From an uncultured SAR86 cluster bacterium (GTDB lineage: Bacteria > Pseudomonadota > Gammaproteobacteria > Magnimaribacterales > D2472), in contig CALSQM010000004.1 in assembly GCA_943788515.1 (NCBI GenBank), forward strand, positions 20,576 to 84,575: a DNA stretch of 64,000 bases. Reading direction: 5' to 3'. Below, piece after piece: positions 1 through 64,000 of this stretch. The first letter of the stretch is position 1, and every line of letters starts with the position of its first letter. The translations under genes were made by a program, and so were the position numbers. The notes below the pieces were generated by a model. The model was not told the DNA's origin. It saw only the letters and a program-made list of their open reading frames with translations, and ran no database searches.

Positions 1-735
1 CTGGTCAGATTTGGGGCTCATCTTGAACACAATAGCCTTAAACCATGCGTCTTTATCTAGAGAATCGTTTGCAAGCGCAATGATATTATATGGATTATTT
101 TTATCATCAAGAACAACATGGCAATTAGTGAACAGCATATCTCCAGAGACGGCTACAGCAGAACCCTGGCTTGAAAAATTACTACCTTGATTTGTAGCAA
201 GGATCATAAACACTGATTTTTCAAACATTTGGAAAACCTGCTCGCCAGAAAGAGTATTTACATTTGTATTTTTTCTATTAAAAATATTAATCCAATCACT
301 TTGACTGGATGATTTAACTTCCTTTTTAGGTCTATTAGCTATGTTAAGGTCCTCTTTCATACTTTCAGGTAAGTCTTTAAACCCAATTAATTGCTTATTT
401 ATACAGACAGAAAATTTACTTGTATTCCGAATCATGGCAGAGTTACAAGGTGCAAGAATATTATTTTTTTGATTTTCTTCCAATGAATCAAAAATAACCC
501 AGTTAATTGAATCTAGAGATAGCTGAGTCTCTTTAATACAATTACTATATTTTTGAATATTTCTCTTCTTAAAAGAACTGCACTTTTTTAAAAGAACTAT
601 ATTTATAAATTCATTTTTTGCTTCTGATGAATATTTATTTTTTGGTGCATTTGCATCACCTGCAACTGGACCGATATCAGAACTACATGATGTTATGGCT
701 ATAAATAAAATAATGTTAAAGATTCTATTTTTCAT
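1..735 (-). CDS. Lipoprotein with trypsin-like (S1, Trypsin_2/DegP-type) serine protease domain; 3' end lies outside the window
   Basis: Not in the ORF track because it runs off the edge. Hand translation from ATG 735..733 gives MKNRIFNIILFIAITSCSSDIGPVAGDANAPK..., a signal peptide with a lipobox-like ITSC. A Cys-containing region of about 170 aa follows, then ...QGSAVAVSGDMLFTNCHVVLDD...AIVFKMSPKSDQ, which matches the GSG..TNxHV catalytic-His region of trypsin-like peptidases. The start overlaps the stop of the upstream ORF as ATGA. Confidence 0.6.
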   Translation of the reverse strand, partial: MKNRIFNIILFIAITSCSSDIGPVAGDANAPKNKYSSEAKNEFINIVLLKKCSSFKKRNIQKYSNCIKETQLSLDSINWVIFDSLEENQKNNILAPCNSAMIRNTSKFSVCINKQLIGFKDLPESMKEDLNIANRPKKEVKSSSQSDWINIFNRKNTNVNTLSGEQVFQMFEKSVFMILATNQGSNFSSQGSAVAVSGDMLFTNCHVVLDDKNNPYNIIALANDSLDKDAWFKAIVFKMSPKSDQ

Positions 736-1151
736 TTTTTAAATGTTTTAAGGGTGCTTTTGATAAAGTTTTTTAAAAAGAAATACAAATTAGTTATTTT
801 TTTTACTGCCCAAATAGGCCAAGCAAAAATAAATAAAAAGCCAAGCCTTAGAAATAAATTATAATTTTTAATTTTCCAAGCTTGAAAAATTTTTTTAACT
901 TTAATCTTATGCTTTACCCTATTTTTTAATTTCTTATATCTACTTCTAGTGCCTCTATAATCTTTATACCTTCTTAAAAAATCACTGTTAAAATGGTATT
1001 TATGAATCAAGGATAATGCATTGGCTTTGATATAAAACCTATAAAAATGTCGTATGTAAGAAATTCTAAAAATTTTAAGAGCTCTTTGCTTAATAGAAAG
1101 CTGTTTAAATGTAAGGGATCTAGTAAACATTTCTACATATGTCCTTTGCAA
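732..1151 (-). CDS. Small, very basic hypothetical protein with a C-terminal hydrophobic segment
   Basis: 139-aa ORF rich in K, R, F and Y, with one hydrophobic stretch (LFLRLGFLFIFAWPIWAV). It is the only open frame filling the 385-nt gap between two genes in an otherwise gap-free genome. Its TGA overlaps the ATG of the next gene (ATGA at 732..735). I recognise no family. Confidence 0.45.
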   Translation of the reverse strand: MQRTYVEMFTRSLTFKQLSIKQRALKIFRISYIRHFYRFYIKANALSLIHKYHFNSDFLRRYKDYRGTRSRYKKLKNRVKHKIKVKKIFQAWKIKNYNLFLRLGFLFIFAWPIWAVKKITNLYFFLKNFIKSTLKTFKK

Positions 1152-2448
1152 ATCTTACTGTATATATAATGTTATTATCATCAGGATTATCAGTGCTTGA
1201 TACTTTTTTTATATTTTTTCTAAGTTTTTGGATGGTTGATTTAGCATCTATGGTAACCAAGCGATTATTGCTATTTGTGTCATCAAAAGTATAACTTTGA
1301 ACCCTTGCTCTATTTTGATCTGTAATTAAAATATCAAAGGTCGCATTAAATTCAGGGTTCCTTTTACCCCTTGCTCTTCTGCAATTAACTACCTTATCCC
1401 ATTTAAATAATGCTTTTTGTGATGATGTCTTGGGAGCTATAAAAGAATCGGTGGTATCTGGTCCACTTATATTATCTTTTTTGTTTTTAGAAATATCTTG
1501 CGATGATGTTTTGGGAATTATTAGAGAGTCAATGATATCTAGTCCGGTTATATCATCTTTAATTTTTTTAGAGCCATCTGGCTGAACCTTATTCATTTGA
1601 TTAAAAGTATCACAAGCGTTTTCTGGAAATCTACTTTTAATTGCTTCATATTTTTTTTCGAAACGTGTTGTAGGGATAAAGTTCATCTCATCTCCTATTG
1701 CTTTTCTTGGAAATTTAGAAATGTCAGTATCAATTAATTCTAAATTAATTAATCTTGCGACATGTTGTGCTTGTCCTTCTTTAAAATCTAAAGATTTGTC
1801 ATGAATAAGAGACATAAATTCTATAATTTCATTTCTTTTAATGTACATCTTATTGGTTATAGTTGAAGCTCCGTCAACCATATCGAAGTCAGTCTCACGT
1901 TTCCTCTCCCAATTAGATTTTATAACTACGATATCACCAGCGCTACACATACCAATATCAAATAAAAATTCAACTGGAGGAGCCCTCTCAACCTCAATAG
2001 GCCAAGCCCAATCCGCACATTGTCTCCAGAATTTTTTATCAATACAGTTTCCTGCTATAAGTGAATCTGCGGGAGGCTCACCTTCAGTTTCTGTTGTATT
2101 ATCCTCAGGAGTTAATCTTTTTATTTCATTCTCAAGCCTTCTCTTGTCTTGTTTTAACTCAGTAATTTGTAGAGCCAATTCTACATTTATAGGTCCTAGT
2201 GGTGAAGGCTCATTATCAGCCTCAATAATTAAAATAAGAGTATCTTTTTCATCCTGCAAGTCAGAATTCATATTTTCTAGATCAACTTTCTGAGTAATTA
2301 AATTATCTACCTCGTCTTCTAAAGATACGTTAGATTGATTAACTTTATTAATATTAAATATTGCAAATAGCATTAATACAAAGAAAAGAATGATGATTAT
2401 TTCTGTAAGCGATGTATTGAATAAGTCCCCATGCTTATTCTTGCTCAT
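1120..2448 (-). CDS. MotB/ExbD/TolR-like membrane-anchored protein with a coiled coil and a Cys-rich C-terminal domain that is not OmpA-like
   Basis: The N-terminus GDLFNTSLTEIIIILFFVLMLFAIF resembles the single TM of ExbD/TolR/MotB (compare INVTPFIDVMLVLLIIFMV), with Glu16 near the position of the essential Asp. Residues about 40-112 are heptad-like (SLEDEVDNLITQKVDLENMNSDLQDEKD...ELKQDKRRLENEIKRL). The C-terminal ~300 aa carry 6 Cys and a 27-aa tandem repeat. I see no OmpA-type peptidoglycan-binding motif. The start overlaps the upstream stop as ATGA. Confidence 0.5.
   Translation of the reverse strand: MSKNKHGDLFNTSLTEIIIILFFVLMLFAIFNINKVNQSNVSLEDEVDNLITQKVDLENMNSDLQDEKDTLILIIEADNEPSPLGPINVELALQITELKQDKRRLENEIKRLTPEDNTTETEGEPPADSLIAGNCIDKKFWRQCADWAWPIEVERAPPVEFLFDIGMCSAGDIVVIKSNWERKRETDFDMVDGASTITNKMYIKRNEIIEFMSLIHDKSLDFKEGQAQHVARLINLELIDTDISKFPRKAIGDEMNFIPTTRFEKKYEAIKSRFPENACDTFNQMNKVQPDGSKKIKDDITGLDIIDSLIIPKTSSQDISKNKKDNISGPDTTDSFIAPKTSSQKALFKWDKVVNCRRARGKRNPEFNATFDILITDQNRARVQSYTFDDTNSNNRLVTIDAKSTIQKLRKNIKKVSSTDNPDDNNIIYTVRFAKDICRNVY
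1417..1560 (-). repeat. Diverged in-frame tandem duplication with an 81-nt period (27 aa) inside CDS 1120..2448
   Basis: 1417..1479 and 1498..1560 align without gaps at roughly three quarters identity. They encode DDITGLDIIDSLIIPKTSSQ and DNISGPDTTDSFIAPKTSSQ. Confidence 0.75.
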
Positions 2449-3347
2449 TTTAATTCTTCTTTAATATACTCTGCATTCGCACGCAGTGAGTAATTAACCT
2501 CACTGTATGTTTTTTTAGTTTCATCTAAGAGGCTTTCTAGTGATTTGTTATAGTCTTCAATTCTTTTTGAGCTATTTTCAAAGGTTTGATTTAAATGCTC
2601 AATATTTGATTCCATAACTGGACTAAGCCTCTCAAGAACTAGATTAAGTGATGTGAACTTAGCTGATAGATCTTCAAAATATTTGAGGTCAATAGCTCTT
2701 GTTTGTGCATTTAAATTCGCTAAATTATCTTTCAATTCATTTGCATTTGATGCTATATCGTGCAAAGTTGCTGAAAGCTCACTTGGAACATCAAGTGTTT
2801 TTGAAAGATTATTTAAATTTCCTGATAATGGAGCTGATACTCTTTCAGCATCAGCTGCTAATGTTGTAAAAGCTCCTGTAATTCTTTGAGTTTGAGTTTC
2901 AAGCTCTTGTGCTTCTGCAATGAGTTTTTCTCTGATTGTTTCTTCACCATTAAATGCATTAGTTGAGGCAAGTTGAAGCCATATTATTCTTGCAACCAAA
3001 CCGATAATAGTGGTAACTAGTGCTAAACCAAAATCTCTTACAACTGAATTAAAAATATTCTCAATCTTGTCTACATCTAGAGCTATAAGTGTATTTATCA
3101 TTGCTATTAGCGTAAGGATAAAACCTAGGTAATAACAACTATCAGCCTTTTGTTCTTTTGATATAGATTCATTCTCATTGAAATAAATGAAATAAATATA
3201 AAAAGCCATAATAGCAATCATAGACACAACATTAATAGCAATATTGCTACCCAAAAAAATAATTAATAAAAAACCAGCTGTGAGTGTTCCACCAAATAGA
3301 TATGAAGGTTTTATAGAAAAAATATTTGAAGACTCGTTTTGTGACAT
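2445..3347 (-). CDS. MotA/TolQ/ExbB-family-like proton-channel protein with a ~170-aa C-terminal helical tail
   Basis: Four predicted TM segments (about aa 16-33, 36-56, 71-90, 105-127). The last two, CYYLGFILTLIAMINTLIAL...FGLALVTTIIGLVARIIW, align by eye with the ExbB core PLLGLLGTVWGIMNSFIGI...IAEALLATAIGLVAAIP. Residues 130-300 are helical with repetitive Leu, Asn and Glu, consistent with a coiled coil. Confidence 0.55.
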   Translation of the reverse strand: MSQNESSNIFSIKPSYLFGGTLTAGFLLIIFLGSNIAINVVSMIAIMAFYIYFIYFNENESISKEQKADSCYYLGFILTLIAMINTLIALDVDKIENIFNSVVRDFGLALVTTIIGLVARIIWLQLASTNAFNGEETIREKLIAEAQELETQTQRITGAFTTLAADAERVSAPLSGNLNNLSKTLDVPSELSATLHDIASNANELKDNLANLNAQTRAIDLKYFEDLSAKFTSLNLVLERLSPVMESNIEHLNQTFENSSKRIEDYNKSLESLLDETKKTYSEVNYSLRANAEYIKEELK

Positions 3348-3358
3348 TATTTCTTATA

Positions 3359-4294
3359 CTACCTTACAATGAATGATCCCTGCCCAGCGTATAAAGATTT
3401 TGTAAAGTAATCCTCCCAAAACTTTTGATGTTCTCTTGTTTGAGCTCCTTCAAAATCAGGATCATCTTTCCTGTTCAGATAAATAACTTGCCATTCAACA
3501 CCTCTTAGGGATCCAAAGGTAGTCCTATAATCTTGTTTCCACTCATTATAGTCAAGTGTGAAATTTCCATATTTAGGAAATTGAGAATACTTACCTTTCC
3601 CACCATATTGGACCATATCTGAGACCATTATAAGATAATGAGGCTTGTCCATTTCTACAGCAAACTCACTTGCTGATAAAGCAGAAATGGTTTCAATTAT
3701 CGGAGATGTGTTTTGTTCAAATTCTACTAAAAGATTTTGCAGTTCATCATCTACTCTCTTTAGTAATTTCTTATTATTTTTCTTAATAATACTTGGATTT
3801 ACAAAAATGCCTTCATTTCCATCTATATCCTTAGGTAATGGGCCTCTGCAAATTGATAAGGGAATGCCGTCACTATCAAGAACGGGCTTTAAGCCATCAT
3901 TAGTATTTAGAGCATCTTGGCTCATGACATACAATTGAATCATAGTATTAGAATCAAATGCTTTTTTATTAAATTGGGATGGGTCTATATCAATACTACT
4001 TTCTAGGATGTCTTCTGTTCTTCCAGAAAGCCATGAAGCAAACATTTTTCTAAGACTTTGAACTTGATTTTTAGGAAAACCTTCAGATTGGTCTATGATG
4101 ATAGCTGTATATGCCGATGGTCCTGCATCAATAGGGCAATTTGTAGTTTTACTTCTTTCAACAAAAAGATCCGGGTCGCCGCTTTTAATTTGGTTCATGC
4201 CATATATAACACCTGCAATTAAAAGAACCAGAGCTACTCCAATCAGAATGGCTTGGTTTTGTTGTTTTTTTTGTTTCTGCTTAAAAGTTGCCAT
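3359..4294 (-). CDS. N-terminally membrane-anchored protein with a vWA-like alpha/beta domain
   Basis: A Lys-rich N-terminus is followed by a TM (AILIGVALVLLIAGVIYGM). Strand and MIDAS-like elements occur in vWA order: YTAIIIDQSEG (DxSxx), NTSPIIETISALSAS (Thr loop) and HYLIMVSDMVQYGG (TDG-like). Confidence 0.4.
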   Translation of the reverse strand: MATFKQKQKKQQNQAILIGVALVLLIAGVIYGMNQIKSGDPDLFVERSKTTNCPIDAGPSAYTAIIIDQSEGFPKNQVQSLRKMFASWLSGRTEDILESSIDIDPSQFNKKAFDSNTMIQLYVMSQDALNTNDGLKPVLDSDGIPLSICRGPLPKDIDGNEGIFVNPSIIKKNNKKLLKRVDDELQNLLVEFEQNTSPIIETISALSASEFAVEMDKPHYLIMVSDMVQYGGKGKYSQFPKYGNFTLDYNEWKQDYRTTFGSLRGVEWQVIYLNRKDDPDFEGAQTREHQKFWEDYFTKSLYAGQGSFIVR

Positions 4295-4310
4295 ATTTTG
4301 TTTCTATTAT

Positions 4311-5702
4311 TTAATATTCTTTTCTTATGTTTCTTATACTAGTTTGAATATCTGGCCATGACTGAAGCAATCTCTCTGCACTTGCTTTAACACTTATAAA
4401 ATTGGCAGACTCTCCATTCATTCGCTGAGATTGGTCATCTAGAATTCTCCAGGTGAAATCAATTTTATTTTCAAAATATCTAGGCACATCAGTATCTCTA
4501 GCCTCTTTATTTGAGGTTCTGTATTGTTCGATAACTGCTTCAAAGCTTCCAGCAAGGTTTTCAAAATAATCACGATATTCTTCTTTTATTCTTAACTCAA
4601 TAAAACCTATGGTTTGTTGAAGGTTTGTAATATGTGTTGTAGCAGAATTTATTAACTTATTCCCCTCTTGAACAAAACCTGAATATAATTCTTCCTGTTT
4701 AAAATTAGCCTCTGATTTAAGGCTTAATAAATTCTCTTCAAAATCATCAAGCTGCAGAGACTTTTTACCATACCCTGGATAGGTATCTGCATGAAAAAAG
4801 GAATCTAATAGCGCTATAAGTGCACACATCATACCTAGTGCAACAAGAAAATAAGAAACAGGCTCACTTAAGGTAAATGGGCTACTTTGTATGGCCTCTA
4901 AAGCTTTATATGCATCCTCCATCCCCTGACCCTCGGGATTAGTTATAGCATCTCTAAAATGTCCAATTAAAAAATTAATAGCAGAGATTAATGAAAGCCA
5001 TATTAGCCCAATAAGGTAGCCAAATATTTTAACTCCAGCTTTGACATGATTAATATTTCTTATAAGCGGAGCTAATATAAGGCCTATAGAAACATTTACG
5101 GCAGAGAATGCAAAAGCCCAAGTCATACCAGCTGCTGAACTTCCAGTTAGATTTTCTCCAAGAAAAACTCCATTTAATATAGTTTCAGCTATCAAGATTA
5201 CAACTAATATCATGACAAAAAACAACGCTGAGCTCATGGGTTTTGCTGGCCTGGTTAATTTATTATTACGCTTAAAACTACTTAAATCTGCTTTTGAAGC
5301 CTTAACATCCTCATTAGCACTTTTTATTCTTCCTTCGTATTCATTTTGAACAGCTTTAATTTGATTATTGAATTTCTGTTCATGTTGACTAAAAGCATTT
5401 TTGTTATCTTCAAGTCTTCCTAAAGTACTGCCAAGTGAATTTATTTGAATATCGATTTCATTTTTCTTTGTTGATTTAAATCTATCGAATTCTGTTTTTA
5501 CATGGGAGTGAAACTTATCATGACTTAAAGCTTCAGAAGGGGGTAGGTTTAGAGAGCCATTAGCTTGTGCTTCACTTTCAACGTTAAAGTGCTCCATCCA
5601 ATGTTCAGTAGTCTGAATGGTCCAGTTAGAATAAATTGAGCTTCCAAGACCAACATCAGGCTTCTCAGTTTTACTAAAAAAATTCTTTATCCAATTTAAC
5701 AT
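4311..5702 (-). CDS. Hypothetical 4-TM inner-membrane protein flanked by helical or coiled-coil regions
   Basis: 463 aa. Residues about 60-150 are a polar helical region. The TM segments are about 158-180, 192-214, 225-248 and 283-304. A DTYPGYG motif follows TM4, then a ~150-aa helical C-terminus. It is the first gene of the operon. I recognise no family. Confidence 0.6.
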   Translation of the reverse strand: MLNWIKNFFSKTEKPDVGLGSSIYSNWTIQTTEHWMEHFNVESEAQANGSLNLPPSEALSHDKFHSHVKTEFDRFKSTKKNEIDIQINSLGSTLGRLEDNKNAFSQHEQKFNNQIKAVQNEYEGRIKSANEDVKASKADLSSFKRNNKLTRPAKPMSSALFFVMILVVILIAETILNGVFLGENLTGSSAAGMTWAFAFSAVNVSIGLILAPLIRNINHVKAGVKIFGYLIGLIWLSLISAINFLIGHFRDAITNPEGQGMEDAYKALEAIQSSPFTLSEPVSYFLVALGMMCALIALLDSFFHADTYPGYGKKSLQLDDFEENLLSLKSEANFKQEELYSGFVQEGNKLINSATTHITNLQQTIGFIELRIKEEYRDYFENLAGSFEAVIEQYRTSNKEARDTDVPRYFENKIDFTWRILDDQSQRMNGESANFISVKASAERLLQSWPDIQTSIRNIRKEY

Positions 5703-5781
5703 TTTTATTATCTTTCTTTAATTAGATTTAAAGCATACCAAATAGATATTTTTATTCAATAAAACTTAAGAATACATATTG

Positions 5782-5812
5782 AATAAGAATCATTATTATA
5801 ATGATTCTTATT
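5782..5812. promoter_or_regulatory. Perfect inverted repeat (13-bp arms, 5-bp spacer) resembling a Fur box, overlapping TATAAT hexamers on both strands
   Basis: aataagaatcatt-attat-aatgattcttatt. The stretch 5797..5815 (tataatgattcttattata) matches the 19-bp Fur consensus GATAATGATAATCATTATC at 14 of 19 positions by hand alignment. It lies in the divergent region between the operon start (5702) and the ferritin-like gene (5906). Confidence 0.45.
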
Positions 5813-5905
5813 ATAAATTAACCATATATCAGTAGTTTACATGAGATTAAAATTAATTTATAGTTTGTAAGCTTTATTTTTTTTGCTTACTTAAGAGGTA
5901 TCTAT

Positions 5906-6346
5906 ATGACGATGAATCCGCTAGAAACACAACAAGCCTGTGCAATATTAAATGAGATCATGGAATATGAGTTAGCTGGTGTTGTCCGCTATACTCACTC
6001 TGCCATGATGGTGACGGGTCCTTATCGAATTCCCATCGTTGCATTCTTAAAAGAACAAGCAGCAGAGTCATTGCTTCATGCTCAAGGAGCAGGTGAATTA
6101 ATAGCGGGGCTTGATGGACACCCAAGTCAAAAAATTGCAAAGATTGAAGAAACAGGAAGACACGCAATCAAAGATATTTTAGAAGAGAGTCTAGGCCATG
6201 AACTTCATGCCGTTGGACTTTATAAAAAACTCTTAGAAGAAGTTGAAAATAAGTCTATATATCTTGAAGAATATGCTCGAGGAATGATCGGAGAGGAAGA
6301 GCAACATTCGCTTGAATTAAAAAGAATGTTGAAAGATTACGGATAA
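5906..6346 (+). CDS. Bacterioferritin/ferritin-like di-iron protein
   Basis: 146 aa, four-helix-bundle-like, with ferroxidase-type ligand spacing: EYELAG, ESLLHA (ExxH), GHELHA and EEEQHS (ExxH). An AGAGG ribosome-binding site lies upstream. Confidence 0.7.
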   Translation: MTMNPLETQQACAILNEIMEYELAGVVRYTHSAMMVTGPYRIPIVAFLKEQAAESLLHAQGAGELIAGLDGHPSQKIAKIEETGRHAIKDILEESLGHELHAVGLYKKLLEEVENKSIYLEEYARGMIGEEEQHSLELKRMLKDYG

Positions 6347-6352
6347 AATTAA

Positions 6353-6790
6353 TTATAGTTTTTTAAAGTATCTTCCATGATGAGCTTCGGATAATTCTAA
6401 AAGCTCCTTGTTGATAATATCTTTAATAGTTCTAGGATCGTATGACTTCAAACTTGCGATTCCAAACTTTTGTAAATCTAAAGCTTGAGATCCAGCAGCC
6501 CTTAATAAATCAAAAATCCATGTAAGCGGATCCATAGAATTATTATAGTTAATTGCATTTTCTTTGAGTTTAAGTTGGAGTAAATCTTGATCTAGGATAT
6601 TAAATCTATCCTTTAAAATAAGGACCTTAAATTTCTCTAATCGATCATTAACAAGCGCCCTTTCGTCTTGTGAAAATTTTGGCCATCCAATGATTTCATG
6701 AACAAACCTTTTGCAGCCTTTACAGACATCATCGCCATATGTTGTTGAACAAATGCCAAGGCATGGGGTCGTTGATCTATTTTTTTGCAT
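6353..6790 (-). CDS. DUF1289-family protein (putative Fe-S/Cys-cluster protein)
   Basis: The N-terminus TPCLGICSTTYGDDVCKGCKRFVHEIIGW matches the DUF1289 pattern PCxGxC...CxGCxR..xE. Confidence 0.65.
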   Translation of the reverse strand: MQKNRSTTPCLGICSTTYGDDVCKGCKRFVHEIIGWPKFSQDERALVNDRLEKFKVLILKDRFNILDQDLLQLKLKENAINYNNSMDPLTWIFDLLRAAGSQALDLQKFGIASLKSYDPRTIKDIINKELLELSEAHHGRYFKKL

Positions 6791-6884
6791 ATTTAGCCAA
6801 ATAATAACTCATTTTCAAATAAAATCTTTGATTTAGTAGAAGCCTTTTGGCTATAGGAGTAAAATGAGCCACGGAGAAAATCAT

Positions 6885-9464
6885 ATGTTAAACGAATACA
6901 AAGCACACGTAGACGAAAGAGCAAACCAAAATATTCCACCTCTTCCATTGGATGCTGATCAAACAGCACATCTAGTTGATCTTTTAAAAGCACATCATGA
7001 AGAATCAGAATTACTATTACATCTACTAAAAGAAAGAGTTCCAGCTGGAGTAGATCAGGCTGCTTATGTAAAAGCTGCCTTCCTTTCAGATATAACAACT
7101 GGGAAAGCTGATAGCCCTCATGTATCAAAAGTTGATGCCGTTCAGATTCTTGGGACTATGTTGGGTGGCTACAACATCCAACCTTTAATTGAATGTTTAA
7201 AGATTGATGGCTTAGGAAGTGATGCTGCTAATGCGCTAAGTAAGACTCTATTAATATTTGATGCTTTTAATGAGATATTTGAATTAGCTAACACTAACGA
7301 GCATGCTAAAAGAGTTATTGATTCTTGGGCTGAAGGAACATGGTTTACAGAAAAGTCTGAAATTCCAGATCAAATCAAATTAACGGTTTATAAAGTTCCA
7401 GGAGAAATAAATACTGATGATTTATCTCCTGCAACAGATGCATGGTCAAGACCAGACATCCCTCTTCATGCATTAGCTATGTTTAAAATGCCAAGAGAAG
7501 GAATAGAAAGGCCTCTTGAAACTATTGATGAATTAAAAGAAAAGGGAAACCCTTTAGTGTTTGTTGGTGATGTTGTTGGTACAGGTTCTTCTAGAAAATC
7601 AGCAACAAATTCAGTTCTATGGCACATGGGTGATGAAATACCTTGTATACCAAACAAAAAAGAAGGTGGATTCTGTTTTGGTGGAAAAATTGCTCCTATC
7701 TTTTTTAATACTTTAGAAGATTCTGGTGCCTTCCCTATTGAGTTAGATGTTTCTAATATGGAAATGGGTCAAGAAATTATCCTTGAGCCACATAATGGCA
7801 GAGTATTAGATGCAAATACCAATGAAGTAATTACAACGTTTGAATTAAAAACAAATGTCATTCTAGATGAAGTAAGAGCTAATGGAAGAATTCCATTAAT
7901 CATTGGAAGACAGCTTACAGATAAGACTCGTGAAGCTCTGGATCTTGAACCTACAGGTGTTTTTAAAAGACCTGATGATGCAGATGATTCTGATAAAGGC
8001 TACACGTTAGCTCAAAAAATGGTTGGAAAGGCTTGTGGAGTTGAAGGAATTAGACCTGGAACATACTGTGAGCCAAGAATGACCACAGTAGGCTCTCAAG
8101 ATACAACAGGTCCAATGACTAGAGATGAATTAAAAGAACTGGCTTGCCTAGGTTTCTCTGCAGATCTTGTGATGCAATCATTTTGTCATACTGCTGCTTA
8201 TCCAAAGCCAGTTGATATAGAAACACAGCACAACCTGCCTGACTTTATTATGAATAGAGGTGGTGTTTCATTAAGACCAGGTGATGGAATTATTCATTCA
8301 TGGTTAAACAGAATGTTATTACCGGATGGGGTTGGAACTGGTGGTGATAGTCATACAAGGTTCCCACTTGGAATAAGCTTTCCCGCAGGGTCAGGGCTAG
8401 TTGCTTTTGCTGCAACTCTTGGCGTCATGCCATTGGATATGCCTGAATCTGTATTAGTTAGATTTAAAGGTGAAATGCAGCCAGGAATCACTTTAAGAGA
8501 TCTTGTTAATGCAATTCCTTATGCGGCAATTCAAAAAGGATTACTGACTGTTGCTAAAGAAGGTAAGAAAAATATTTTCTCAGGTAAATGTTTGGAAATA
8601 GAAGGTTTGCCAGATATGAAAGTTGAGCAAGCATTTGAATTATCTGATGCATCTGCAGAAAGATCTGCGTCTGGGTGTACAGTCAGATTAAATAAAGAGC
8701 CAATCATAGAATATCTCAAATCTAATATTGTTATGTTGAGATGGATGATTGCTAGTGGCTACGGTGATCCAAAGACATTAGAAAGAAGAGCTCAAGCAAT
8801 GGAAGAATGGATAGAAAATCCTGAACTCTTAGTACCTGATGCTAATGCAGAATATGCAGAAATTATTGAGATTGATCTCAATGAAATTATAGAACCATTA
8901 CTAGCTTGTCCAAATGATCCCGATGATATTAAACCATTATCAGAAGTAGCTAATACTGAGATTCAAGAAGTATTCATTGGGTCATGTATGACAAATATAG
9001 GCCACTTTAGAGCTGCAGGAACATTACTCCAAAAGCATAATGGAACGAAAGCACGTTTATGGGTAGTTCCTCCAACCAAGATGGATGAAAAACAACTCAT
9101 GGAAGAAGGTATCTATAATGTATTTGGTGTATCTGGCGCTAGAACTGAATTGCCGGGATGTTCACTCTGCATGGGTAATCAAGCTAGGGTATTGGCAAAC
9201 TCAACAGTAGTTTCTACTTCAACAAGGAATTTTCCAAATAGATTAGGAGATGGTGCTAATGTATTTCTTGCCTCAGCAGAACTTTCTGCAATAGCTTCTA
9301 TATTAGGGAAATTGCCAACAGTTGCGGAATATCACCAGTACATGGAAGATATAAATCCTCTGTCAGATGATATATATAAATATTTAAACTTTAATGAGAT
9401 TGATACTTATGTTGAAAGTGCTGATTCAGCAAAAATTTCAGCAGTGAATATAGTTAACCCTTAA
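6885..9464 (+). CDS. acnB: Aconitate hydratase B / 2-methylisocitrate dehydratase
   Basis: Collinear with E. coli AcnB from [26 protein letters not shown] onward. Fe-S ligand context is present ([14 protein letters not shown]). I moved the start to the internal ATG at 6885, preceded by GGAG. The ORF-track start at 6864 adds 7 residues not seen in AcnB. Confidence 0.93.
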
Positions 9465-9465
9465 T

Positions 9466-10944
9466 TTAAGCGTTTTCTCTTTGGGCTTTAACATCGTCTT
9501 GTCTTGAGTCTTCAAGGTCTTGAAGGTAATTCTCGCCAAGCGGTGTTATGTAATCCCCTGTAAATATAGATGTTTCAAACTCCTTGATGTCAGGGTTTCC
9601 ATATTGAACGGTATCAATTAGATCTTCTAAGGTTTGATAAATCAACCAATCTGCGCCTATCTCTTTTGCTACCTCTTCATGAGTCCTGTTAGAAGCAACT
9701 AACTCCTTGGTAGCAGGCATATCTATTCCGTATAAATTTTGATACTTAATAGCAGGAGCAGCAGATGCAAAATACACTTTTTTAGCTCCAGACTCTTTTG
9801 CCATTTCAATAATTTTTTTACTTGTAGTTCCTCGAACTATAGAGTCATCAACCAAAAGAACGTTCTTGCCTCTGAACTCAAGGTCTAGGATATTTAATTT
9901 TCTTCTAACAGATTTCTTACGTTCTTCTTGGTAAGGCATGATAAATGTGCGTCCTATATACCTATTCTTTACAAAACCTTCTCTATAAGGGACATCTAAG
10001 TCAACAGATAGCTGAAGAGCTGCAGTTGTAGAGCTGTCTGGTATTGGGATTACCACATCAATATCATGGTTAGGTTTAATATTTTTTATTGACTTAGCTA
10101 GCTTGGAGCCCATTCTCATTCTTGCTTTATATACTGAAATCTCATCAATCTTAGAATCTGGTCTTGAGAAATAAACATATTCAAATATGCATGGTTTTTT
10201 CTGAGGTTTTTCTGCGCACTGTTGAGAGAAAAATATTCCTTTTTTATCAATAAATACCGCCTCACCAGGCTCAACATCTCTTAATTTTTCAAAGCCTTGC
10301 GAAGTAAATAGAGCATCTTCTGATGCAATAATATACTCATCTCTTGTTTGTCCTTTTCTAATTCCAATCGATAAAGGCCTAATTGCATTATTATCCCTAA
10401 AGCCTAATATTCCATGCCCTGTTATTAATGCAAGAACAGCATAAGCACCATCACATCGCCTATGTGTTTTGGTGATAGCTTTAAATATATGTTCAGCAGA
10501 TGGGTATATCTCTCTTTGCTTGCCAAGTTCATGCGCAAATATATTAAGCAAAACCTCTGAGTCTGAATCAGTATTCAGATGTCTCATTTCTGCGTGAAAT
10601 AATTGTCTAGCTAATTCTTTAGAATTGGTAAGATTTCCATTATGGGCTAAGCTTATTCCATATGGAGAATTAACATACATTGGCTGAGCAAATTCTTTTC
10701 CTGCACCACCTGCTGTTGGATATCTAACATGGCCTATTCCATAATTTCCAACAAGCTTGTTCATGTGATTTTGTTGGAATACATCTCTTACATATCCCAT
10801 AGATTTTCTACTATTAAGTTTTCCTTCAGAGTCACATACAACCATGCCCGCGGCATCTTGGCCTCTATGCTGAAGCATTAATAGTGAGTCATAAATTTCT
10901 GCAGCAACATTACTTTCTGCAGAAATCCCAACTATTCCACACAT
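9466..10944 (-). CDS. purF: Amidophosphoribosyltransferase
   Basis: MCGIVGI N-terminal nucleophile, a glutamine amidotransferase type 2 domain, and a PRPP-binding VLLVDDSIVRGTT motif. Confidence 0.95.
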   Translation of the reverse strand: MCGIVGISAESNVAAEIYDSLLMLQHRGQDAAGMVVCDSEGKLNSRKSMGYVRDVFQQNHMNKLVGNYGIGHVRYPTAGGAGKEFAQPMYVNSPYGISLAHNGNLTNSKELARQLFHAEMRHLNTDSDSEVLLNIFAHELGKQREIYPSAEHIFKAITKTHRRCDGAYAVLALITGHGILGFRDNNAIRPLSIGIRKGQTRDEYIIASEDALFTSQGFEKLRDVEPGEAVFIDKKGIFFSQQCAEKPQKKPCIFEYVYFSRPDSKIDEISVYKARMRMGSKLAKSIKNIKPNHDIDVVIPIPDSSTTAALQLSVDLDVPYREGFVKNRYIGRTFIMPYQEERKKSVRRKLNILDLEFRGKNVLLVDDSIVRGTTSKKIIEMAKESGAKKVYFASAAPAIKYQNLYGIDMPATKELVASNRTHEEVAKEIGADWLIYQTLEDLIDTVQYGNPDIKEFETSIFTGDYITPLGENYLQDLEDSRQDDVKAQRENA

Positions 10945-11531
10945 TAGGAATCTCCTTTTTCAGAATTTAAATTATCAGAGTCTGGAGATAAGTTTTCTTT
11001 GAACGGTTCAATGATTTCATTAGCTTCCTCAAGAATATTTTTTTTATTATCTAATAAGTTTCTTAGATATGCCTCAATTTGAGGTGCATATTTTTCAATC
11101 ACTGGAGTTATTTTTGATTGATCAATTAAGTCTGTAGATTTTACACTTTTTGGTAACAATAAAAATATTACAAACAAAACAATGAGCCCCCTTGATAGAC
11201 CAAATAAAACTCCAAAAAATTTATCAAAACCTGAAGCTCCAGACCATTTAATAAGCTTACTAATAAATTTGATAGCCATTCCACCAAGAATTATACAAAT
11301 CATAAATACAACGATATAAGCAAGTATTTTAGATACTTCTACATTACCTATAAATTCATTTATTTTAGGGGTTGCCAAGAATTCAAGGGTTATAGCAGCG
11401 ATAAAAGCAAATAACCATAAAAATAAAGATAAAAACTCTTTGGTAAAACCTCTAGATAAAGATATTAGGCCTGATGCTGTCAGAACAACTAAAATAAACC
11501 AATCTGCAACATTTAGACCTAAGGCTTCCAT
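10944..11531 (-). CDS. cvpA: CvpA-family membrane protein (colicin V production protein)
   Basis: The N-terminus NVADWFILVVLTASGLISLSRGFTKEFLSL matches the CvpA signature. It sits in the conserved position upstream of purF. Confidence 0.85.
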   Translation of the reverse strand: MEALGLNVADWFILVVLTASGLISLSRGFTKEFLSLFLWLFAFIAAITLEFLATPKINEFIGNVEVSKILAYIVVFMICIILGGMAIKFISKLIKWSGASGFDKFFGVLFGLSRGLIVLFVIFLLLPKSVKSTDLIDQSKITPVIEKYAPQIEAYLRNLLDNKKNILEEANEIIEPFKENLSPDSDNLNSEKGDS

Positions 11532-11971
11532 CTAAATATTTCTCCTTTTGTGGTTTCAGATATTTTCTGTATGAGCTCTATGTTGTTATGAATATCATTC
11601 TCTTCGTGAAAAGGTCCAACATAAACAGCATAGAGAATTTTTTCTTCACCAAATACCTCAGCGAATGCATGTATTCCATTATCTTGTAATTTGGTTACCA
11701 TCAAAGTTGCGCTATCTTTAGATGATAAAACATGAATTCTCAAAACAAACATATCAAAATCAGATTTTTTAATACTCATAGCTTCTAGGTTCTTATTTTT
11801 AGTATCAAAAACTACATCAATATCTTTCGTTGGTAATATCTCTTTATTATCTTCATCCAGTTTAACCTCCCGTTCATATTGATAGTTTATTTGAGGTTTC
11901 AAAAAAACAAAAAGGGTTAAAAGTAATAACCCTATGATAAAAACTAATCCAGTGAATCTTTTAATACTCAT
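11519..11971 (-). CDS. SPOR-domain protein (DedD-like)
   Basis: N-terminal TM, with a C-terminus like a SPOR domain (FVLRIHVLSSKDSATLMVTKLQDNGIHAFAEV...YAVYVGPF). It sits in the dedD position between accD and cvpA. Confidence 0.7.
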   Translation of the reverse strand: MSIKRFTGLVFIIGLLLLTLFVFLKPQINYQYEREVKLDEDNKEILPTKDIDVVFDTKNKNLEAMSIKKSDFDMFVLRIHVLSSKDSATLMVTKLQDNGIHAFAEVFGEEKILYAVYVGPFHEENDIHNNIELIQKISETTKGEIFRWKP

Positions 11972-12816
11972 TAATATTTATATATTTTTTTAAGAAGACT
12001 ATGGACTTTTGATCTAATATCGCGTCTATGTACGATCATATCTATTGCACCATTTTTTAATAAAAACTCGGATTTTTGAAAATTATCAGGTAAATCAACC
12101 CTAACAGTTTGTTCTATTACCCTTCTTCCAGCAAAACCTACCAATGCATCAGGCTCTGCAATATTTATATCACCAAGCATTGCAAGACTTGCAGATACTC
12201 CACCATAGATTGGGTCTACCATTACCGATATATAGGGAAGATTTGCAGCTTTTAATTTTTGAAGTGCAGCAGATGTTTTTGCCATCTGCATTAATGAAAT
12301 CATAGATTCCTGCATTCTGGCTCCACCGCTTGTTGCAAAACATATAAATGGTGAGTGATCAGAAATAGCCTCGTTAATACCTTGAACAAATTTTTCACCC
12401 ACAACGCCGCCCATTGAACCACCCATGAACCTAAACTCAAATGCAGCCATAACTATTGGCATTCCATCCAATGACCCCTTACCAATAACAATTGCCTCAT
12501 TCTCGCCGGTTGAAGATACAGCATCTTTTATTCTAGAAGAGTAGTATTTAATATCTTTAAACTTAAGAATATCTTTAGTTTTAATATCAGATGCGATTTC
12601 ATGAAATAAGCCATTATCAAGAAATATTTCAAATCTTTTTCTGGCTCCAATCCTTAGGTGGTGATCACATTTTGGACAAACAAATAATGATTTCTCTAAT
12701 TCGGGAGCATATAAAACTGATTTACAGGATGGACATGAACTCCAAAGACCATCAGGTACCTTGCTTTTAGTGCTTGAAGAGCCCATTGAAGGTATAAGCC
12801 TCGTTAACCAATTCAT
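11971..12816 (-). CDS. accD: Acetyl-CoA carboxylase carboxyltransferase beta subunit
   Basis: Zn-ribbon CPSC...CPKC at the N-terminus and a carboxyltransferase core (FEFRFMGGSMGGVVGEK). Confidence 0.93.
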   Translation of the reverse strand: MNWLTRLIPSMGSSSTKSKVPDGLWSSCPSCKSVLYAPELEKSLFVCPKCDHHLRIGARKRFEIFLDNGLFHEIASDIKTKDILKFKDIKYYSSRIKDAVSSTGENEAIVIGKGSLDGMPIVMAAFEFRFMGGSMGGVVGEKFVQGINEAISDHSPFICFATSGGARMQESMISLMQMAKTSAALQKLKAANLPYISVMVDPIYGGVSASLAMLGDINIAEPDALVGFAGRRVIEQTVRVDLPDNFQKSEFLLKNGAIDMIVHRRDIRSKVHSLLKKIYKY

Positions 12817-13598
12817 GATATAGCCACTTTCATATCCATAATGTATTGACCTATTCTACCAAACTCTTTGGTAGTTGATGAGTCATTTATCATTTCCACG
12901 ATAGATGATCCAATAATAATACCATCAGAAAACTTGGCCAATGTTTTAGCATCCTCAGTCGTTTTTATACCAAATCCTGCAAGCGTTGGAAGATCTGTGT
13001 ATTTTTTTATTCTACTAATATTATTCTCAATCTCAGAAATGTTGAGGTTTGAAGAGCCAGTTACTCCTCTTAAGTTAACGTAATAAATAAACCCTGTGCT
13101 ATTTTTAGAAATAAGCTCTACTCTATTCTCTTTAGTTGTTGGAGAGATTAATGAAATAGTATTGATATTAGGGTTGCTTATTCCATAAGTTTCTAAATTT
13201 AATTCTCCTGGTATATCGACTACCAATATCGAATCAATACCATCTTTACCAGTTGCTTGAACTAGGTCGATATGAGAAATAAAAGTATTTAAATACCCCA
13301 TAAGAACTATTGGAGTTTCTTTATTGCTTTTTCTAAACTCATCAACAAGAGATAAAATCATTTTTAAAGATATATTATTTTTTAGTGCGCGATCATGTGC
13401 TCTTTGAATGGTTGGGCCTTCGGCAATAGGATCTGTAAACGGTACGCCAATTTCAATCACGTCAACACCTGACTCAACAAATATGTGCATTAAATCAAGG
13501 GTTGAGTCCATATCAGGATCACCTGCGACAAGATAAGCTACAAGCGCTTTTTGATTATTAGCTTTAAGGTTTGATAGGGTCGAAGTTAGTCTGTTCAA
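12813..13598 (-). CDS. trpA: Tryptophan synthase alpha chain
   Basis: TrpA motifs [17 protein letters not shown] and GFGI, directly downstream of trpB. Confidence 0.93.
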
Positions 13599-14800
13599 AA
13601 TTCTATGCCGTCTATTTCTGCCACAGTATTTATATCTTTATCACCACGCCCAGAAACATTAATAACTACATTTGCTGACGAGTCTAATTCTTTCATAAGT
13701 GGTTCTAGATAGGCAAAAGCATGAGCTGTTTCAAGAGCAGGCATAATACCTTCTAGCTCTGTGACCACATGAAATGCTTTTAAAGCATTATCATCACTAA
13801 CCGCAACATACTCTGCTCTTCCAATATCTTTTAGCCATGAATGCTCAGGACCTACGCCAGGATAGTCCAGCCCAGCAGAAACTGATTTAGTATCCTTTAC
13901 TTGGCCAGCTTCATCTTGCATTAAATAACTACGAGCACCATGAAGAACTCCAGGGGTTCCATCATTCAGAGGGGCCGCATGCTCTCCAGTGGATACACCC
14001 TTTCCTCCAGCTTCAACACCTATTAGCCTAGTTTCTTGAACTTCAATGAATGGATAGAAAATTCCCATTGCATTTGAGCCACCGCCTACACATGCAACAA
14101 TTGCATCTGGCATCTTATTAAAAAGATCATTGGATTGTTTAATAACTTCTTGCCCAACAACTGAATTAAAATCTCTTACGATCATTGGATATGGGTGCGG
14201 ACCTGTAACACTTCCAATAATATAGTAAGTGTCATCAATATTGCTTACCCAGTCCCTCATAGCTTCATTTAAGGCATCTTTTAATGTAGCTGATCCAGAA
14301 TCAACAGCATGAACTTGAGCTCCCAATAACTTTATTCTATATACATTTAAAGATTGTCTTCTAACATCCTCAGATCCCATATAAATATGACACTCAAGGC
14401 CTAATCTGGCAGCAACAGTTGCTGTTGCAACGCCATGCTGACCAGCACCTGTTTCGGCTATAATTCTCTTCTTGCCCATATGCTTGGCAAGTAAAATTTG
14501 ACCAACAGTATTATTAATCTTGTGCGCGCCAGTATGATTGAGATCTTCTCTTTTTAACCAAATATTACCTGATTTATATTTATCAGTAAGTCTTTGAGCA
14601 AAGTATAGTGGAGATGGCCTTCCTACGAACGCAGATAAATCACTATAAAATTCTTTTATAAAATCTTTATCATCTTTTAATTTACTATAAGTGTTTTCTA
14701 ATTCTTCTAAGGCATACATGAGTGTTTCTGGAACAAATTTTCCACCAAACTCTCCAAAGAAGCCTTCTTTATCAGGGTAATTAAATTTATTAGAAGTCAT
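13595..14800 (-). CDS. trpB: Tryptophan synthase beta chain
   Basis: The PLP-lysine context [16 protein letters not shown] and the GGGSNAMG motif. Confidence 0.95.
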
Positions 14801-15416
14801 GATTATTTATTTTATCTACAATGTTATTTATTAGGTTGATATCTTTTTTTCCAACTTCAGATTCAACTCCAGAGTTGATATCAATACACCAAGATTTAGT
14901 TGTTAATGCATTATCGACATTTTTAGAATTAATTCCACCCGAAAGAATTAAATTATGCTTATCAGTATCAAAATCTTTGAGCATTTCCCAGTCAAATGAT
15001 TCACCTGTTCCCCCATAAAAACCATCTTTATGATTTTCCATAAGGATTGCTGATGCTGATTCATAGTTCATTAATTCATCAAAATCTTTACTTGTCTTAA
15101 CCCTTATGGCCTTCCAATATTCCAATCCGAATGACTCACAAAAAGATGAATCCTCATTACCGTGAAACTGCAAAATTGGATTATGTAGATATGAGGATGT
15201 TCTATAAACATATTCCTCGTCAGGGTTTACATATACACATACCGGCTGAGTGTTCTTAAAATTAAAATCATTTATGAGCTCAAGAAAATTACTGTTTACA
15301 TTTCTGGGGCTTTGTTCAAAAAAAATAAAGCCGACATAATCTATTTCTAGATTAACTATTTCTTCTAATATAGATAGATCATTTACGCCGCATATTTTAA
15401 TCTTTTGACCACTCAT
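14790..15416 (-). CDS. trpF: N-(5'-phosphoribosyl)anthranilate isomerase
   Basis: KICG start, TIM-barrel TrpF-like sequence (GGTGESFDW), and conserved position between truA and trpB. Confidence 0.88.
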
Positions 15417-16198
15417 GATTTAAATTTATCCATAATGTTTAATGTTGGGCTTTGTATATTAAATTGACTTTCATAATTTGGGCCTAAGAAAAATAAACCT
15501 TTTGCAGGTGCGGTCTTTCCAGCAGAGGCCCTGTCCATTTTTAATAAGATATCTTTAATTGAACTTTTAATTTCTCCCTTTGCAATATCCACAAGCGTCC
15601 CAGTCATTATTCTGACCATGTTGTGTAAAAATGCATTCGCCTTAATGGTGATAAAAATAAAATTATTTTTCTTTAAGACTTCGATACTTTTAATTTCCTT
15701 GACTGGGTTTCGAGAGCTACATCTTGAACTTCTGAATGAGGTGAAGTCATGGGAACCTATAAACATATCCGCTTGTTTTTTTATGACATCAAACTCAATA
15801 AAGTTATCATCCCAATGAACCATCTTATCAAAAAATAATGGTTTAGTTTTTGAGTTATAAATGACATAGGTATAACTTCTATCTAGCGCTGAAAATCGAG
15901 AATGGAATTCATCTGCAACATTTGTTATAGCTTTAACCAAGATGGAATCTGGAAGATTAGAGTTAATTCCATCCACCCAGTTCTGATGATCTCTCTCTAT
16001 TTGTGTTTCAAAATCAAATACTTGAGACAGGGCATGAACGCCAGCATCTGTTCTGCCAGCATAATTTATTGAAATATTTTTCTTGGTAACTTCTTTAAGC
16101 GCATCTTCAATGGACTCTTGAACTGATACCGCATTCTTTTGTTTCTGAAAACCAGAAAAATTAGTACCATCGTACTCAGTTACAAAGGCTAGTCTCAC
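15413..16198 (-). CDS. truA: tRNA pseudouridine(38-40) synthase
   Basis: YDGTNFSGFQKQ and GRTDAGVHA (catalytic Asp) motifs. Confidence 0.93.
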   Translation of the reverse strand: MRLAFVTEYDGTNFSGFQKQKNAVSVQESIEDALKEVTKKNISINYAGRTDAGVHALSQVFDFETQIERDHQNWVDGINSNLPDSILVKAITNVADEFHSRFSALDRSYTYVIYNSKTKPLFFDKMVHWDDNFIEFDVIKKQADMFIGSHDFTSFRSSRCSSRNPVKEIKSIEVLKKNNFIFITIKANAFLHNMVRIMTGTLVDIAKGEIKSSIKDILLKMDRASAGKTAPAKGLFFLGPNYESQFNIQSPTLNIMDKFKS

Positions 16199-17509
16199 TT
16201 GTTTTGAATTTTATCTAAAAGACTCATTGCAGATTCTTTTATGTTGCTATCTTCTGTTATTTTCAGTATATCATCTATTATAATCTTACAATTACTATAA
16301 TCCTGCATTTCAAAATATGTTATTGCTAAGTCTAACTGTTGCTCGTCATAATTATTTTTTATGCTCAACCCTTTTGGTAAGCCATCGATAGAAGAAGAGG
16401 AATCCACTCGCTTCATCAAAGTCATAAGATATAGTCTTTTTCTTTGTTGAGTTAAGTTGGATATATATCAAAGCGATAAGGACTCCGGACAATACCGAAA
16501 CAATCGCTACAAACAATAAATCCATAACACCAAACCCACTATCATCTTGAATATTTTCTTGGTTGTTCTCAATTTCAATTAATTTATCTAATGTTTTATT
16601 TTCAACAGCCACTTCAAACTGCTTTGTATTATTTTCAATAAACTTCTTAGGATCTGAGACTTGATCATCATTAATATTAATCAGCTTGTTGTCTTCTTTC
16701 TGTTCGTTAACTTTTGGAATCTCTAATTTCTCTTGCTTCCACATAATCTTAGGAGCGGTCAAAGTTAAAAGGGACTTTACGTAGCGGACAAAGTTTGATG
16801 AAAAGGAGGCATTCATTGCTAAGATGGACTCTTTGGCCTCATCTTGCGATGTCATCTTCATAGTCATATATGACGGTATTTTTAAATCCTTGTCTTTGCG
16901 AACTAAATTGATATTACCATCAATAAATGCATCTTTATTCCCTAGGTAAATAGACCACATGATTTGGTATATAGAAGTATCGGTTGTTTCTTTTTTGATA
17001 TTTGAAGCTATGCTCCACATGGTTGTAATATCGTCAGCTTTGATGAGGTTTGATTGTTCCTTTTGCGGAGTCATTTCAATTACTTCATCAAACTTATCCT
17101 CAATGGGAAGCCTTGCAGGCTGATATATTTTTGATGGTTTGTTTTGATTGGTATTATTCTTAATTTTTGATGGTAAGAAAATAAATATATCCTTTGCGAG
17201 CTCATCCTCAATAACTAATTTAAAACTGAAATAGTCTTCGTTATAGCTATTTTCTAAAATAATAGAGAAGGATTGGTAGGTGCTGAAATCCTCTAATAAT
17301 GTATAACTAATATAGTCTTCATTGATTGGTTCATCTGATTTATATTCCTTTAGAAAAATATCATCGTCTGATATTTTATTTCCCTTAACTCTAAATTCGA
17401 TCACCCTCTGATCGCTTGAATTAAGCTTAAGTGAGGGAGAGGATAAAATAGAATCTGCAGCAATATTTATTGAAAAAATAAATGCTAAGAGATAACTATA
17501 TCGCATCAT
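16195..17509 (-). pseudogene. fimV: FimV-like protein (signal peptide, LysM-like region, TM, C-terminal FimV/TPR-like motif) split by a frameshift
   Basis: ORF 16352..17509 holds the signal peptide, a LysM-like segment (IYQIMWSIYLGNKDAFIDGNINLVRKDKDLKIP) and a TM. ORF 16195..16425 holds a FimV C-terminal-type motif (QLDLAITYFEMQDYSNCKIIIDDIL). The two overlap by 74 nt in different frames. The asd-fimV-truA position is conserved. Confidence 0.6.
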
Positions 17510-18519
17510 AACTTATTGCTTGAAACCAATCTTTGAAGAATTTGTACTGCATTAAGTGCAGCACCCTTTCCATATACATTATCCGCAACCACCCATAGAG
17601 ATACCCATGTATCATTTTGTATCTGCTGAGACCTTATTCTTCCAACATAAACATCCTCAGAGTCATTAGCTTGCTCTAATGGGGTTGGGTATTCTAGGTT
17701 ATCTGGATCATCCATTACACAAACTCCAGGAGTTCCTTCTATGCAGCTGATAATCTCATCACGTGATGCCATGTTAGAGGATTTAAGAAAAACTGCTTCA
17801 GAGTGACCATTCAATACAGGCACTCTTGCACAAGTAGCTTGGACTTCAATAGCAGGATCAAGAATTTTTTTTGTTTCCCAAACTAACTTCATTTCTTCTT
17901 TAGTAAATGCGTTATCTAAGAAAATATCACACTGGGGTATAACATTAAAGGCAATAGGTTTTGGATATACTTTTGGTTCAGTATTTCCTTCATAGGTTTG
18001 AGATTTCAGCTCTGCAATAGCCTCCTTACCAGTTCCGGATACTGCTTGATATGTAGCAACATTAAAAAAATCAATACCGTATTTGTCATGAATCGGTTTT
18101 AGAACCATTAAAAGCTGTGAAGTTGAGCAATTGGGGTTTGCTATTAGTGAAGGCTTTTCGAGTAAATCTATTATAGATCCATTAATTTCAGGGATTATTA
18201 AGGGTACATCTTCTTCGTATCTAAACTCTGATGACAGGTCAATAACATAACTACCTGATTCAACAAATTTTCGAGCATGGGTCTTCGCAACAGATGAGCC
18301 TGCTGAAAAAATTGTTATATTTGCATCAGATGGATTGAAAGAATCCAAGTCTCCAATTGTAATATCATTATTCTGAAAATGGATGGTTTGACCAACTGTT
18401 GATTTTCCAAGAGGAAATAATTTATTAATCTTAATATTTTTCTTTTCAAGAAGTTGGAGTATTTTTTGCCCAACAACACCAGAAGCCCCAATTAAAGCAA
18501 GATTGATAGTCTTATCCAT
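17506..18519 (-). CDS. asd: Aspartate-semialdehyde dehydrogenase (short, Usg-1-like type)
   Basis: Rossmann N-terminus IGASGVVGQ and an active-site Cys context (NPNCSTSQ). 337 aa, located between leuB and fimV. Confidence 0.8.
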   Translation of the reverse strand: MDKTINLALIGASGVVGQKILQLLEKKNIKINKLFPLGKSTVGQTIHFQNNDITIGDLDSFNPSDANITIFSAGSSVAKTHARKFVESGSYVIDLSSEFRYEEDVPLIIPEINGSIIDLLEKPSLIANPNCSTSQLLMVLKPIHDKYGIDFFNVATYQAVSGTGKEAIAELKSQTYEGNTEPKVYPKPIAFNVIPQCDIFLDNAFTKEEMKLVWETKKILDPAIEVQATCARVPVLNGHSEAVFLKSSNMASRDEIISCIEGTPGVCVMDDPDNLEYPTPLEQANDSEDVYVGRIRSQQIQNDTWVSLWVVADNVYGKGAALNAVQILQRLVSSNKL

Positions 18520-19594
18520 TTTTCATAATTCCTATAATTATTGAAGCTACCTCAGAAGTTCTTACAAATTCTGAGTTGGTGCTTATATCTTTAGTTCTGT
18601 ATCCTTGTTTAATAAAATCTTTAATAGCATTATCGATTTTATCTGCCAAACCTTTTTGATCTAACGAATACCTTAAAGCCATAGCCAATGATGCAATCAT
18701 TGCTATAGGGTTTGCAATATTCTGCCCAGCAATGTCTGGAGCGCTACCATGACAAGGCTCATACATTCCTTGTGATGAGCTGTTAAGAGAAGCAGAAGGA
18801 AGCATGCCTATTGATCCAGATAAAGTAGCAGCAATATCAGATAAAATATCGCCGAATAGATTGCTTGAAACAATAACATCAAATTGATTGGGATTCATAA
18901 CTAACTGCATTGCTGTGTTATCAGCAAGTTGATGAGATAGTTCAACATCTGGGTAATCCTTTGCCATATCACTCACCACAGATCTCCAAAATTTAGAGAC
19001 CTCAAGAACATTGGCCTTCTCAACAGAGCAAAGTTTGCCATCCCTTTTTCTTGCTGATTCAAATGCAACCTTAGCAATTCTTTTGATCTCATCTTCATTA
19101 TAAATCATTGTATTGAAAGCATATGGAGGCGATTCATCAGAGACGATTGCCCTAGGTTCTCCAAAATATATTCCACCAGTAAGCTCTCTAACAATAAGAA
19201 TATCGAGATCCTTAATAATTTCATCTTTTATTGGTGACGCTCCTGCTAACTCATTGAAAAGAAAAGCAGGTCTTAAGTTTGCAAATAGTTCGAGCTCTTT
19301 TCTTAGGCCCAATAAGGCTTGTTCTGGGCGCGAATCCCAATCAAGATCATCCCACTGAGGGCCGCCAACTGCTCCAAATAAAATAGCATCGGATTTTCTT
19401 GCTTCATCAAGAACTTCTTTAGGAAGTGGTGAGCCATTTTTATCATAGGAAGTTCCACCAACATCCATCTGGGTTATATCAAAGTCTAGTTCATGTTCAC
19501 CAATTAAAAAGTCCAAGACCTCCCTAGCTGAACTAGTTACTTCTTGCCCAATTCCATCACCTGGCGTGATTAATATTTTTTTACTCATCTGCAT
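18512..19594 (-). CDS. leuB: 3-isopropylmalate dehydrogenase
   Basis: ITPGDGIGQEV at the N-terminus, and NLFGDILSD and GSAPDIAG motifs. Confidence 0.94.
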   Translation of the reverse strand: MQMSKKILITPGDGIGQEVTSSAREVLDFLIGEHELDFDITQMDVGGTSYDKNGSPLPKEVLDEARKSDAILFGAVGGPQWDDLDWDSRPEQALLGLRKELELFANLRPAFLFNELAGASPIKDEIIKDLDILIVRELTGGIYFGEPRAIVSDESPPYAFNTMIYNEDEIKRIAKVAFESARKRDGKLCSVEKANVLEVSKFWRSVVSDMAKDYPDVELSHQLADNTAMQLVMNPNQFDVIVSSNLFGDILSDIAATLSGSIGMLPSASLNSSSQGMYEPCHGSAPDIAGQNIANPIAMIASLAMALRYSLDQKGLADKIDNAIKDFIKQGYRTKDISTNSEFVRTSEVASIIIGIMKNG

Positions 19595-20222
19595 AAATCC
19601 ATGGTTTCTCTTTTTTTCTTAGTTCTTCAAATAACTTTATATCGTTTTTGTATTTCAATGTCATATCAACATCATCTAAACCTAAGACTATCCTCTCGAG
19701 AAGATTATCCTCAACTTCAAATTCATATTGATAAGTATTATTAAATTCTATTTTTTTTGAATCAAGGCTTACAGACATCTCACCAACCTCAGCTTTAAAT
19801 ATTTCTTCAATTTGATCTTTAGATAATTTGACAGGCAGTACACCATTTTTAAAACAGTTATTGTAAAAAATATCACCGAATGATGATGCTATAACAACCC
19901 TGATTCCAAAGTCTCTTAATGCCCAAACCGCATGTTCTCTTGAAGAGCCGCAGCCAAAGTTATCTCTAGTTAATAAAATATTGGCTTGGGTATATGGCTC
20001 TTGGTTTAAAACAAATTCGTGATTTATTTTTCTTTCATTTTTTGAAATGCCTAACTTACCATCATCAAGATATCTCCACCCATCAAAAAGATAATCTTCA
20101 AAACCAAATTTTTTTATTGATTTTAAGTACTCTGTAGGAATTATTTGATCTGTATCAATATTATCCCTGTCGATTGATGCCACAATACCTTTTATTTGAA
20201 GCTCATTGCCAATTACCTTCAT
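19581..20222 (-). CDS. leuD: 3-isopropylmalate dehydratase small subunit
   Basis: LeuD motifs NIDTDQIIP and [11 protein letters not shown]. Confidence 0.93.
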
Positions 20223-21619
20223 GACAAGTCTCCAATAACTCCATTAATTGCAGTATGAGCTGCCATAACTGGGCTCATAAGATGCGTTCTTCCAAGATTA
20301 CCTTGTCTGCCTTCAAAATTTCTATTAGATGTAGATGCGCATCTTTCATAGGGCTTTAATTGGTCAGGATTCATCCCTAAACACATAGAGCAACCTGGGT
20401 CTCTCCATATAAAACCTGCGTCCTTAAATATCTTATCAAGACCTTCAGCTTCAGCTTGTGCCTTAACCATTCCCGACCCTGGAACCACAATGGCCTCAGT
20501 TATTTTTTCAGAAACTATTCTTCCTTTTATAACTGATGCAGCCTCACGCAAATCCTCTATTCTAGAATTTGTACATGAACCAATAAAAACTCTATCAAAT
20601 TCTAAGTCTGTTAATTTTTCACCCTCTTTAATACCCATATAATTTTTTGCTAACTCTATGTTTTTCTTATTGGCTTCCGTTTGCATAGATAACTCAGGAA
20701 GCCCTGCATCATAATCTACTACCATTTCAGGCGAAGTTCCCCATGTCACCTGAGGTTTAATTTGAGATATATCAATAACAATCTCTTTATCAAAAATAGC
20801 TTCTTTGTCTGAAAATAAATTATTCCAATGCTTTTGAGCTAGGGCTAGGTCATCGACTGAGAGAGGTGAGTGTTCTTTTACATAGTCGATAGTTGTTGAA
20901 TCAGTGGCGATTAAGCCGACCTTAGCACCGGCCTCAATAGCCATATTACATATCGTCATTCTGGCTTCCATGGATATGCTTTCAATATAAGACCCAGAGA
21001 ATTCAATAGCATGCCCATTACCACCCGCTGTTCCAATTTCTCCTATTAAAAATAAAACTATATCTTTAGACGAAACCCCTCTTTGAGGCGTCCCTTCAAA
21101 AATTACTTTCATATTTAAAAGTTTGGAAACCTTTAATGTTTGCGTAGCAAGAACATGCTCAACTTCTGAAGTTCCAATGCCCATTGCAAGACACCCAAAT
21201 GCACCATGAGTAGAGGTATGAGAATCCCCACAAACTATTGTCATACCCGGTAATGTGTAACCAAGTTCTGGACCAATTACATGAACGATTCCTTGGTTAG
21301 CTGAGGTTATATCAAATTGTTTAATTCCAAATTTATTACAGTTCTTATCAAGCTCAACTACCTGAATTTTTGAGATATCATCACTAATATTTTCTACTGT
21401 AAACGAGTCCCCTCTTTCAGTGGGAACATTATGGTCTGGTGTTGCAATATTTGCCCCAAGCCTCCAAGGCAAAAGACCTTTCTTTGACAGTCCCTCAAAA
21501 GCTTGAGGAGAAGTCACTTCATGAAGATATTGCCTGTCTATGTAAATTAAAGATTCGCCTGAATCAAGAGTTTTTATATGGTGCTCATTCCAAAGCTTGT
21601 CATATAAAGTATTAGGCAT
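20219..21619 (-). CDS. leuC: 3-isopropylmalate dehydratase large subunit
   Basis: [11 protein letters not shown] start, and aconitase-family motifs (DSHT, GSCTNSR). I moved the start to Met14 of the track ORF (ATG 21619..21617), which removes the overlap with aroC. Confidence 0.92.
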
Positions 21620-21620
21620 G

Positions 21621-22707
21621 TTACTTTTTGAAAGGTAATTTTTGATCAACCTCACCACATTGAGCTCTATTTCTCAAAAGGTGATCTATAACAACTAAAT
21701 TGGCCATAGCCTCTGCTATAGGCACTGCTCTTATTCCAACACATGGATCATGCCTACCAGTTACTTCTATATCTACCTCATTTCCATCGGCATCAATGCT
21801 TTTACCGGTATTTTTTATACTAGATGTGGGTTTAATGATGAAATCTATATTAATATCATCGCCATTAGAAATTCCACCTAATATCCCCCCAGCATTGTTA
21901 GAGGTAAAGCCATCTTCTCTCATTTCATCTCTAACCTCAGAACCTTTAGAAGCCAAAATATCATCGGTATTCCCAATCGAAACTGATTTAACTGCATTAA
22001 TACTCATCATAGCTTTGGCTAGATCTGCATCTAACTTATCAAAAACTGGAGCCCCTAAACCAACTGGGCAGTTTTCAATAGTTACTCCAAGTTTTGCACC
22101 AACAGAATTACCTTCCGCAATTAAATCACTAAATAAATTATCAAGATCAGTAAGCTTCGAACTATCAGCAAAGAAATATTTATTAGTCCCGCTTTCTTTG
22201 TGGTTAATAGCATCAGCTTTAATAGAGCCTATTTGGCTTACGTAACTTGTAGTTTTTACACCGAAAGCCTTCAAGATATTTCTTTGCAATTGCCCCGGCA
22301 GCTACCCTCATAGCAGTTTCCCTTGCGCTTGATCTCCCTCCACCCCTGTAATCTCTATGACCATATTTAGCTTGGTAGGTAATATCTGCATGATTTGGTC
22401 TGAAAACATCTTTTATATTTGAGTAGTCCTTAGATCTTTGGTCTTGATTGTAAATGATTAGACTAACTGGTGTTCCAGTAGTCTTCCCCTCAAAGACTCC
22501 TGAAAGGATTTCAACTAAATCATCTTCTTTTCTTTGGGTTGTTACGTCTGATTGACCAGGTTTCCTTCTGTTTAATTCATGCTGAATATCAGATTCATTC
22601 AGTTCAATATTAGGAGGGCATCCATCAATAATACAGCCTAAAGCCTTCCCATGACTCTCGCCATAAGTAGTAACTTTAAATAATTCTCCAAATGTATTGC
22701 CTGACAT
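21621..22707 (-). pseudogene. aroC: Chorismate synthase interrupted by one frameshift
   Basis: ORF 22219..22707 carries the N-terminal half ([16 protein letters not shown]...[21 protein letters not shown]). ORF 21621..22289 carries the rest ([15 protein letters not shown]...GRHDPCVG). The family alignment continues across KKYL|KAFG only if one nucleotide is skipped near 22268..22275. Confidence 0.85.
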
Positions 22708-22765
22708 GGCAATAATTATAGTCCAAAAAGGTTTTAAAACCTTAACTTTATAGCTTTGTTATTAA

Positions 22766-24229
22766 TTAAAAGTTATTTGATTCAACAGCAAATAATTCTT
22801 GGAAATCTGTTACCGAAGTATTTTCTAATTCCTCTTGGTTGGTGCAAAGGCTATAGATTTTGTTGCTCTTGTTGGCATCGTAGGTGATTTGTAGATTTTT
22901 TAAGAACTTTTGTTCAAGGACAGGAATGCCTTCCTCTCTTCTTCTCATATGCCCAATTGGATATTCAACCTCAATGGCATCTGTTGAAGAACCATCTTTG
23001 AAATGAATTTGTATTTTATTGGCAATAGATCTTTTATCTGCCTCATGATATTCGGTTGAATATCTTGAATCTTCAGAAATAACCATTTTTTCTCTTAAAG
23101 CATCCACTCTAGGATCTGATGCAACATCATCCTCATAATCTTCAGCAATTAAGTCTCCTTTTAAAAGACCAATAGCAACCATATATTGAAGACAATGATC
23201 TCTATCTGCTGGGTTATTTAAATCACCAACCTTGGAGATAATTCTAATAGCAGATTCATGAGTAGTAATGTTAACTGACTCAATGTCATCAAGCCTATCT
23301 TTAACCTCAGGGTGGAGTGTTACAGCAGCCTCAACAGCAGTTTGAGCATGAAATTCTGCAGGAAAACTAATCTTAAATAGGATATTTTCCATTACATAAG
23401 ATCCAAAAGCTTGAGGTAGAGATAGTTTCTCGCTGTTAAATAGCACATCCTCAAACCCCCAAACAGGAGCAGACAAAACACCTGGATAACCCATTTCTCC
23501 AGAAAGAGTGATCATTGATAGCCTCACAGCTCTAGAAGTAGCATCTCCAGCAGCCCAGCTTTTTCTTGATCCCGCATTGGGAGCATGCCTGTAAGTTCTT
23601 AAACTTTGGCCATCAACCCATGCATGACTAACAGCATCCATAATCTGATCTTTACTGCCGCCCATAAGCTTGGTAACCAAAGCTGTGGATGCAACTTTTA
23701 CTAATACAACATGATCAAGACCAACTTTATTAAAGCTATTTTTAAGAGCTAAAATACCCTGTATCTCATGAGCCATTATCATAGATTCTAAGACAACCCT
23801 CATTTTCAGATGGCTCTTTTCCTTCAGAGATATTTTTTTGTGATATAAAGTCTGCGACGGCTAAGATAGCGCCTAAGTTATCTGAGGGGTGGCCCCACTC
23901 AGCAGCAAGCCAAGTGTCGTTATAATCTAGCCATCTAATAATACAACCAATATCGAACGCACCTTTTATTGGATCAAGTTTGAAAGTTTGTTCCTGGCAC
24001 TCTAACGCCAAAAGGAACAGAAGGATCCTTCTACGACTGGTCCAAGCATTTTGGTGCATGCTGGGAATTTGAGAGCTAATAGCCCGCAGCCAACTGTATC
24101 TATCAAACAATTTCTTGCAGTGTCTAGTGCAAGATCAGATTCAATATCAAAATTAACTACATAGTCTGCGATTTCTTTGATTACAGAGTCGTAATCCGGC
24201 CTAACGTTTAGATCAACATTTGAAGACAT
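22766..24229 (-). pseudogene. prpD: 2-methylcitrate dehydratase interrupted by three single-nucleotide frameshifts
   Basis: Three track ORFs (24002..24229, 23766..24110, 22766..23803) together cover PrpD. Hand translation shows frame changes near 24015..24024 (GSF|[12 protein letters not shown]), 23978..23988 (NF|[12 protein letters not shown]) and 23806..23812 (KEP|[18 protein letters not shown]). Confidence 0.85.
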
Positions 24230-24230
24230 T

Positions 24231-25352
24231 TTAAGATCTATCTTCTAAATCAACCCAGTCAGAACTCTCAACACCAATATAATCTGCGCTTGGTCTTATA
24301 ATTCTATTATTTGCTCTCTGCTCCATGCAGTGAGCCGTCCATCCTGAAACTCTGGACATTACAAATATTGGCGTAAATAGTTTTGTTGGAATGCCCATAT
24401 AAAAGTATGCAGGAGCATGAAAAAAGTCAGCATTTGCAAACATTTTTTTCTCATCAGCCATAACTTTTTCAACCTCTTCAGCTACTTGATAAAGGTCATC
24501 ATTTTCATGAAGTAAGGAAAGCTCTTTAGCAAATTCTTTTATAACAGCATTCCTAGGATCACGAATAGAATAAACCGCATGACCGAATCCCATGATTTTT
24601 TCTTTATTTGCTAACATGGAAAGGATTTTTTCTTTAGCCTCATCTCTTGAAGTCCAATTTTCTATGAGCTCCATAGCTTTTTCGTTAGCTCCTCCATGAA
24701 GAGGGCCTCTTAGCGAACCAATAGCAGCAACTACGCACGAATGAATATCTGACATTGTTGATGCACATACTCTTCCAGTAAATGTTGATGCATTGAATTC
24801 ATGTTCTGCATATAAGACAAGAGATGCATCCATTACTTTTCTATGAAGATCACTTGGTGTTTTTCCATGAAGAATATGTAAGAAATGCCCAGCCATAGTA
24901 TCTTCATCATTTACTAAATCTATGTCGACTCCATCATGAGAAAATTTGTACCAATAAGTAACAATGGATGGCATTGTTGCAATCATTCTATTAATTGAAT
25001 TGAGTTGATTTGAAAAATCTCCTTCAGGCTCTAAGTTACCAAGCATAGAAGTACCAGTTCTCATAACATCCATTGGGTGAGCATTAGCAGGTATTTTTTG
25101 CAGGACCTCTTTTAATGCTTTAGGCAGGTCTCTTTGATTTTTTAAAGATTCTTTATAGTCTTTAAGTTCGTTTGTATTTGGTAATTTGTTATATAACAAA
25201 AGATATGCGACTTCTTCAAAAGTAGCTTTTTCAGCAAGGGTTTCAATCTTATGACCCCTGTAAGCCAAACCTTCTATTTGACCAACTGTTGAAAGTGAAG
25301 TTTCTCCTGCTACCTGACCTCTTAGGCCAGCTCCTTCAAGTTTTTTTACCAT
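24231..25352 (-). CDS. prpC: 2-methylcitrate synthase
   Basis: Citrate-synthase family (GPLHGGANE, GFGHAVY). 373 aa, located between prpB and prpD. Confidence 0.9.
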   Translation of the reverse strand: MVKKLEGAGLRGQVAGETSLSTVGQIEGLAYRGHKIETLAEKATFEEVAYLLLYNKLPNTNELKDYKESLKNQRDLPKALKEVLQKIPANAHPMDVMRTGTSMLGNLEPEGDFSNQLNSINRMIATMPSIVTYWYKFSHDGVDIDLVNDEDTMAGHFLHILHGKTPSDLHRKVMDASLVLYAEHEFNASTFTGRVCASTMSDIHSCVVAAIGSLRGPLHGGANEKAMELIENWTSRDEAKEKILSMLANKEKIMGFGHAVYSIRDPRNAVIKEFAKELSLLHENDDLYQVAEEVEKVMADEKKMFANADFFHAPAYFYMGIPTKLFTPIFVMSRVSGWTAHCMEQRANNRIIRPSADYIGVESSDWVDLEDRS

Positions 25353-26239
25353 TTTTGTTCCTCTTCTAGTTTTAAATCTTCAAATAAAGTATCTAATTTC
25401 TCTTCATAACTATGATAGTTTAAGTATTCATATAGCTCTTCTCGGGTCTGCATTATATCCAAGAGACCTTCTTGTGTCCCTTCTTTCGCTAGAGAAATGT
25501 AAATTTTTTCCGCAGCTTTGCTCATTGCTCTAAATGCAGTTAGCGGATATAAAATCATATCCACATCAACACCCTCTAATTCTTCTTTAGTAAATAATGG
25601 AGTTTTTCCAAACTCAGTAATGTTTGCAAGCAAAGGAACATCTATGGCATTTTTGAATTCTTTATAGTCCTCAAGAGATGTAACAGCTTCCAAGAAAATA
25701 CCATCGGCTCCCTGTTCAACATAACTTGAAGCTCTATCTATTGCTCCATTCATCCCTTCTGAAGCCAATGCATCTGTCCTTGCCATGATAAAAAATGATT
25801 CATCATGCCTACCATCAACAGCTGCTTTGATTCTATCCTGCATCTCATTAGAACTTACCAAAGATTTATTAGGTCTATGGCCACATCTTTTTTGAGATAC
25901 CTGATCTTCCATATGAACAGCTGCGCAACCTGCATTGATCATCTCTTTTATAGTTCTCGAGATATTAAAAGCGCCTCCCCAACCAGTATCTATATCTACT
26001 AATAGAGGAAGGGATGTTGCATTAGATATTCTTTTTACATCTATTAAGACATCATCCATTGATGTAATTCCAAGATCAGGCATGCCATATGAAGCTGCTG
26101 CCACTCCCCCGCCAGAGAGATAGATAGCTTTATGCCCTGCCTTTTCAGCTAAGATTCCTGAGTATGCGTTAATAGCCCCTGGTATTACTAAAGGGGAATT
26201 TAATTTTAATGCTTCTCTGAATTTTGTTCCTGCTGTCAT
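25346..26239 (-). CDS. prpB: 2-methylisocitrate lyase
   Basis: PEP-mutase/isocitrate-lyase superfamily motifs (VDIDTGWGG, KRCGH). First gene of prpBCD. Confidence 0.9.
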   Translation of the reverse strand: MTAGTKFREALKLNSPLVIPGAINAYSGILAEKAGHKAIYLSGGGVAAASYGMPDLGITSMDDVLIDVKRISNATSLPLLVDIDTGWGGAFNISRTIKEMINAGCAAVHMEDQVSQKRCGHRPNKSLVSSNEMQDRIKAAVDGRHDESFFIMARTDALASEGMNGAIDRASSYVEQGADGIFLEAVTSLEDYKEFKNAIDVPLLANITEFGKTPLFTKEELEGVDVDMILYPLTAFRAMSKAAEKIYISLAKEGTQEGLLDIMQTREELYEYLNYHSYEEKLDTLFEDLKLEEEQKW

Positions 26240-26285
26240 AGTTGTGGATTATAAATCAAGAAGATGCCTGTTCCCAAATTTATAG

Positions 26286-26948
26286 CTAGCTATAAAATTT
26301 TACGCCTCTAATAATCCTATCCTTATTATTCTTTCGTCTCCATCTGTTGGTATCTCTTAAACTGTATACACAGCCGCAATACTCTTGCTGATAAAACTCT
26401 TCTCTCTTTGAAATTTCAACCATCCTTGAAGATCCGCCCTGTTTTCTCCAATTAAAATCCCAGTAGGACACATCCTCATATCTTTTTGCAGCTCGAAGAC
26501 CAGAAGAATTAATTTGCTCCATATCTTTCCATCTAGAAATACCTAAGGTTGTTGCATAAACTCCAAAGCCGTTTTCTTGAGCGAATAATGCAGATCTCTC
26601 GAATCTCATATCAAAGCACTGGGTGCACCTTTTTCCTCTTTCTGGCTCATCCTCTAGGCCTTTAATTCTTTCAAACCAATTATCTTTGTCATAATCACCA
26701 TCAATGCACTCAAAACCCAGCTTATCGCAAAATCTTTTATTTTCATTTTTTCTAATTTCATACTCTTCAGTTGGGTGAATATTTGGATTATAAAAATATA
26801 CAGTTGTGTTTATATTTGAGGCAGCCAAAGCTTCCATTATTTCTCCAGCACATGGAGCACAACAGCTATGAAGAAGAAGGTTAGAATTTTCTTTAGGCAT
26901 GCTTAAAACAGGCCTTGCAAAATTATCTAATTTTAAGTGGTCACTCAT
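26286..26948 (-). CDS. queH: Epoxyqueuosine reductase QueH (DUF208)
   Basis: [14 protein letters not shown]-terminal Cys cluster and the C-terminal QEYCGC motif typical of QueH. Confidence 0.8.
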
Positions 26949-27553
26949 TTTTGAAATAATGAATTTGATAAGAGGCCTTTTTCAAGGTCATCATAATTAT
27001 TAAAGGATTGTATTTCTGGATTCGCATCTGAGATTTTTTTTGGAGCATTGATAAAAAATCCCTTTTCAGCCACCTCAAACATTTGAAGATCATTATAAGA
27101 GTCTCCTGCAGCCAAACATCTGTATCCTATAGATTGAAAGCTCTCAATGGCCTGTCTCTTTGCTTTCTTATTTCGTAATTTGTATGAAATAACTTCATCT
27201 TGAACAACTTCCAAGTTATGACAGAGAAGCAATGGAAATCCCATTTTTTTCATTAATGGCTGAGCTATTTCGTGAAAAGTATCTGAAAGAATCACAACTT
27301 GAAAATTTTCTCTAACATTTGCTAAAAAAGAATCTGCTCCTGGTAAGAGCTCTAATTCATTTGCAGCATTTTGGATATCTGAAAGTTTGATCCCGTGCGT
27401 CTTCATTATGCCAAGCCTAAAATCCATAAGATTTCCATAGTCAGGGATATCTCTTGTGGTTTTATTAAACTCTTCTATGCCTGTATTGGATGCTACTTTT
27501 TCCCATATCTCTGGAGTTAAAGTGCCTTCCATGTCAAAACAAACTATTTCCAT
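26945..27553 (-). CDS. thrH: Phosphoserine phosphatase / homoserine phosphotransferase ThrH
   Basis: Collinear with Pseudomonas ThrH: [17 protein letters not shown]...[12 protein letters not shown]...[10 protein letters not shown]...AAGDSYND. Confidence 0.85.
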
Positions 27554-27569
27554 TTTATGTGCCTATAAA

Positions 27570-28469
27570 TTATTTATTTTTAATGCCGTAAGGCACGTGC
27601 CCTGATGCTGTCGTATTTTGTGTATCTATAATATGTTTTTTTTGGTCATCAAAAAAGATATCTGCTTGAAAAGATTTAAGAAAATCTCTTTTTGACATGC
27701 CGCCTAAAAATAGAGATTCATCAATTCTAACTCCCCATTCTCTTAAAGTTTTTATCACCCTCTTGTCTGAAGGAGCAGACCTTGCTGTAACCAAGGCAGT
27801 CCTAATTGGGCAATCATTGATATCAAAATCATTCTGAATATCGTTTAGCTCAACAAGAAACGATTTAAATGGCCCTTCTTTTAATGCAGTTGTTGCGGTT
27901 ACTTCATTTTCAATAAATGCTTCCAAGCCCTCCTCATGGAAAACTTTTTCGGAATCATCTGAAAAAATTACAGCATCACCATCAAATGCTATCTTTAGCT
28001 GACCCTCTTCTGATAGAAAATTACTATCATTTTCTCTTGAAATAATTGTTGCTGCAGCAACATTGCTTTCGATTGCTAATTTAACATCCTCCATACTGCT
28101 CGATAAAAACAGATGAACTCCAAAGTCTTTTACATATCTGTGGGGGCTTTCACCACCACAAAAAGCAGCCCTGCTAATATCTAACCCATGAGCTTCAATT
28201 GAGTTTCTTATTCGTAAACCTGTATCAGATGTATTTCTTGATAAAAGAATTACTTCAATTCTCTGCCGATCTTTATATAAGGAATTGATATCTAATATTT
28301 TTTTTACCAGGTTAAATGCTTCGCCTGGATCAAGAGTCTTCTCTTCATTGGCAATTTGGTAATCACGATAAGAATCAAGTCCATCTTTTTCATAAATATA
28401 ATGGCTTTCATCGAGATTAAATAAAGCTCTTGATGAAATTCCTATTATTAGTTTTCTATTTTCTTCCAT
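27570..28469 (-). CDS. 5'-nucleotidase family protein (PF06189-like)
   Basis: The N-terminus LIIGISSRALFNLDESHYIYEKDGLDSYRDYQ is typical of this bacterial 5'-nucleotidase family. Confidence 0.7.
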   Translation of the reverse strand: MEENRKLIIGISSRALFNLDESHYIYEKDGLDSYRDYQIANEEKTLDPGEAFNLVKKILDINSLYKDRQRIEVILLSRNTSDTGLRIRNSIEAHGLDISRAAFCGGESPHRYVKDFGVHLFLSSSMEDVKLAIESNVAAATIISRENDSNFLSEEGQLKIAFDGDAVIFSDDSEKVFHEEGLEAFIENEVTATTALKEGPFKSFLVELNDIQNDFDINDCPIRTALVTARSAPSDKRVIKTLREWGVRIDESLFLGGMSKRDFLKSFQADIFFDDQKKHIIDTQNTTASGHVPYGIKNK

Positions 28470-28500
28470 TTAAGTTGATATAAATATAGATTCTGCATTA

Positions 28501-28520
28501 TACTGTATATATATTCAGTA
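28501..28520. promoter_or_regulatory. LexA (SOS) box upstream of lexA
   Basis: tactgtatatatattcagta matches the gammaproteobacterial consensus TACTG(TA)5CAGTA (CTG-N10-CAG). It lies 15 nt upstream of the lexA ATG. Confidence 0.85.
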
Positions 28521-28534
28521 TTAATAGAAGCATT

Positions 28535-29149
28535 ATGAAAGACATAACATCTCAGCAAAATAAGGTACTTAACTGTATCCAAGTATACATAAAGAAAACT
28601 GGTTTTCCGCCAACAAGGGCGGATATATGTAGAGAATTGGGTTTTAAATCACCAAATTCAGCCGAAACACACCTTAGAGCGCTTGAAAAGAAAGGCTTTA
28701 TTGCTATTGAAAGCGGAACCTCTAGAGGAATTTCAATTATTAATCCTGAAATTGAACATGATGGAAATGATTATCCAATCATAGGATTGGTTGCTGCCGG
28801 ATCACCCACGCTTGCAGCTGAAAACGTTGAAAAAGTTTTTAATTGTCCACAAGGGTTTTTTGGTTCAAATTTTGACTATTTTCTTCGCGTTAGAGGTCTT
28901 AGTATGAAAGATGCAGGTATTATGGAAGATGATCTAATTGCAGTTAAAAAAACCCAAGATATTAAAAATGGTGATATTGTTATTGCTAGAATTGATGATG
29001 AAGTTACTGTAAAATACTTTCATAGACACTCACCAAAAATTGTACATCTTCAGCCAGCAAATGAAGAATTTAGTAATATAGAAATTGACTTAGAACATAC
29101 TGAACTATTTATTGAAGGAAAGAGCGTAGGTTTGATTAGAGAAAATTAA
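28535..29149 (+). CDS. lexA: LexA repressor
   Basis: Winged-helix N-terminus, Ala-Gly cleavage site (VAAG), and catalytic Ser (GLSM) and Lys (VTVKYF) contexts. Confidence 0.95.
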   Translation: MKDITSQQNKVLNCIQVYIKKTGFPPTRADICRELGFKSPNSAETHLRALEKKGFIAIESGTSRGISIINPEIEHDGNDYPIIGLVAAGSPTLAAENVEKVFNCPQGFFGSNFDYFLRVRGLSMKDAGIMEDDLIAVKKTQDIKNGDIVIARIDDEVTVKYFHRHSPKIVHLQPANEEFSNIEIDLEHTELFIEGKSVGLIREN

Positions 29150-29403
29150 TGAAGGATTACAGGTTTTTTAGAGAGCCTTTCTTTTTGTCCATCAAAAAAT
29201 TCATCAAAATCACTAACATTTCCACTAACACTTTCTATCCCAGCTCTTATCATCTCTTTTGCAACAGATAATTCTTGACCTTGAAGGAATTCTTTAGATT
29301 CAGGTGAGAAATCAATTTTTACAATTGGATTTTCATGATCATCTGATCTTCTAAGTACAATACTTCCATCTGGTAATTGTGCTAATTCTAGGTAATTTGA
29401 CAT
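29146..29403 (-). CDS. Hypothetical small acidic protein
   Basis: 85-aa ORF with a coding-like composition, filling the gap between lexA and the next gene. No family recognised. Confidence 0.5.
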   Translation of the reverse strand: MSNYLELAQLPDGSIVLRRSDDHENPIVKIDFSPESKEFLQGQELSVAKEMIRAGIESVSGNVSDFDEFFDGQKERLSKKPVILH

Positions 29404-29425
29404 ATATTTTCCTCTTAGATCAAGC

Positions 29426-29863
29426 TTAGCATTCCTCGAGGGTTTTGCGAAGCATGATGATAAACTCTTTATATCTATCTAGTAGCAAATTAAATTTTTT
29501 CAAGCTTAGTGTTTCATTTGAGACTATTATTAATTCGTTTATTGGTTCATGAATTGCTTTTTTAATGAGTATCAACATATTAAAAATACCATCGGAGCTA
29601 AATTCTTTCTTAATTATATTTCTAGCCGGATGATCGATTGAGAGCTCCCGCCATTTATTGATATAGTCATAGGAGCTAAACTTAGGATTCTCAAATTCAG
29701 AAGATGAAGCAATACTAACAGCAAGAGAATCAAGACTTTGCTCTAAAGCAAGGACAAATAAATACTTATCAAAATTTCCCTCTTTAGAGTTATTCAAAGA
29801 TAGTTTGTTTAACAAGCCTTCTGAAATATCTAAATATAAATTAACTAACTCTTTTGAATCCAC
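29426..29863 (-). CDS. Hypothetical protein downstream of topA
   Basis: 145-aa helical-looking ORF that abuts the topA stop, sharing one nucleotide. No family recognised. Confidence 0.55.
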   Translation of the reverse strand: MDSKELVNLYLDISEGLLNKLSLNNSKEGNFDKYLFVLALEQSLDSLAVSIASSSEFENPKFSSYDYINKWRELSIDHPARNIIKKEFSSDGIFNMLILIKKAIHEPINELIIVSNETLSLKKFNLLLDRYKEFIIMLRKTLEEC

Positions 29864-32484
29864 TAACTTTTAAGGTTCTGAACCCATTCACCATTATTGT
29901 AAATCGCAGTCCATTTTGTCTTTTTACCATCTTTTTCAGAGGCTAAATAATGAACATCCTCTGATTTGTTATATCTAATAACATAAGGATTTCCATCTCT
30001 ATCTTTTTCTGGAGCTGTAATTAGATATCCATGTTTATCTTTTTCAGGCAAGAATCTACATGCTTCATTTATTTCTCTTGTTAAATGATTTATCTCAGAT
30101 ACTTTAGGAGCTCTGGTTTCTCTATTTTTTGGATATTTACTAGCAGCCAAAAAGAGACCTTTCATACTATCTCTTAACAAGTAATGATCTTCACATTTAA
30201 TGCAAGCCAAATCAGGCATTGTAATTGGCTCCATTGTTAAAGGCTTTGGCTCACCATTTCTTTGAAGTGCTCTTGTTGTTCCACAATTATCATTGAGGCA
30301 TCCAAAATACTTACCAAATCTTCCTGTTTTAAGCTGCATTTCAGAACCACACTTATGGCATTCTAATACTGGACCGTCATAACCCTTGATCTTAAATAGC
30401 CCATCTTCGACCTCATAACCATTACAATCTGGGCTTTTGCCACAAACATGTAATTTTCTATGCTCATCTATCAGATAATTATCCATACTAGTTTCACACT
30501 GAGGACATCTTCTCTTAATCAATAAGTTTTCAGCCTCTTCTTTATCATCCACACTAATAGCCTCATCACCAGAAATAAGATTGACAGTTTTTTTACATTT
30601 GTCGTCACCCTCATTGTCATAACCTGAACAACCTAAGAAAACTCCATTAGAAGAATTTCTTATTACCATTTTATTTTTTGAACAATCTGGGCAGACAATA
30701 TCTGTAGCAGTCGGCTTATTAGATCTCATCCCACCATCTTCAATTGACGCTGAGGCTAAATCATCTTGAAATGCTTTATAAAAATCATCTAAAACATTTT
30801 TCCAATTTAAGTCACCGCTTGCAACCTGATCTAAGTTATTTTCTAGATTAGCAGTGAAATCATAATTCATAATGTCATCAAAGCTTTCAACAAGCCTCTC
30901 TGTAACGATGTGGCCAATCTTTTTTACGAAGAATCTTCTATTTTGAATTTCTACATACCCTCTGTCTTGAATAGTAGAGATAATATTTGCATAAGTTGAA
31001 GGTCTACCAATTCCTTTTTTCTCTAACTCTTTAACTAAGGCTGCTTCAGAAAATCTTGCAGGTGGCTTTGTAAATTTCTGATCTAAGTTTAGTTCTTCTA
31101 AATCAAGACTTCTCGCCTTCTGCATGTGGAGGCAAAATATCATCCTCAGCATCACTATTATTGTTTGATATTTGGTGTAACCATCGAATACGACCTCTCT
31201 GCCTTTGGCTGAAAAATAATATTCGACTACTTCAACTTTTACTGAAGTTGATAAATATTCAGCATCAGGCATTTGGCAAGAAATATATTGCTGCCATATC
31301 AGCCCATAAAGCCTTCTCTCTTCTTCGGTTGATCCTATTAAATCATCTGGGTGCATAAATGCATTTGTTGGTCTTATGGCCTCATGTGCCTCTTGAGCAT
31401 TTTCTGTACTTGAGTAAATTCTTGGAGCATTGGTAAGGTACTTCTCTCCTAACTTATCATTTATATAGTTTCTAGCATCTTGAATAGACTCTTTACTAAG
31501 ACTAGGAGCATCCGTTCTCATATATGTTATGTGCCCTGCCTCATAAAGCTTTTGAGCAACCCTCATTGTTCTTTTTACATTAAAGCTCAGTTTCGTACTT
31601 GCAGCCTGCTGAAGAGTTGATGTTATAAATGGTGCTCTTGGTTTTATTTTTACAGGCTTTTTAGTAATTTCAGAAATTTTTAATTCTGTTGATTCTATTA
31701 AAGATTTTATTTTTTCAGCCTCTTCTTTTTGAAGGAGGGGGTCTGATTTTTTTCTATTGAGTGCGAATGGAATAATGCTATTACCAAATGTCTGTAATTG
31801 CATAGAGACTTCCCAGAACTCTTTTGGAATAAATTCTTGAATAAGTCTTTCTCTTTCATCAAGAACTCTTAATGCAACTGACTGAACTCTTCCAGCCGAA
31901 AGACCTCTTGCAATTTTTTTCCAAAGCAAAGGAGATAACTCAAAACCAATTACTTTATCTAAAAACCTTCTCGCTCTGTATGCTTTAACTAAGTCTAAAT
32001 CAATTTCTTTTGGATCAGCAAACGAATCAATAATTGCTGATTTAGTTATTTGATTGAAACGGACTCTAGAATAATTATATTTTTCTGGGCCCAAGGCTTC
32101 TTTAAGATGCCATGCAATCGCCTCACCTTCTCTATCAAGATCGGTTGCTAAGTAAATATGCTCAACACCTTTAGCTGCTTTTCTTAATGATTTGATAACC
32201 TTTTCTTTTTCAGGAATGATTTGCCAATCAGCGGTCCACCCATTATCTGGATCAATACCCATTCTTCTAATAAGTCTATTTCGATCATTAACTGCTTTTA
32301 ATTTTAGTTTTTCTTCAGGAGAAATATCTTTTGGTATGGAAGCCCTTTTGGATAGTGGTGAGGCTTTTTTTGGTAAATCTCTTATATGTCCAACGCTTGA
32401 TTCAACAATATAATCTTTGCCAAGATATTTAGAAATTGTTTTAGCTTTAGCAGGTGACTCTACGATTACTAGTGATTTTGCCAT
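29863..32484 (-). CDS. topA: DNA topoisomerase I
   Basis: Toprim N-terminus (LVIVESPAKAKTI), the active-site region, FTKPPARFSEAALVKELEKKGIGRPSTYA, and C-terminal zinc-ribbon repeats. The ORF is open, but about 21 codons (31106..31171) appear to be read out of the authentic frame (see findings). Confidence 0.93.
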   Translation of the reverse strand: MAKSLVIVESPAKAKTISKYLGKDYIVESSVGHIRDLPKKASPLSKRASIPKDISPEEKLKLKAVNDRNRLIRRMGIDPDNGWTADWQIIPEKEKVIKSLRKAAKGVEHIYLATDLDREGEAIAWHLKEALGPEKYNYSRVRFNQITKSAIIDSFADPKEIDLDLVKAYRARRFLDKVIGFELSPLLWKKIARGLSAGRVQSVALRVLDERERLIQEFIPKEFWEVSMQLQTFGNSIIPFALNRKKSDPLLQKEEAEKIKSLIESTELKISEITKKPVKIKPRAPFITSTLQQAASTKLSFNVKRTMRVAQKLYEAGHITYMRTDAPSLSKESIQDARNYINDKLGEKYLTNAPRIYSSTENAQEAHEAIRPTNAFMHPDDLIGSTEEERRLYGLIWQQYISCQMPDAEYLSTSVKVEVVEYYFSAKGREVVFDGYTKYQTIIVMLRMIFCLHMQKARSLDLEELNLDQKFTKPPARFSEAALVKELEKKGIGRPSTYANIISTIQDRGYVEIQNRRFFVKKIGHIVTERLVESFDDIMNYDFTANLENNLDQVASGDLNWKNVLDDFYKAFQDDLASASIEDGGMRSNKPTATDIVCPDCSKNKMVIRNSSNGVFLGCSGYDNEGDDKCKKTVNLISGDEAISVDDKEEAENLLIKRRCPQCETSMDNYLIDEHRKLHVCGKSPDCNGYEVEDGLFKIKGYDGPVLECHKCGSEMQLKTGRFGKYFGCLNDNCGTTRALQRNGEPKPLTMEPITMPDLACIKCEDHYLLRDSMKGLFLAASKYPKNRETRAPKVSEINHLTREINEACRFLPEKDKHGYLITAPEKDRDGNPYVIRYNKSEDVHYLASEKDGKKTKWTAIYNNGEWVQNLKS

Positions 32485-32543
32485 AATAAAAATTAGTTCC
32501 TTTATTTACAAATAACATTAATTAAGCCTGTATGACAAGATAT

Positions 32544-32978
32544 TTATAATTCTTTTATAGAACTAGAAATATTTTTAAGCTCCTCTAAACCTGATTTTTC
32601 TTCCCATAAGAAGGCTATCAAACTCTTTGAATAAATAATCTCATGAACATAAAAAGAGAATTTATTTAGCTTAGCTTTTATCTCATCATACTCATCAGAG
32701 TACTTAAGTTTGAGTGGAGAATACAAAATTAATTCATCTTTGTCTCTAATAAAGTGTGCTTCTTTTAAATTTGTTTCATTTTTAAACTGATAACAAACCA
32801 ATGAAAAATCTTTATTTTTAAAAGATTGTGTACTTAATTTAGATGAAACAATCTTAAAACCAAGCTTTGATGCCTCTAGTCTTAAATTAGATATTTCTCT
32901 TGCTGACTTTGATGGGAGCGCAATGCTTACTGTCCCAATTAAGAAAATAATCACAGTAAAAATAATAATTAATTCCAT
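32544..32978 (-). CDS. Hypothetical membrane-anchored protein
   Basis: 144-aa ORF with an N-terminal TM (LIIIFTVIIFLIGTVSIAL). No family recognised. Confidence 0.5.
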   Translation of the reverse strand: MELIIIFTVIIFLIGTVSIALPSKSAREISNLRLEASKLGFKIVSSKLSTQSFKNKDFSLVCYQFKNETNLKEAHFIRDKDELILYSPLKLKYSDEYDEIKAKLNKFSFYVHEIIYSKSLIAFLWEEKSGLEELKNISSSIKEL

Positions 32979-32983
32979 AAAAC

Positions 32984-34000
32984 TTAGTCTTTTAAAATAT
33001 CCTTAACAATCTTTGGCCCTTTTACAATAAAGCCTGAGTAGATTTGCACCAAACCGGCTCCTGCATTAATTTTTTTATTAAAATCTTCGTGGTCCATGAC
33101 CCCACCAACACCGATTAAAGGTATGGAGCTGTCTTCTTTGAAAATAATACTTAGTAGTTTTGTAGATTTATTCATAATGGGCTTCCCAGACAAACCACCC
33201 TCATAATCATGAAAATCTTTATTAGATAGCAATGATTTGTCAATTGATGTGTTAGACACAATTAAACCTGTAAAGCATGATTCATTAATAGTATGAATAA
33301 TTTCAGAAATTGAGTTGCTGTCCTCATCTGGTGAAATTTTTAAAAAGATTGGCTTATCGTATTTACATACTTTAATTTCTTCATCTATTGAATCAATTAG
33401 TTTCTTTAAATTATCTGAATTATGAAGATCTCTTAAGCCAGGCGTATTGGGTGAAGAGATATTGACTGTAATATAATCGGCATAATGATGAACTTTTTGA
33501 AAGCACTCAATATAATCATCTATTCTTTTTTGTCCTTGTGAGGTTTTATTTGCACCTATATTTACCCCCACTACACCTTGGAATTTTCTCTTTTGAAGCC
33601 TTTTAACTAAGTAGTCAACTCCTTTATTATTAAATCCAAGTCTATTAATAATAGCTTCTTCATCAAATACTCTAAATACTCTTGGCTTTGGATTACCAAT
33701 TTGTGCTTTTGGAGTAACAGTACCTACCTCCAGAAATCCAAAACCTAGGGCACCTATAGGGTCAATAAAATCTCCATTTTTATCAAGCCCTGCTGCAGTT
33801 CCAAGTCTATTTGAAAATGTCATTCCTAAAAAACTAAATTCTTGATTTTTAAATCTTGGAAAAAAAATATTTACTAATTTAAGTTTATAAAGAAGCTTTA
33901 AAGAGTATAAAGCAAGCGAATGTGAAAGCTCAGGAGGAAAAAGTTTAAAAATTGATAAAAGAAGCTCAAAGTTAAAAATATTTTTTAAGAGCATTTGCAA
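32984..34000 (-). CDS. pyrD: Dihydroorotate dehydrogenase (quinone), class 2
   Basis: GTAAGLDKNG, GFLEVGTVTP and NISSPNTPGLR motifs. The true start may be Met3 (33994). Confidence 0.92.
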   Translation of the reverse strand: MQMLLKNIFNFELLLSIFKLFPPELSHSLALYSLKLLYKLKLVNIFFPRFKNQEFSFLGMTFSNRLGTAAGLDKNGDFIDPIGALGFGFLEVGTVTPKAQIGNPKPRVFRVFDEEAIINRLGFNNKGVDYLVKRLQKRKFQGVVGVNIGANKTSQGQKRIDDYIECFQKVHHYADYITVNISSPNTPGLRDLHNSDNLKKLIDSIDEEIKVCKYDKPIFLKISPDEDSNSISEIIHTINESCFTGLIVSNTSIDKSLLSNKDFHDYEGGLSGKPIMNKSTKLLSIIFKEDSSIPLIGVGGVMDHEDFNKKINAGAGLVQIYSGFIVKGPKIVKDILKD

Positions 34001-34822
34001 TATCTTGATCCTGAAGGCCCATAAAAACAGTTGCTTCTACATAACCAGATTTGCTGCCACAATCAAACTTATTACCATAATATTCACATGCAGATATCTT
34101 ATGATCTGAAGCATTAACTGAATTGCATCAGTCAACTGAATCTCATTAGATTTATCTTCTTTAACCTGTTCTAAATAATCGAAAATAATACTATCGAATA
34201 TATATCTACCAACAACAGCTAAGTCCGATGGCGCTTTATCTGGACTGGGTTTTTCAACAATATTTTGTATGAATAAATTTTTACCAACTGTATTTGGTTC
34301 AATTACGCCATACTTTGAATATTTCTCTTTTTCCACGCGGTTTACACCAATAACAGAAGTATTATTTTCATAATAAACTTCACTTAATTGCTGAAGACAG
34401 CTTTTATCAGAAATTATCAAATCATCTGCAAGCAAGATAGCAAATGGCTCATCATTGATTAAATGTGATGCATGTGCAACTGCATCACCCAAGCCTTTTT
34501 GTGATTTTTGTCTAACATAAGTAAATCTTATATTTTTAAACTTATCAGGATTTATTAAGGGTATATATTGTCTTTTATTATTCTTATCCAATTTTTCTTC
34601 AAGTTCGAAATTGCTATCAAAATGATTTTCAATTGCAACCTTAGTATGACTGGTAATAAAAATGATCTCTTCAATGCCTGCATCAACTGCCTCTTCAACT
34701 GCATACTCAATAAGTGGCTTGTCTATAATAGGTAGCATTTCTTTTGGTATTGCCTTTGTTGCAGGTAAAAACCTTGTTCCAAAACCTGCTACTGGCAAAA
34801 CTGCTTTTTTAATTTTTTTCAT
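33972..34822 (-). pseudogene. galU: UTP-glucose-1-phosphate uridylyltransferase with a frameshift near the C-terminus
   Basis: KAVLPVAGFGTRFLPATKAIPKEMLP at the N-terminus. After ...EIQLTDAIQLMLQ the track ORF (34037..34822) reads junk (IIRYLHVNIMVISLIVAANLVM). The adjacent frame reads DHKISACEYYGNKFDCGSKSGYVEATVFMGL...KKYF*, which matches the GalU C-terminus (..DCG.K.GY..A) and ends at 33972. Confidence 0.8.
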
Positions 34823-34826
34823 AATT

Positions 34827-35447
34827 TTATTTTATCACTGTTGTCCATTTAGTTGCCATGCCAAATATAATGCCGCCAATTAAACCTCCAAGGTGTGCAT
34901 AATTTGCGATGCTGCCGAACCCAAATAAAGTCAAAATCCCTAGAAAACCTAAAACCATCCACACAATCATGAATAAATATATTGCTGGTGGTAATCCATA
35001 TCTTTCATTTTTTGTCTCTAATTCAACAACCATACAGAAACCAAACATCCCATATACAACCCCAGATAATCCACCAAAAAGAAAGGATTCTGTAAAAATA
35101 TATTGGGAATAGTTAGCAAATAGCGATGAAAATATCACTAACAAGATGAACTTGATATGACCATCAAGTAATTCAATTTTTGAACCAAGCACATATATCC
35201 ATAAACAGTTAAATGCAAGATGTGCAAAAGAAAAATGAACAAACATTGGTGTTAATAATCTCCACCATTGGCTTTCTTCAAAAAAAGTTTTCTCGAAAGA
35301 AAGGAAATTTATATATCCATTTGATGCAATATTAGGCTTTAGAAAAGTTAAAAAATCAATTACGCCAGAATATCTTCCAAAACCAGAAATTAAGGCTATT
35401 CCAATAGAAATTAATATTATAAGTATATGAAAGTTTTTGATGTTCAA
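34827..35447 (-). CDS. Rhomboid-family intramembrane serine protease
   Basis: Multi-TM protein with a WRLLTPMFVHFSFAHL motif, catalytic GLSGVVYG, and HLGGLIGG. Confidence 0.85.
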   Translation of the reverse strand: MNIKNFHILIILISIGIALISGFGRYSGVIDFLTFLKPNIASNGYINFLSFEKTFFEESQWWRLLTPMFVHFSFAHLAFNCLWIYVLGSKIELLDGHIKFILLVIFSSLFANYSQYIFTESFLFGGLSGVVYGMFGFCMVVELETKNERYGLPPAIYLFMIVWMVLGFLGILTLFGFGSIANYAHLGGLIGGIIFGMATKWTTVIK

Positions 35448-35456
35448 TGCTGGTAC

Positions 35457-36323
35457 TTATATATTATTAGATATATCGAGGCTCCATCCTAACTTTTCTC
35501 TGCATGCTTCAAAAAAATCATTTTTCTTTGGATGAACTAATTTAAGTGTATTACCCATCTTTGATATTGTGATATTTTCTAAAAAAGGCACTTTGGTATC
35601 ATCTTGACCATCTGCACAAATTTTTGCTGATTCTAATGGTCCTCTAAGAATTTCAATAGAAACATTTTCAGATGAAGATATTACAAATGGTCTAGAAGAG
35701 ATACTTTGAGGAAGCATTGGTAATATTGTCCAAACATCCAAACTTGGATGAATGATAGGGCCCCCTGCAGATAAGGCATATGCAGTTGATCCAGTTGGAG
35801 TAGCTATTATTAGACCATCTGATCTTTGCTCATAAACAACTTTATCATTTACGCTTAACCTGTATCTCATAAGTTGAGCATATGCTCCTGAATGAATAAC
35901 TATTTCGTTTAAACCATATACAGTCTGATTTGAAAAACTTGCGCTTACTAAGTTTCTGTCTTCAATTACATAGTCTCCTGATAGAATTTCTTTTATTGAG
36001 TTTTTAAAATTATTAACTTTAACATCAGTTAAAAAACCAACATTACCCATATTGACTCCAAGAATAGGAATATTAAATTCTAAAAATTTTCTTGCTGAGC
36101 CAAGCAAGGTTCCGTCACCACCAAAAACTATTAATAAATCAATTTTTTCAACAAACTCTTTGTCTGAAAGTTGCTTAAGTTTAGAGTGACTATAATCAGA
36201 TGAAATCTCTATAAATATATCCTTTGAATGACTACATAGATCGTTAATTAAAGGATCCAGAGCATGGCTATCTATGCCCTCATAAGCTTTTTCTTTAACG
36301 TAAATTCCAATCTTTTTAAACAT
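35457..36323 (-). CDS. nadK: NAD kinase
   Basis: GGDGTLL motif and the NAD-kinase C-terminal domain (TPTGSTAYALSAGGPI). The start is probably Met11 of the track ORF (MFKKIGIY). Confidence 0.9.
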   Translation of the reverse strand: MFKKIGIYVKEKAYEGIDSHALDPLINDLCSHSKDIFIEISSDYSHSKLKQLSDKEFVEKIDLLIVFGGDGTLLGSARKFLEFNIPILGVNMGNVGFLTDVKVNNFKNSIKEILSGDYVIEDRNLVSASFSNQTVYGLNEIVIHSGAYAQLMRYRLSVNDKVVYEQRSDGLIIATPTGSTAYALSAGGPIIHPSLDVWTILPMLPQSISSRPFVISSSENVSIEILRGPLESAKICADGQDDTKVPFLENITISKMGNTLKLVHPKKNDFFEACREKLGWSLDISNNI

Positions 36324-36433
36324 TGAGTGATTATACTCTGCAAAAAAACCCAATGTATGTTTTTTTTAAAGGATGAAATAATACTTTTTCTCCTTATAAT
36401 GAGATTCAAAAGTTTTTAATATGGGAAAGTAAT

Positions 36434-37624
36434 ATGACTCAAATGGATAAATTTAGAGAAGAGACAAAGCAGTGGTTAGATGATAATTGCCCAGCCTCAA
36501 TGAGAGCTGGTGCGGATCCTGAAACACCCCTAGACGAAGTTTGGGGAGGACGAAAAGCTGTATATAAAAATCCTGAATCAAAAATTTGGCTAGATAGAAT
36601 GGGTGAAAAAGGATGGACTATGCCAACAGTACCATCTGAGTATGGCGGTGGCGGGCTTTCTAAAGAAGAGGTAAAAGTTCTTAACGAGGAAATGTTTGCT
36701 ATAGGTGCAAAGACTCCATTGCTAAGTTTTGGTATATGGATGTTAGCACCAGTTTTATTAGAATATGGATCTGAAGAACAGAAGAAAGAACATCTTCCAA
36801 AAATTATTAAGGGTGAAATAAGGTGGTGTCAAGGATATTCGGAGCCTGGATCAGGATCTGATTTAGCAAGTTTAGCCACAAAAGCTGAAGATATTGGTGA
36901 ACATTTTATGGTTAATGGTCAAAAAGTATGGACTTCTTATGCAGATAAAGCAGATTGGATTTTTGCTTTGGTGAGAACTGGTCCAAAAGAACCAAAGCAT
37001 GATGGAATTAGTTTTTTGTTAATTGATATGGAAACAAATGGCGTCTCAACCAAACCAATTACTTTAATATCAGGCAAGTCACCATTTTGTGAAACATTTT
37101 TTGATGATGTAAAGGTACCAAAATCAAATTTAATAGGTCAATTAAATGCTGGTTGGGCTATAGCTAAAGCACTGCTTCAGCATGAAAGAGCATTTATTTC
37201 AAACTTTGGGCTTGCAGCAGCAGTAGGAAGCAAGAAAGATTTAGTGTCTATCGCTAAAAAGCATATCGGGGAAGAAAACGGAAAAATTAGTAATGGATTT
37301 TATAGATCTGAAATCGCTTCTCATAAAATTAAAGAGCATGCATTTGGACTTACTCTGCAAAGAGCAGGAGATGAAGGTGGTAAAGCTAGTGCTACTGCAT
37401 CTATGTTTAAATTGTATGGAACAGAGCATAACAAAAAACGCCACGAATTAATGATAGCGGCAATGGGAACTGATGGAGTTGCATGGGACGGTGATGAGTT
37501 TGATGATTCTGATAAGAACCTTACAAGATCATGGCTTAGAACAAAGGGCAATTCTTTAGAAGGTGGAACTTCTGAGGTGCAATTAAATGTTATATCTAAA
37601 AGAGTATTGGGTCTTCCGAGTTAA
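36434..37624 (+). CDS. Acyl-CoA dehydrogenase family protein
   Basis: ACAD motifs: WCQGYSEPGSGSDLASL, the middle beta-domain, and C-terminal LEGGTSEVQLNVISKRVLG. Confidence 0.88.
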   Translation: MTQMDKFREETKQWLDDNCPASMRAGADPETPLDEVWGGRKAVYKNPESKIWLDRMGEKGWTMPTVPSEYGGGGLSKEEVKVLNEEMFAIGAKTPLLSFGIWMLAPVLLEYGSEEQKKEHLPKIIKGEIRWCQGYSEPGSGSDLASLATKAEDIGEHFMVNGQKVWTSYADKADWIFALVRTGPKEPKHDGISFLLIDMETNGVSTKPITLISGKSPFCETFFDDVKVPKSNLIGQLNAGWAIAKALLQHERAFISNFGLAAAVGSKKDLVSIAKKHIGEENGKISNGFYRSEIASHKIKEHAFGLTLQRAGDEGGKASATASMFKLYGTEHNKKRHELMIAAMGTDGVAWDGDEFDDSDKNLTRSWLRTKGNSLEGGTSEVQLNVISKRVLGLPS

Positions 37625-37649
37625 TAACAATATATACTGGCAATCGTAA

Positions 37650-38789
37650 ATGAAATTAATACTAAATGAAGAACAGCAATTCCTAAAAGATACAGCAAAA
37701 AACTTTGCAGAGGAGAGGACTCCAGTAAATCACTTTAGATCTCTAAGAGATAATAAAGATAGTTTGTTATGGGATAAGGACACTTGGAAAGAAATGGTGA
37801 ATCTAGGGTGGGCTGGTATTCTTATTCCTGAAGAATATGGTGGTTCAAACTTTGGTTTGGCTGGTATAAGCGTAATACTTCAAGAGTGTGGCAAGACTCT
37901 AACACCCTCACCCCTTTTTGCGACTGGTGTTCTTGGCGCATATGCTATCTCTGAGTATGGAACTGAAGATCAAAAGAAGAAATATCTACCTCAAATTGCA
38001 AATGGAGAAATTACTACAGCAGTTGCTATTGACGAAAGTAGCCATCATGATCCATTAAAAACAAATATGCCAGCTGATTTAAAAAATGACAGCTATATTT
38101 TAAATGGTAAAAAAGTATTTGTTGTCGATGGAGCAAGTGCTGACCTTCTCATAGTAGTAGCGAGAACATCTGGAGAAATTGGAGATAGCACTGGACTAAC
38201 ATTATTTCTTGTCGAAAATAATCAACCAGGTATTGATGTAATTAAATTAGATATGGCTGATTCAAGAAACTATGCAAATATTTCTTTCTCAGATTTAAGT
38301 GTACAAAAAGAAAATATTCTTGGAGATGCTGAGGCTGGTGGCGAGGCGATTGAAAATATCCTTGATATCGGAAGAATAGCTATTTCAGCAGAGATGCTTG
38401 GCAATACTGAAGCTGCGTTTGAATCAACAATTAACTACCTTAAAGAAAGAAAACAATTTGGTGTATTGATTGGGACCTTCCAGGCACTACAACATAGAGC
38501 AGCTGAAATGTTTTGTGAAATAGAACTTACAAAATCTTCGATTATGGCTGCAATGCAAGGTGCTGATGATAATTCTAATGAACTTCAAAGACTAGCCAGT
38601 TTGGCTAAAACCATGGCTGGAGAAACTCTTCATCTTGTTTCTAATGAAGCTATTCAAATGCATGGTGGTATTGGGGTAACGGATGAATACGACCTTGGTT
38701 TTTATCTTAAAAGAGCTAGAGTCGTGGAGCAAATCTTTGGATGTTCAAAGTTTCATACCGAGAGGTATGCAAATATAAGCGGTTTCTAG
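37650..38789 (+). CDS. Acyl-CoA dehydrogenase family protein
   Basis: ACAD fold (RKQFGVLIGTFQALQHRAAEM, IQMHGGIGVTDEY). Confidence 0.88.
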   Translation: MKLILNEEQQFLKDTAKNFAEERTPVNHFRSLRDNKDSLLWDKDTWKEMVNLGWAGILIPEEYGGSNFGLAGISVILQECGKTLTPSPLFATGVLGAYAISEYGTEDQKKKYLPQIANGEITTAVAIDESSHHDPLKTNMPADLKNDSYILNGKKVFVVDGASADLLIVVARTSGEIGDSTGLTLFLVENNQPGIDVIKLDMADSRNYANISFSDLSVQKENILGDAEAGGEAIENILDIGRIAISAEMLGNTEAAFESTINYLKERKQFGVLIGTFQALQHRAAEMFCEIELTKSSIMAAMQGADDNSNELQRLASLAKTMAGETLHLVSNEAIQMHGGIGVTDEYDLGFYLKRARVVEQIFGCSKFHTERYANISGF

Positions 38790-38799
38790 AATAGCCTTT

Positions 38800-39684
38800 A
38801 TGCATGCATTAAAAACTAATTTTGTTGGAATAATAACTTGTGTATTAATAATAGTAGAACTAATAGTTGGGTTTGGAACTTTATTTTTAGTTAATATCCC
38901 AAGAGCCTTTTTTCCTAAAGAATCCTTTAAAAAATATATTAGTAAAATCTCAAATAAAATAGGTGATTTAACCGTATATGGATTAAAAATAATTCTGCTT
39001 TTGATGCATGGCAATACCATAAAAGTCTTTGATGAAAATAAGTTTGATAGAAAAGCATGGTACATGGCTATGTCCAACCACCAATCATGGGCGGATATAT
39101 TTGTGCTATTAGTTGCAGCTCATAAAAGAATACCGCTTCTAAAATTTTTTATGAAAAAAGAATTGAGATGGATACCTTTTATATATTTAGCAAACAAAAC
39201 TCTTAATATGCCTTTCGTCAATAGGCATTCAAAAAAAGAAATAGAATTAAACCCAAGTCTTAGACTTAAAGATTATCAAAACACTGTTGAGGCATGTAAA
39301 AGATTTATGAGATCGCCCTCAACAATATTTAGTTATGCAGAGGGTACTAGGAACGATTCAATAAAACATAAAAGTCAAAATTCACCATACAACAACCTTC
39401 TAATCCCAAGAGTTGGAGGAATGGCTACTGCTTTATCTGCAATGCCAGAAATAGAAACCTTAATAGATTACTCAGTAGTATATAAATCTGATAAAAGAGA
39501 TGCATGGTCTTTTTTAAAAGGAGAAATGAGAGACGTTAAAATCCTTGTAAAAGAACATAAAATCCCTAAACATTTAAAAAATAAAGATTATTCAGAAGAT
39601 AAAGTCTACAGAGATAACTTTAAAACATGGATTGAAGAAATTTGGGTTGAGAAAGATAAAAATATGGATAATTTAAAGTTTTAA
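38800..39684 (+). CDS. Lysophospholipid/glycerolipid acyltransferase family protein (PlsC-like)
   Basis: N-terminal TM, the HX4D motif (NHQSWADIF) and YAEGTR. Confidence 0.75.
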   Translation: MHALKTNFVGIITCVLIIVELIVGFGTLFLVNIPRAFFPKESFKKYISKISNKIGDLTVYGLKIILLLMHGNTIKVFDENKFDRKAWYMAMSNHQSWADIFVLLVAAHKRIPLLKFFMKKELRWIPFIYLANKTLNMPFVNRHSKKEIELNPSLRLKDYQNTVEACKRFMRSPSTIFSYAEGTRNDSIKHKSQNSPYNNLLIPRVGGMATALSAMPEIETLIDYSVVYKSDKRDAWSFLKGEMRDVKILVKEHKIPKHLKNKDYSEDKVYRDNFKTWIEEIWVEKDKNMDNLKF

Positions 39685-40173
39685 CTCTTTCTGCGATATA
39701 ACCCAGCCATTAGAATCTATATAAATCCATGATCCTGGGTTTATTTTAGTATCTCCAAATTTAAATGGGATATTTGTTTTTCCAATTCCTACACTTTTAT
39801 TTGTTTTTTTTGGATAAGAGTTTTTTGCACAGACACCAATATTGATATTTTTAATAATTTCAATGTCCCTTACGCATCCATTTACAAATATGCCATTCCA
39901 GTTATTTTCATATGCTGTTTGTGCAATTTGATCGCCAACCATTGAGCACAAATCCTCGCCAGTATAATTTATAACTAGAACTTTGTTTGATCCATCCTCT
40001 TGAACAATTTCTTTTACAACACTGTTGCTATGCTCACATTCTGCTGTAACTATTTCTCCATAAAATTTTTCTAGCCCACCATAAGACTTTAAAAAAACAT
40101 TACCGATAGAAATATTATTTTCATATAAGTCGCATATATCAGGTACTGTGAAATGCTTAAATTTTCGATTCAT
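39673..40173 (-). CDS. rraA: RraA-family protein (ribonuclease E regulator / HMG-CHA aldolase-like)
   Basis: VPDICDLY start, then ...FYGEIVTAECEHSNS...VLVINYTGE...MVGDQIAQTAYENNWNGIFVNGCVRD, collinear with RraA. Confidence 0.8.
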   Translation of the reverse strand: MNRKFKHFTVPDICDLYENNISIGNVFLKSYGGLEKFYGEIVTAECEHSNSVVKEIVQEDGSNKVLVINYTGEDLCSMVGDQIAQTAYENNWNGIFVNGCVRDIEIIKNINIGVCAKNSYPKKTNKSVGIGKTNIPFKFGDTKINPGSWIYIDSNGWVISQKELKL

Positions 40174-40237
40174 AGTATTTAGTATAAAAACTAAAATCTA
40201 TTATAGAATATATTTAACGGTAAAAAATTTTAAGAAT

Positions 40238-41392
40238 ATGAAATCACCTATCTGTGAAATGTTTGATATTGAGTTTCCTCTTATTGCTTTTAGTCATTGC
40301 AGAGATGTTGTTGTCGCAGTATCTAAGGCTGGAGGTATGGGAGTTTTGGGGGCAGTTGGACATTCTCCTAAAAAATTAGAAATTGATCTTAAGTGGATTG
40401 ATGACAATATTAATGGCATGCCCTATGGCGTGGATGTACTTGTACCCAATACCTACAAAGGAAAAGGAGAAGGTAATTCATTAAATGACCTCAGAGAAAT
40501 GATACCTCAAGAATATAGAGATTTTAGAGCTGATGTTCTCCAAGAGTATGATGTAAGTGCTGATCATTTGAGGAACAGCGAAGGCTCTGCTAGAACTGAA
40601 AAAAATTCTAATGCAATCTTAGGCAAAGGTTTTGAAATTGCGCAAGAAGTACTTGATGTTGCTTTTTCGCATCCTATTAAGTTGGTTGCAAATGCTCTTG
40701 GGGTTCCTCCTGACTGGATGCTTAAAATGGGTAAAGATAATGGGGTTGCAGTTGCAGCGCTTGTTGGGGCAAAAGAGCATGCAATAAAACAGGTGGAAGC
40801 AGGTGTTGATTTAGTTGTTGTATCAGGAACCGAAGGCGGTGGTCATTGTGGAAGTGTTTCGACAATGGTTTTAGTTCCAGAGGTTAGGAGAGCTTTGAAA
40901 GCGTATGGGACTATACCAATACTTGCTGCTGGCGGTATTGCGACAGGAGAGCAAATGGCAGGAATAATGGCCATGGGAGCTGATGGTGTCTGGTGTGCAT
41001 CGGTTTTTTTACCAACAAATGAAGCAGAAACCTCAGAAAACATAAAAGAAAAAATGGTAGCAGCCTCCTCAAGCGAAACTGTTAGATCTAAAAGTAGAAC
41101 CGGTAAACACTCTAGACAACTTAAATCACCATGGACAGATGCTTGGGAATCTAAAGATGCGCCAGAACCTCTTCCAATGCCACTTCAGACAATGGTAAGT
41201 GAGCCAGCCTTAAGGGTTGTAAGAGATCAAGCAGAAATTGGGCACGAGGGTGCTAAAAAACTTGAGACATATTGGGTTGGGCAAGGAATTGGTCTGGTAA
41301 ATGAAAGTATTAGCGCAGGACAAACGGTTCAAAAATACAAAGAAGAGTTTATAGAAGCCTATGAAAATATGAATGCTTTATTTGACGAATAA
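40238..41392 (+). CDS. Nitronate monooxygenase (NMO/2-nitropropane dioxygenase) family protein
   Basis: FPLIAF...GGMGVLGA and VSGTEGGGH motifs. I moved the start to ATG 40238 (MKSPICEMF); the 30-codon track extension overlaps the rraA-like gene. Confidence 0.8.
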   Translation: MKSPICEMFDIEFPLIAFSHCRDVVVAVSKAGGMGVLGAVGHSPKKLEIDLKWIDDNINGMPYGVDVLVPNTYKGKGEGNSLNDLREMIPQEYRDFRADVLQEYDVSADHLRNSEGSARTEKNSNAILGKGFEIAQEVLDVAFSHPIKLVANALGVPPDWMLKMGKDNGVAVAALVGAKEHAIKQVEAGVDLVVVSGTEGGGHCGSVSTMVLVPEVRRALKAYGTIPILAAGGIATGEQMAGIMAMGADGVWCASVFLPTNEAETSENIKEKMVAASSSETVRSKSRTGKHSRQLKSPWTDAWESKDAPEPLPMPLQTMVSEPALRVVRDQAEIGHEGAKKLETYWVGQGIGLVNESISAGQTVQKYKEEFIEAYENMNALFDE

Positions 41393-41394
41393 AA

Positions 41395-42666
41395 CTAAAT
41401 ATTTTGATCTGCTCTCTTAACGAATTCTAAAACAGTTGCATTAATACAATATCTTGGTAACCCGTTAGGCCCATCATCAAAGACATGACCTAAATGAATA
41501 TCGGAAGATACTGACCTTATTTCAGTCCTCCTCATGCCAAAACTATTATCAGGAATTTCATAAACTGAATCTTTTATAGGTCTTGTAAAAGACAGCCAAC
41601 CAGATCTTGAGACAAATCTATTCTTTGTATCAAATAGAGGCACCCCGCTCAATTTATCTATAAAAACACCATCAGGCGTATCTTTAAAAATTTGATATTC
41701 TTTGCAGAATCTAGAGTCTGTTCCTTCGTTAAATGCGACATCAAATGCCTCAGACCTCCCAAGCTTGAAAGCTCCAAATGCTTTATAAAAATCTTTAGAA
41801 TCCATATAACCTTGATAACCGAAGACTTCTTTACCGTCTTCTAAAAAAATAATAGTCGGTGTTGCCCAAGTAGGTGTTTTTAAACTTAATGCACTTAACT
41901 CTTTAGCTGTTCTTTTATAGAGCGGAATGGTTCCTAAGTAACTGCTAATAACATCATTATCAAATTTCTCACAGTAAGGACAATACTCCTCAGAATCAAT
42001 TACTAAAATATGTTTTCCTTCCAATAAGGCGGAATTATCAATTACATTTTTAGGTAATTTTTTTTCATTAAATGCAACGCCAGTTGAGTGATCTGGGCAG
42101 TAACCATTCGGATTCTTTTTTATATAATCCTGATGATACTCTTCAGCAGCATAAAATTTATCAAGCAATTTAACAGATGTTTGAATTTCACCATAACCAG
42201 CCTTTGTAAGCAGGGCCTGATATTCGTTCAAAACTTTTTTGATTACTTCTTTTTGAGAGTCATTATTATATAAAATAATAGATCTATATTGAGTTCCTAT
42301 ATCATTGCCTTGACGATTGAGTTGTGTTGGATCATGTGACTCAAAGTAATGTTGAAGTATTGTTTCAAAAGAGATTTCACTTTTATTAAAAGATACCTGC
42401 ACCACTTCAGCAAAATTATTTTTATTAAATTTGTTTTGTAGCTTTGTAATGGATCTGTAATTCGGCTTAACTCCATACCCATCAGAGTAACCTGAAACTG
42501 CATTCTCAACCCCTTTAATAGACTCATATCCTTTTTCAGCGCCCCAAAAGCATCCTGAGCCTAAAACAATAGTTTCAAGATGTGAGGTAAGGATGCTCTC
42601 TTCACTATTTAAAAAAAATGAAAAAGAAATGAGCGGTATTAAAAAATAATTACTAATTTTCTTCAT
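41395..42666 (-). CDS. msrAB: Secreted methionine sulfoxide reductase fusion, MsrA - thioredoxin-fold (CPYC) - MsrB
   Basis: Signal peptide; MsrA GSGCFWGAEKGYE...YHQDYIKKNPNGYCPDH; a middle Trx-fold with EEYCPYCEKF; and MsrB SGWLSFTRP...HLGHVFDDGP...RYCINA. Confidence 0.85.
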   Translation of the reverse strand: MKKISNYFLIPLISFSFFLNSEESILTSHLETIVLGSGCFWGAEKGYESIKGVENAVSGYSDGYGVKPNYRSITKLQNKFNKNNFAEVVQVSFNKSEISFETILQHYFESHDPTQLNRQGNDIGTQYRSIILYNNDSQKEVIKKVLNEYQALLTKAGYGEIQTSVKLLDKFYAAEEYHQDYIKKNPNGYCPDHSTGVAFNEKKLPKNVIDNSALLEGKHILVIDSEEYCPYCEKFDNDVISSYLGTIPLYKRTAKELSALSLKTPTWATPTIIFLEDGKEVFGYQGYMDSKDFYKAFGAFKLGRSEAFDVAFNEGTDSRFCKEYQIFKDTPDGVFIDKLSGVPLFDTKNRFVSRSGWLSFTRPIKDSVYEIPDNSFGMRRTEIRSVSSDIHLGHVFDDGPNGLPRYCINATVLEFVKRADQNI

Positions 42667-43270
42667 ATTTATAGCTCCTGCTTTTTATAAATGATGGTCT
42701 ATCAAAAAGTTGGTCTATCCATCTTTTAATATTTGGTTTGTATGCCTGTTCTATTCCTAACGATCCTGCAAGATTGATAGCATAACTGACGCATATATCA
42801 GCAATAGTAAATCTATCACAGCATAGATATTCTTTATGCTCTAGCTCTCTTTCTAATAGCTTCAATCTAGATACAAACCATCTGCTATAACCTTCAACTG
42901 CTGCATCAGCAACACCTGGTTCTTGAAATTTATATCTTAAAACTACTGTTTGAGGAAATGTTAATGTGGCATCAGAGTGATATAGCCAATTTAAATAAGA
43001 TGGGTAATCTTTCTCATCTGGCATAACTCTTAAATCTGTTGGTCCATATTTTTCAACTAAATATTGTGTCATTGCAACAGATTCGGTCATTTCGATATCT
43101 CCATCGATTAAATAAGGAATGGTTCCAAGTATATTTATGTCGAGATATTCCTTCATAAAGACCCTAGGAGGAAATGGCATCATAATTAATTTATAATCAA
43201 TGCCCATCTCTTCTGCTGTCCATATAGGACGCATAGCTCTTGAGTTTTCAGTGCCATATATTTTAATCAT
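42653..43270 (-). CDS. Glutathione S-transferase family protein
   Basis: 205 aa with an N-terminal Trx-like GST domain (IKIYG...SRAMRPIW, TIPYLIDGDIEMTES) and a helical C-terminal domain. Confidence 0.75.
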   Translation of the reverse strand: MIKIYGTENSRAMRPIWTAEEMGIDYKLIMMPFPPRVFMKEYLDINILGTIPYLIDGDIEMTESVAMTQYLVEKYGPTDLRVMPDEKDYPSYLNWLYHSDATLTFPQTVVLRYKFQEPGVADAAVEGYSRWFVSRLKLLERELEHKEYLCCDRFTIADICVSYAINLAGSLGIEQAYKPNIKRWIDQLFDRPSFIKSRSYKYEEN

Positions 43271-43316
43271 TTAGAAGTCCTTCATTTAATTTACTAATTA
43301 TAATACTATTTTATAT

Positions 43317-43344
43317 TGGTAATATTAGTGCTTATATATTACCA
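43317..43344. promoter_or_regulatory. Inverted repeat in the promoter region of the carboxylase operon, a candidate TetR-family operator
   Basis: tggtaatat-N10-atattacca (9-bp perfect arms), 28 nt upstream of the first gene of an operon that encodes its own TetR-like regulator. Confidence 0.3.
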
Positions 43345-43371
43345 TTAATTGGATTTAATAATTGATACCTT

Positions 43372-45033
43372 ATGAAAACTGAAAATATTGCACCCACTAT
43401 TAAGACAAATTTAGACACTAAATCTGAAAAATATCTTAAAAATAAAAAAATGATGCATGAAAAATTAGATTTTCTTGATAATTTGCTTGATCTAGCAGAG
43501 CTTGGCGGCGGAATACACCATCACGAAAGACTAGCAAAAAGGGGAAAAATGCCAGTAAGGGAAAGAGTTATGAACGTCATCGATCCTGATAGCCCGTTTC
43601 TTGAAATTCAGCCTTATGCTGGATATGGAACCAAGGAATATAACGTTGGTGGTGGTTGTGTATCAGGCATAGGGATAATTGCTGGAGTTGAATGTGTTAT
43701 TTTTGCAAATGATCCTACCGTTAAAGCTGGAGCAATGACTGTCTATGTAGGAGAAAAATGGAAAAGAGCTATTGAAATATCAAGAGATAATAAAATTCCA
43801 TTTATTAGCTTCGTTGAATCGGCTGGAGGAGATCTCAGTGTATCGGGCATAAATCAAGGTGACACACCGCCTATTGCTCCTTCAATACAAACAACGCATT
43901 TTGCAGCAACGGGAAGATTTTTTTATGAAATGACAGAATTATCAAAAATGAAAATACCGGTAATCTCAGTTGTATTTGGATCATCTACTGCTGGCGGCGC
44001 CTATCAACCAGGTATGTCAGATTATAATATTTTTATTAAAGATCAATCCAAAGCGTTCTTAGCAGGCCCCCCTCTTGTGAAGATGGCTACCGGAGAAGAA
44101 TCAGACGATGAAACTTTAGGTGGAGCAAAAATGCATTCTGAAAAATCGGGATTATCCGATTATCTTGCTGAAGATGAAATGGATGCTCTAAGAATTTGTA
44201 GAGAAGTTGTTTCTCATCTAAGTTGGAATAAGAAAGGTTTAAAACCTCAAAAATTTAGCTCAGATCCTGTTTATGATGAAGATGAGCTCCTTGGAATTAT
44301 TAGTGAAGACTTAAAATCAGCTGTTGATATCAAAGAAGTTATAGCTAGATTTTCAGATGCATCGAAATTTGAAGAATTTAAGCCGTTATATGGACCCACA
44401 ATGGTCTGTGGATGGGCATCAATTCATGGTTATCAAATAGGCATACTTGGTAATAATGGTCCAATTTATCCCGAATCAGCTGAAAAGGCAGCTACTTTCA
44501 TACAACTTTGTAATAAAAGAAATATACCTTTAATTTTTCTCCACAATGTTACTGGGTTTCTAGTAGGTAAGGATTTTGAAAGCCAAGGAATAATTAAAAA
44601 AGGATCGCAGTTAATAAATGCTGTATCAAATTCTATGGTGCCGCATATTACAATTATAGTAGGAGCTTCTTATGGAGCTGGAACATATGCAATGTCAGGA
44701 AAAGCATTTAATAATAGATTTACATTTCTTTGGCCGACCGCAAAAATTGCTGTAATGGGCCCAGAACAAATGGCAGGTGTAATGTCAATTGTTAGAAAAG
44801 CTAAATCTTTAAGAGACGGTCAAAAGTTTGATGAGAAAGCTGATGAAAATCTAAAAATAATGGTAACTGACTATCTTGAAAAGTTATCTCTTGGGCTGGT
44901 TGCAAGTAGTATGGTGACAGACGATGGGATTATTGATCCAAGAGACACTAGAGACATTATTGGATTTTGCTTATCAATTGTAAGTAATGAGACTATTAAA
45001 GGTGCTGATGAATATGGAGTATTTAGACTATGA
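43372..45033 (+). CDS. Acyl-CoA carboxylase carboxyltransferase (beta) subunit, methylcrotonyl-/geranyl-CoA carboxylase type
   Basis: 553 aa with two carboxyltransferase halves (FANDPTVKAGAMT, GASYGAGTYAM), next to the biotin-carboxylase subunit. Confidence 0.88.
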   Translation: MKTENIAPTIKTNLDTKSEKYLKNKKMMHEKLDFLDNLLDLAELGGGIHHHERLAKRGKMPVRERVMNVIDPDSPFLEIQPYAGYGTKEYNVGGGCVSGIGIIAGVECVIFANDPTVKAGAMTVYVGEKWKRAIEISRDNKIPFISFVESAGGDLSVSGINQGDTPPIAPSIQTTHFAATGRFFYEMTELSKMKIPVISVVFGSSTAGGAYQPGMSDYNIFIKDQSKAFLAGPPLVKMATGEESDDETLGGAKMHSEKSGLSDYLAEDEMDALRICREVVSHLSWNKKGLKPQKFSSDPVYDEDELLGIISEDLKSAVDIKEVIARFSDASKFEEFKPLYGPTMVCGWASIHGYQIGILGNNGPIYPESAEKAATFIQLCNKRNIPLIFLHNVTGFLVGKDFESQGIIKKGSQLINAVSNSMVPHITIIVGASYGAGTYAMSGKAFNNRFTFLWPTAKIAVMGPEQMAGVMSIVRKAKSLRDGQKFDEKADENLKIMVTDYLEKLSLGLVASSMVTDDGIIDPRDTRDIIGFCLSIVSNETIKGADEYGVFRL

Positions 45034-46958
45034 GTTTTAATTCATTATTAATTGCCAATCGAGGCGAAATTGCATGCAGGATTATAAGAAGTGCTCATGA
45101 AATGGGAATAAAGTGTATTGCTGTATATGTTGATGCGGATATGGATGCCCCTTTTGTAAAGGAGGCTGATGAGTCTATTCGTATACCAGATGGGGGATAT
45201 TTAGATGTGGGTTTGGTGATAGAGGCTGCAAAGAAATCTGGAGCTCAAGCCATTCATCCTGGATATGGCTTTTTATCTGAAAATGCTACATTTGCTAGAA
45301 AAGTTATTAAAGAGGGTTTGGTTTGGGTTGGTCCTTCAGCCCATGTGATCTCTGTTATGGGAGATAAATTAAAAGCAAAAGAATTAGCTATTAAAGCTAA
45401 GGTTCCCACCCTGCCAATGACTTCAGATCCAAAAGAAGCAAAAAATGTTGGCTACCCTCTTCTTATTAAAGCAGCGGCTGGTGGTGGTGGAAAAGGAATG
45501 AGAATTGTAGTTAATAAAAAAGATCTCAAAGAATCAATTGCAAGTGCGCAAAGGGAAGCTAAATCAGGCTTTGGTGATGAAAGAGTTTTTATAGAAAGAT
45601 ATGTTGAAAAATCTAGACATATTGAAATTCAAATTTTAGGAGATGTTCATGGAAATGTTGTTCATCTTGGTGAGAGAGAATGCTCTATACAAAGAAGACA
45701 TCAAAAAATTATAGAAGAATCGCCATCTCCAAGAATAAATCATCAAGTAAGAGCTGCTATGGGAGATGCTGCTGTAAAGCTTGCTAAAAAGATTAAATAT
45801 CAATCTGCTGGAACTGTAGAGTTTCTATTTGATGATAAAACAGAAGAGTTTTGGTTTTTGGAAATTAATACAAGACTGCAAGTTGAACATCCAGTAACCG
45901 AAGAAGTTACTGGAATAGATTTGGTATGTGAACAACTGCGAATAGCTAGAGGTGAGTACCTTGGCTATGAACAAGATGATATCGAATTTAGTGGCTCTGC
46001 TATAGAAGCAAGACTATATGCAGAAGATCCAAGTAATAATTTTCTTCCAGAAATAGGTACTCTCATAGCTTTCGAAGATGGTTATGATGCAGATGCAAGA
46101 TGGGACTCAGGGGTAGCTAGTGGTTCGGTTGTGGGAACAGATTTTGATCCAATGCTTGCTAAGGTTATTTCATATGCACCAACTCGAACAGACGCTGCTG
46201 GGAAGCTTGCTAGAGCTCTTGAGTCAGCTCATATTGGCGGAGTTAAAACAAATAGAGATTTCTTAATTGCTTGTCTGCGATCAAATGAATACTTGAATGG
46301 TGATACCACCACTGATTTTATTGATCGGGTAAATCTTCCAAGAACTTTAGACCTATCATCAGATGAAATTGAACATGTAATATCATTGGCAGCGTTATGG
46401 GTTCAAAAAACCAATAAAGAGAATTCAAGTGTCTTGAAATTTATGCCGAGTGGCTGGACTAACGGAAAACTGCCTAAGCAAAATATAACCCTTATGCTTA
46501 GTAATGAAACTCATAAAGTTGAATATGCCTATGTAAAGAAACAGGGCTTTATTTTTGGTTCAAACAAGGTTGCAAAAATTCATGATCAGAATGAGTTTGG
46601 ATTAGATGTCGAATTCGATGGCAAAAGACATTTTTCTAGAATAACAATGTCAGAGGATCAAGTGCTTGTTCATATGCCATATGGTGATGTGATGGTAAAA
46701 GTTATGCCAAGATTTGTAATGCCTGGACTCGAAACCCAAGCAGGAGGTCTTGTTGCACCTATGCCTGGAAAAGTTATTGATCTTAAAGTAAAGAAAGGCA
46801 GCAAAGTTAAAGCAGGAGACACCTTAATAATTCTTGAGGCTATGAAGATGGAACATTCTGTAAAAGCCTCTGAAAATGGAACAGTCTCTGATTTATTGGT
46901 ATCTGCAAATGATCAAGTGGAAAATGGAGCTCTTCTTATGGTAGTTGATCCAAAATAA
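45030..46958 (+). CDS. Acyl-CoA carboxylase biotin-carboxylase/BCCP (alpha) subunit
   Basis: ATP-grasp biotin carboxylase (LLIANRGEIACR, KAAAGGGGKGMR, ECSIQRRHQK) and a C-terminal biotinyl domain with EAMKMEH. Confidence 0.92.
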   Translation: MSFNSLLIANRGEIACRIIRSAHEMGIKCIAVYVDADMDAPFVKEADESIRIPDGGYLDVGLVIEAAKKSGAQAIHPGYGFLSENATFARKVIKEGLVWVGPSAHVISVMGDKLKAKELAIKAKVPTLPMTSDPKEAKNVGYPLLIKAAAGGGGKGMRIVVNKKDLKESIASAQREAKSGFGDERVFIERYVEKSRHIEIQILGDVHGNVVHLGERECSIQRRHQKIIEESPSPRINHQVRAAMGDAAVKLAKKIKYQSAGTVEFLFDDKTEEFWFLEINTRLQVEHPVTEEVTGIDLVCEQLRIARGEYLGYEQDDIEFSGSAIEARLYAEDPSNNFLPEIGTLIAFEDGYDADARWDSGVASGSVVGTDFDPMLAKVISYAPTRTDAAGKLARALESAHIGGVKTNRDFLIACLRSNEYLNGDTTTDFIDRVNLPRTLDLSSDEIEHVISLAALWVQKTNKENSSVLKFMPSGWTNGKLPKQNITLMLSNETHKVEYAYVKKQGFIFGSNKVAKIHDQNEFGLDVEFDGKRHFSRITMSEDQVLVHMPYGDVMVKVMPRFVMPGLETQAGGLVAPMPGKVIDLKVKKGSKVKAGDTLIILEAMKMEHSVKASENGTVSDLLVSANDQVENGALLMVVDPK

Positions 46959-47569
46959 TGCATTACTCAAATCAAGTAAAAAATATAAAAAGGAGTTCTT
47001 TAAAAGTTCTTACCAGCAGGCATCATGAAATAATAAACTTACTTGAACAGATGCTTGAAAAGGGTATACCAGATCTAACTATGTCTGAGTTAGCTTCAAA
47101 ATTAAAAATTTCTTTAAGAACTTTATATGAAATTGCTCCAAGCAAAGATGCCCTAATTACAATGACTGTTGATAATATTTTAAAAAAACTTGGAAAAGAT
47201 GCATTAGATGAAATTGCTAGTATCCAATCTCCTTTTAAGAAATTACAAAAGTATTTAAGTGCAGTCAATCAAGCCGTAGGACCAAAATTTGATAAATTTA
47301 TAAGAGGTCTAAGCAATATAAATGGGTCATCTGATATGGTTGATTATCATGAAGATTTTATTACAAGCTATATAGAAAAACTATTAAATGAAGCCTTGAA
47401 AGCAAGAGAAATAAAAAAGATAGATACAAGAGCTTTTGCAATTTTATTGGGTGGAATTGGTAGAGAGTTTTCTAAAGAAAAAAATAGAATATCAACAGAT
47501 GTTTCACCTGAAAAATCAGCTAATTCAATAACAAGAGTTATTTTAGATGGGATAAGACTGGAGAGTTAA
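46958..47569 (+). CDS. TetR-family transcriptional regulator
   Basis: N-terminal HTH (LTMSELASKLKISLRTLYEIAPSKDALI). About 200 aa, embedded in the catabolic operon in an AtuR-like position. Confidence 0.7.
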   Translation: MHYSNQVKNIKRSSLKVLTSRHHEIINLLEQMLEKGIPDLTMSELASKLKISLRTLYEIAPSKDALITMTVDNILKKLGKDALDEIASIQSPFKKLQKYLSAVNQAVGPKFDKFIRGLSNINGSSDMVDYHEDFITSYIEKLLNEALKAREIKKIDTRAFAILLGGIGREFSKEKNRISTDVSPEKSANSITRVILDGIRLES

Positions 47570-47570
47570 A

Positions 47571-49349
47571 TTGAGTTCACAAGTAATTAAAATTGCAAAT
47601 TGTAGTGGCTACTATGGAGATAAGTTATCTGCTGCGAAAGATATGATTGATGGCGGTCCTATAGATGTTTTGACTGGGGACTATCTTGCAGAGCTCACAA
47701 TGACCATTTTATATAATCAAAAACTTCAAAGAGGTGAAGATAAAGGTTATGTCGGTACATTTTTAAAACAAGTTGAAGAAATCGCAAAAGACTGTAAAGA
47801 AAAAAACATTAAGATTGTTACAAATGCAGGTGGGCTTAATCCTAGCTCGATGGCCAATGAAATTGAAAAGATCTTAGAAGAGTTATCTATTGACATGAGA
47901 GTTGCCTATATAGATGGTGATGACTTAATGCCAAGAATGGAAGAGTTAAATACATCTGGTGAAGAATTTATCAACATAGACAAAAACAAAAAACTAAATG
48001 ATTCAGGCTATACAACCTTAACTGCAAATGCATATCTTGGAGCTTGGGGTATTAAAGAAGCTTTAGACAATGGTGCTGATATTGTTGTTTGTCCTAGGGT
48101 CACTGATGCTGCTGTGGTTATAGGCCCTGCTGCTTGGAAATTTAGTTGGGCTAGAGATAATTATGATGCTTTAGCTGGCGCTCTTGCAGCGGGTCATATT
48201 ATTGAATGTGGCTGTCAGGCAACAGGTGGAAATTACTCTTTTTTTAAAGAAGTGCCTAGTTTTGATAACGTGGGTTATCCGATTGCTGAAATTGAAGAAA
48301 ATGGATCCTTTACAATCACAAAACATCCAGGAACAGGTGGCTTAGTTTCAGTTGGCACTGTTACAGCTCAATTATTGTATGAAATTAGTTCACCAGCATA
48401 TATAAACCCTGATGTTATAGGTCATTTTGATACTCTAAAAATTGAAGAAGTCTCTAGGGATAGGGTCTATGTATCAGGTTGTAGGGGAAGCACTCCCCCT
48501 TCTAGCCACAAAGCATGTATTAATCTTGCTGGTGGTTTTAGAAATGGTATGGAAATTATCTTAACTGGTTTAAATATCGATGAAAAGGCTAAGTCATTCA
48601 CTGATACATTATTTAAATCCTTAGGAGGAATTGATCAGTTTGACGAGGTTTCAATTGATCTCCATCAAACTCAAAAAAATAATCCTAATTCAAATGAAGA
48701 GGCAATGGCCTCTTTATCTCTTTCAGTTAAATCAATGGATCCAAACCTTGTTGGTAGGATGTTTAGCGCTAAAGTAGTTGAACTCTCACTCGCAAGCTTC
48801 CCTGGTTTTTTTGCTCAAGGCGGAGTGAAGCCAAGCGGTCCTGTTATAGTTTATTGGCCTGCCCTAATAGACAGCATACATATAAAGGAAAAAGTGTATG
48901 TGGATGGTAAGAAAATCGAAATCCTCCCAACAAGCCAATTAGGTCTTGAAGACAAATACTATCAAAAAGAACCAATAGATATTCCAGAAGCCCCAGAAGG
49001 CCCAAGAAAATCCGTTTATTTTGGTGAAATATATGGAACAAGATCTGGTGACAAAGGGGGATGCGCTAATTTAGGGGTTTGGGCAAAAAGTAATATGGCT
49101 TATTCTTTTTTGTATGAATTCTTAACTGTAAAAAAATTAAAAGAGTTGCTGCCAGATATAGAAAAATATGAGATCGATAGATATGAACTTCCTAATATTA
49201 AATCTCTTAATTTCTATATTCATGATATTTTACAAGATGGTATTTCATCTAATAATAGAAAGGATGGTCAAGCTAAATCCCTTGGAGAGTATCTTGGATC
49301 TAAACTTGTTGATGTTCCTGATGAAATTCTAAATGAGAAAATTATATGA
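47571..49349 (+). CDS. AtuA-like protein (DUF1446, acyclic terpene utilisation family)
   Basis: IANCSGYYGDKLSAAKDMIDGGPIDVLTGDYLAELTM is typical of DUF1446/AtuA. Apparent TTG start directly after the upstream stop. Confidence 0.75.
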   Translation: MSSQVIKIANCSGYYGDKLSAAKDMIDGGPIDVLTGDYLAELTMTILYNQKLQRGEDKGYVGTFLKQVEEIAKDCKEKNIKIVTNAGGLNPSSMANEIEKILEELSIDMRVAYIDGDDLMPRMEELNTSGEEFINIDKNKKLNDSGYTTLTANAYLGAWGIKEALDNGADIVVCPRVTDAAVVIGPAAWKFSWARDNYDALAGALAAGHIIECGCQATGGNYSFFKEVPSFDNVGYPIAEIEENGSFTITKHPGTGGLVSVGTVTAQLLYEISSPAYINPDVIGHFDTLKIEEVSRDRVYVSGCRGSTPPSSHKACINLAGGFRNGMEIILTGLNIDEKAKSFTDTLFKSLGGIDQFDEVSIDLHQTQKNNPNSNEEAMASLSLSVKSMDPNLVGRMFSAKVVELSLASFPGFFAQGGVKPSGPVIVYWPALIDSIHIKEKVYVDGKKIEILPTSQLGLEDKYYQKEPIDIPEAPEGPRKSVYFGEIYGTRSGDKGGCANLGVWAKSNMAYSFLYEFLTVKKLKELLPDIEKYEIDRYELPNIKSLNFYIHDILQDGISSNNRKDGQAKSLGEYLGSKLVDVPDEILNEKII

Positions 49350-50137
49350 TTAATAAAAAACTATCCCTTGATGAGCTCATCTTTAAAGCAACAAAAATTG
49401 ATGTTTCAAATAATATTTTAACTATTACTTTAAATCGTCCAGAAAAGAAGAATGCGCTTAATAACGTTATGGTGAATGAGATTAACTATGCCTTAGCTTA
49501 TGCAAAACAAGAAAGAGAAATTCGTGTTGTGGTTATAGCTGCTGAGGGTGATATTTTTTGTGCAGGGGCTGATTTAAATCGAACAGAATCAGATTCAAAT
49601 GTTCCAAAGTTGGACGGAGCAGAAGATATTAGTATAGCTATAAGGCATCTCTACAAACCAGTGATATGTAAAATTCAAGGTTCAGTTTTGGCGGGCGCTT
49701 TATTGATGGTAACTAATGCTACGCATGCTATTGCAATTAAGGAAGCTAAGTTTTCTGCACCAGAAATTAAACGTGGGCTATGGCCTTTTATGGTAATGGC
49801 TGGGTTATTTAGGGTGATGCCAAAAAGAGCAGGATTAGATTTTATTATGCGTGGTGGCTTTATAAATTCAGAAAAAGCAGAGCAATGGGGTTTGATAAAT
49901 TACTCAGTACCTTCAAGTGAACTGGACACCACAGTTGATAGTTTAGCTAAAGAATTAGCTAACCTTGCGCCTGGAACAATGCAATTAGGATTAGAAGCAT
50001 ATGAAAAACAAGATGGGATGGATTTTGATGAAGCAATGCCATTTCTTCAAGAGCAAATTGCAGAATGTTTTAAAGGTGATGATGCTAAAGAAGGTATCGC
50101 CGCATTTTTAGAAAAAAGAGACCCTAAATGGGATTAA
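49346..50137 (+). CDS. Enoyl-CoA hydratase/isomerase (crotonase) family protein
   Basis: Crotonase motifs: ITLNRPEKKNAL, FCAGADL, and PEIKRGLWPF. Confidence 0.88.
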   Translation: MINKKLSLDELIFKATKIDVSNNILTITLNRPEKKNALNNVMVNEINYALAYAKQEREIRVVVIAAEGDIFCAGADLNRTESDSNVPKLDGAEDISIAIRHLYKPVICKIQGSVLAGALLMVTNATHAIAIKEAKFSAPEIKRGLWPFMVMAGLFRVMPKRAGLDFIMRGGFINSEKAEQWGLINYSVPSSELDTTVDSLAKELANLAPGTMQLGLEAYEKQDGMDFDEAMPFLQEQIAECFKGDDAKEGIAAFLEKRDPKWD

Positions 50138-50159
50138 CTTTTTATTAGAGAGACATTAT

Positions 50160-51383
50160 ATGGATTTGAACTACGGAGCTGAATACGAAGATTTTCGAAA
50201 AGAAGTTAGAGAATTTTGCAAGGAATGGAAAGGAGTCAATTTTAAAGATTCTGCAAAAATACCAATGACGCAGGCTTTTGAAGCTACTGGTGTCACTATG
50301 TCTAGATCGGAATGGCAGTCTACACTAATTGAAAAAGGTTATTTCGCACGCTCTGTACCTAAAGAATATGGAGGCTTTGGGGGTGAGAGCGATATAATTA
50401 AGAACAGAATAATTGCATCAGAATTCTCAAATGCAAACATACCAGCTGCAATGGGTGGTCAAGGAATAGATATGTTGGTCCCAACCCTCTTAGAGCTTGG
50501 CACTGAAGAACAAAAAAAACGATATATTAAACCAACTCTTCATGGAGAAATGATTTGGTGCCAGGGGTACTCGGAACCAAACGCTGGAAGCGATTTAGCC
50601 AGTTTACAAACAAAAGGTGAGCTTGTTAACGATAGCTGGGTAATTAATGGTCAAAAAATTTGGACTAGCACTGCTCAATATTCACAAATGATGTTTTGTC
50701 TTGTTAGAACTGAGCCTGATGCACAAAAACATGCTGGAATAAGTTATTTATTAGTGCCAATGGATACTCCTGGATTGGAAATAAGGCCGCTTGTTGATAT
50801 GACACTAAAAGCAGGCTTTAACGAAGTATTTTTTACAGATGTGACTATCCCAAAGGGAAATATAATAGGTAAAAGAGGAGAAGGATGGGCAGTAGCTAAC
50901 GCCACTCTTGGTCATGAAAGAGGCTCATTAACAGATCCTAACGCTACTGTTAATAGAGTAAATTCTTTAATCGATAGAATGAAAGAGGAGCGACTAGATG
51001 GAACACGATTGATTGATATACCTGTCTATAGAGACAAGCTTATATCAATACAAGCAAAGGTGATGGCATTTCAATCTAATTCCTTAAGAGTTCTTTCATC
51101 AAAACTGAATAAAGGTCAGGATACAAAAATAGCTGGAATGATTCAGAAGCTTGTTGGTACAGAACTTAGGCATGAATTGGAAGGTTTTGCTGTAGATATT
51201 ATGGGAGAGGTTGGAACATTGTACGAAGATAGCCCTCATTTAAGAGATAGTGGTTCATGGCAATTTCTATATATGTACTATTTAGGCTTAATAATAGGCG
51301 GTGGTACTAGTCAGATTCAAAAAAATATTATTTCTGAGAGAGGTTTAGGAATGCCAAAAGAGCCGAAGGCTCAGGGAGTTTAA
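50160..51383 (+). CDS. Acyl-CoA dehydrogenase family protein
   Basis: WCQGYSEPNAGSDLASL and C-terminal GGGTSQIQKNIISERGLG. Confidence 0.88.
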   Translation: MDLNYGAEYEDFRKEVREFCKEWKGVNFKDSAKIPMTQAFEATGVTMSRSEWQSTLIEKGYFARSVPKEYGGFGGESDIIKNRIIASEFSNANIPAAMGGQGIDMLVPTLLELGTEEQKKRYIKPTLHGEMIWCQGYSEPNAGSDLASLQTKGELVNDSWVINGQKIWTSTAQYSQMMFCLVRTEPDAQKHAGISYLLVPMDTPGLEIRPLVDMTLKAGFNEVFFTDVTIPKGNIIGKRGEGWAVANATLGHERGSLTDPNATVNRVNSLIDRMKEERLDGTRLIDIPVYRDKLISIQAKVMAFQSNSLRVLSSKLNKGQDTKIAGMIQKLVGTELRHELEGFAVDIMGEVGTLYEDSPHLRDSGSWQFLYMYYLGLIIGGGTSQIQKNIISERGLGMPKEPKAQGV

Positions 51384-51384
51384 A

Positions 51385-52474
51385 GTGTATTTTGGATTAT
51401 CAGAAGATCAAATATTCTTTCAAGAAAATGTATCAAAATTTCTAGAAGATCAGGCCAGCCTTGATATTATTAGGTCTATCACTGAAGGAGACTCGCTAGA
51501 GCTTCAAGGGGAAATTCATAGTGGCTTAGTTAACTTAGGATTGGGTTCGCTTCTTATACCTGAAGAGTTTGGCGGGCTTGGATTAGACTTACTTTTTGCA
51601 ACTGCTGTAAGTCAAAGCTTGGGTGGCGGGATAGCGCCAATTGCCTTTACTGGATCTTATATAATGGCTCCGTTAGCAATTATTTTTGGAGGAAATCAGA
51701 TACAAAAGGAAAGATATCTAACTCAGATGTCTAAAAATTCTATAAGGATTGGGGTTGGTTTTTCACAATATATTGGTGCTCGAGATAACTCAACGATTGA
51801 AATGAATAGCAATAAAATCTCAGGAAGATCTCTATTTGTTTTAGATGCAAAGGACGCTACACATTTAATGCTTTCAGATGCAAACGGAGTCATTGGCTTG
51901 GTATCAACAAACTCTTCAGGAATCGAAATAGTTGAACTAACCACCGTTGATAAGACTAGAAGTTATTCGGAGGTTATATTAAATAATGTAGACGTAGATG
52001 TACTTGAGCAAACTACCTCTAGTAATGATGCTATCAATAAAGCAGTTGATGGCGGTCGAATAATTCTTGCAGCTGACAGTATTGGGGCTTCACAAAGGCT
52101 CATTGACAAAGCAGTTGCATATTCAAAAGAGCGTAAACAATTTGGTCGTGTAATTGGGTCTTTTCAAGCAGTGAAAGCATATGTGTGCCGAAATGGCTGC
52201 TGATTTAGAGCCCTGCTATTCATTGGTATGGCACGCCGCTTATTGCTTTGACAATTCTCCAGATGAGGCCCGGTTAATGGCTTGCCATGCAAAATCTCAT
52301 GTTTCAGAAATATCAAAAATGATAGCTAAAAAAGCCACAGAAGTTCATGGTGGAATGGGATTTACAGACCTAATGGGGTTACACTATTGGTTCAAAAGAA
52401 TCGGAGTTAACAGGCATACCCTTGGAGCGCCTGAGCTCGTAAGAGAAGAAGCGGCAAATATACAAAACTTTTAA
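51385..52474 (+). pseudogene. Acyl-CoA dehydrogenase family protein interrupted by one frameshift
   Basis: ORF 51385..52203 (GTG start) ends ...RKQFGRVIGSFQAVKAYVCRNGC*. ORF 52181..52474 continues MCAEMAADLEP...EVHGGMGFTDLMGLHYWFKR. The ACAD alignment (FQAVKH.CAEM) is continuous if one base near 52180..52190 is removed. Confidence 0.8.
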
Positions 52475-52482
52475 AATTATCT

Positions 52483-54556
52483 GTGAAAAATAAATATTCT
52501 TATATCTCTATATTAGCGTGCTGTATTTTTGTAGTTGCATGTGGAAATGGTAATCATATTAAAAAAGAATATGTTTCTCAAAATTTAAGTGCCGATAAAA
52601 TAAAAATTAGCCAAGAAGTTTTTACTAAAATTGAACAAAGTCATTACGTAAAAGATTTCGTTGGGGAAGATTTTAATAAAAATTATATTATTGCTCTTAT
52701 AGATAAGCTTGATGGGAATAAACAATACTTTACTAAAAATGAGGTTGAGCAATTTATAGCCAGATCTGAACTATATAAAGAGACAGATTTTGATATCGAT
52801 ATTTCTTATGAAATTATCAACCTTTATTTTAAGAGAATTGTTGAATTTTCTGAGTTCCAAATAAACTTAATTAATAACTTTTCATTTTCATTTGAAAAAG
52901 ATGATTTTCTAGATATATATTACAAAGACAATGAGTGGCTTATTGATCAAAACGCCTTAGACAACCAATGGAAACTTCAAACTAAAAATGAATTCCTTTT
53001 AGCCAAGATGTCTGATGACTCATCAACAAATCCAAAAAATGACTTGATTAAAAGATATAAAAATAGAATAAAAAGAGTTAACCAGCAAAAAGAGGAAGAC
53101 ATTTTTTCAATAGCTATGATAGTAATGGCCAACCAATTTGACCCACATTCTTCATACCTATCCCCAAGATCAGCGGAAGACTTTGATATGAATATGTCTT
53201 TAAAGCTTGAAGGAATTGGAGCATTGCTTGGCATTGAAGATGACTATACAAAAATTATAAGCCTTGTTCCTGGAGGCCCTGCTGAAAAATCAGGAAAAAT
53301 TTCACCAGACGACAAAATAACCAGGATAAGACAGAAAGGTAAAGAATCAGAATATGTTGATGTTATAGGATGGAGAATAGATGAGGTGGTCAATTTAATA
53401 AGAGGTGAGTCTGATACAGAAGTTGAAATTGAATTTATATCATCTAAGGCAAGCGAAGGTGTTAGAAAAATAGTAACTTTAAAAAGAGAAGAAATTAAAT
53501 TAGAAGATAGAGCAGCTAAAGGAGAAATTTATGATTTAGGAGATAAATCAAAAATTGGAATTATTGACCTACCATCTTTTTATATTGATTTTAATGCTTA
53601 TCAGAATAGAACAAATGATTACAAAAGTAGTAGTAGTGATGTAAAGAAAATACTTGAAGATTTTAATGAAAATAGTGTTGATGCCGTTATTTTAGATTTA
53701 AGAAATAATGGTGGAGGTGCTCTAATAGAGGCAAATAAGATTATTGGTCTTTTTGTTGCCTCAGGACCTACTGTTCAAGTAAAACATAGTGCTGGATATA
53801 TACAGCCATATGGCGACAGTAAGGCTACTCAGGTCTGGGATAAACCTCTATTGGTTCTAGTTAATAGATATTCAGCTTCAGCTTCAGAAATTGTTGCTGC
53901 AGCAATTCAGGATTATCAAAGAGGCATTATTGTTGGCCAAAGAACATTTGGAAAAGGCACGGTTCAAAGTTTAGAAGACATATCAAAAGGACAGATTAAA
54001 ATTACTGAATCCAAATATTACAGAGTGGATGGAACCAGTACTCAAAATAAAGGTGTAGTGCCAGACATAATATTACCATCAACCTGGGATATTGAGACTG
54101 TTGGAGAGAGCTCCTACCCTACTGCCTTAGCATGGGACAAAGTAAGACCTTATAGGCATAATAAATTTCCGCTTAATTACAATAAGTTAAAAACCGTAAG
54201 AGAGCTTCATAAAGAACGTTTAAATAGGGATCCTAATCTAATTTATCTTAGCCAGGTAAGGAAAAGATATGACAACAACAAGGATAGAAAAGGAGCTTAG
54301 TCTCAATATAAATGAACGAATCAAAGAAAAAGATTTAAGAAAATTATGGTTGCTTGAAATCGAAAATAAAAGAAGATCAGCTTTGGGTTTAGCAATTTAT
54401 CCATCTTACCAAGCGTTGGAAGATTCTGAGGATGAAGAATTATTAGATAGGAATAACATCGACTTGGAAAATGATTTTTTATTGATTGAATCAACAAAAA
54501 TTATTACCGACTACTTGGATTTAAATAAAAAAATTGTCTTAACTGAAGTAAACTAA
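52483..54556 (+). pseudogene. prc: Tail-specific (C-terminal processing, S41) protease with a frameshift near the 3' end
   Basis: Lipoprotein-like signal (ILACCIFVVACG), a PDZ domain (GIGALLGIEDDYTKIISLVPGGPAEKSG), and the S41 core (NGGGAL, SASASEIVAAAIQDYQRG, TFGKGTVQ). The reading frame switches near 54285..54295, from ORF 52483..54300 to ORF 54269..54556. Confidence 0.82.
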
Positions 54557-54560
54557 ACTT

Positions 54561-55373
54561 ATGAGAATCGTATCATTTAATATCAATAGCATTAGGGCTC
54601 GTCCTCACCAACTCATTCATCTAAGAGATACACTTGATCCAGATGTAATTGGTCTTCAAGAAACCAAAGTAAATGATCCGGATTTTCCACTTGAGGTTAT
54701 TGAAGAGATTGGTTATCACCCAGAATATTGGGGGCAAAAAGGCCATTATGGCGTTGCATTTTTAAGCAAGAAAAAACCAATAAAAACTATTAAAGGCTTC
54801 AAGAAAGATACTGAAGAAGATCAAAAAAGATTTATAGAATGCACCTTTTCAAACGGTAAGTCAGAGATCACAATTATGAATGGATACTTCCCTCAAGGTG
54901 AAAATATTAATCATGAATCTAAATTCCCAAAAAAAATTAAATACTATGATGATCTCGAGCTCCATATTAAAAAACTAAAGAAAACTAAAGAAAATCTAAT
55001 AATCATGGGTGATTTTAATGTAGCTCCTGAGGATATTGATATAGGAATTGGTCCAGATAATATGAAGAGATGGCTCAGAGATGGAAAAACCTCATTTCAG
55101 CCTCAAGAAAGAAAAATGTGGAATAGCATAAAGGATATTGGTTTTGTGGATTCTTGGAGGGTGAAGCATCCTGATGAATCATCAATATATTCATGGTTTG
55201 ACTATAGATCAAAAATGTTTGATGACGATCCAAAAAGAGGATTAAGAATTGACCATATTATGGTTTCTAATAATCTAAAAGATTCTATCAAAGATGTTGG
55301 TATCGATTATGACTCAAGGGCTATGGAAAAGCCTTCTGATCATTGTCCAGTTTGGGTAGATCTAGATATATAG
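54561..55373 (+). CDS. xthA: Exodeoxyribonuclease III
   Basis: MRIVSFNINSIRAR...GLQETK...and DHCPVWVDL at the C-terminus, the EEP nuclease family. Confidence 0.93.
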   Translation: MRIVSFNINSIRARPHQLIHLRDTLDPDVIGLQETKVNDPDFPLEVIEEIGYHPEYWGQKGHYGVAFLSKKKPIKTIKGFKKDTEEDQKRFIECTFSNGKSEITIMNGYFPQGENINHESKFPKKIKYYDDLELHIKKLKKTKENLIIMGDFNVAPEDIDIGIGPDNMKRWLRDGKTSFQPQERKMWNSIKDIGFVDSWRVKHPDESSIYSWFDYRSKMFDDDPKRGLRIDHIMVSNNLKDSIKDVGIDYDSRAMEKPSDHCPVWVDLDI

Positions 55374-55378
55374 AATTT

Positions 55379-55814
55379 GTGATAATTATAAGATCGCCAA
55401 TTACATCAGATGAATGGTCAAAGTACGATGACTTTAGATGGGAAATTTTAAGAAAGCCCCTAAAACTATCCCATATTCCACTTAAAGATACTTTAGAAGA
55501 TATAAGTACACACATGATGGCTCTTGATGACCAAGATAAGGTTATAGCATGTGGTCGAGTTCATATGAATAACATCAACGAAGCCCAAATAAGGTATATG
55601 GGAGTAAGCTTGGAACATAGAAGAATCGGGCTTAGGATCAAAAATGATTGATAAGCTTGAAGATATCGCAAAGACTAAAGGTGCAAAAAAAATTGTTCTT
55701 AACGCAAGAGCTGAAGCCATAAAATTTTATGAGTCATTAGGTTATATAGAAACTGGTCCATATGAATCAGATATTAAAATACCCCATAGCTCAATGGAAA
55801 AATTAATATATTAA
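55379..55814 (+). pseudogene. GNAT-family N-acetyltransferase interrupted by one frameshift
   Basis: The track ORF 55343..55651 ends ...HRRIGLRIKND*. Shifting one base near 55630..55640 gives HRRIGLGSKMIDKLEDIAKTKGAKKIVLNARAEAIKFYESLGYIETG...*, with stop at 55812..55814. This restores GNAT motif A (R..G.G) and motif B. The probable start is GTG 55379, just after the xthA stop. Confidence 0.7.
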
Positions 55815-56272
55815 TTCTTTCTTCTTTTTTTAAAAAAATCTTTTAGGAGATTTGAGCTCTCTTCTTCAAAAAGCCCATACTCATATGAGACTTTATGATT
55901 AAATGTTAATCTTTCTAAAATATTATCTATAGACACTAAACTGCCTGTTTTTGGCTCAGGAGTTGCAAAAATAATTTTATCTACCCTAGCGTCAACAATT
56001 GCCTTTGCACACATATGACATGGCTCAAGAGTTGTATAAATTATTGCTTTATTAAGTCTATAGTTATCTAAACTTTTAGATGCTTCCCTGATTGCCATTA
56101 TTTCTGCATGAGAAGAAACATCATTATCTCTTATAACATTATTGTGACCACAACCTAGCACTTCATTACCCATAACCACAACGGCCCCTACAGGCACTTC
56201 ATTATTTATAAAGGATTTATTAGCCTCTTCTAATGCAAGTCTCATAAAAGACTTATCTTGATCAGAAAACAT
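55811..56272 (-). CDS. tadA: tRNA-specific adenosine deaminase
   Basis: HAEIMAIREA and PCHMCAKAI zinc-ligand motifs, and VPVGAVVV. Confidence 0.92.
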   Translation of the reverse strand: MFSDQDKSFMRLALEEANKSFINNEVPVGAVVVMGNEVLGCGHNNVIRDNDVSSHAEIMAIREASKSLDNYRLNKAIIYTTLEPCHMCAKAIVDARVDKIIFATPEPKTGSLVSIDNILERLTFNHKVSYEYGLFEEESSNLLKDFFKKRRKN

Positions 56273-56280
56273 ATGATTTT

Positions 56281-56814
56281 TTAATACAACTCTATATTTG
56301 CAATATCAAGTTTTGCATCAAAATCCTTACCGTAAGCTGCGAATGCTATTGTTCTTATTTTTGATTTATTAAGTCTTTTGGGCATATAAAAATTAGATTT
56401 TTTAATATCGCTAAATGGTATCTCTATAACAGACCAATTATCTTTGGGTTTAAAGCTAGCTGAATATCTGTCCCATGGAAATCTACAAGCTGGTGTTCTT
56501 AACCAAATATAGTAGTCATCAGGCGTTCCTCTTACTGTAATTCTTATGCCATTATAGTTTTGAGCATCTTGATTATTACGAAGAATAGATTGAATAAAGC
56601 CTCCATTATTTTTTGTGCTTACTGATCCCTCTAATCTATAAAAATTTCTTTCAATATCCTGTATCTCATAAAATGAAACCTCAGAAATACCACCCATTAC
56701 ATTATCTGAAACTGCAGACCATTGTGCTCGAATATCATTTACATTATCTATAACCATTGAGAATCCACTCAAAGAAAAAAAAATTAAAGAATATATTTTT
56801 AGTTTTGTAAACAT
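56281..56814 (-). CDS. CIA30-domain protein (complex I intermediate-associated protein 30-like), secreted
   Basis: Signal peptide, then WSAVSDNVMGGISEVSF...RLEGSVSTKNNGGFIQS, which is typical of the CIA30 family. Confidence 0.65.
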   Translation of the reverse strand: MFTKLKIYSLIFFSLSGFSMVIDNVNDIRAQWSAVSDNVMGGISEVSFYEIQDIERNFYRLEGSVSTKNNGGFIQSILRNNQDAQNYNGIRITVRGTPDDYYIWLRTPACRFPWDRYSASFKPKDNWSVIEIPFSDIKKSNFYMPKRLNKSKIRTIAFAAYGKDFDAKLDIANIELY

Positions 56815-57965
56815 TATAGTAAGTTTGTATCTTTTTCAGCAGGAAACCAAGGTAATTTACATATAACTGCATTATATTTTATTAGCGGTGAATCAATTAT
56901 AAGTTGATTACCCTCTTCTGAAGATGACGTATCTACGATTGCAAGACCAATATTCTTTTTGAGACGAGGTGAGTAAAAGCATCTTGAAAGCCTTCCAACT
57001 TTCTTTCCATTTTCATCTAAAACAGGCCAAAAATTTTCAGGAACTTTATCAATTGGGTTTCCATCCATTTCAACACCAATTAACTTACTAGAGGGTCCGT
57101 TTTTTTTGATCTTTTTCAAAGCCTCTTTGCCGATAAAGTCTATATCTTGATCAACATCTACCAATCTATCCAAGCCAATAGTAAATGGATTATGCTCTCT
57201 GCCGAAATCAGAGCCATAAGATAATAACCCCCCTTCAATAGTCCTTATATTATTTGGAGCTATTACAGTGCCATTAAATTCTTTAGCTGCTTCATAAACT
57301 AATTCAAATAATTCATTTCCTAACTTTCTGTCTTGTAAATAAAGCTCATAACTAAGCTCACCACTCCAGCCTGTTCTTGCAATAACCATAGGAATATTTT
57401 CTAAAGATGTTTGTTGAGCTTTATAGTAACCAAGATCATCATGCTGACCATCAAACAATTTTTGTATTAATCTTCCTGCCTTAGGTCCGCTTATTTGAAG
57501 TGGTGATACATCAGGCTCATGAATTATTACATTCATCCCAGAGTTCATAGCTAAACCTTGAAGCCATAACAAAACATCCCCATCACCAGGTGATATCCAG
57601 AACTTTTCTTCCTCAAGTTTAATTAAACATGCGTCATTTATAATGCCGCCATCAGGACCAGTTAAAATGATATATTTGCAATCTCCTACATTGCACTTTG
57701 AAAGATTTCTAGGGTTTATATATCTAATAAAGTTAAAAGCGTCAGGACCGGAAACCTCTACTTGCCTTTCTGCTGCAAAGTCTCCAAAAGTTACATCATT
57801 GATTAAGCTAAGATATTCTTTTTCAGGATTTGAAAAGCCAGTAGGTAAATACATTTTGTTATAAACGGTAAAGCCTGTAACGCCATATTTTAATGTAGAA
57901 TCATAATATGGTGATTTTCTTATCCTTGTACCTATTCCAATTAATAAAGGTAATTTTGATGGCAT
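56814..57965 (-). CDS. GcvT-family aminomethyltransferase, DmdA-like (possible DMSP demethylase)
   Basis: Collinear by eye with the DmdA-type branch rather than glycine-cleavage T protein: SPYYD..., VYNKMYLPTGF, ERQVEVSGPDA, EPDVSPLQISGPKA, GGLLSYGSDF. Confidence 0.6.
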   Translation of the reverse strand: MPSKLPLLIGIGTRIRKSPYYDSTLKYGVTGFTVYNKMYLPTGFSNPEKEYLSLINDVTFGDFAAERQVEVSGPDAFNFIRYINPRNLSKCNVGDCKYIILTGPDGGIINDACLIKLEEEKFWISPGDGDVLLWLQGLAMNSGMNVIIHEPDVSPLQISGPKAGRLIQKLFDGQHDDLGYYKAQQTSLENIPMVIARTGWSGELSYELYLQDRKLGNELFELVYEAAKEFNGTVIAPNNIRTIEGGLLSYGSDFGREHNPFTIGLDRLVDVDQDIDFIGKEALKKIKKNGPSSKLIGVEMDGNPIDKVPENFWPVLDENGKKVGRLSRCFYSPRLKKNIGLAIVDTSSSEEGNQLIIDSPLIKYNAVICKLPWFPAEKDTNLL

Positions 57966-58081
57966 AAATTACTCTCCCCTAAAAAATTTAATTAGATTAT
58001 TTTAATGCTAAAATTATCCATGAGTAAATCGAATATTGAGGAATTTACATTTTCATATATTATTATTGGAGGGGTAAATTA

Positions 58082-59179
58082 ATGGGAAAAAAAAGATTTT
58101 TTGATGATAGGCTAAAGTACTTATCATTCATTCAAAATACAGGCGAAAAAAGAGCCATATCATCTGAAATTTTTCCTCATATAAAATCTCTACCAAAAAA
58201 TAAAACATACCTAAGGATTCTTGATGCTGGTACTGGTGATGGGACTGTTAAGTCTAATGTTATAAAAAGTTTTCATAAATATCACCCATACACTTCACTT
58301 TTAATTACGGGTAAAGAAATTAGCTACGAAGATCTTAAAAATACATTAGACAAAATGCCTGATAGATTTGTAGAGCATCCAAATCTAATGGTAACAATGA
58401 CAAATGTTAAATTTGCAGAGCTTGGACAAATTGAGAGTGCAAAAAAAATAAAAGATAAAAGCGTTAAAAAACTCACATTAGTGCTAAAAGCGGACAATTC
58501 GTTTGATTTTAATGAACAGATTAATGGAATGGGAAATTTTATTAAAAAATATTGGGGAATAGAAATTGACTCAAAAGACAGAACTTCCTACTCTCACCCC
58601 TGCTTAATAAGGATTTATAGAGAAGATCATAAAAGATATCTTGAGCCATTTATTAATAATGATTATGAAAATAATAACTATGATTTAATCATTGCTTCTC
58701 AAGCATATCGAGCAATATCATCAACTATTACTAAAGTCTCCAATGTTATTGCCCCACTAATGAGGTTGCTAAATGTTTCTGGTAAGTTGCTAGTAACTCA
58801 CTCATGTGGAGATGATTCTGTAGAAAAAATTCTAAAACAGGCCTGGAGAGATAGAGACCACTTCCCCGTGAAGGCAAAAGAAATTATAGAGTACTTAAAA
58901 AATAATCCTGTCGGAGAAAATACTAGATTTACATATTCAAAGCCTAAGTCATATAGCTTTAAGTTTAAACGCACCCCTGACCAGACAGTGTCAGAATTAT
59001 TTGGGCATGGCTTAGATGCTAAGTGGGCGAATATTTTATATGTTGGCCAAATTCCAGAAAAAGATATAATGGCTCTTGAAAAAAATGTATCTGCTCTTAA
59101 AAGGGTTAAGAATGCAATTATTAAAGAAGAAAGAGTTTTTTTTAAGAATGAACTCTTTGCAATTAAAAAAATTAGATAA
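58082..59179 (+). CDS. Class I SAM-dependent methyltransferase-like protein
   Basis: Motif I is LRILDAGTGDGT. 365 aa. No more specific family recognised. Confidence 0.55.
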   Translation: MGKKRFFDDRLKYLSFIQNTGEKRAISSEIFPHIKSLPKNKTYLRILDAGTGDGTVKSNVIKSFHKYHPYTSLLITGKEISYEDLKNTLDKMPDRFVEHPNLMVTMTNVKFAELGQIESAKKIKDKSVKKLTLVLKADNSFDFNEQINGMGNFIKKYWGIEIDSKDRTSYSHPCLIRIYREDHKRYLEPFINNDYENNNYDLIIASQAYRAISSTITKVSNVIAPLMRLLNVSGKLLVTHSCGDDSVEKILKQAWRDRDHFPVKAKEIIEYLKNNPVGENTRFTYSKPKSYSFKFKRTPDQTVSELFGHGLDAKWANILYVGQIPEKDIMALEKNVSALKRVKNAIIKEERVFFKNELFAIKKIR

Positions 59180-59586
59180 TGAAAATATTAATAATGGGCC
59201 TTCCAGGAAGTGGGAAAACATACTTAGCTGAAAGACTGCAGCCTTTGCTAGAATCAGCATGGTACAACGCTGACAAAGTTAGAGAAATGGCAAATGATTG
59301 GGATTTTTCCCCTGAGGGAAGATTAAGGCAAAGCATGAGAATGAGAACCTTTGCTGATTATGAAAAAAGCCATGGAAGAATGGTTATTTGTGATTTTGTA
59401 TGCCCTACAAAAGATACTCAAAAGAGTTTTGACCCTGATGTAATTATCTGGATGGATACAATTACAGAAGGACGGTTTGAAGATACAAATAAAATGTTTG
59501 AAAAACCATCAAAGGTAGATTTCCATATAACGGAAATGAATGATCAAAATCATACCGATATAGCCAAGGAACTTAAAAATGTTTGA
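59179..59586 (+). CDS. Small P-loop kinase, adenylyl-sulfate (APS) kinase-like
   Basis: Walker A MGLPGSGKTYLA, followed by NADKVREMANDWDFSPEGRLRQSMRM, resembling the APS-kinase LDGDNVR...LGFS..DR..NIRR segment. The start overlaps the upstream stop (TAATG). Confidence 0.6.
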   Translation: MKILIMGLPGSGKTYLAERLQPLLESAWYNADKVREMANDWDFSPEGRLRQSMRMRTFADYEKSHGRMVICDFVCPTKDTQKSFDPDVIIWMDTITEGRFEDTNKMFEKPSKVDFHITEMNDQNHTDIAKELKNV

Positions 59587-59971
59587 TTGGAAAAAGCCAA
59601 CAGTTCAGATGCTTGGAAGATGGCAGCCATGGCATCAAGGTCATCAAGAGCTTTTTAAAAGATGCGTTGCAAAAACTGGGCAAGTAATTATTCAGGTCAG
59701 AGATGTTCAAGGTGCCTCTGGCGGCAGAGGTCAGGATGATAATCCTTTTGACTGGGACTTGGTTTGTAAAAATATTGAGGAAGGACTTGCTAAAGATGAT
59801 TTTCATCGGGGTAATCAATATGAAATTATGCTGGTACCCAATGTGGTTAATATTTCATATGGTAGAGGCGTTGGTTACGTTTTTGAAGAAGAGGTTTTTG
59901 ATGAAGCAATACACTCTATAAGTGCAACAAAAATTAGAAAGGAATTAAGAGAAAAAGGTGATTTAGACTAA
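59579..59971 (+). CDS. Cytidylyltransferase-like (HxGH) nucleotidyltransferase, small
   Basis: GRWQPWHQGH (HxGH motif) and the C-terminal ISATKIRKEL (ISxTxxR motif) of the nucleotidyltransferase alpha/beta phosphodiesterase superfamily. It overlaps the upstream gene by 8 nt. Confidence 0.6.
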   Translation: MFDWKKPTVQMLGRWQPWHQGHQELFKRCVAKTGQVIIQVRDVQGASGGRGQDDNPFDWDLVCKNIEEGLAKDDFHRGNQYEIMLVPNVVNISYGRGVGYVFEEEVFDEAIHSISATKIRKELREKGDLD

Positions 59972-60316
59972 TAGCTCTAATATTTTTTCTGGCGGCCTCC
60001 CAACAACAGCTTTTATTCCATTATCTAGAATTGGTCTCTCTATTATTTTTGGGAATTGAATCATAAATTCTATAAGCTCATCATTTCCCAATTCGATATT
60101 CTTTAAATTATTATATTTATAGTCATCTTCATTTTTTCTTAGTAATTCTCTCGCAGAAATTCCAAGCCTATCGAGGAGAGATGTAAGATCAACATGATTT
60201 AAATTTTCATTTAAATATAAGAAAGTTGAGAAATCTTGATTATTATCCTCTAAAAGCTTTAAAGCTTCTCTAGATTTGCTGCACCTAGGGTTATGATAAA
60301 GAATTAAACCAGGCAT
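59963..60316 (-). CDS. ArsC-family reductase (ArsC/YfgD-like)
   Basis: LILYHNPRCSKSREALKLLE at the N-terminus and the C-terminal IERPIL...GRPPEKILELL pattern. Confidence 0.8.
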   Translation of the reverse strand: MPGLILYHNPRCSKSREALKLLEDNNQDFSTFLYLNENLNHVDLTSLLDRLGISARELLRKNEDDYKYNNLKNIELGNDELIEFMIQFPKIIERPILDNGIKAVVGRPPEKILELLV

Positions 60317-60739
60317 TTACTTCATGGTTGCAAGCATATTCTGCATTTGCATATGAATTATATTTACTGCTTGCAATGGCCTAATCATTACTTTGAATTC
60401 TGATATTTTTCCCTCATCATTGAAAGTAACTATATCAACCCCATTAACATACTTGCCATCAATGGTTGTTTCGAATTCAAGTATTGCCTGATTGCCATCT
60501 AGCACCTCTTTGGTATATTTAAAGCTAGATTCGTTGAGATTGTTAGAACTTTTAGCATCATCTCCACCGAAGGTATTTCCAGCAGCCATTAAATATAGCT
60601 TGGCTAAGTCTTTTCCCTTTTGAGGAGTAAATACTACCGGAGAATAAAAAATTACATCATCAGCAAGCAATTCATCATACCCACCAGGAAACTCCCCTTT
60701 AATCAGGGAGTGCCATTTATGAATATGGTGTTGTGCCAT
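60317..60739 (-). CDS. NTF2-like/SnoaL-like small protein
   Basis: 140 aa with the pattern ...LLADDVIFYSPVVF...AILEFETTIDGKYVNGVDIVTFNDEGKISEFKVMIRP, typical of SnoaL-like folds. Confidence 0.55.
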   Translation of the reverse strand: MAQHHIHKWHSLIKGEFPGGYDELLADDVIFYSPVVFTPQKGKDLAKLYLMAAGNTFGGDDAKSSNNLNESSFKYTKEVLDGNQAILEFETTIDGKYVNGVDIVTFNDEGKISEFKVMIRPLQAVNIIHMQMQNMLATMK

Positions 60740-61914
60740 TAAGACTCAATAGTAAAAGTTAAGCCTGCATTATTCTGTAGTCTATCAATAAGTTTTTCAC
60801 CCATAGATGATGCTGGAGTATAAATACCACCTTCTAGATCATTACACTCTTTAACTAAACAAATAGCACTTTCTGTAATCATTTTAGAAGTAGACCCATA
60901 TCCAGGGTCCATATCCCCTTTTACAGAAGCATGTATAGTTGCATTATCGCAATCCGCACAGAATAAAACATCGTAATTGCCATTTTCTCTAGATTCCCTT
61001 GAAGGTCCTTCACCCGGCTTTGGAGCATCATCACCACCAAGTGGATTTGAGCTTACAATAGCATCTGCAATTGCTTTACCCTCATCTCCGGGTCCAGTTA
61101 CCCACATCTCGTTGTAACAAAAATCTTCACCATAAACATGGCTCATTAAAGCATTTGATCTATGCACATTCTTAGTATTGATTGGTGCCATAAAAAATGG
61201 TGCAACCCAGGTCTCTAATTTATCGTCATAGATTGGTTTTGAATCTTGAGCTTGTTCAGGCCCAACATGACCATTTGATAGTGAAAAGGGGTTTGCAAGA
61301 ATTTCAAATAACTCTGGTTTTGTTCTAAGTGATGCCATTGTTGCTCCAAAAGATGCAGCAGTACCACCAGAAAACTCTCCATTCATACCTCTTACTCTTC
61401 CACGAACATTTGAAGCCGGTTTTCCATGTGTTTCAATTGCTTTATTTTGAACAAAAAGAACGCCTAAATCGAAAGGAATACTATCAAACCCACATGAGAA
61501 AACAATTCTAGCCCCTGATTCTTTTGCTTGAGCGGCATGTTGGTTGATTTTTTCATGCATCCAACCAGGCTCACCACACAAATCTACATAATCTGTTCCA
61601 AGCTCAGCACAAGCTGCAACAATATTATTTCCATAAAGCTGATAGGGACCAGTTGTAGTTAAAACACATTTTGTCTGAGCAACCATTGCGTTAACGCTTT
61701 CAACATCATCACTATCTACTTTGATAATTGGAACATCTTCTGCAACACCTTTAGCATCTTTTACAAATTGAAGCTTTTCTATATTCCTTCCAGCAAGTGC
61801 CCAGGAGATATTCTTGTCATCTCCATATCGAGAAACCACATATTCAACCACCAGTTTTCCAGTAAAACCAGATGCGCCATAGACTACAAAATCAAATTTT
61901 TTTGAATCGTTCAT
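60739..61914 (-). CDS. Saccharopine dehydrogenase-like NAD(P)-binding oxidoreductase
   Basis: FDFVVYGASGFTGKLVVEYV Rossmann N-terminus, about 390 aa, with the family-typical layout. Confidence 0.75.
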   Translation of the reverse strand: MNDSKKFDFVVYGASGFTGKLVVEYVVSRYGDDKNISWALAGRNIEKLQFVKDAKGVAEDVPIIKVDSDDVESVNAMVAQTKCVLTTTGPYQLYGNNIVAACAELGTDYVDLCGEPGWMHEKINQHAAQAKESGARIVFSCGFDSIPFDLGVLFVQNKAIETHGKPASNVRGRVRGMNGEFSGGTAASFGATMASLRTKPELFEILANPFSLSNGHVGPEQAQDSKPIYDDKLETWVAPFFMAPINTKNVHRSNALMSHVYGEDFCYNEMWVTGPGDEGKAIADAIVSSNPLGGDDAPKPGEGPSRESRENGNYDVLFCADCDNATIHASVKGDMDPGYGSTSKMITESAICLVKECNDLEGGIYTPASSMGEKLIDRLQNNAGLTFTIES

Positions 61915-61932
61915 AAATTTTTCCTTAGTTAA

Positions 61933-62808
61933 TTAATTAATGCCAGCTAAATTTGTGTATTTATCTAAGTTACTAATTAGAAATTTTTTAAATACATTTA
62001 TTTTGGCGCTGCCTCTTACATCAGGATGATACAGCAACCATAAATCTTGCTCAAATATATATTTATCTGGCATAAATCTTTTTAAGTTATGCACGGGCGG
62101 TAAACCAACGGAAGATATTAAACTAACGCCTATGCCAGCAGACATGCAATCAAAAACCTCATTATAAACATTGGTTTTGAAAATTATTTTCGGCTCACCT
62201 ATATTTTTTCTTATGAAGGATTCCATATCCAAATTATTACTTTCATCAACCCAAATAACCCACTCTAGCTCATCTAAATCCATATTCTTTAAGCTTTTAA
62301 GGTATTCAGAGGATCCATATATATTAATTGGCAATCTACCAATTTTTTTTCCAACAAGATTATCGGGTGGTGAATTCGTCAGTTGTATTGATAAGTCAGC
62401 TTCTTGTGATGAAAGGTCTGAATTAGCGGAAGCTGATTTAAGAAATATATCAATATCTGGATACTGAGCTTTAAAATCACAAAATAAACTTGTCATGTTA
62501 ACTCCACCATTCATAGGTTTAGTAACAGTTAAAGTTCCAGATAGCTCAGCCTCTTTAGACTGAAAGACTCTTTTTATTTGGAATACCTGATTTTCAACAA
62601 CTATAGCTTCTTGTTTTAATGCCAACCCATGGCTTGTTAATTCATAGCCTCTATTGTATCTATTGAATAGTTTTACGTTAAGATCTAATTCAAGTTTATC
62701 AAGCCTTCTCGCAACAGTTGAGTGATTAACATCTAATTTAGATGCTGCTTTTGAGAGGGAGCCTTCTCTGGCCACTGATAAAAAATACTCTAAGTTACTC
62801 CAATCCAT
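61933..62808 (-). CDS. LysR-family transcriptional regulator
   Basis: The N-terminal wHTH MDWSNLEYFLSVAREGSLSKAASKLDVNHSTVARRLDKLE. 291 aa, divergent from the acyl-CoA synthetase gene. Confidence 0.9.
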   Translation of the reverse strand: MDWSNLEYFLSVAREGSLSKAASKLDVNHSTVARRLDKLELDLNVKLFNRYNRGYELTSHGLALKQEAIVVENQVFQIKRVFQSKEAELSGTLTVTKPMNGGVNMTSLFCDFKAQYPDIDIFLKSASANSDLSSQEADLSIQLTNSPPDNLVGKKIGRLPINIYGSSEYLKSLKNMDLDELEWVIWVDESNNLDMESFIRKNIGEPKIIFKTNVYNEVFDCMSAGIGVSLISSVGLPPVHNLKRFMPDKYIFEQDLWLLYHPDVRGSAKINVFKKFLISNLDKYTNLAGIN

Positions 62809-62915
62809 TTATGCATTTTCGCACAAATAAATTTATATTTCGAGCATATATACACAATATGCATGATGATATAAATAGAGTAACATTAATTTAATTTCTA
62901 TTAGGGGGAAATCAA

Positions 62916-64000
62916 ATGTTAAGTAAAGTGAAAGAGTTTTTTAGAGTCCTTGGTGAATTTAAACAAATTATTCCAGTTCTAAAGTATAAATTTCCTCTTC
63001 CTGATGAGGCTGCATCTTTAGCCCATAGTTTTGAAAAGAGTGTTGCAAAATATGCAGACAAAAATTTTCTTACATTTGAAGAAGATGAATTGTCGTATGA
63101 TGAAGCTAATAAATCAGCTAATGTCTTGGCAAACTTTCTTTCTAGTGAAGGTGTTGAGCACCAAGACAGGGTTGTTTTATTTATGCAAAATAGAACTGAT
63201 TATGTTATTTCTTTGTTAGCTTTAAATAAAATTGGCGCCATAGGGGTTTTAATAAATAACAGTCTTACTGGTGCACCCTTAATTCATTGCATAAACAGCT
63301 CAGATTCAAAAAAATGTATTGTTGGTGAAGAGCTCACTCACGAATTATCTGACGTCTTAAATGATATTAACATCAAAGATAAGAATGATATTTATTGGGT
63401 TGAAGACTCTAAAGCAATTCAAACACCTGAATGGGCAACAAACCTGAGAAGTAGTTTGGATTACTCTAAAAATGGAAATCTAGTTGAGACAAATAATGTA
63501 ACTGCAAAGGATACAGCTTTTTATATTTTTACATCTGGTACAACCGGCGTTCCAAAGGCCGCAATTTTTCCTAATGCAAAGATTGTTGCTGCATCATTTA
63601 ATATTAGTAATACTGGTTACAGAATGACCCAAGAAGATCGCCTATACAATTGCCTTCCTCTTTATCACTCAACAGGTTTAATGCTTGGTCTTGCTGCTGT
63701 AATTCACTCTGGTGCATCAGTCTTTGTAAGGCGTAAATTCTCTGCATCAATGTTTTGGAAAGAAGTACAAAAATACCAAACTACGACCTTTATATATGTT
63801 GGTGAACTTTGCAGATATTTAAGCTTTCAAGAACCATGTGAAGAAGAGAAAAATAATCCATTAAGAGCAATGGTTGGTAATGGATTAAGGCCAGATTTAT
63901 GGGATTGCTTTAGGGGTAGATTTGGAGTTGAAAGAATATGTGAGATATATGGAGCTAGTGAAGGCGCTTGCATGTTCATGAATGGCTTAAATAAAGACAA
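62916..64000 (+). CDS. Long-chain acyl-CoA synthetase / fatty-acid transport protein (FATP)-type AMP-binding enzyme; 3' end lies outside the window
   Basis: Not in the ORF track because it is open at the window edge. Hand translation from ATG 62916 (GGGGGAA upstream) gives MLSKVKEFFRVLGEF...YIFTSGTTGVPKAA (AMP-binding motif)...LPLYHSTG...GNGLRPDLW, which is FATP-like. Confidence 0.85.
   Translation, partial: MLSKVKEFFRVLGEFKQIIPVLKYKFPLPDEAASLAHSFEKSVAKYADKNFLTFEEDELSYDEANKSANVLANFLSSEGVEHQDRVVLFMQNRTDYVISLLALNKIGAIGVLINNSLTGAPLIHCINSSDSKKCIVGEELTHELSDVLNDINIKDKNDIYWVEDSKAIQTPEWATNLRSSLDYSKNGNLVETNNVTAKDTAFYIFTSGTTGVPKAAIFPNAKIVAASFNISNTGYRMTQEDRLYNCLPLYHSTGLMLGLAAVIHSGASVFVRRKFSASMFWKEVQKYQTTTFIYVGELCRYLSFQEPCEEEKNNPLRAMVGNGLRPDLWDCFRGRFGVERICEIYGASEGACMFMNGLNKD

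Follow-up and report, generated by a model that had tools for sequence, protein, structure and literature searches.

A candidate ion-driven motor family with an invariant transmembrane glutamate, encoded in a conserved and widespread four-gene cassette

In ion-driven membrane motors of the 5:2 type, the transmembrane (TM) aspartate of the B subunit has been termed 'universally conserved' and essential to the mechanism (PMC11946911). Engineered Asp-to-Glu exchanges strongly impair the function, with partial activity left in ExbD (5-10%), MotB and TolR (10.1101/2022.09.26.509584, PMC6663468). The locus described here raises the question whether a natural motor family could operate with a glutamate instead. 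The window, i.e. the whole stretch of 64,000 nucleotides of SAR86 DNA that was analyzed, contains an open reading frame of 442 amino acids (1120..2448, minus strand), which encodes an N-in TM anchor, a coiled-coil stalk and two further domains, in the following referred to as domain A and domain B. With a probability of roughly two in three, this protein serves as the axle (B subunit) in an undescribed family of MotAB/ExbBD/ZorAB-type ion-driven motors with an invariant Glu.

The anchor protein and its cassette

The B subunit has the N-terminus MSKNKHGDLFNTSLTEIIIILFFVLMLFAIF. Its AlphaFold2 model comprises a single N-terminal TM helix (residues 9-31; 2356..2424, minus strand) behind a short cytoplasmic segment, while the rest of the protein is predicted to be periplasmic. 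The TM helix and the first part of the periplasmic coiled-coil stalk (residues 32-112; 2113..2355, minus strand) form one unbroken helix from residue 9 to 77, followed by a second helix from 86 to 112; if wholly helical, the stalk would have a length of ~12 nm. Residues 113-140 constitute an acidic Pro-containing linker (TPEDNTTETEGEPPADS), which is disordered in the model. Behind it, folded domains were predicted at ~141-285 and ~345-440, separated by a disordered stretch at 283-343. The predicted structure models are of modest quality, with a mean pLDDT of 66 and 64. The original prediction of a single TM helix in the style of ExbD/TolR/MotB, followed by a coiled coil and an acidic linker, agrees with this arrangement, and architecture and gene context are those of a MotB/ExbD/ZorB-type anchor. 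It had also proposed a domain of ~300 amino acids with six Cys. The six Cys (135, 144, 168, 279, 356 and 438) are present, whereas the supposed single domain consists of two domains and a linker according to the model.

A homologue search for the B subunit resulted in ~47 close homologues and one distant group, and 104 representatives were obtained at E<=1e-3. The relatives show basic N-termini and C-terminal domains with conserved Cys pairs. A search with the profile of the broad family returned 8 proteins and was saturated by coiled-coil words; similarly, the full-length A and B profiles were swamped by coiled-coil matches when compared to PDB sequences. Neither OmpA nor MotB_plug nor ExbD was matched in Pfam at E<=1, so that the expected lack of an OmpA-type signature was borne out, and the PADLOC models for ZorB gave no match at E<=1 either.

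The gene of the B subunit belongs to a cassette with the order g1-g2-A-B. This order was found in 39 of the 40 metagenomic loci whose upstream sequence exceeds 4.2 kb, originating from sediment, soil and marine samples, and also in the SAR86 loci L001, L004 and L005 and the unrelated loci L010 and L011. No family in Pfam, NCBIfam or PADLOC covers the cassette, and the PADLOC models ZorB to ZorG matched none of the four proteins, the ZorA2 match of A being weak. The product of g1 (463 aa; 4311..5702, minus strand) begins with a coiled-coil region, which is followed by a polytopic membrane core and ends in a helical region; it could be assigned to no known family, and its profile gave nothing but coiled-coil noise against the PDB. 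The product of g2 (311 aa; 3359..4294, minus strand) is anchored in the membrane by its N-terminus, and its periplasmic domain shows two invariant Cys as well as the pattern D-x-S ... S-P-I ... S-D. The sole PDB matches of its profile were weak ones (E 0.019 and 0.088), both to integrin alpha-M I-domains, and the protein is possibly vWA-like. The genes are closely spaced, with gaps of 16 nt between g1 and g2 and 11 nt between g2 and A, while the stop codon of A and the start codon of B overlap by 4 nt (ATGA). No canonical ExbB, ExbD or MotB motif and no tRNA was found elsewhere in the window, and an Rfam search of positions 1-6500 gave no match.

The A subunit and the transmembrane glutamate

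The A subunit (300 aa; 2445..3347, minus strand) resembles MotA, ExbB and ZorA in comparisons with Pfam, PADLOC, hhalign and Foldseek. It comprises four TM helices, followed by a cytoplasmic helical tail of ~170 amino acids. The tail length varies widely among the metagenomic loci, with A proteins of 351-599 amino acids. The Pfam profile MotA_ExbB (PF01618) matched the A subunit of the window with 21.6 bits compared to a cut-off of 22.9, and those of L004, L005, L010 and L011 with 16.9-19.5 bits. The matches of all five independent homologues fell on the same profile region (58-112/127), and a precomputed PF01618 annotation exists for the homologues P0093, P0099 and P0133. PADLOC yielded ZorA2 with an E of 3.7e-5. 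With hhalign, an alignment to E. coli ExbB+TolQ was obtained (E 1e-3, 48 columns), in which T79 is placed on T148 and T113 on T181 and the hairpin of TM3 and TM4 is matched with TM2-TM3 of ExbB; a very weak alignment to TM3-TM4 of MotA (E 0.013) has the same register. A TM-only profile of A showed no match among PDB sequences. The top Foldseek matches were ZorA (8qyd_A with a prob of 0.80; 8vvi_C with a prob of 1.0, a TM-score of 0.80 and an rmsd of 2.2 Å), PomA, ExbB and TolQ (9kpz, 8vlw), none of them at E<=1e-3. No single one of these signals reaches a curated or conventional threshold. Each indication of homology to the known motors is weak, and all of them point in one direction.

Among the invariant features of A are the EQKADS loop and the residues G75, T79, A109, T112, T113, G116 and R120. 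The Na+ site of PomA is formed by G154, T158, A182, T185 and T186 (PMC10374538). In two independent weak alignments, the channel positions of A coincide with T148/T181 of ExbB and with the motif 'GT ... ALiTT' in MotA of C. sporogenes. By motif, the retained channel-lining positions G75, T79, A109, T112 and T113 would correspond to the Na+ site of PomA, and based on this correspondence the coupling ion could be Na+ instead of H+.

The glutamate in question is Glu16 (codon GAA; 2401..2403, minus strand), which is proposed as the ion-coupling carboxylate. It represents the sole invariant column in an alignment of 49 divergent homologues with a mean column identity of 16%. In a scan of metagenomes, Glu was found at this position in all 66 intact N-termini, comprising 50 distinct TM sequences, and Asp in none of them. 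This conservation is far beyond chance, and the original prediction that the acidic TM residue is a Glu holds strictly in both data sets. Glu16 is the only carboxylate in the TM helix of the B subunit. Up to the periplasmic end of the helix, it is followed by 15 residues that carry neither charged nor amide side chains, compared to 17-20 residues behind D23 of TolR, D25 of ExbD and D32 of MotB. Asp8, the second acidic residue near the N-terminus, was considered as the functional acid and discarded, since it is not kept in the distant relatives L004 and L005.

The further claim that Glu16 occupies the site of the canonical Asp could not be established by alignment. Comparisons of the B TM region with ExbD+TolR and with MotB by hhalign gave no significant signal. 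When the acidic column was omitted from an ungapped profile register test, the register that superimposes Glu16 on the Asp ranked second or third, while the best register puts Glu16 three residues N-terminal of the Asp position, which corresponds to one helical turn closer to the cytoplasm. Based on these two results, it is not claimed that Glu16 and the canonical Asp are equivalent residues.

Periplasmic domains of the B subunit

Domain A (residues ~141-285; 1594..2028, minus strand) was modeled as a periplasmic alpha/beta domain with a pLDDT of 80-90. Its version in the broad family is marked by the motif PPCW...ECRHFV...YFYK, which includes two invariant Cys, and hhalign connects the SAR86 domain A to that of the broad family with a Prob of 99.4% (E 2.8e-21). 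No match was found among PDB sequences, Pfam and NCBIfam, and no relationship to the periplasmic domains of ExbD/TolR, to TonB_C or to TolA_C. According to these sequence and profile comparisons, domain A is a novel domain and defines the family.

Domain B (residues ~344-442; 1123..1419, minus strand) is predicted by AlphaFold2 to have a beta-beta-alpha-beta topology, with strands at 367-375 and 381-388, a helix at 393-408 and a further strand at 426-433, the fold being clamped by Cys356 and Cys438 in the model. It occurs in the SAR86-type and other homologues of ~390-460 amino acids and is missing from the shorter proteins of the broad family (~260-330 aa). The top Foldseek match of the B subunit was the C-terminal domain of V. 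cholerae TolA (4g7x_B, E 0.07), and V. anguillarum TonB2 (2k9k) was found with an E of 0.44. Pfam TonB_C (PF03544) gave sub-threshold matches in 4 of 22 family members, with a best E of 0.0027 and an E of 0.034 for L004, while the B subunit of the window itself showed no match. The profile of domain B reached an E of 0.09 against TonB in the PDB. By hhalign, domain B aligned to the C-terminal domain of E. coli TonB with a Prob of 65% and an E of 6e-5, which changed to an E of 0.037 for window-type sequences alone; the window-type and L004-type domains B aligned to each other with a Prob of 97.6%. Domain B is probably a diverged TonB_C/TolA-C-like domain. In consequence, the periplasmic module, which had been called novel as a whole, is novel in domain A only, and the TonB-like C-terminal domain that had been named as evidence against a new module probably exists in the last ~100 residues.

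Relation to known motors, neighborhood and possible role

ZorA is the best structural match of the A subunit by Foldseek, and ZorA2 its best match by PADLOC. As in ZorAB (ZorA5B2; PMC11946911), A combines a MotA/ExbB-type TM core with a long helical tail in the cytoplasm, the length of which varies, B combines one N-in TM helix and a single essential-looking carboxylate with a disulfide-containing periplasmic part, and the A-B gene pair is accompanied by accessory genes. However, cassette A has four TM helices compared to three in ZorA, and its tail is shorter (~170 aa here, up to ~470 aa in relatives). ZorB carries Asp26 and an OmpA-like peptidoglycan-binding domain, whereas the cassette B carries Glu, no OmpA domain, and instead a long coiled-coil stalk and the novel domain A, with or without the TonB_C-like domain. 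The accessory genes g1 and g2 encode membrane or periplasmic proteins and not ZorC, ZorD or ZorE.

Compared to ExbBD and TolQR, the B TM helix is of similar style (xNxSLTE-IIIILFFVLML versus INVTPFID-VMLVLLIIFMV) and A possesses a TolQ-like core, but Glu stands against Asp25 of ExbD and Asp23 of TolR, and no ExbD-type periplasmic domain was detected in B. The resemblance of domain B to the C-terminal domain of TonB differs from the Ton system in that the domain is fused to B instead of being located on a separate TM protein with the SHLS motif, and that a Pro-rich spacer is missing; for the cytoplasmic tail of A and for g1 and g2, the Ton system has no counterpart. TolA is the best single Foldseek match of B, and the long helical periplasmic stalk resembles domain II of TolA. 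Unlike in TolQ-TolR-TolA, stalk and C-terminal domain are located on the carboxylate-bearing subunit, and TolB or Pal partners are missing. With PomAB/MotAB, the cassette shares the A-then-B order with overlapping stop and start codons and the four TM helices of A, but it comprises no plug helix, no OmpA-like peptidoglycan-binding domain and no FliG-interacting cytoplasmic loop, and B contains Glu compared to Asp24 (PomB) and Asp32 (MotB).

A Glu as key carboxylate of a 5:2-type motor is also known from GldLM/PorLM, in which the B-type subunit likewise bears a long dimeric periplasmic extension and the A-type subunit a cytoplasmic helical tail. In GldLM, the key Glu is E49 of the A-type subunit GldL and pairs with Arg9 of GldM. 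The cassette shows the reverse arrangement, with the Glu on B and an invariant Arg (R120) on A. Besides a coiled-coil match to GldL (E 0.11), no match to the GldL or GldM families was obtained.

In analogy to the solved 5:2 motors, two B TM helices would be located inside a ring of five copies of A, and ion flow across the A/B interface would drive the rotation of A around B. Glu16 would act as the carboxylate of the putative ion coupling, with the Thr, Gly and Ala positions of A lining the channel. The periplasmic part of B would form a dimer-compatible stalk of the length given above, bearing the disulfide-containing domain A, and in the long forms (SAR86-type and related) the flexible linkers and domain B could reach the outer membrane or a partner there. 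Likely partners would be g1 for the cytoplasmic ZorA-like tail of A and g2 for the stalk of B.

The genes around the cassette offer candidates for what such a motor might control. At a distance of up to three genes from the cassette, an exported nuclease gene was found in 10 of 34 non-redundant loci and likewise in the window genome, L001, L004 and L005, the recurrent types being SNase and endonuclease I. Downstream of the cassette in the window genome and in L001, an SNase with a signal peptide and a lipobox protease are encoded. The latter is a trypsin-like lipoprotein protease with the lipobox IAITSC, of which the 5' part is present (1..735, minus strand) and which is cut by the start of the window. 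It shows 60% identity to the L001 protease (tblastn, E 4e-95), for which Pfam Trypsin_2 was matched with an E of 1e-22, and the complete gene of 361 amino acids is found on L097-L100. The flanks of the cassettes contain integrases and homologues of Hhe, HerA, type I REase, DpdF, PsyrT, UzuA, GajB, PDC-S37 and ResIII, and the L010 cassette has a type I restriction-modification methylase on one side and a transposase on the other. Across divergent SAR86 lineages, the locus is syntenic with shared ferritin and UmuCD/Metallophos/PPIase flanks, which argues for vertical inheritance and against a mobile defense island.

Several other explanations have to be weighed against a motor that acts on these neighbors. 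It is quite improbable that the protein is no motor part at all but a bitopic coiled-coil scaffold (FtsB/FtsL/DivIC-like or anti-sigma-like), in which the TM Glu would serve helix-helix association, e.g. by a salt bridge with Arg120, which is invariant in A, instead of ion coupling. This explanation would fit the position of R120 in the cytoplasmic half of TM4, where ExbB has an Ala, the missing significant alignment of the B TM helix to ExbD, TolR or MotB, and the fact that the sole direct Pfam/NCBIfam matches of B are weak ones to DivIC and FtsL on the TM helix and coiled coil. Those matches, however, lie far under threshold and reflect generic features only, whereas the partner A is consistently MotA/ExbB/ZorA-like in its sequence, profile matches and fold, its polar channel positions are invariant, and the A-then-B order with translational coupling is a hallmark of stator pairs. 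An unlikely alternative within the motor families would be an energizer of uptake similar to Ton or Tol, the SAR86 B being a fused ExbD-TonB that engages TonB-dependent transporters or another outer-membrane partner, while the exported SNase and the trypsin-like lipoprotein digest extracellular DNA and protein for nutrient import. SAR86 genomes are rich in TonB-dependent receptors, which speaks for this explanation together with the likeness of domain B to the TonB and TolA C-terminal domains, the stalk and linkers that are long enough in the model to span the periplasm, the protease and SNase genes behind the cassette, and the syntenic, seemingly vertically inherited SAR86 locus. Against it stands the broad family, which has no domain B although g1, g2, the tail of A and the Glu are all retained; moreover, the conserved cassette includes neither a TonB-dependent transporter nor an inner-membrane importer, Ton and Tol systems have no use for a ZorA-like cytoplasmic tail, and the TonB_C assignment is sub-threshold, with an hhalign E of 0.037 for the window-type sequences alone.

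A Zorya-like defense against phages or mobile genetic elements, in which the motor senses a perturbation of the envelope, the A tail and g1 act as trigger and the nucleases as effectors, appears doubtful. The ZorA-like architecture of A with its PADLOC and Foldseek matches and the highly variable tail length would be in line with it, as would the nuclease genes adjoining about one third of the cassettes, the surroundings in L010, and the defense homologues and integrases observed in the flanks. On the other hand, there is no conserved cytoplasmic effector, the adjacent nucleases are exported, the SAR86 position is syntenic, the cassette is missing from the PADLOC models, and a tblastn search with one B protein of the broad family (P0216) revealed no copy in phage and plasmid collections. 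A tentative explanation, to which we give less than even odds, is that the cassette forms a new class of Glu-using 5:2 rotary motor, possibly with a PomA-like Na+ site, that is widespread and controls the exported nucleases from the envelope. Such a motor could serve a new anti-phage or anti-DNA defense, or it could be a device for scavenging DNA and protein, and in SAR86 the axle would have acquired a TonB-like domain with which it contacts the outer membrane directly. The most likely role of the proposed motor, although at low confidence, would be that of an envelope-spanning transducer in the manner of Zorya, which couples changes in the outer envelope to a response in the cytoplasm or the membrane, with the adjacent exported nucleases and in SAR86 also the lipoprotein protease as putative effectors. 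The signal peptides of these nucleases count against this role, since the effectors of Zorya are cytoplasmic.

If Glu is invariant throughout a large natural family, its members would reveal how the channel is adapted to the longer carboxylate side chain, and models of ion coupling and selectivity could be tested on them. With four conserved genes, no curated family, an occurrence from soil to the open ocean and a recurrent location beside exported nucleases and defense genes, the cassette is a candidate for a new envelope system. If the fusion of motor and TonB-like domain is true for SAR86, an abundant uncultured marine lineage, it would bear on how the outer membrane is energized in streamlined cells.

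Between the B gene and the protease gene, a small open reading frame of 132 amino acids was observed (732..1130, minus strand), which shares 11 nt with the end of B and 4 nt with the start of the protease. Its product is very basic, with 35 K+R compared to 2 D+E, and has a hydrophobic segment at the C-terminus. The possibility of an artefact of AT-rich sequence was rejected based on the conservation at the protein level in L001, where tblastn identified 52% identity at 11200-11562 (E 8e-38) in a region without a called gene; on L097-L099, the gene was called.

Anchor protein and its invariant glutamate

The 442-aa B protein (1120-2448, minus strand; N-terminus MSKNKHGDLFNTSLTEIIIILFFVLMLFAIF) has its best explanation as a B subunit that represents a new 5:2 motor branch (five A around two B subunits, as in MotAB or ExbBD, within this superfamily). 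It is encoded in a conserved, uncharacterised four-gene cassette, g1-g2-A-B. The links to the known motors are concordant, individually sub-threshold signals and monomer models of modest confidence. Searches of the B protein against Pfam, NCBIfam and PADLOC gave no significant match, and none to ExbD, MotB_plug, OmpA or ZorB, in agreement with the original prediction that an OmpA-type signature is missing. The predicted MotB/ExbD-like anchor is partly supported: the protein is paired with a MotA/ExbB/ZorA-like partner, while the defining Asp and the matches to MotB, ExbD and ZorB models are absent. In MotB, ExbD and ZorB the transmembrane (TM) Asp is defining, whereas the B protein carries a Glu; therefore, it would work like these proteins without being a member of their families.

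In the AlphaFold2 model (28 homologues as input, mean pLDDT 66), residues 9-77 form a continuous helix and residues 86-112 a second one, followed by a disordered linker (113-140), which is acidic and contains Pro. A folded alpha/beta domain (domain A, about 141-285, pLDDT 80-90) is joined by a disordered stretch (283-343) to a compact beta-beta-alpha-beta domain (domain B, about 345-440, pLDDT about 88). The six Cys are located at positions 135, 144, 168, 279, 356 and 438. Accordingly, the earlier description of the protein was accurate apart from its single ~300-aa domain, which is modelled as two domains with a disordered linker between them. This linker contains a 14-residue repeat (DIIDSLIIPKTSSQ and DTTDSFIAPKTSSQ; residues 304-317 and 331-344, window 1420-1540, minus strand), whose copies lie 27 residues apart and which appears as an insertion compared to most homologues in alignment A1.

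Marine metagenomes and gammaproteobacterial genomes of the SAR86 type contain close homologues with 37-71% identity. When 1.84 billion representative proteins were searched with a profile, 104 relatives were obtained at E<=1e-3, comprising SAR86-type and related full-length forms (about 390-460 aa) and a much broader set of 250-390 aa with a long coiled coil. The broad set shows the N-terminal TM motif fLFGlTLTEvaFILFF, common to both groups, and the motif PPCW...ECRHFV...YFYK in its C-terminal domain. A scan of metagenome contigs added 80 further loci. In an alignment of 49 sequences with a mean column identity of 16%, Glu16 (codon GAA, 2401-2403, minus strand) was the sole invariant column, and all 66 metagenomic homologues with an intact N-terminus (50 distinct TM sequences) carried Glu and none Asp. 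The initial observation is confirmed, and the invariance of Glu across a large family makes it stronger than a reading of the sequence alone could show. Asp8, the other N-terminal acid, is not kept in the SAR86 loci L004 and L005.

The canonical TM Asp has been described as "universally conserved and mechanistically essential" (PMC11946911). Glu16 is a candidate counterpart of this Asp, although an hhalign comparison of the B TM region with ExbD, TolR and MotB gave no match. In an ungapped profile comparison omitting the acidic column, the best register placed Glu three residues, i.e. one helical turn, cytoplasm-ward of the Asp position, and with ExbD and TolR the Asp register came no higher than second or third. 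Glu16 is the only charged residue in the TM helix and is followed by 15 uncharged residues, compared to 17-20 for TolR D23, ExbD D25 and MotB D32. This geometry is compatible with a counterpart of the canonical Asp. Engineered Asp to Glu exchanges leave 5-10% of the activity in ExbD and a reduced activity in MotB and TolR; therefore, Glu is chemically competent yet sub-optimal in canonical channels. A native Glu that is invariant across the family would imply a channel adapted to it.

The A subunit and a candidate ion site

The A gene (2445-3347, minus strand, 300 aa) is located directly upstream of B, and its stop codon overlaps the B start codon (ATGA). Against Pfam MotA_ExbB (cut-off 22.9), its product scored 21.6 bits, with the match falling on the TM hairpin part of the profile, and four independent relatives matched the same region with 16.9-19.5 bits. 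PADLOC ZorA2 was matched with an E of 3.7e-5. The model shows four TM helices, the last of which extends into a helical tail of ~170 residues. Its best Foldseek matches were ZorA, PomA, ExbB and TolQ, none of which reached an E of 1e-3; ZorA 8qyd_A was found with a prob of 0.80 and ZorA 8vvi_C with a prob of 1.0 (TM-score 0.80, rmsd 2.2 Å, 93 columns). With hhalign, the TM part aligned to E. coli ExbB and TolQ (E 1e-3, 48 columns), placing the invariant T79 and T113 on ExbB T148 and T181; a weaker alignment to MotA TM3-TM4 (E 0.013) gave the identical register. Each signal lies below the usual thresholds, but because all of them agree, the protein is treated as MotA/ExbB/ZorA-like and A and B as a pair of the 5:2 motor superfamily.

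The invariant residues of A include G75, T79, A109, T112 and T113. With G-x3-T in one helix and A-x2-T-T in the following one, they are spaced like the residues of the PomA Na+ site (G154, T158, A182, T185 and T186), in which H+-driven stators have Ala in place of T158 and T185 (PMC10374538). The motif 'ALiTT' also occurs in C. sporogenes MotA (6ysf), where it aligns with T112/T113 of A. At the level of motifs, this candidate PomA-like Na+ site provides a lead on the coupling ion. A further invariant residue, Arg120, lies in the cytoplasmic half of TM4, two turns below T113, and is Ala in ExbB; possible functions are pairing with Glu16 or just marking the edge of the membrane. Directly before TM3, the cytoplasmic loop of A (residues 63-70; gene 2445-3347, minus strand) carries S-x-EQKADS-x-YY-x-GF, which is invariant in SAR86-type proteins and shrinks to ADS-x-YY-x-GF in the unrelated loci L010 and L011. 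The loop motif and Arg120 are candidate ion-exit or Glu-pairing elements.

Periplasmic domains

The SAR86 domain A matched the C-terminal domain of the broad family with an hhalign Prob of 99.4% (E 2.8e-21) and is therefore the family-defining periplasmic domain. It showed no match among PDB sequences, Pfam and NCBIfam, and profile comparisons with the periplasmic domains of ExbD/TolR, with TonB_C and with TolA revealed no similarity.

Domain B occurs as an addition in the longer homologues and is probably TonB_C/TolA-like, as four weak lines of evidence suggest. The top Foldseek match of the whole B model was the C-terminal domain of V. cholerae TolA (E 0.07, prob 0.77); TonB2 of V. anguillarum was likewise among the matches. 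Pfam TonB_C was matched sub-threshold by four of 22 family members (best E 0.0027), and the family profile matched TonB chains in the PDB with an E of 0.09-0.12 over 65 positions. Finally, the domain B family aligned to the E. coli TonB C-terminal domain with a Prob of 65% (hhalign, E 6e-5); taken individually, the window type gave an E of 0.037 and the L004 type 2.9e-4, and these two types are clearly homologous to each other (Prob 97.6%). The "novel periplasmic module" of the original prediction thus stands for domain A, which remains novel, while a TonB-like C-terminal domain, named there as grounds for refutation, is partly encountered in domain B.

The cassette, its surroundings and possible roles

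Upstream of A, g2 (3359-4294, minus strand, 311 aa) encodes a membrane-anchored protein whose periplasmic domain contains two invariant Cys. Since its only PDB profile matches were integrin I-domains (E 0.019 and 0.088), g2 may be vWA-like. The g1 product (4311-5702, minus strand, 463 aa), a polytopic membrane core between coiled-coil regions, matched no known family, and Pfam, NCBIfam and PADLOC contain no curated family for any of the four proteins. The order g1-g2-A-B was found in the SAR86 loci L001, L004 and L005, in the unrelated L010 and L011, and in 39 of 40 metagenomic loci with >4.2 kb upstream of B, the lone exception containing a B fragment only. Sediment, soil, freshwater and marine samples are among the sources. 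The L010 homologue of g1 (5350-6823) occurs as two separate ORFs of 228 and 259 aa, perhaps because of a frameshift, because it is a pseudogene or because of an error in the assembly. Four sediment loci (L020, L022, L023 and L027; e.g. L020 232-3307) carry three extra genes upstream of g1, encoding a VWA-domain protein (580-600 aa), a membrane-anchored coiled-coil protein (~210 aa) and a membrane-anchored acidic protein (~220 aa) ending in EPDWGDAFSESGD repeats; these may form an accessory module.

Downstream of B, a small basic ORF (732-1130, minus strand, 132 aa, 35 K+R versus 2 D+E) with a hydrophobic C-terminal segment overlaps both B and the gene of a trypsin-like lipoprotein protease (1-735, minus strand; the window starts inside it). 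AT-rich noise was rejected as its origin, as 52% identity was found in L001 11200-11562, where no gene is called. L002 carries a basic ORF of 137 aa at the equivalent position, for which no sequence similarity could be detected. Downstream of the protease gene, contigs with an identical B protein (L097 11714-13659) carry a signal-peptide SNase gene in convergent orientation, and then genes for a 127-aa protein rich in Ser, Asn and Tyr and for two TM2-domain proteins, as well as umuDC.

Two roles each fit parts of the evidence, a Zorya-like envelope surveillance with exported effectors and the scavenging of extracellular polymers. In 34 non-redundant metagenomic loci (240 flanking ORFs), a signal-peptide SNase gene lies directly upstream of g1 in five (-1; L054, L081, L085, L088 and L089), an endonuclease I gene at +2 or +3 in three (L032, L058 and L062), and a gene for a small secreted PD-(D/E)xK-like protein at +1 in two (L043 and L073). 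The family of the latter also occurs at -1 in L004 (4319-4702) and L005 (4198-4548), and in the window genome and L001 an SNase gene follows two to three genes downstream. Exported nuclease genes adjoin the cassette in about a third of the loci by raw count, and the adjacent SNase is sometimes fused to Excalibur. The flanks further contain homologues of Hhe, HerA, type I REase, DpdF, PsyrT, UzuA, GajB and PDC-S37, four ResIII proteins and three integrases; in L010, a type I methylase and a transposase enclose the cassette. Against a purely mobile defence island count the shared SAR86 flanks and a tblastn search with one broad-family B protein (P0216), which found nothing in phage or plasmid collections. 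In two SAR86 lineages, whose A subunits show only 36% identity, a ferritin gene lies on one side (window 5906-6346, plus strand; L004 2332-2808) and umuDC/Metallophos/PPIase genes on the other (L097 15051-19140; L004 10042-13110). These shared flanks indicate that the chromosomal position is conserved and that the segment downstream of B varies. In the gammaproteobacterial MAG locus L011 (9807-16397) and in L012, the cassette is followed by genes for an RHS-repeat protein of 1832 aa, which includes a lipase-like region, and for an ICMT-family methyltransferase.
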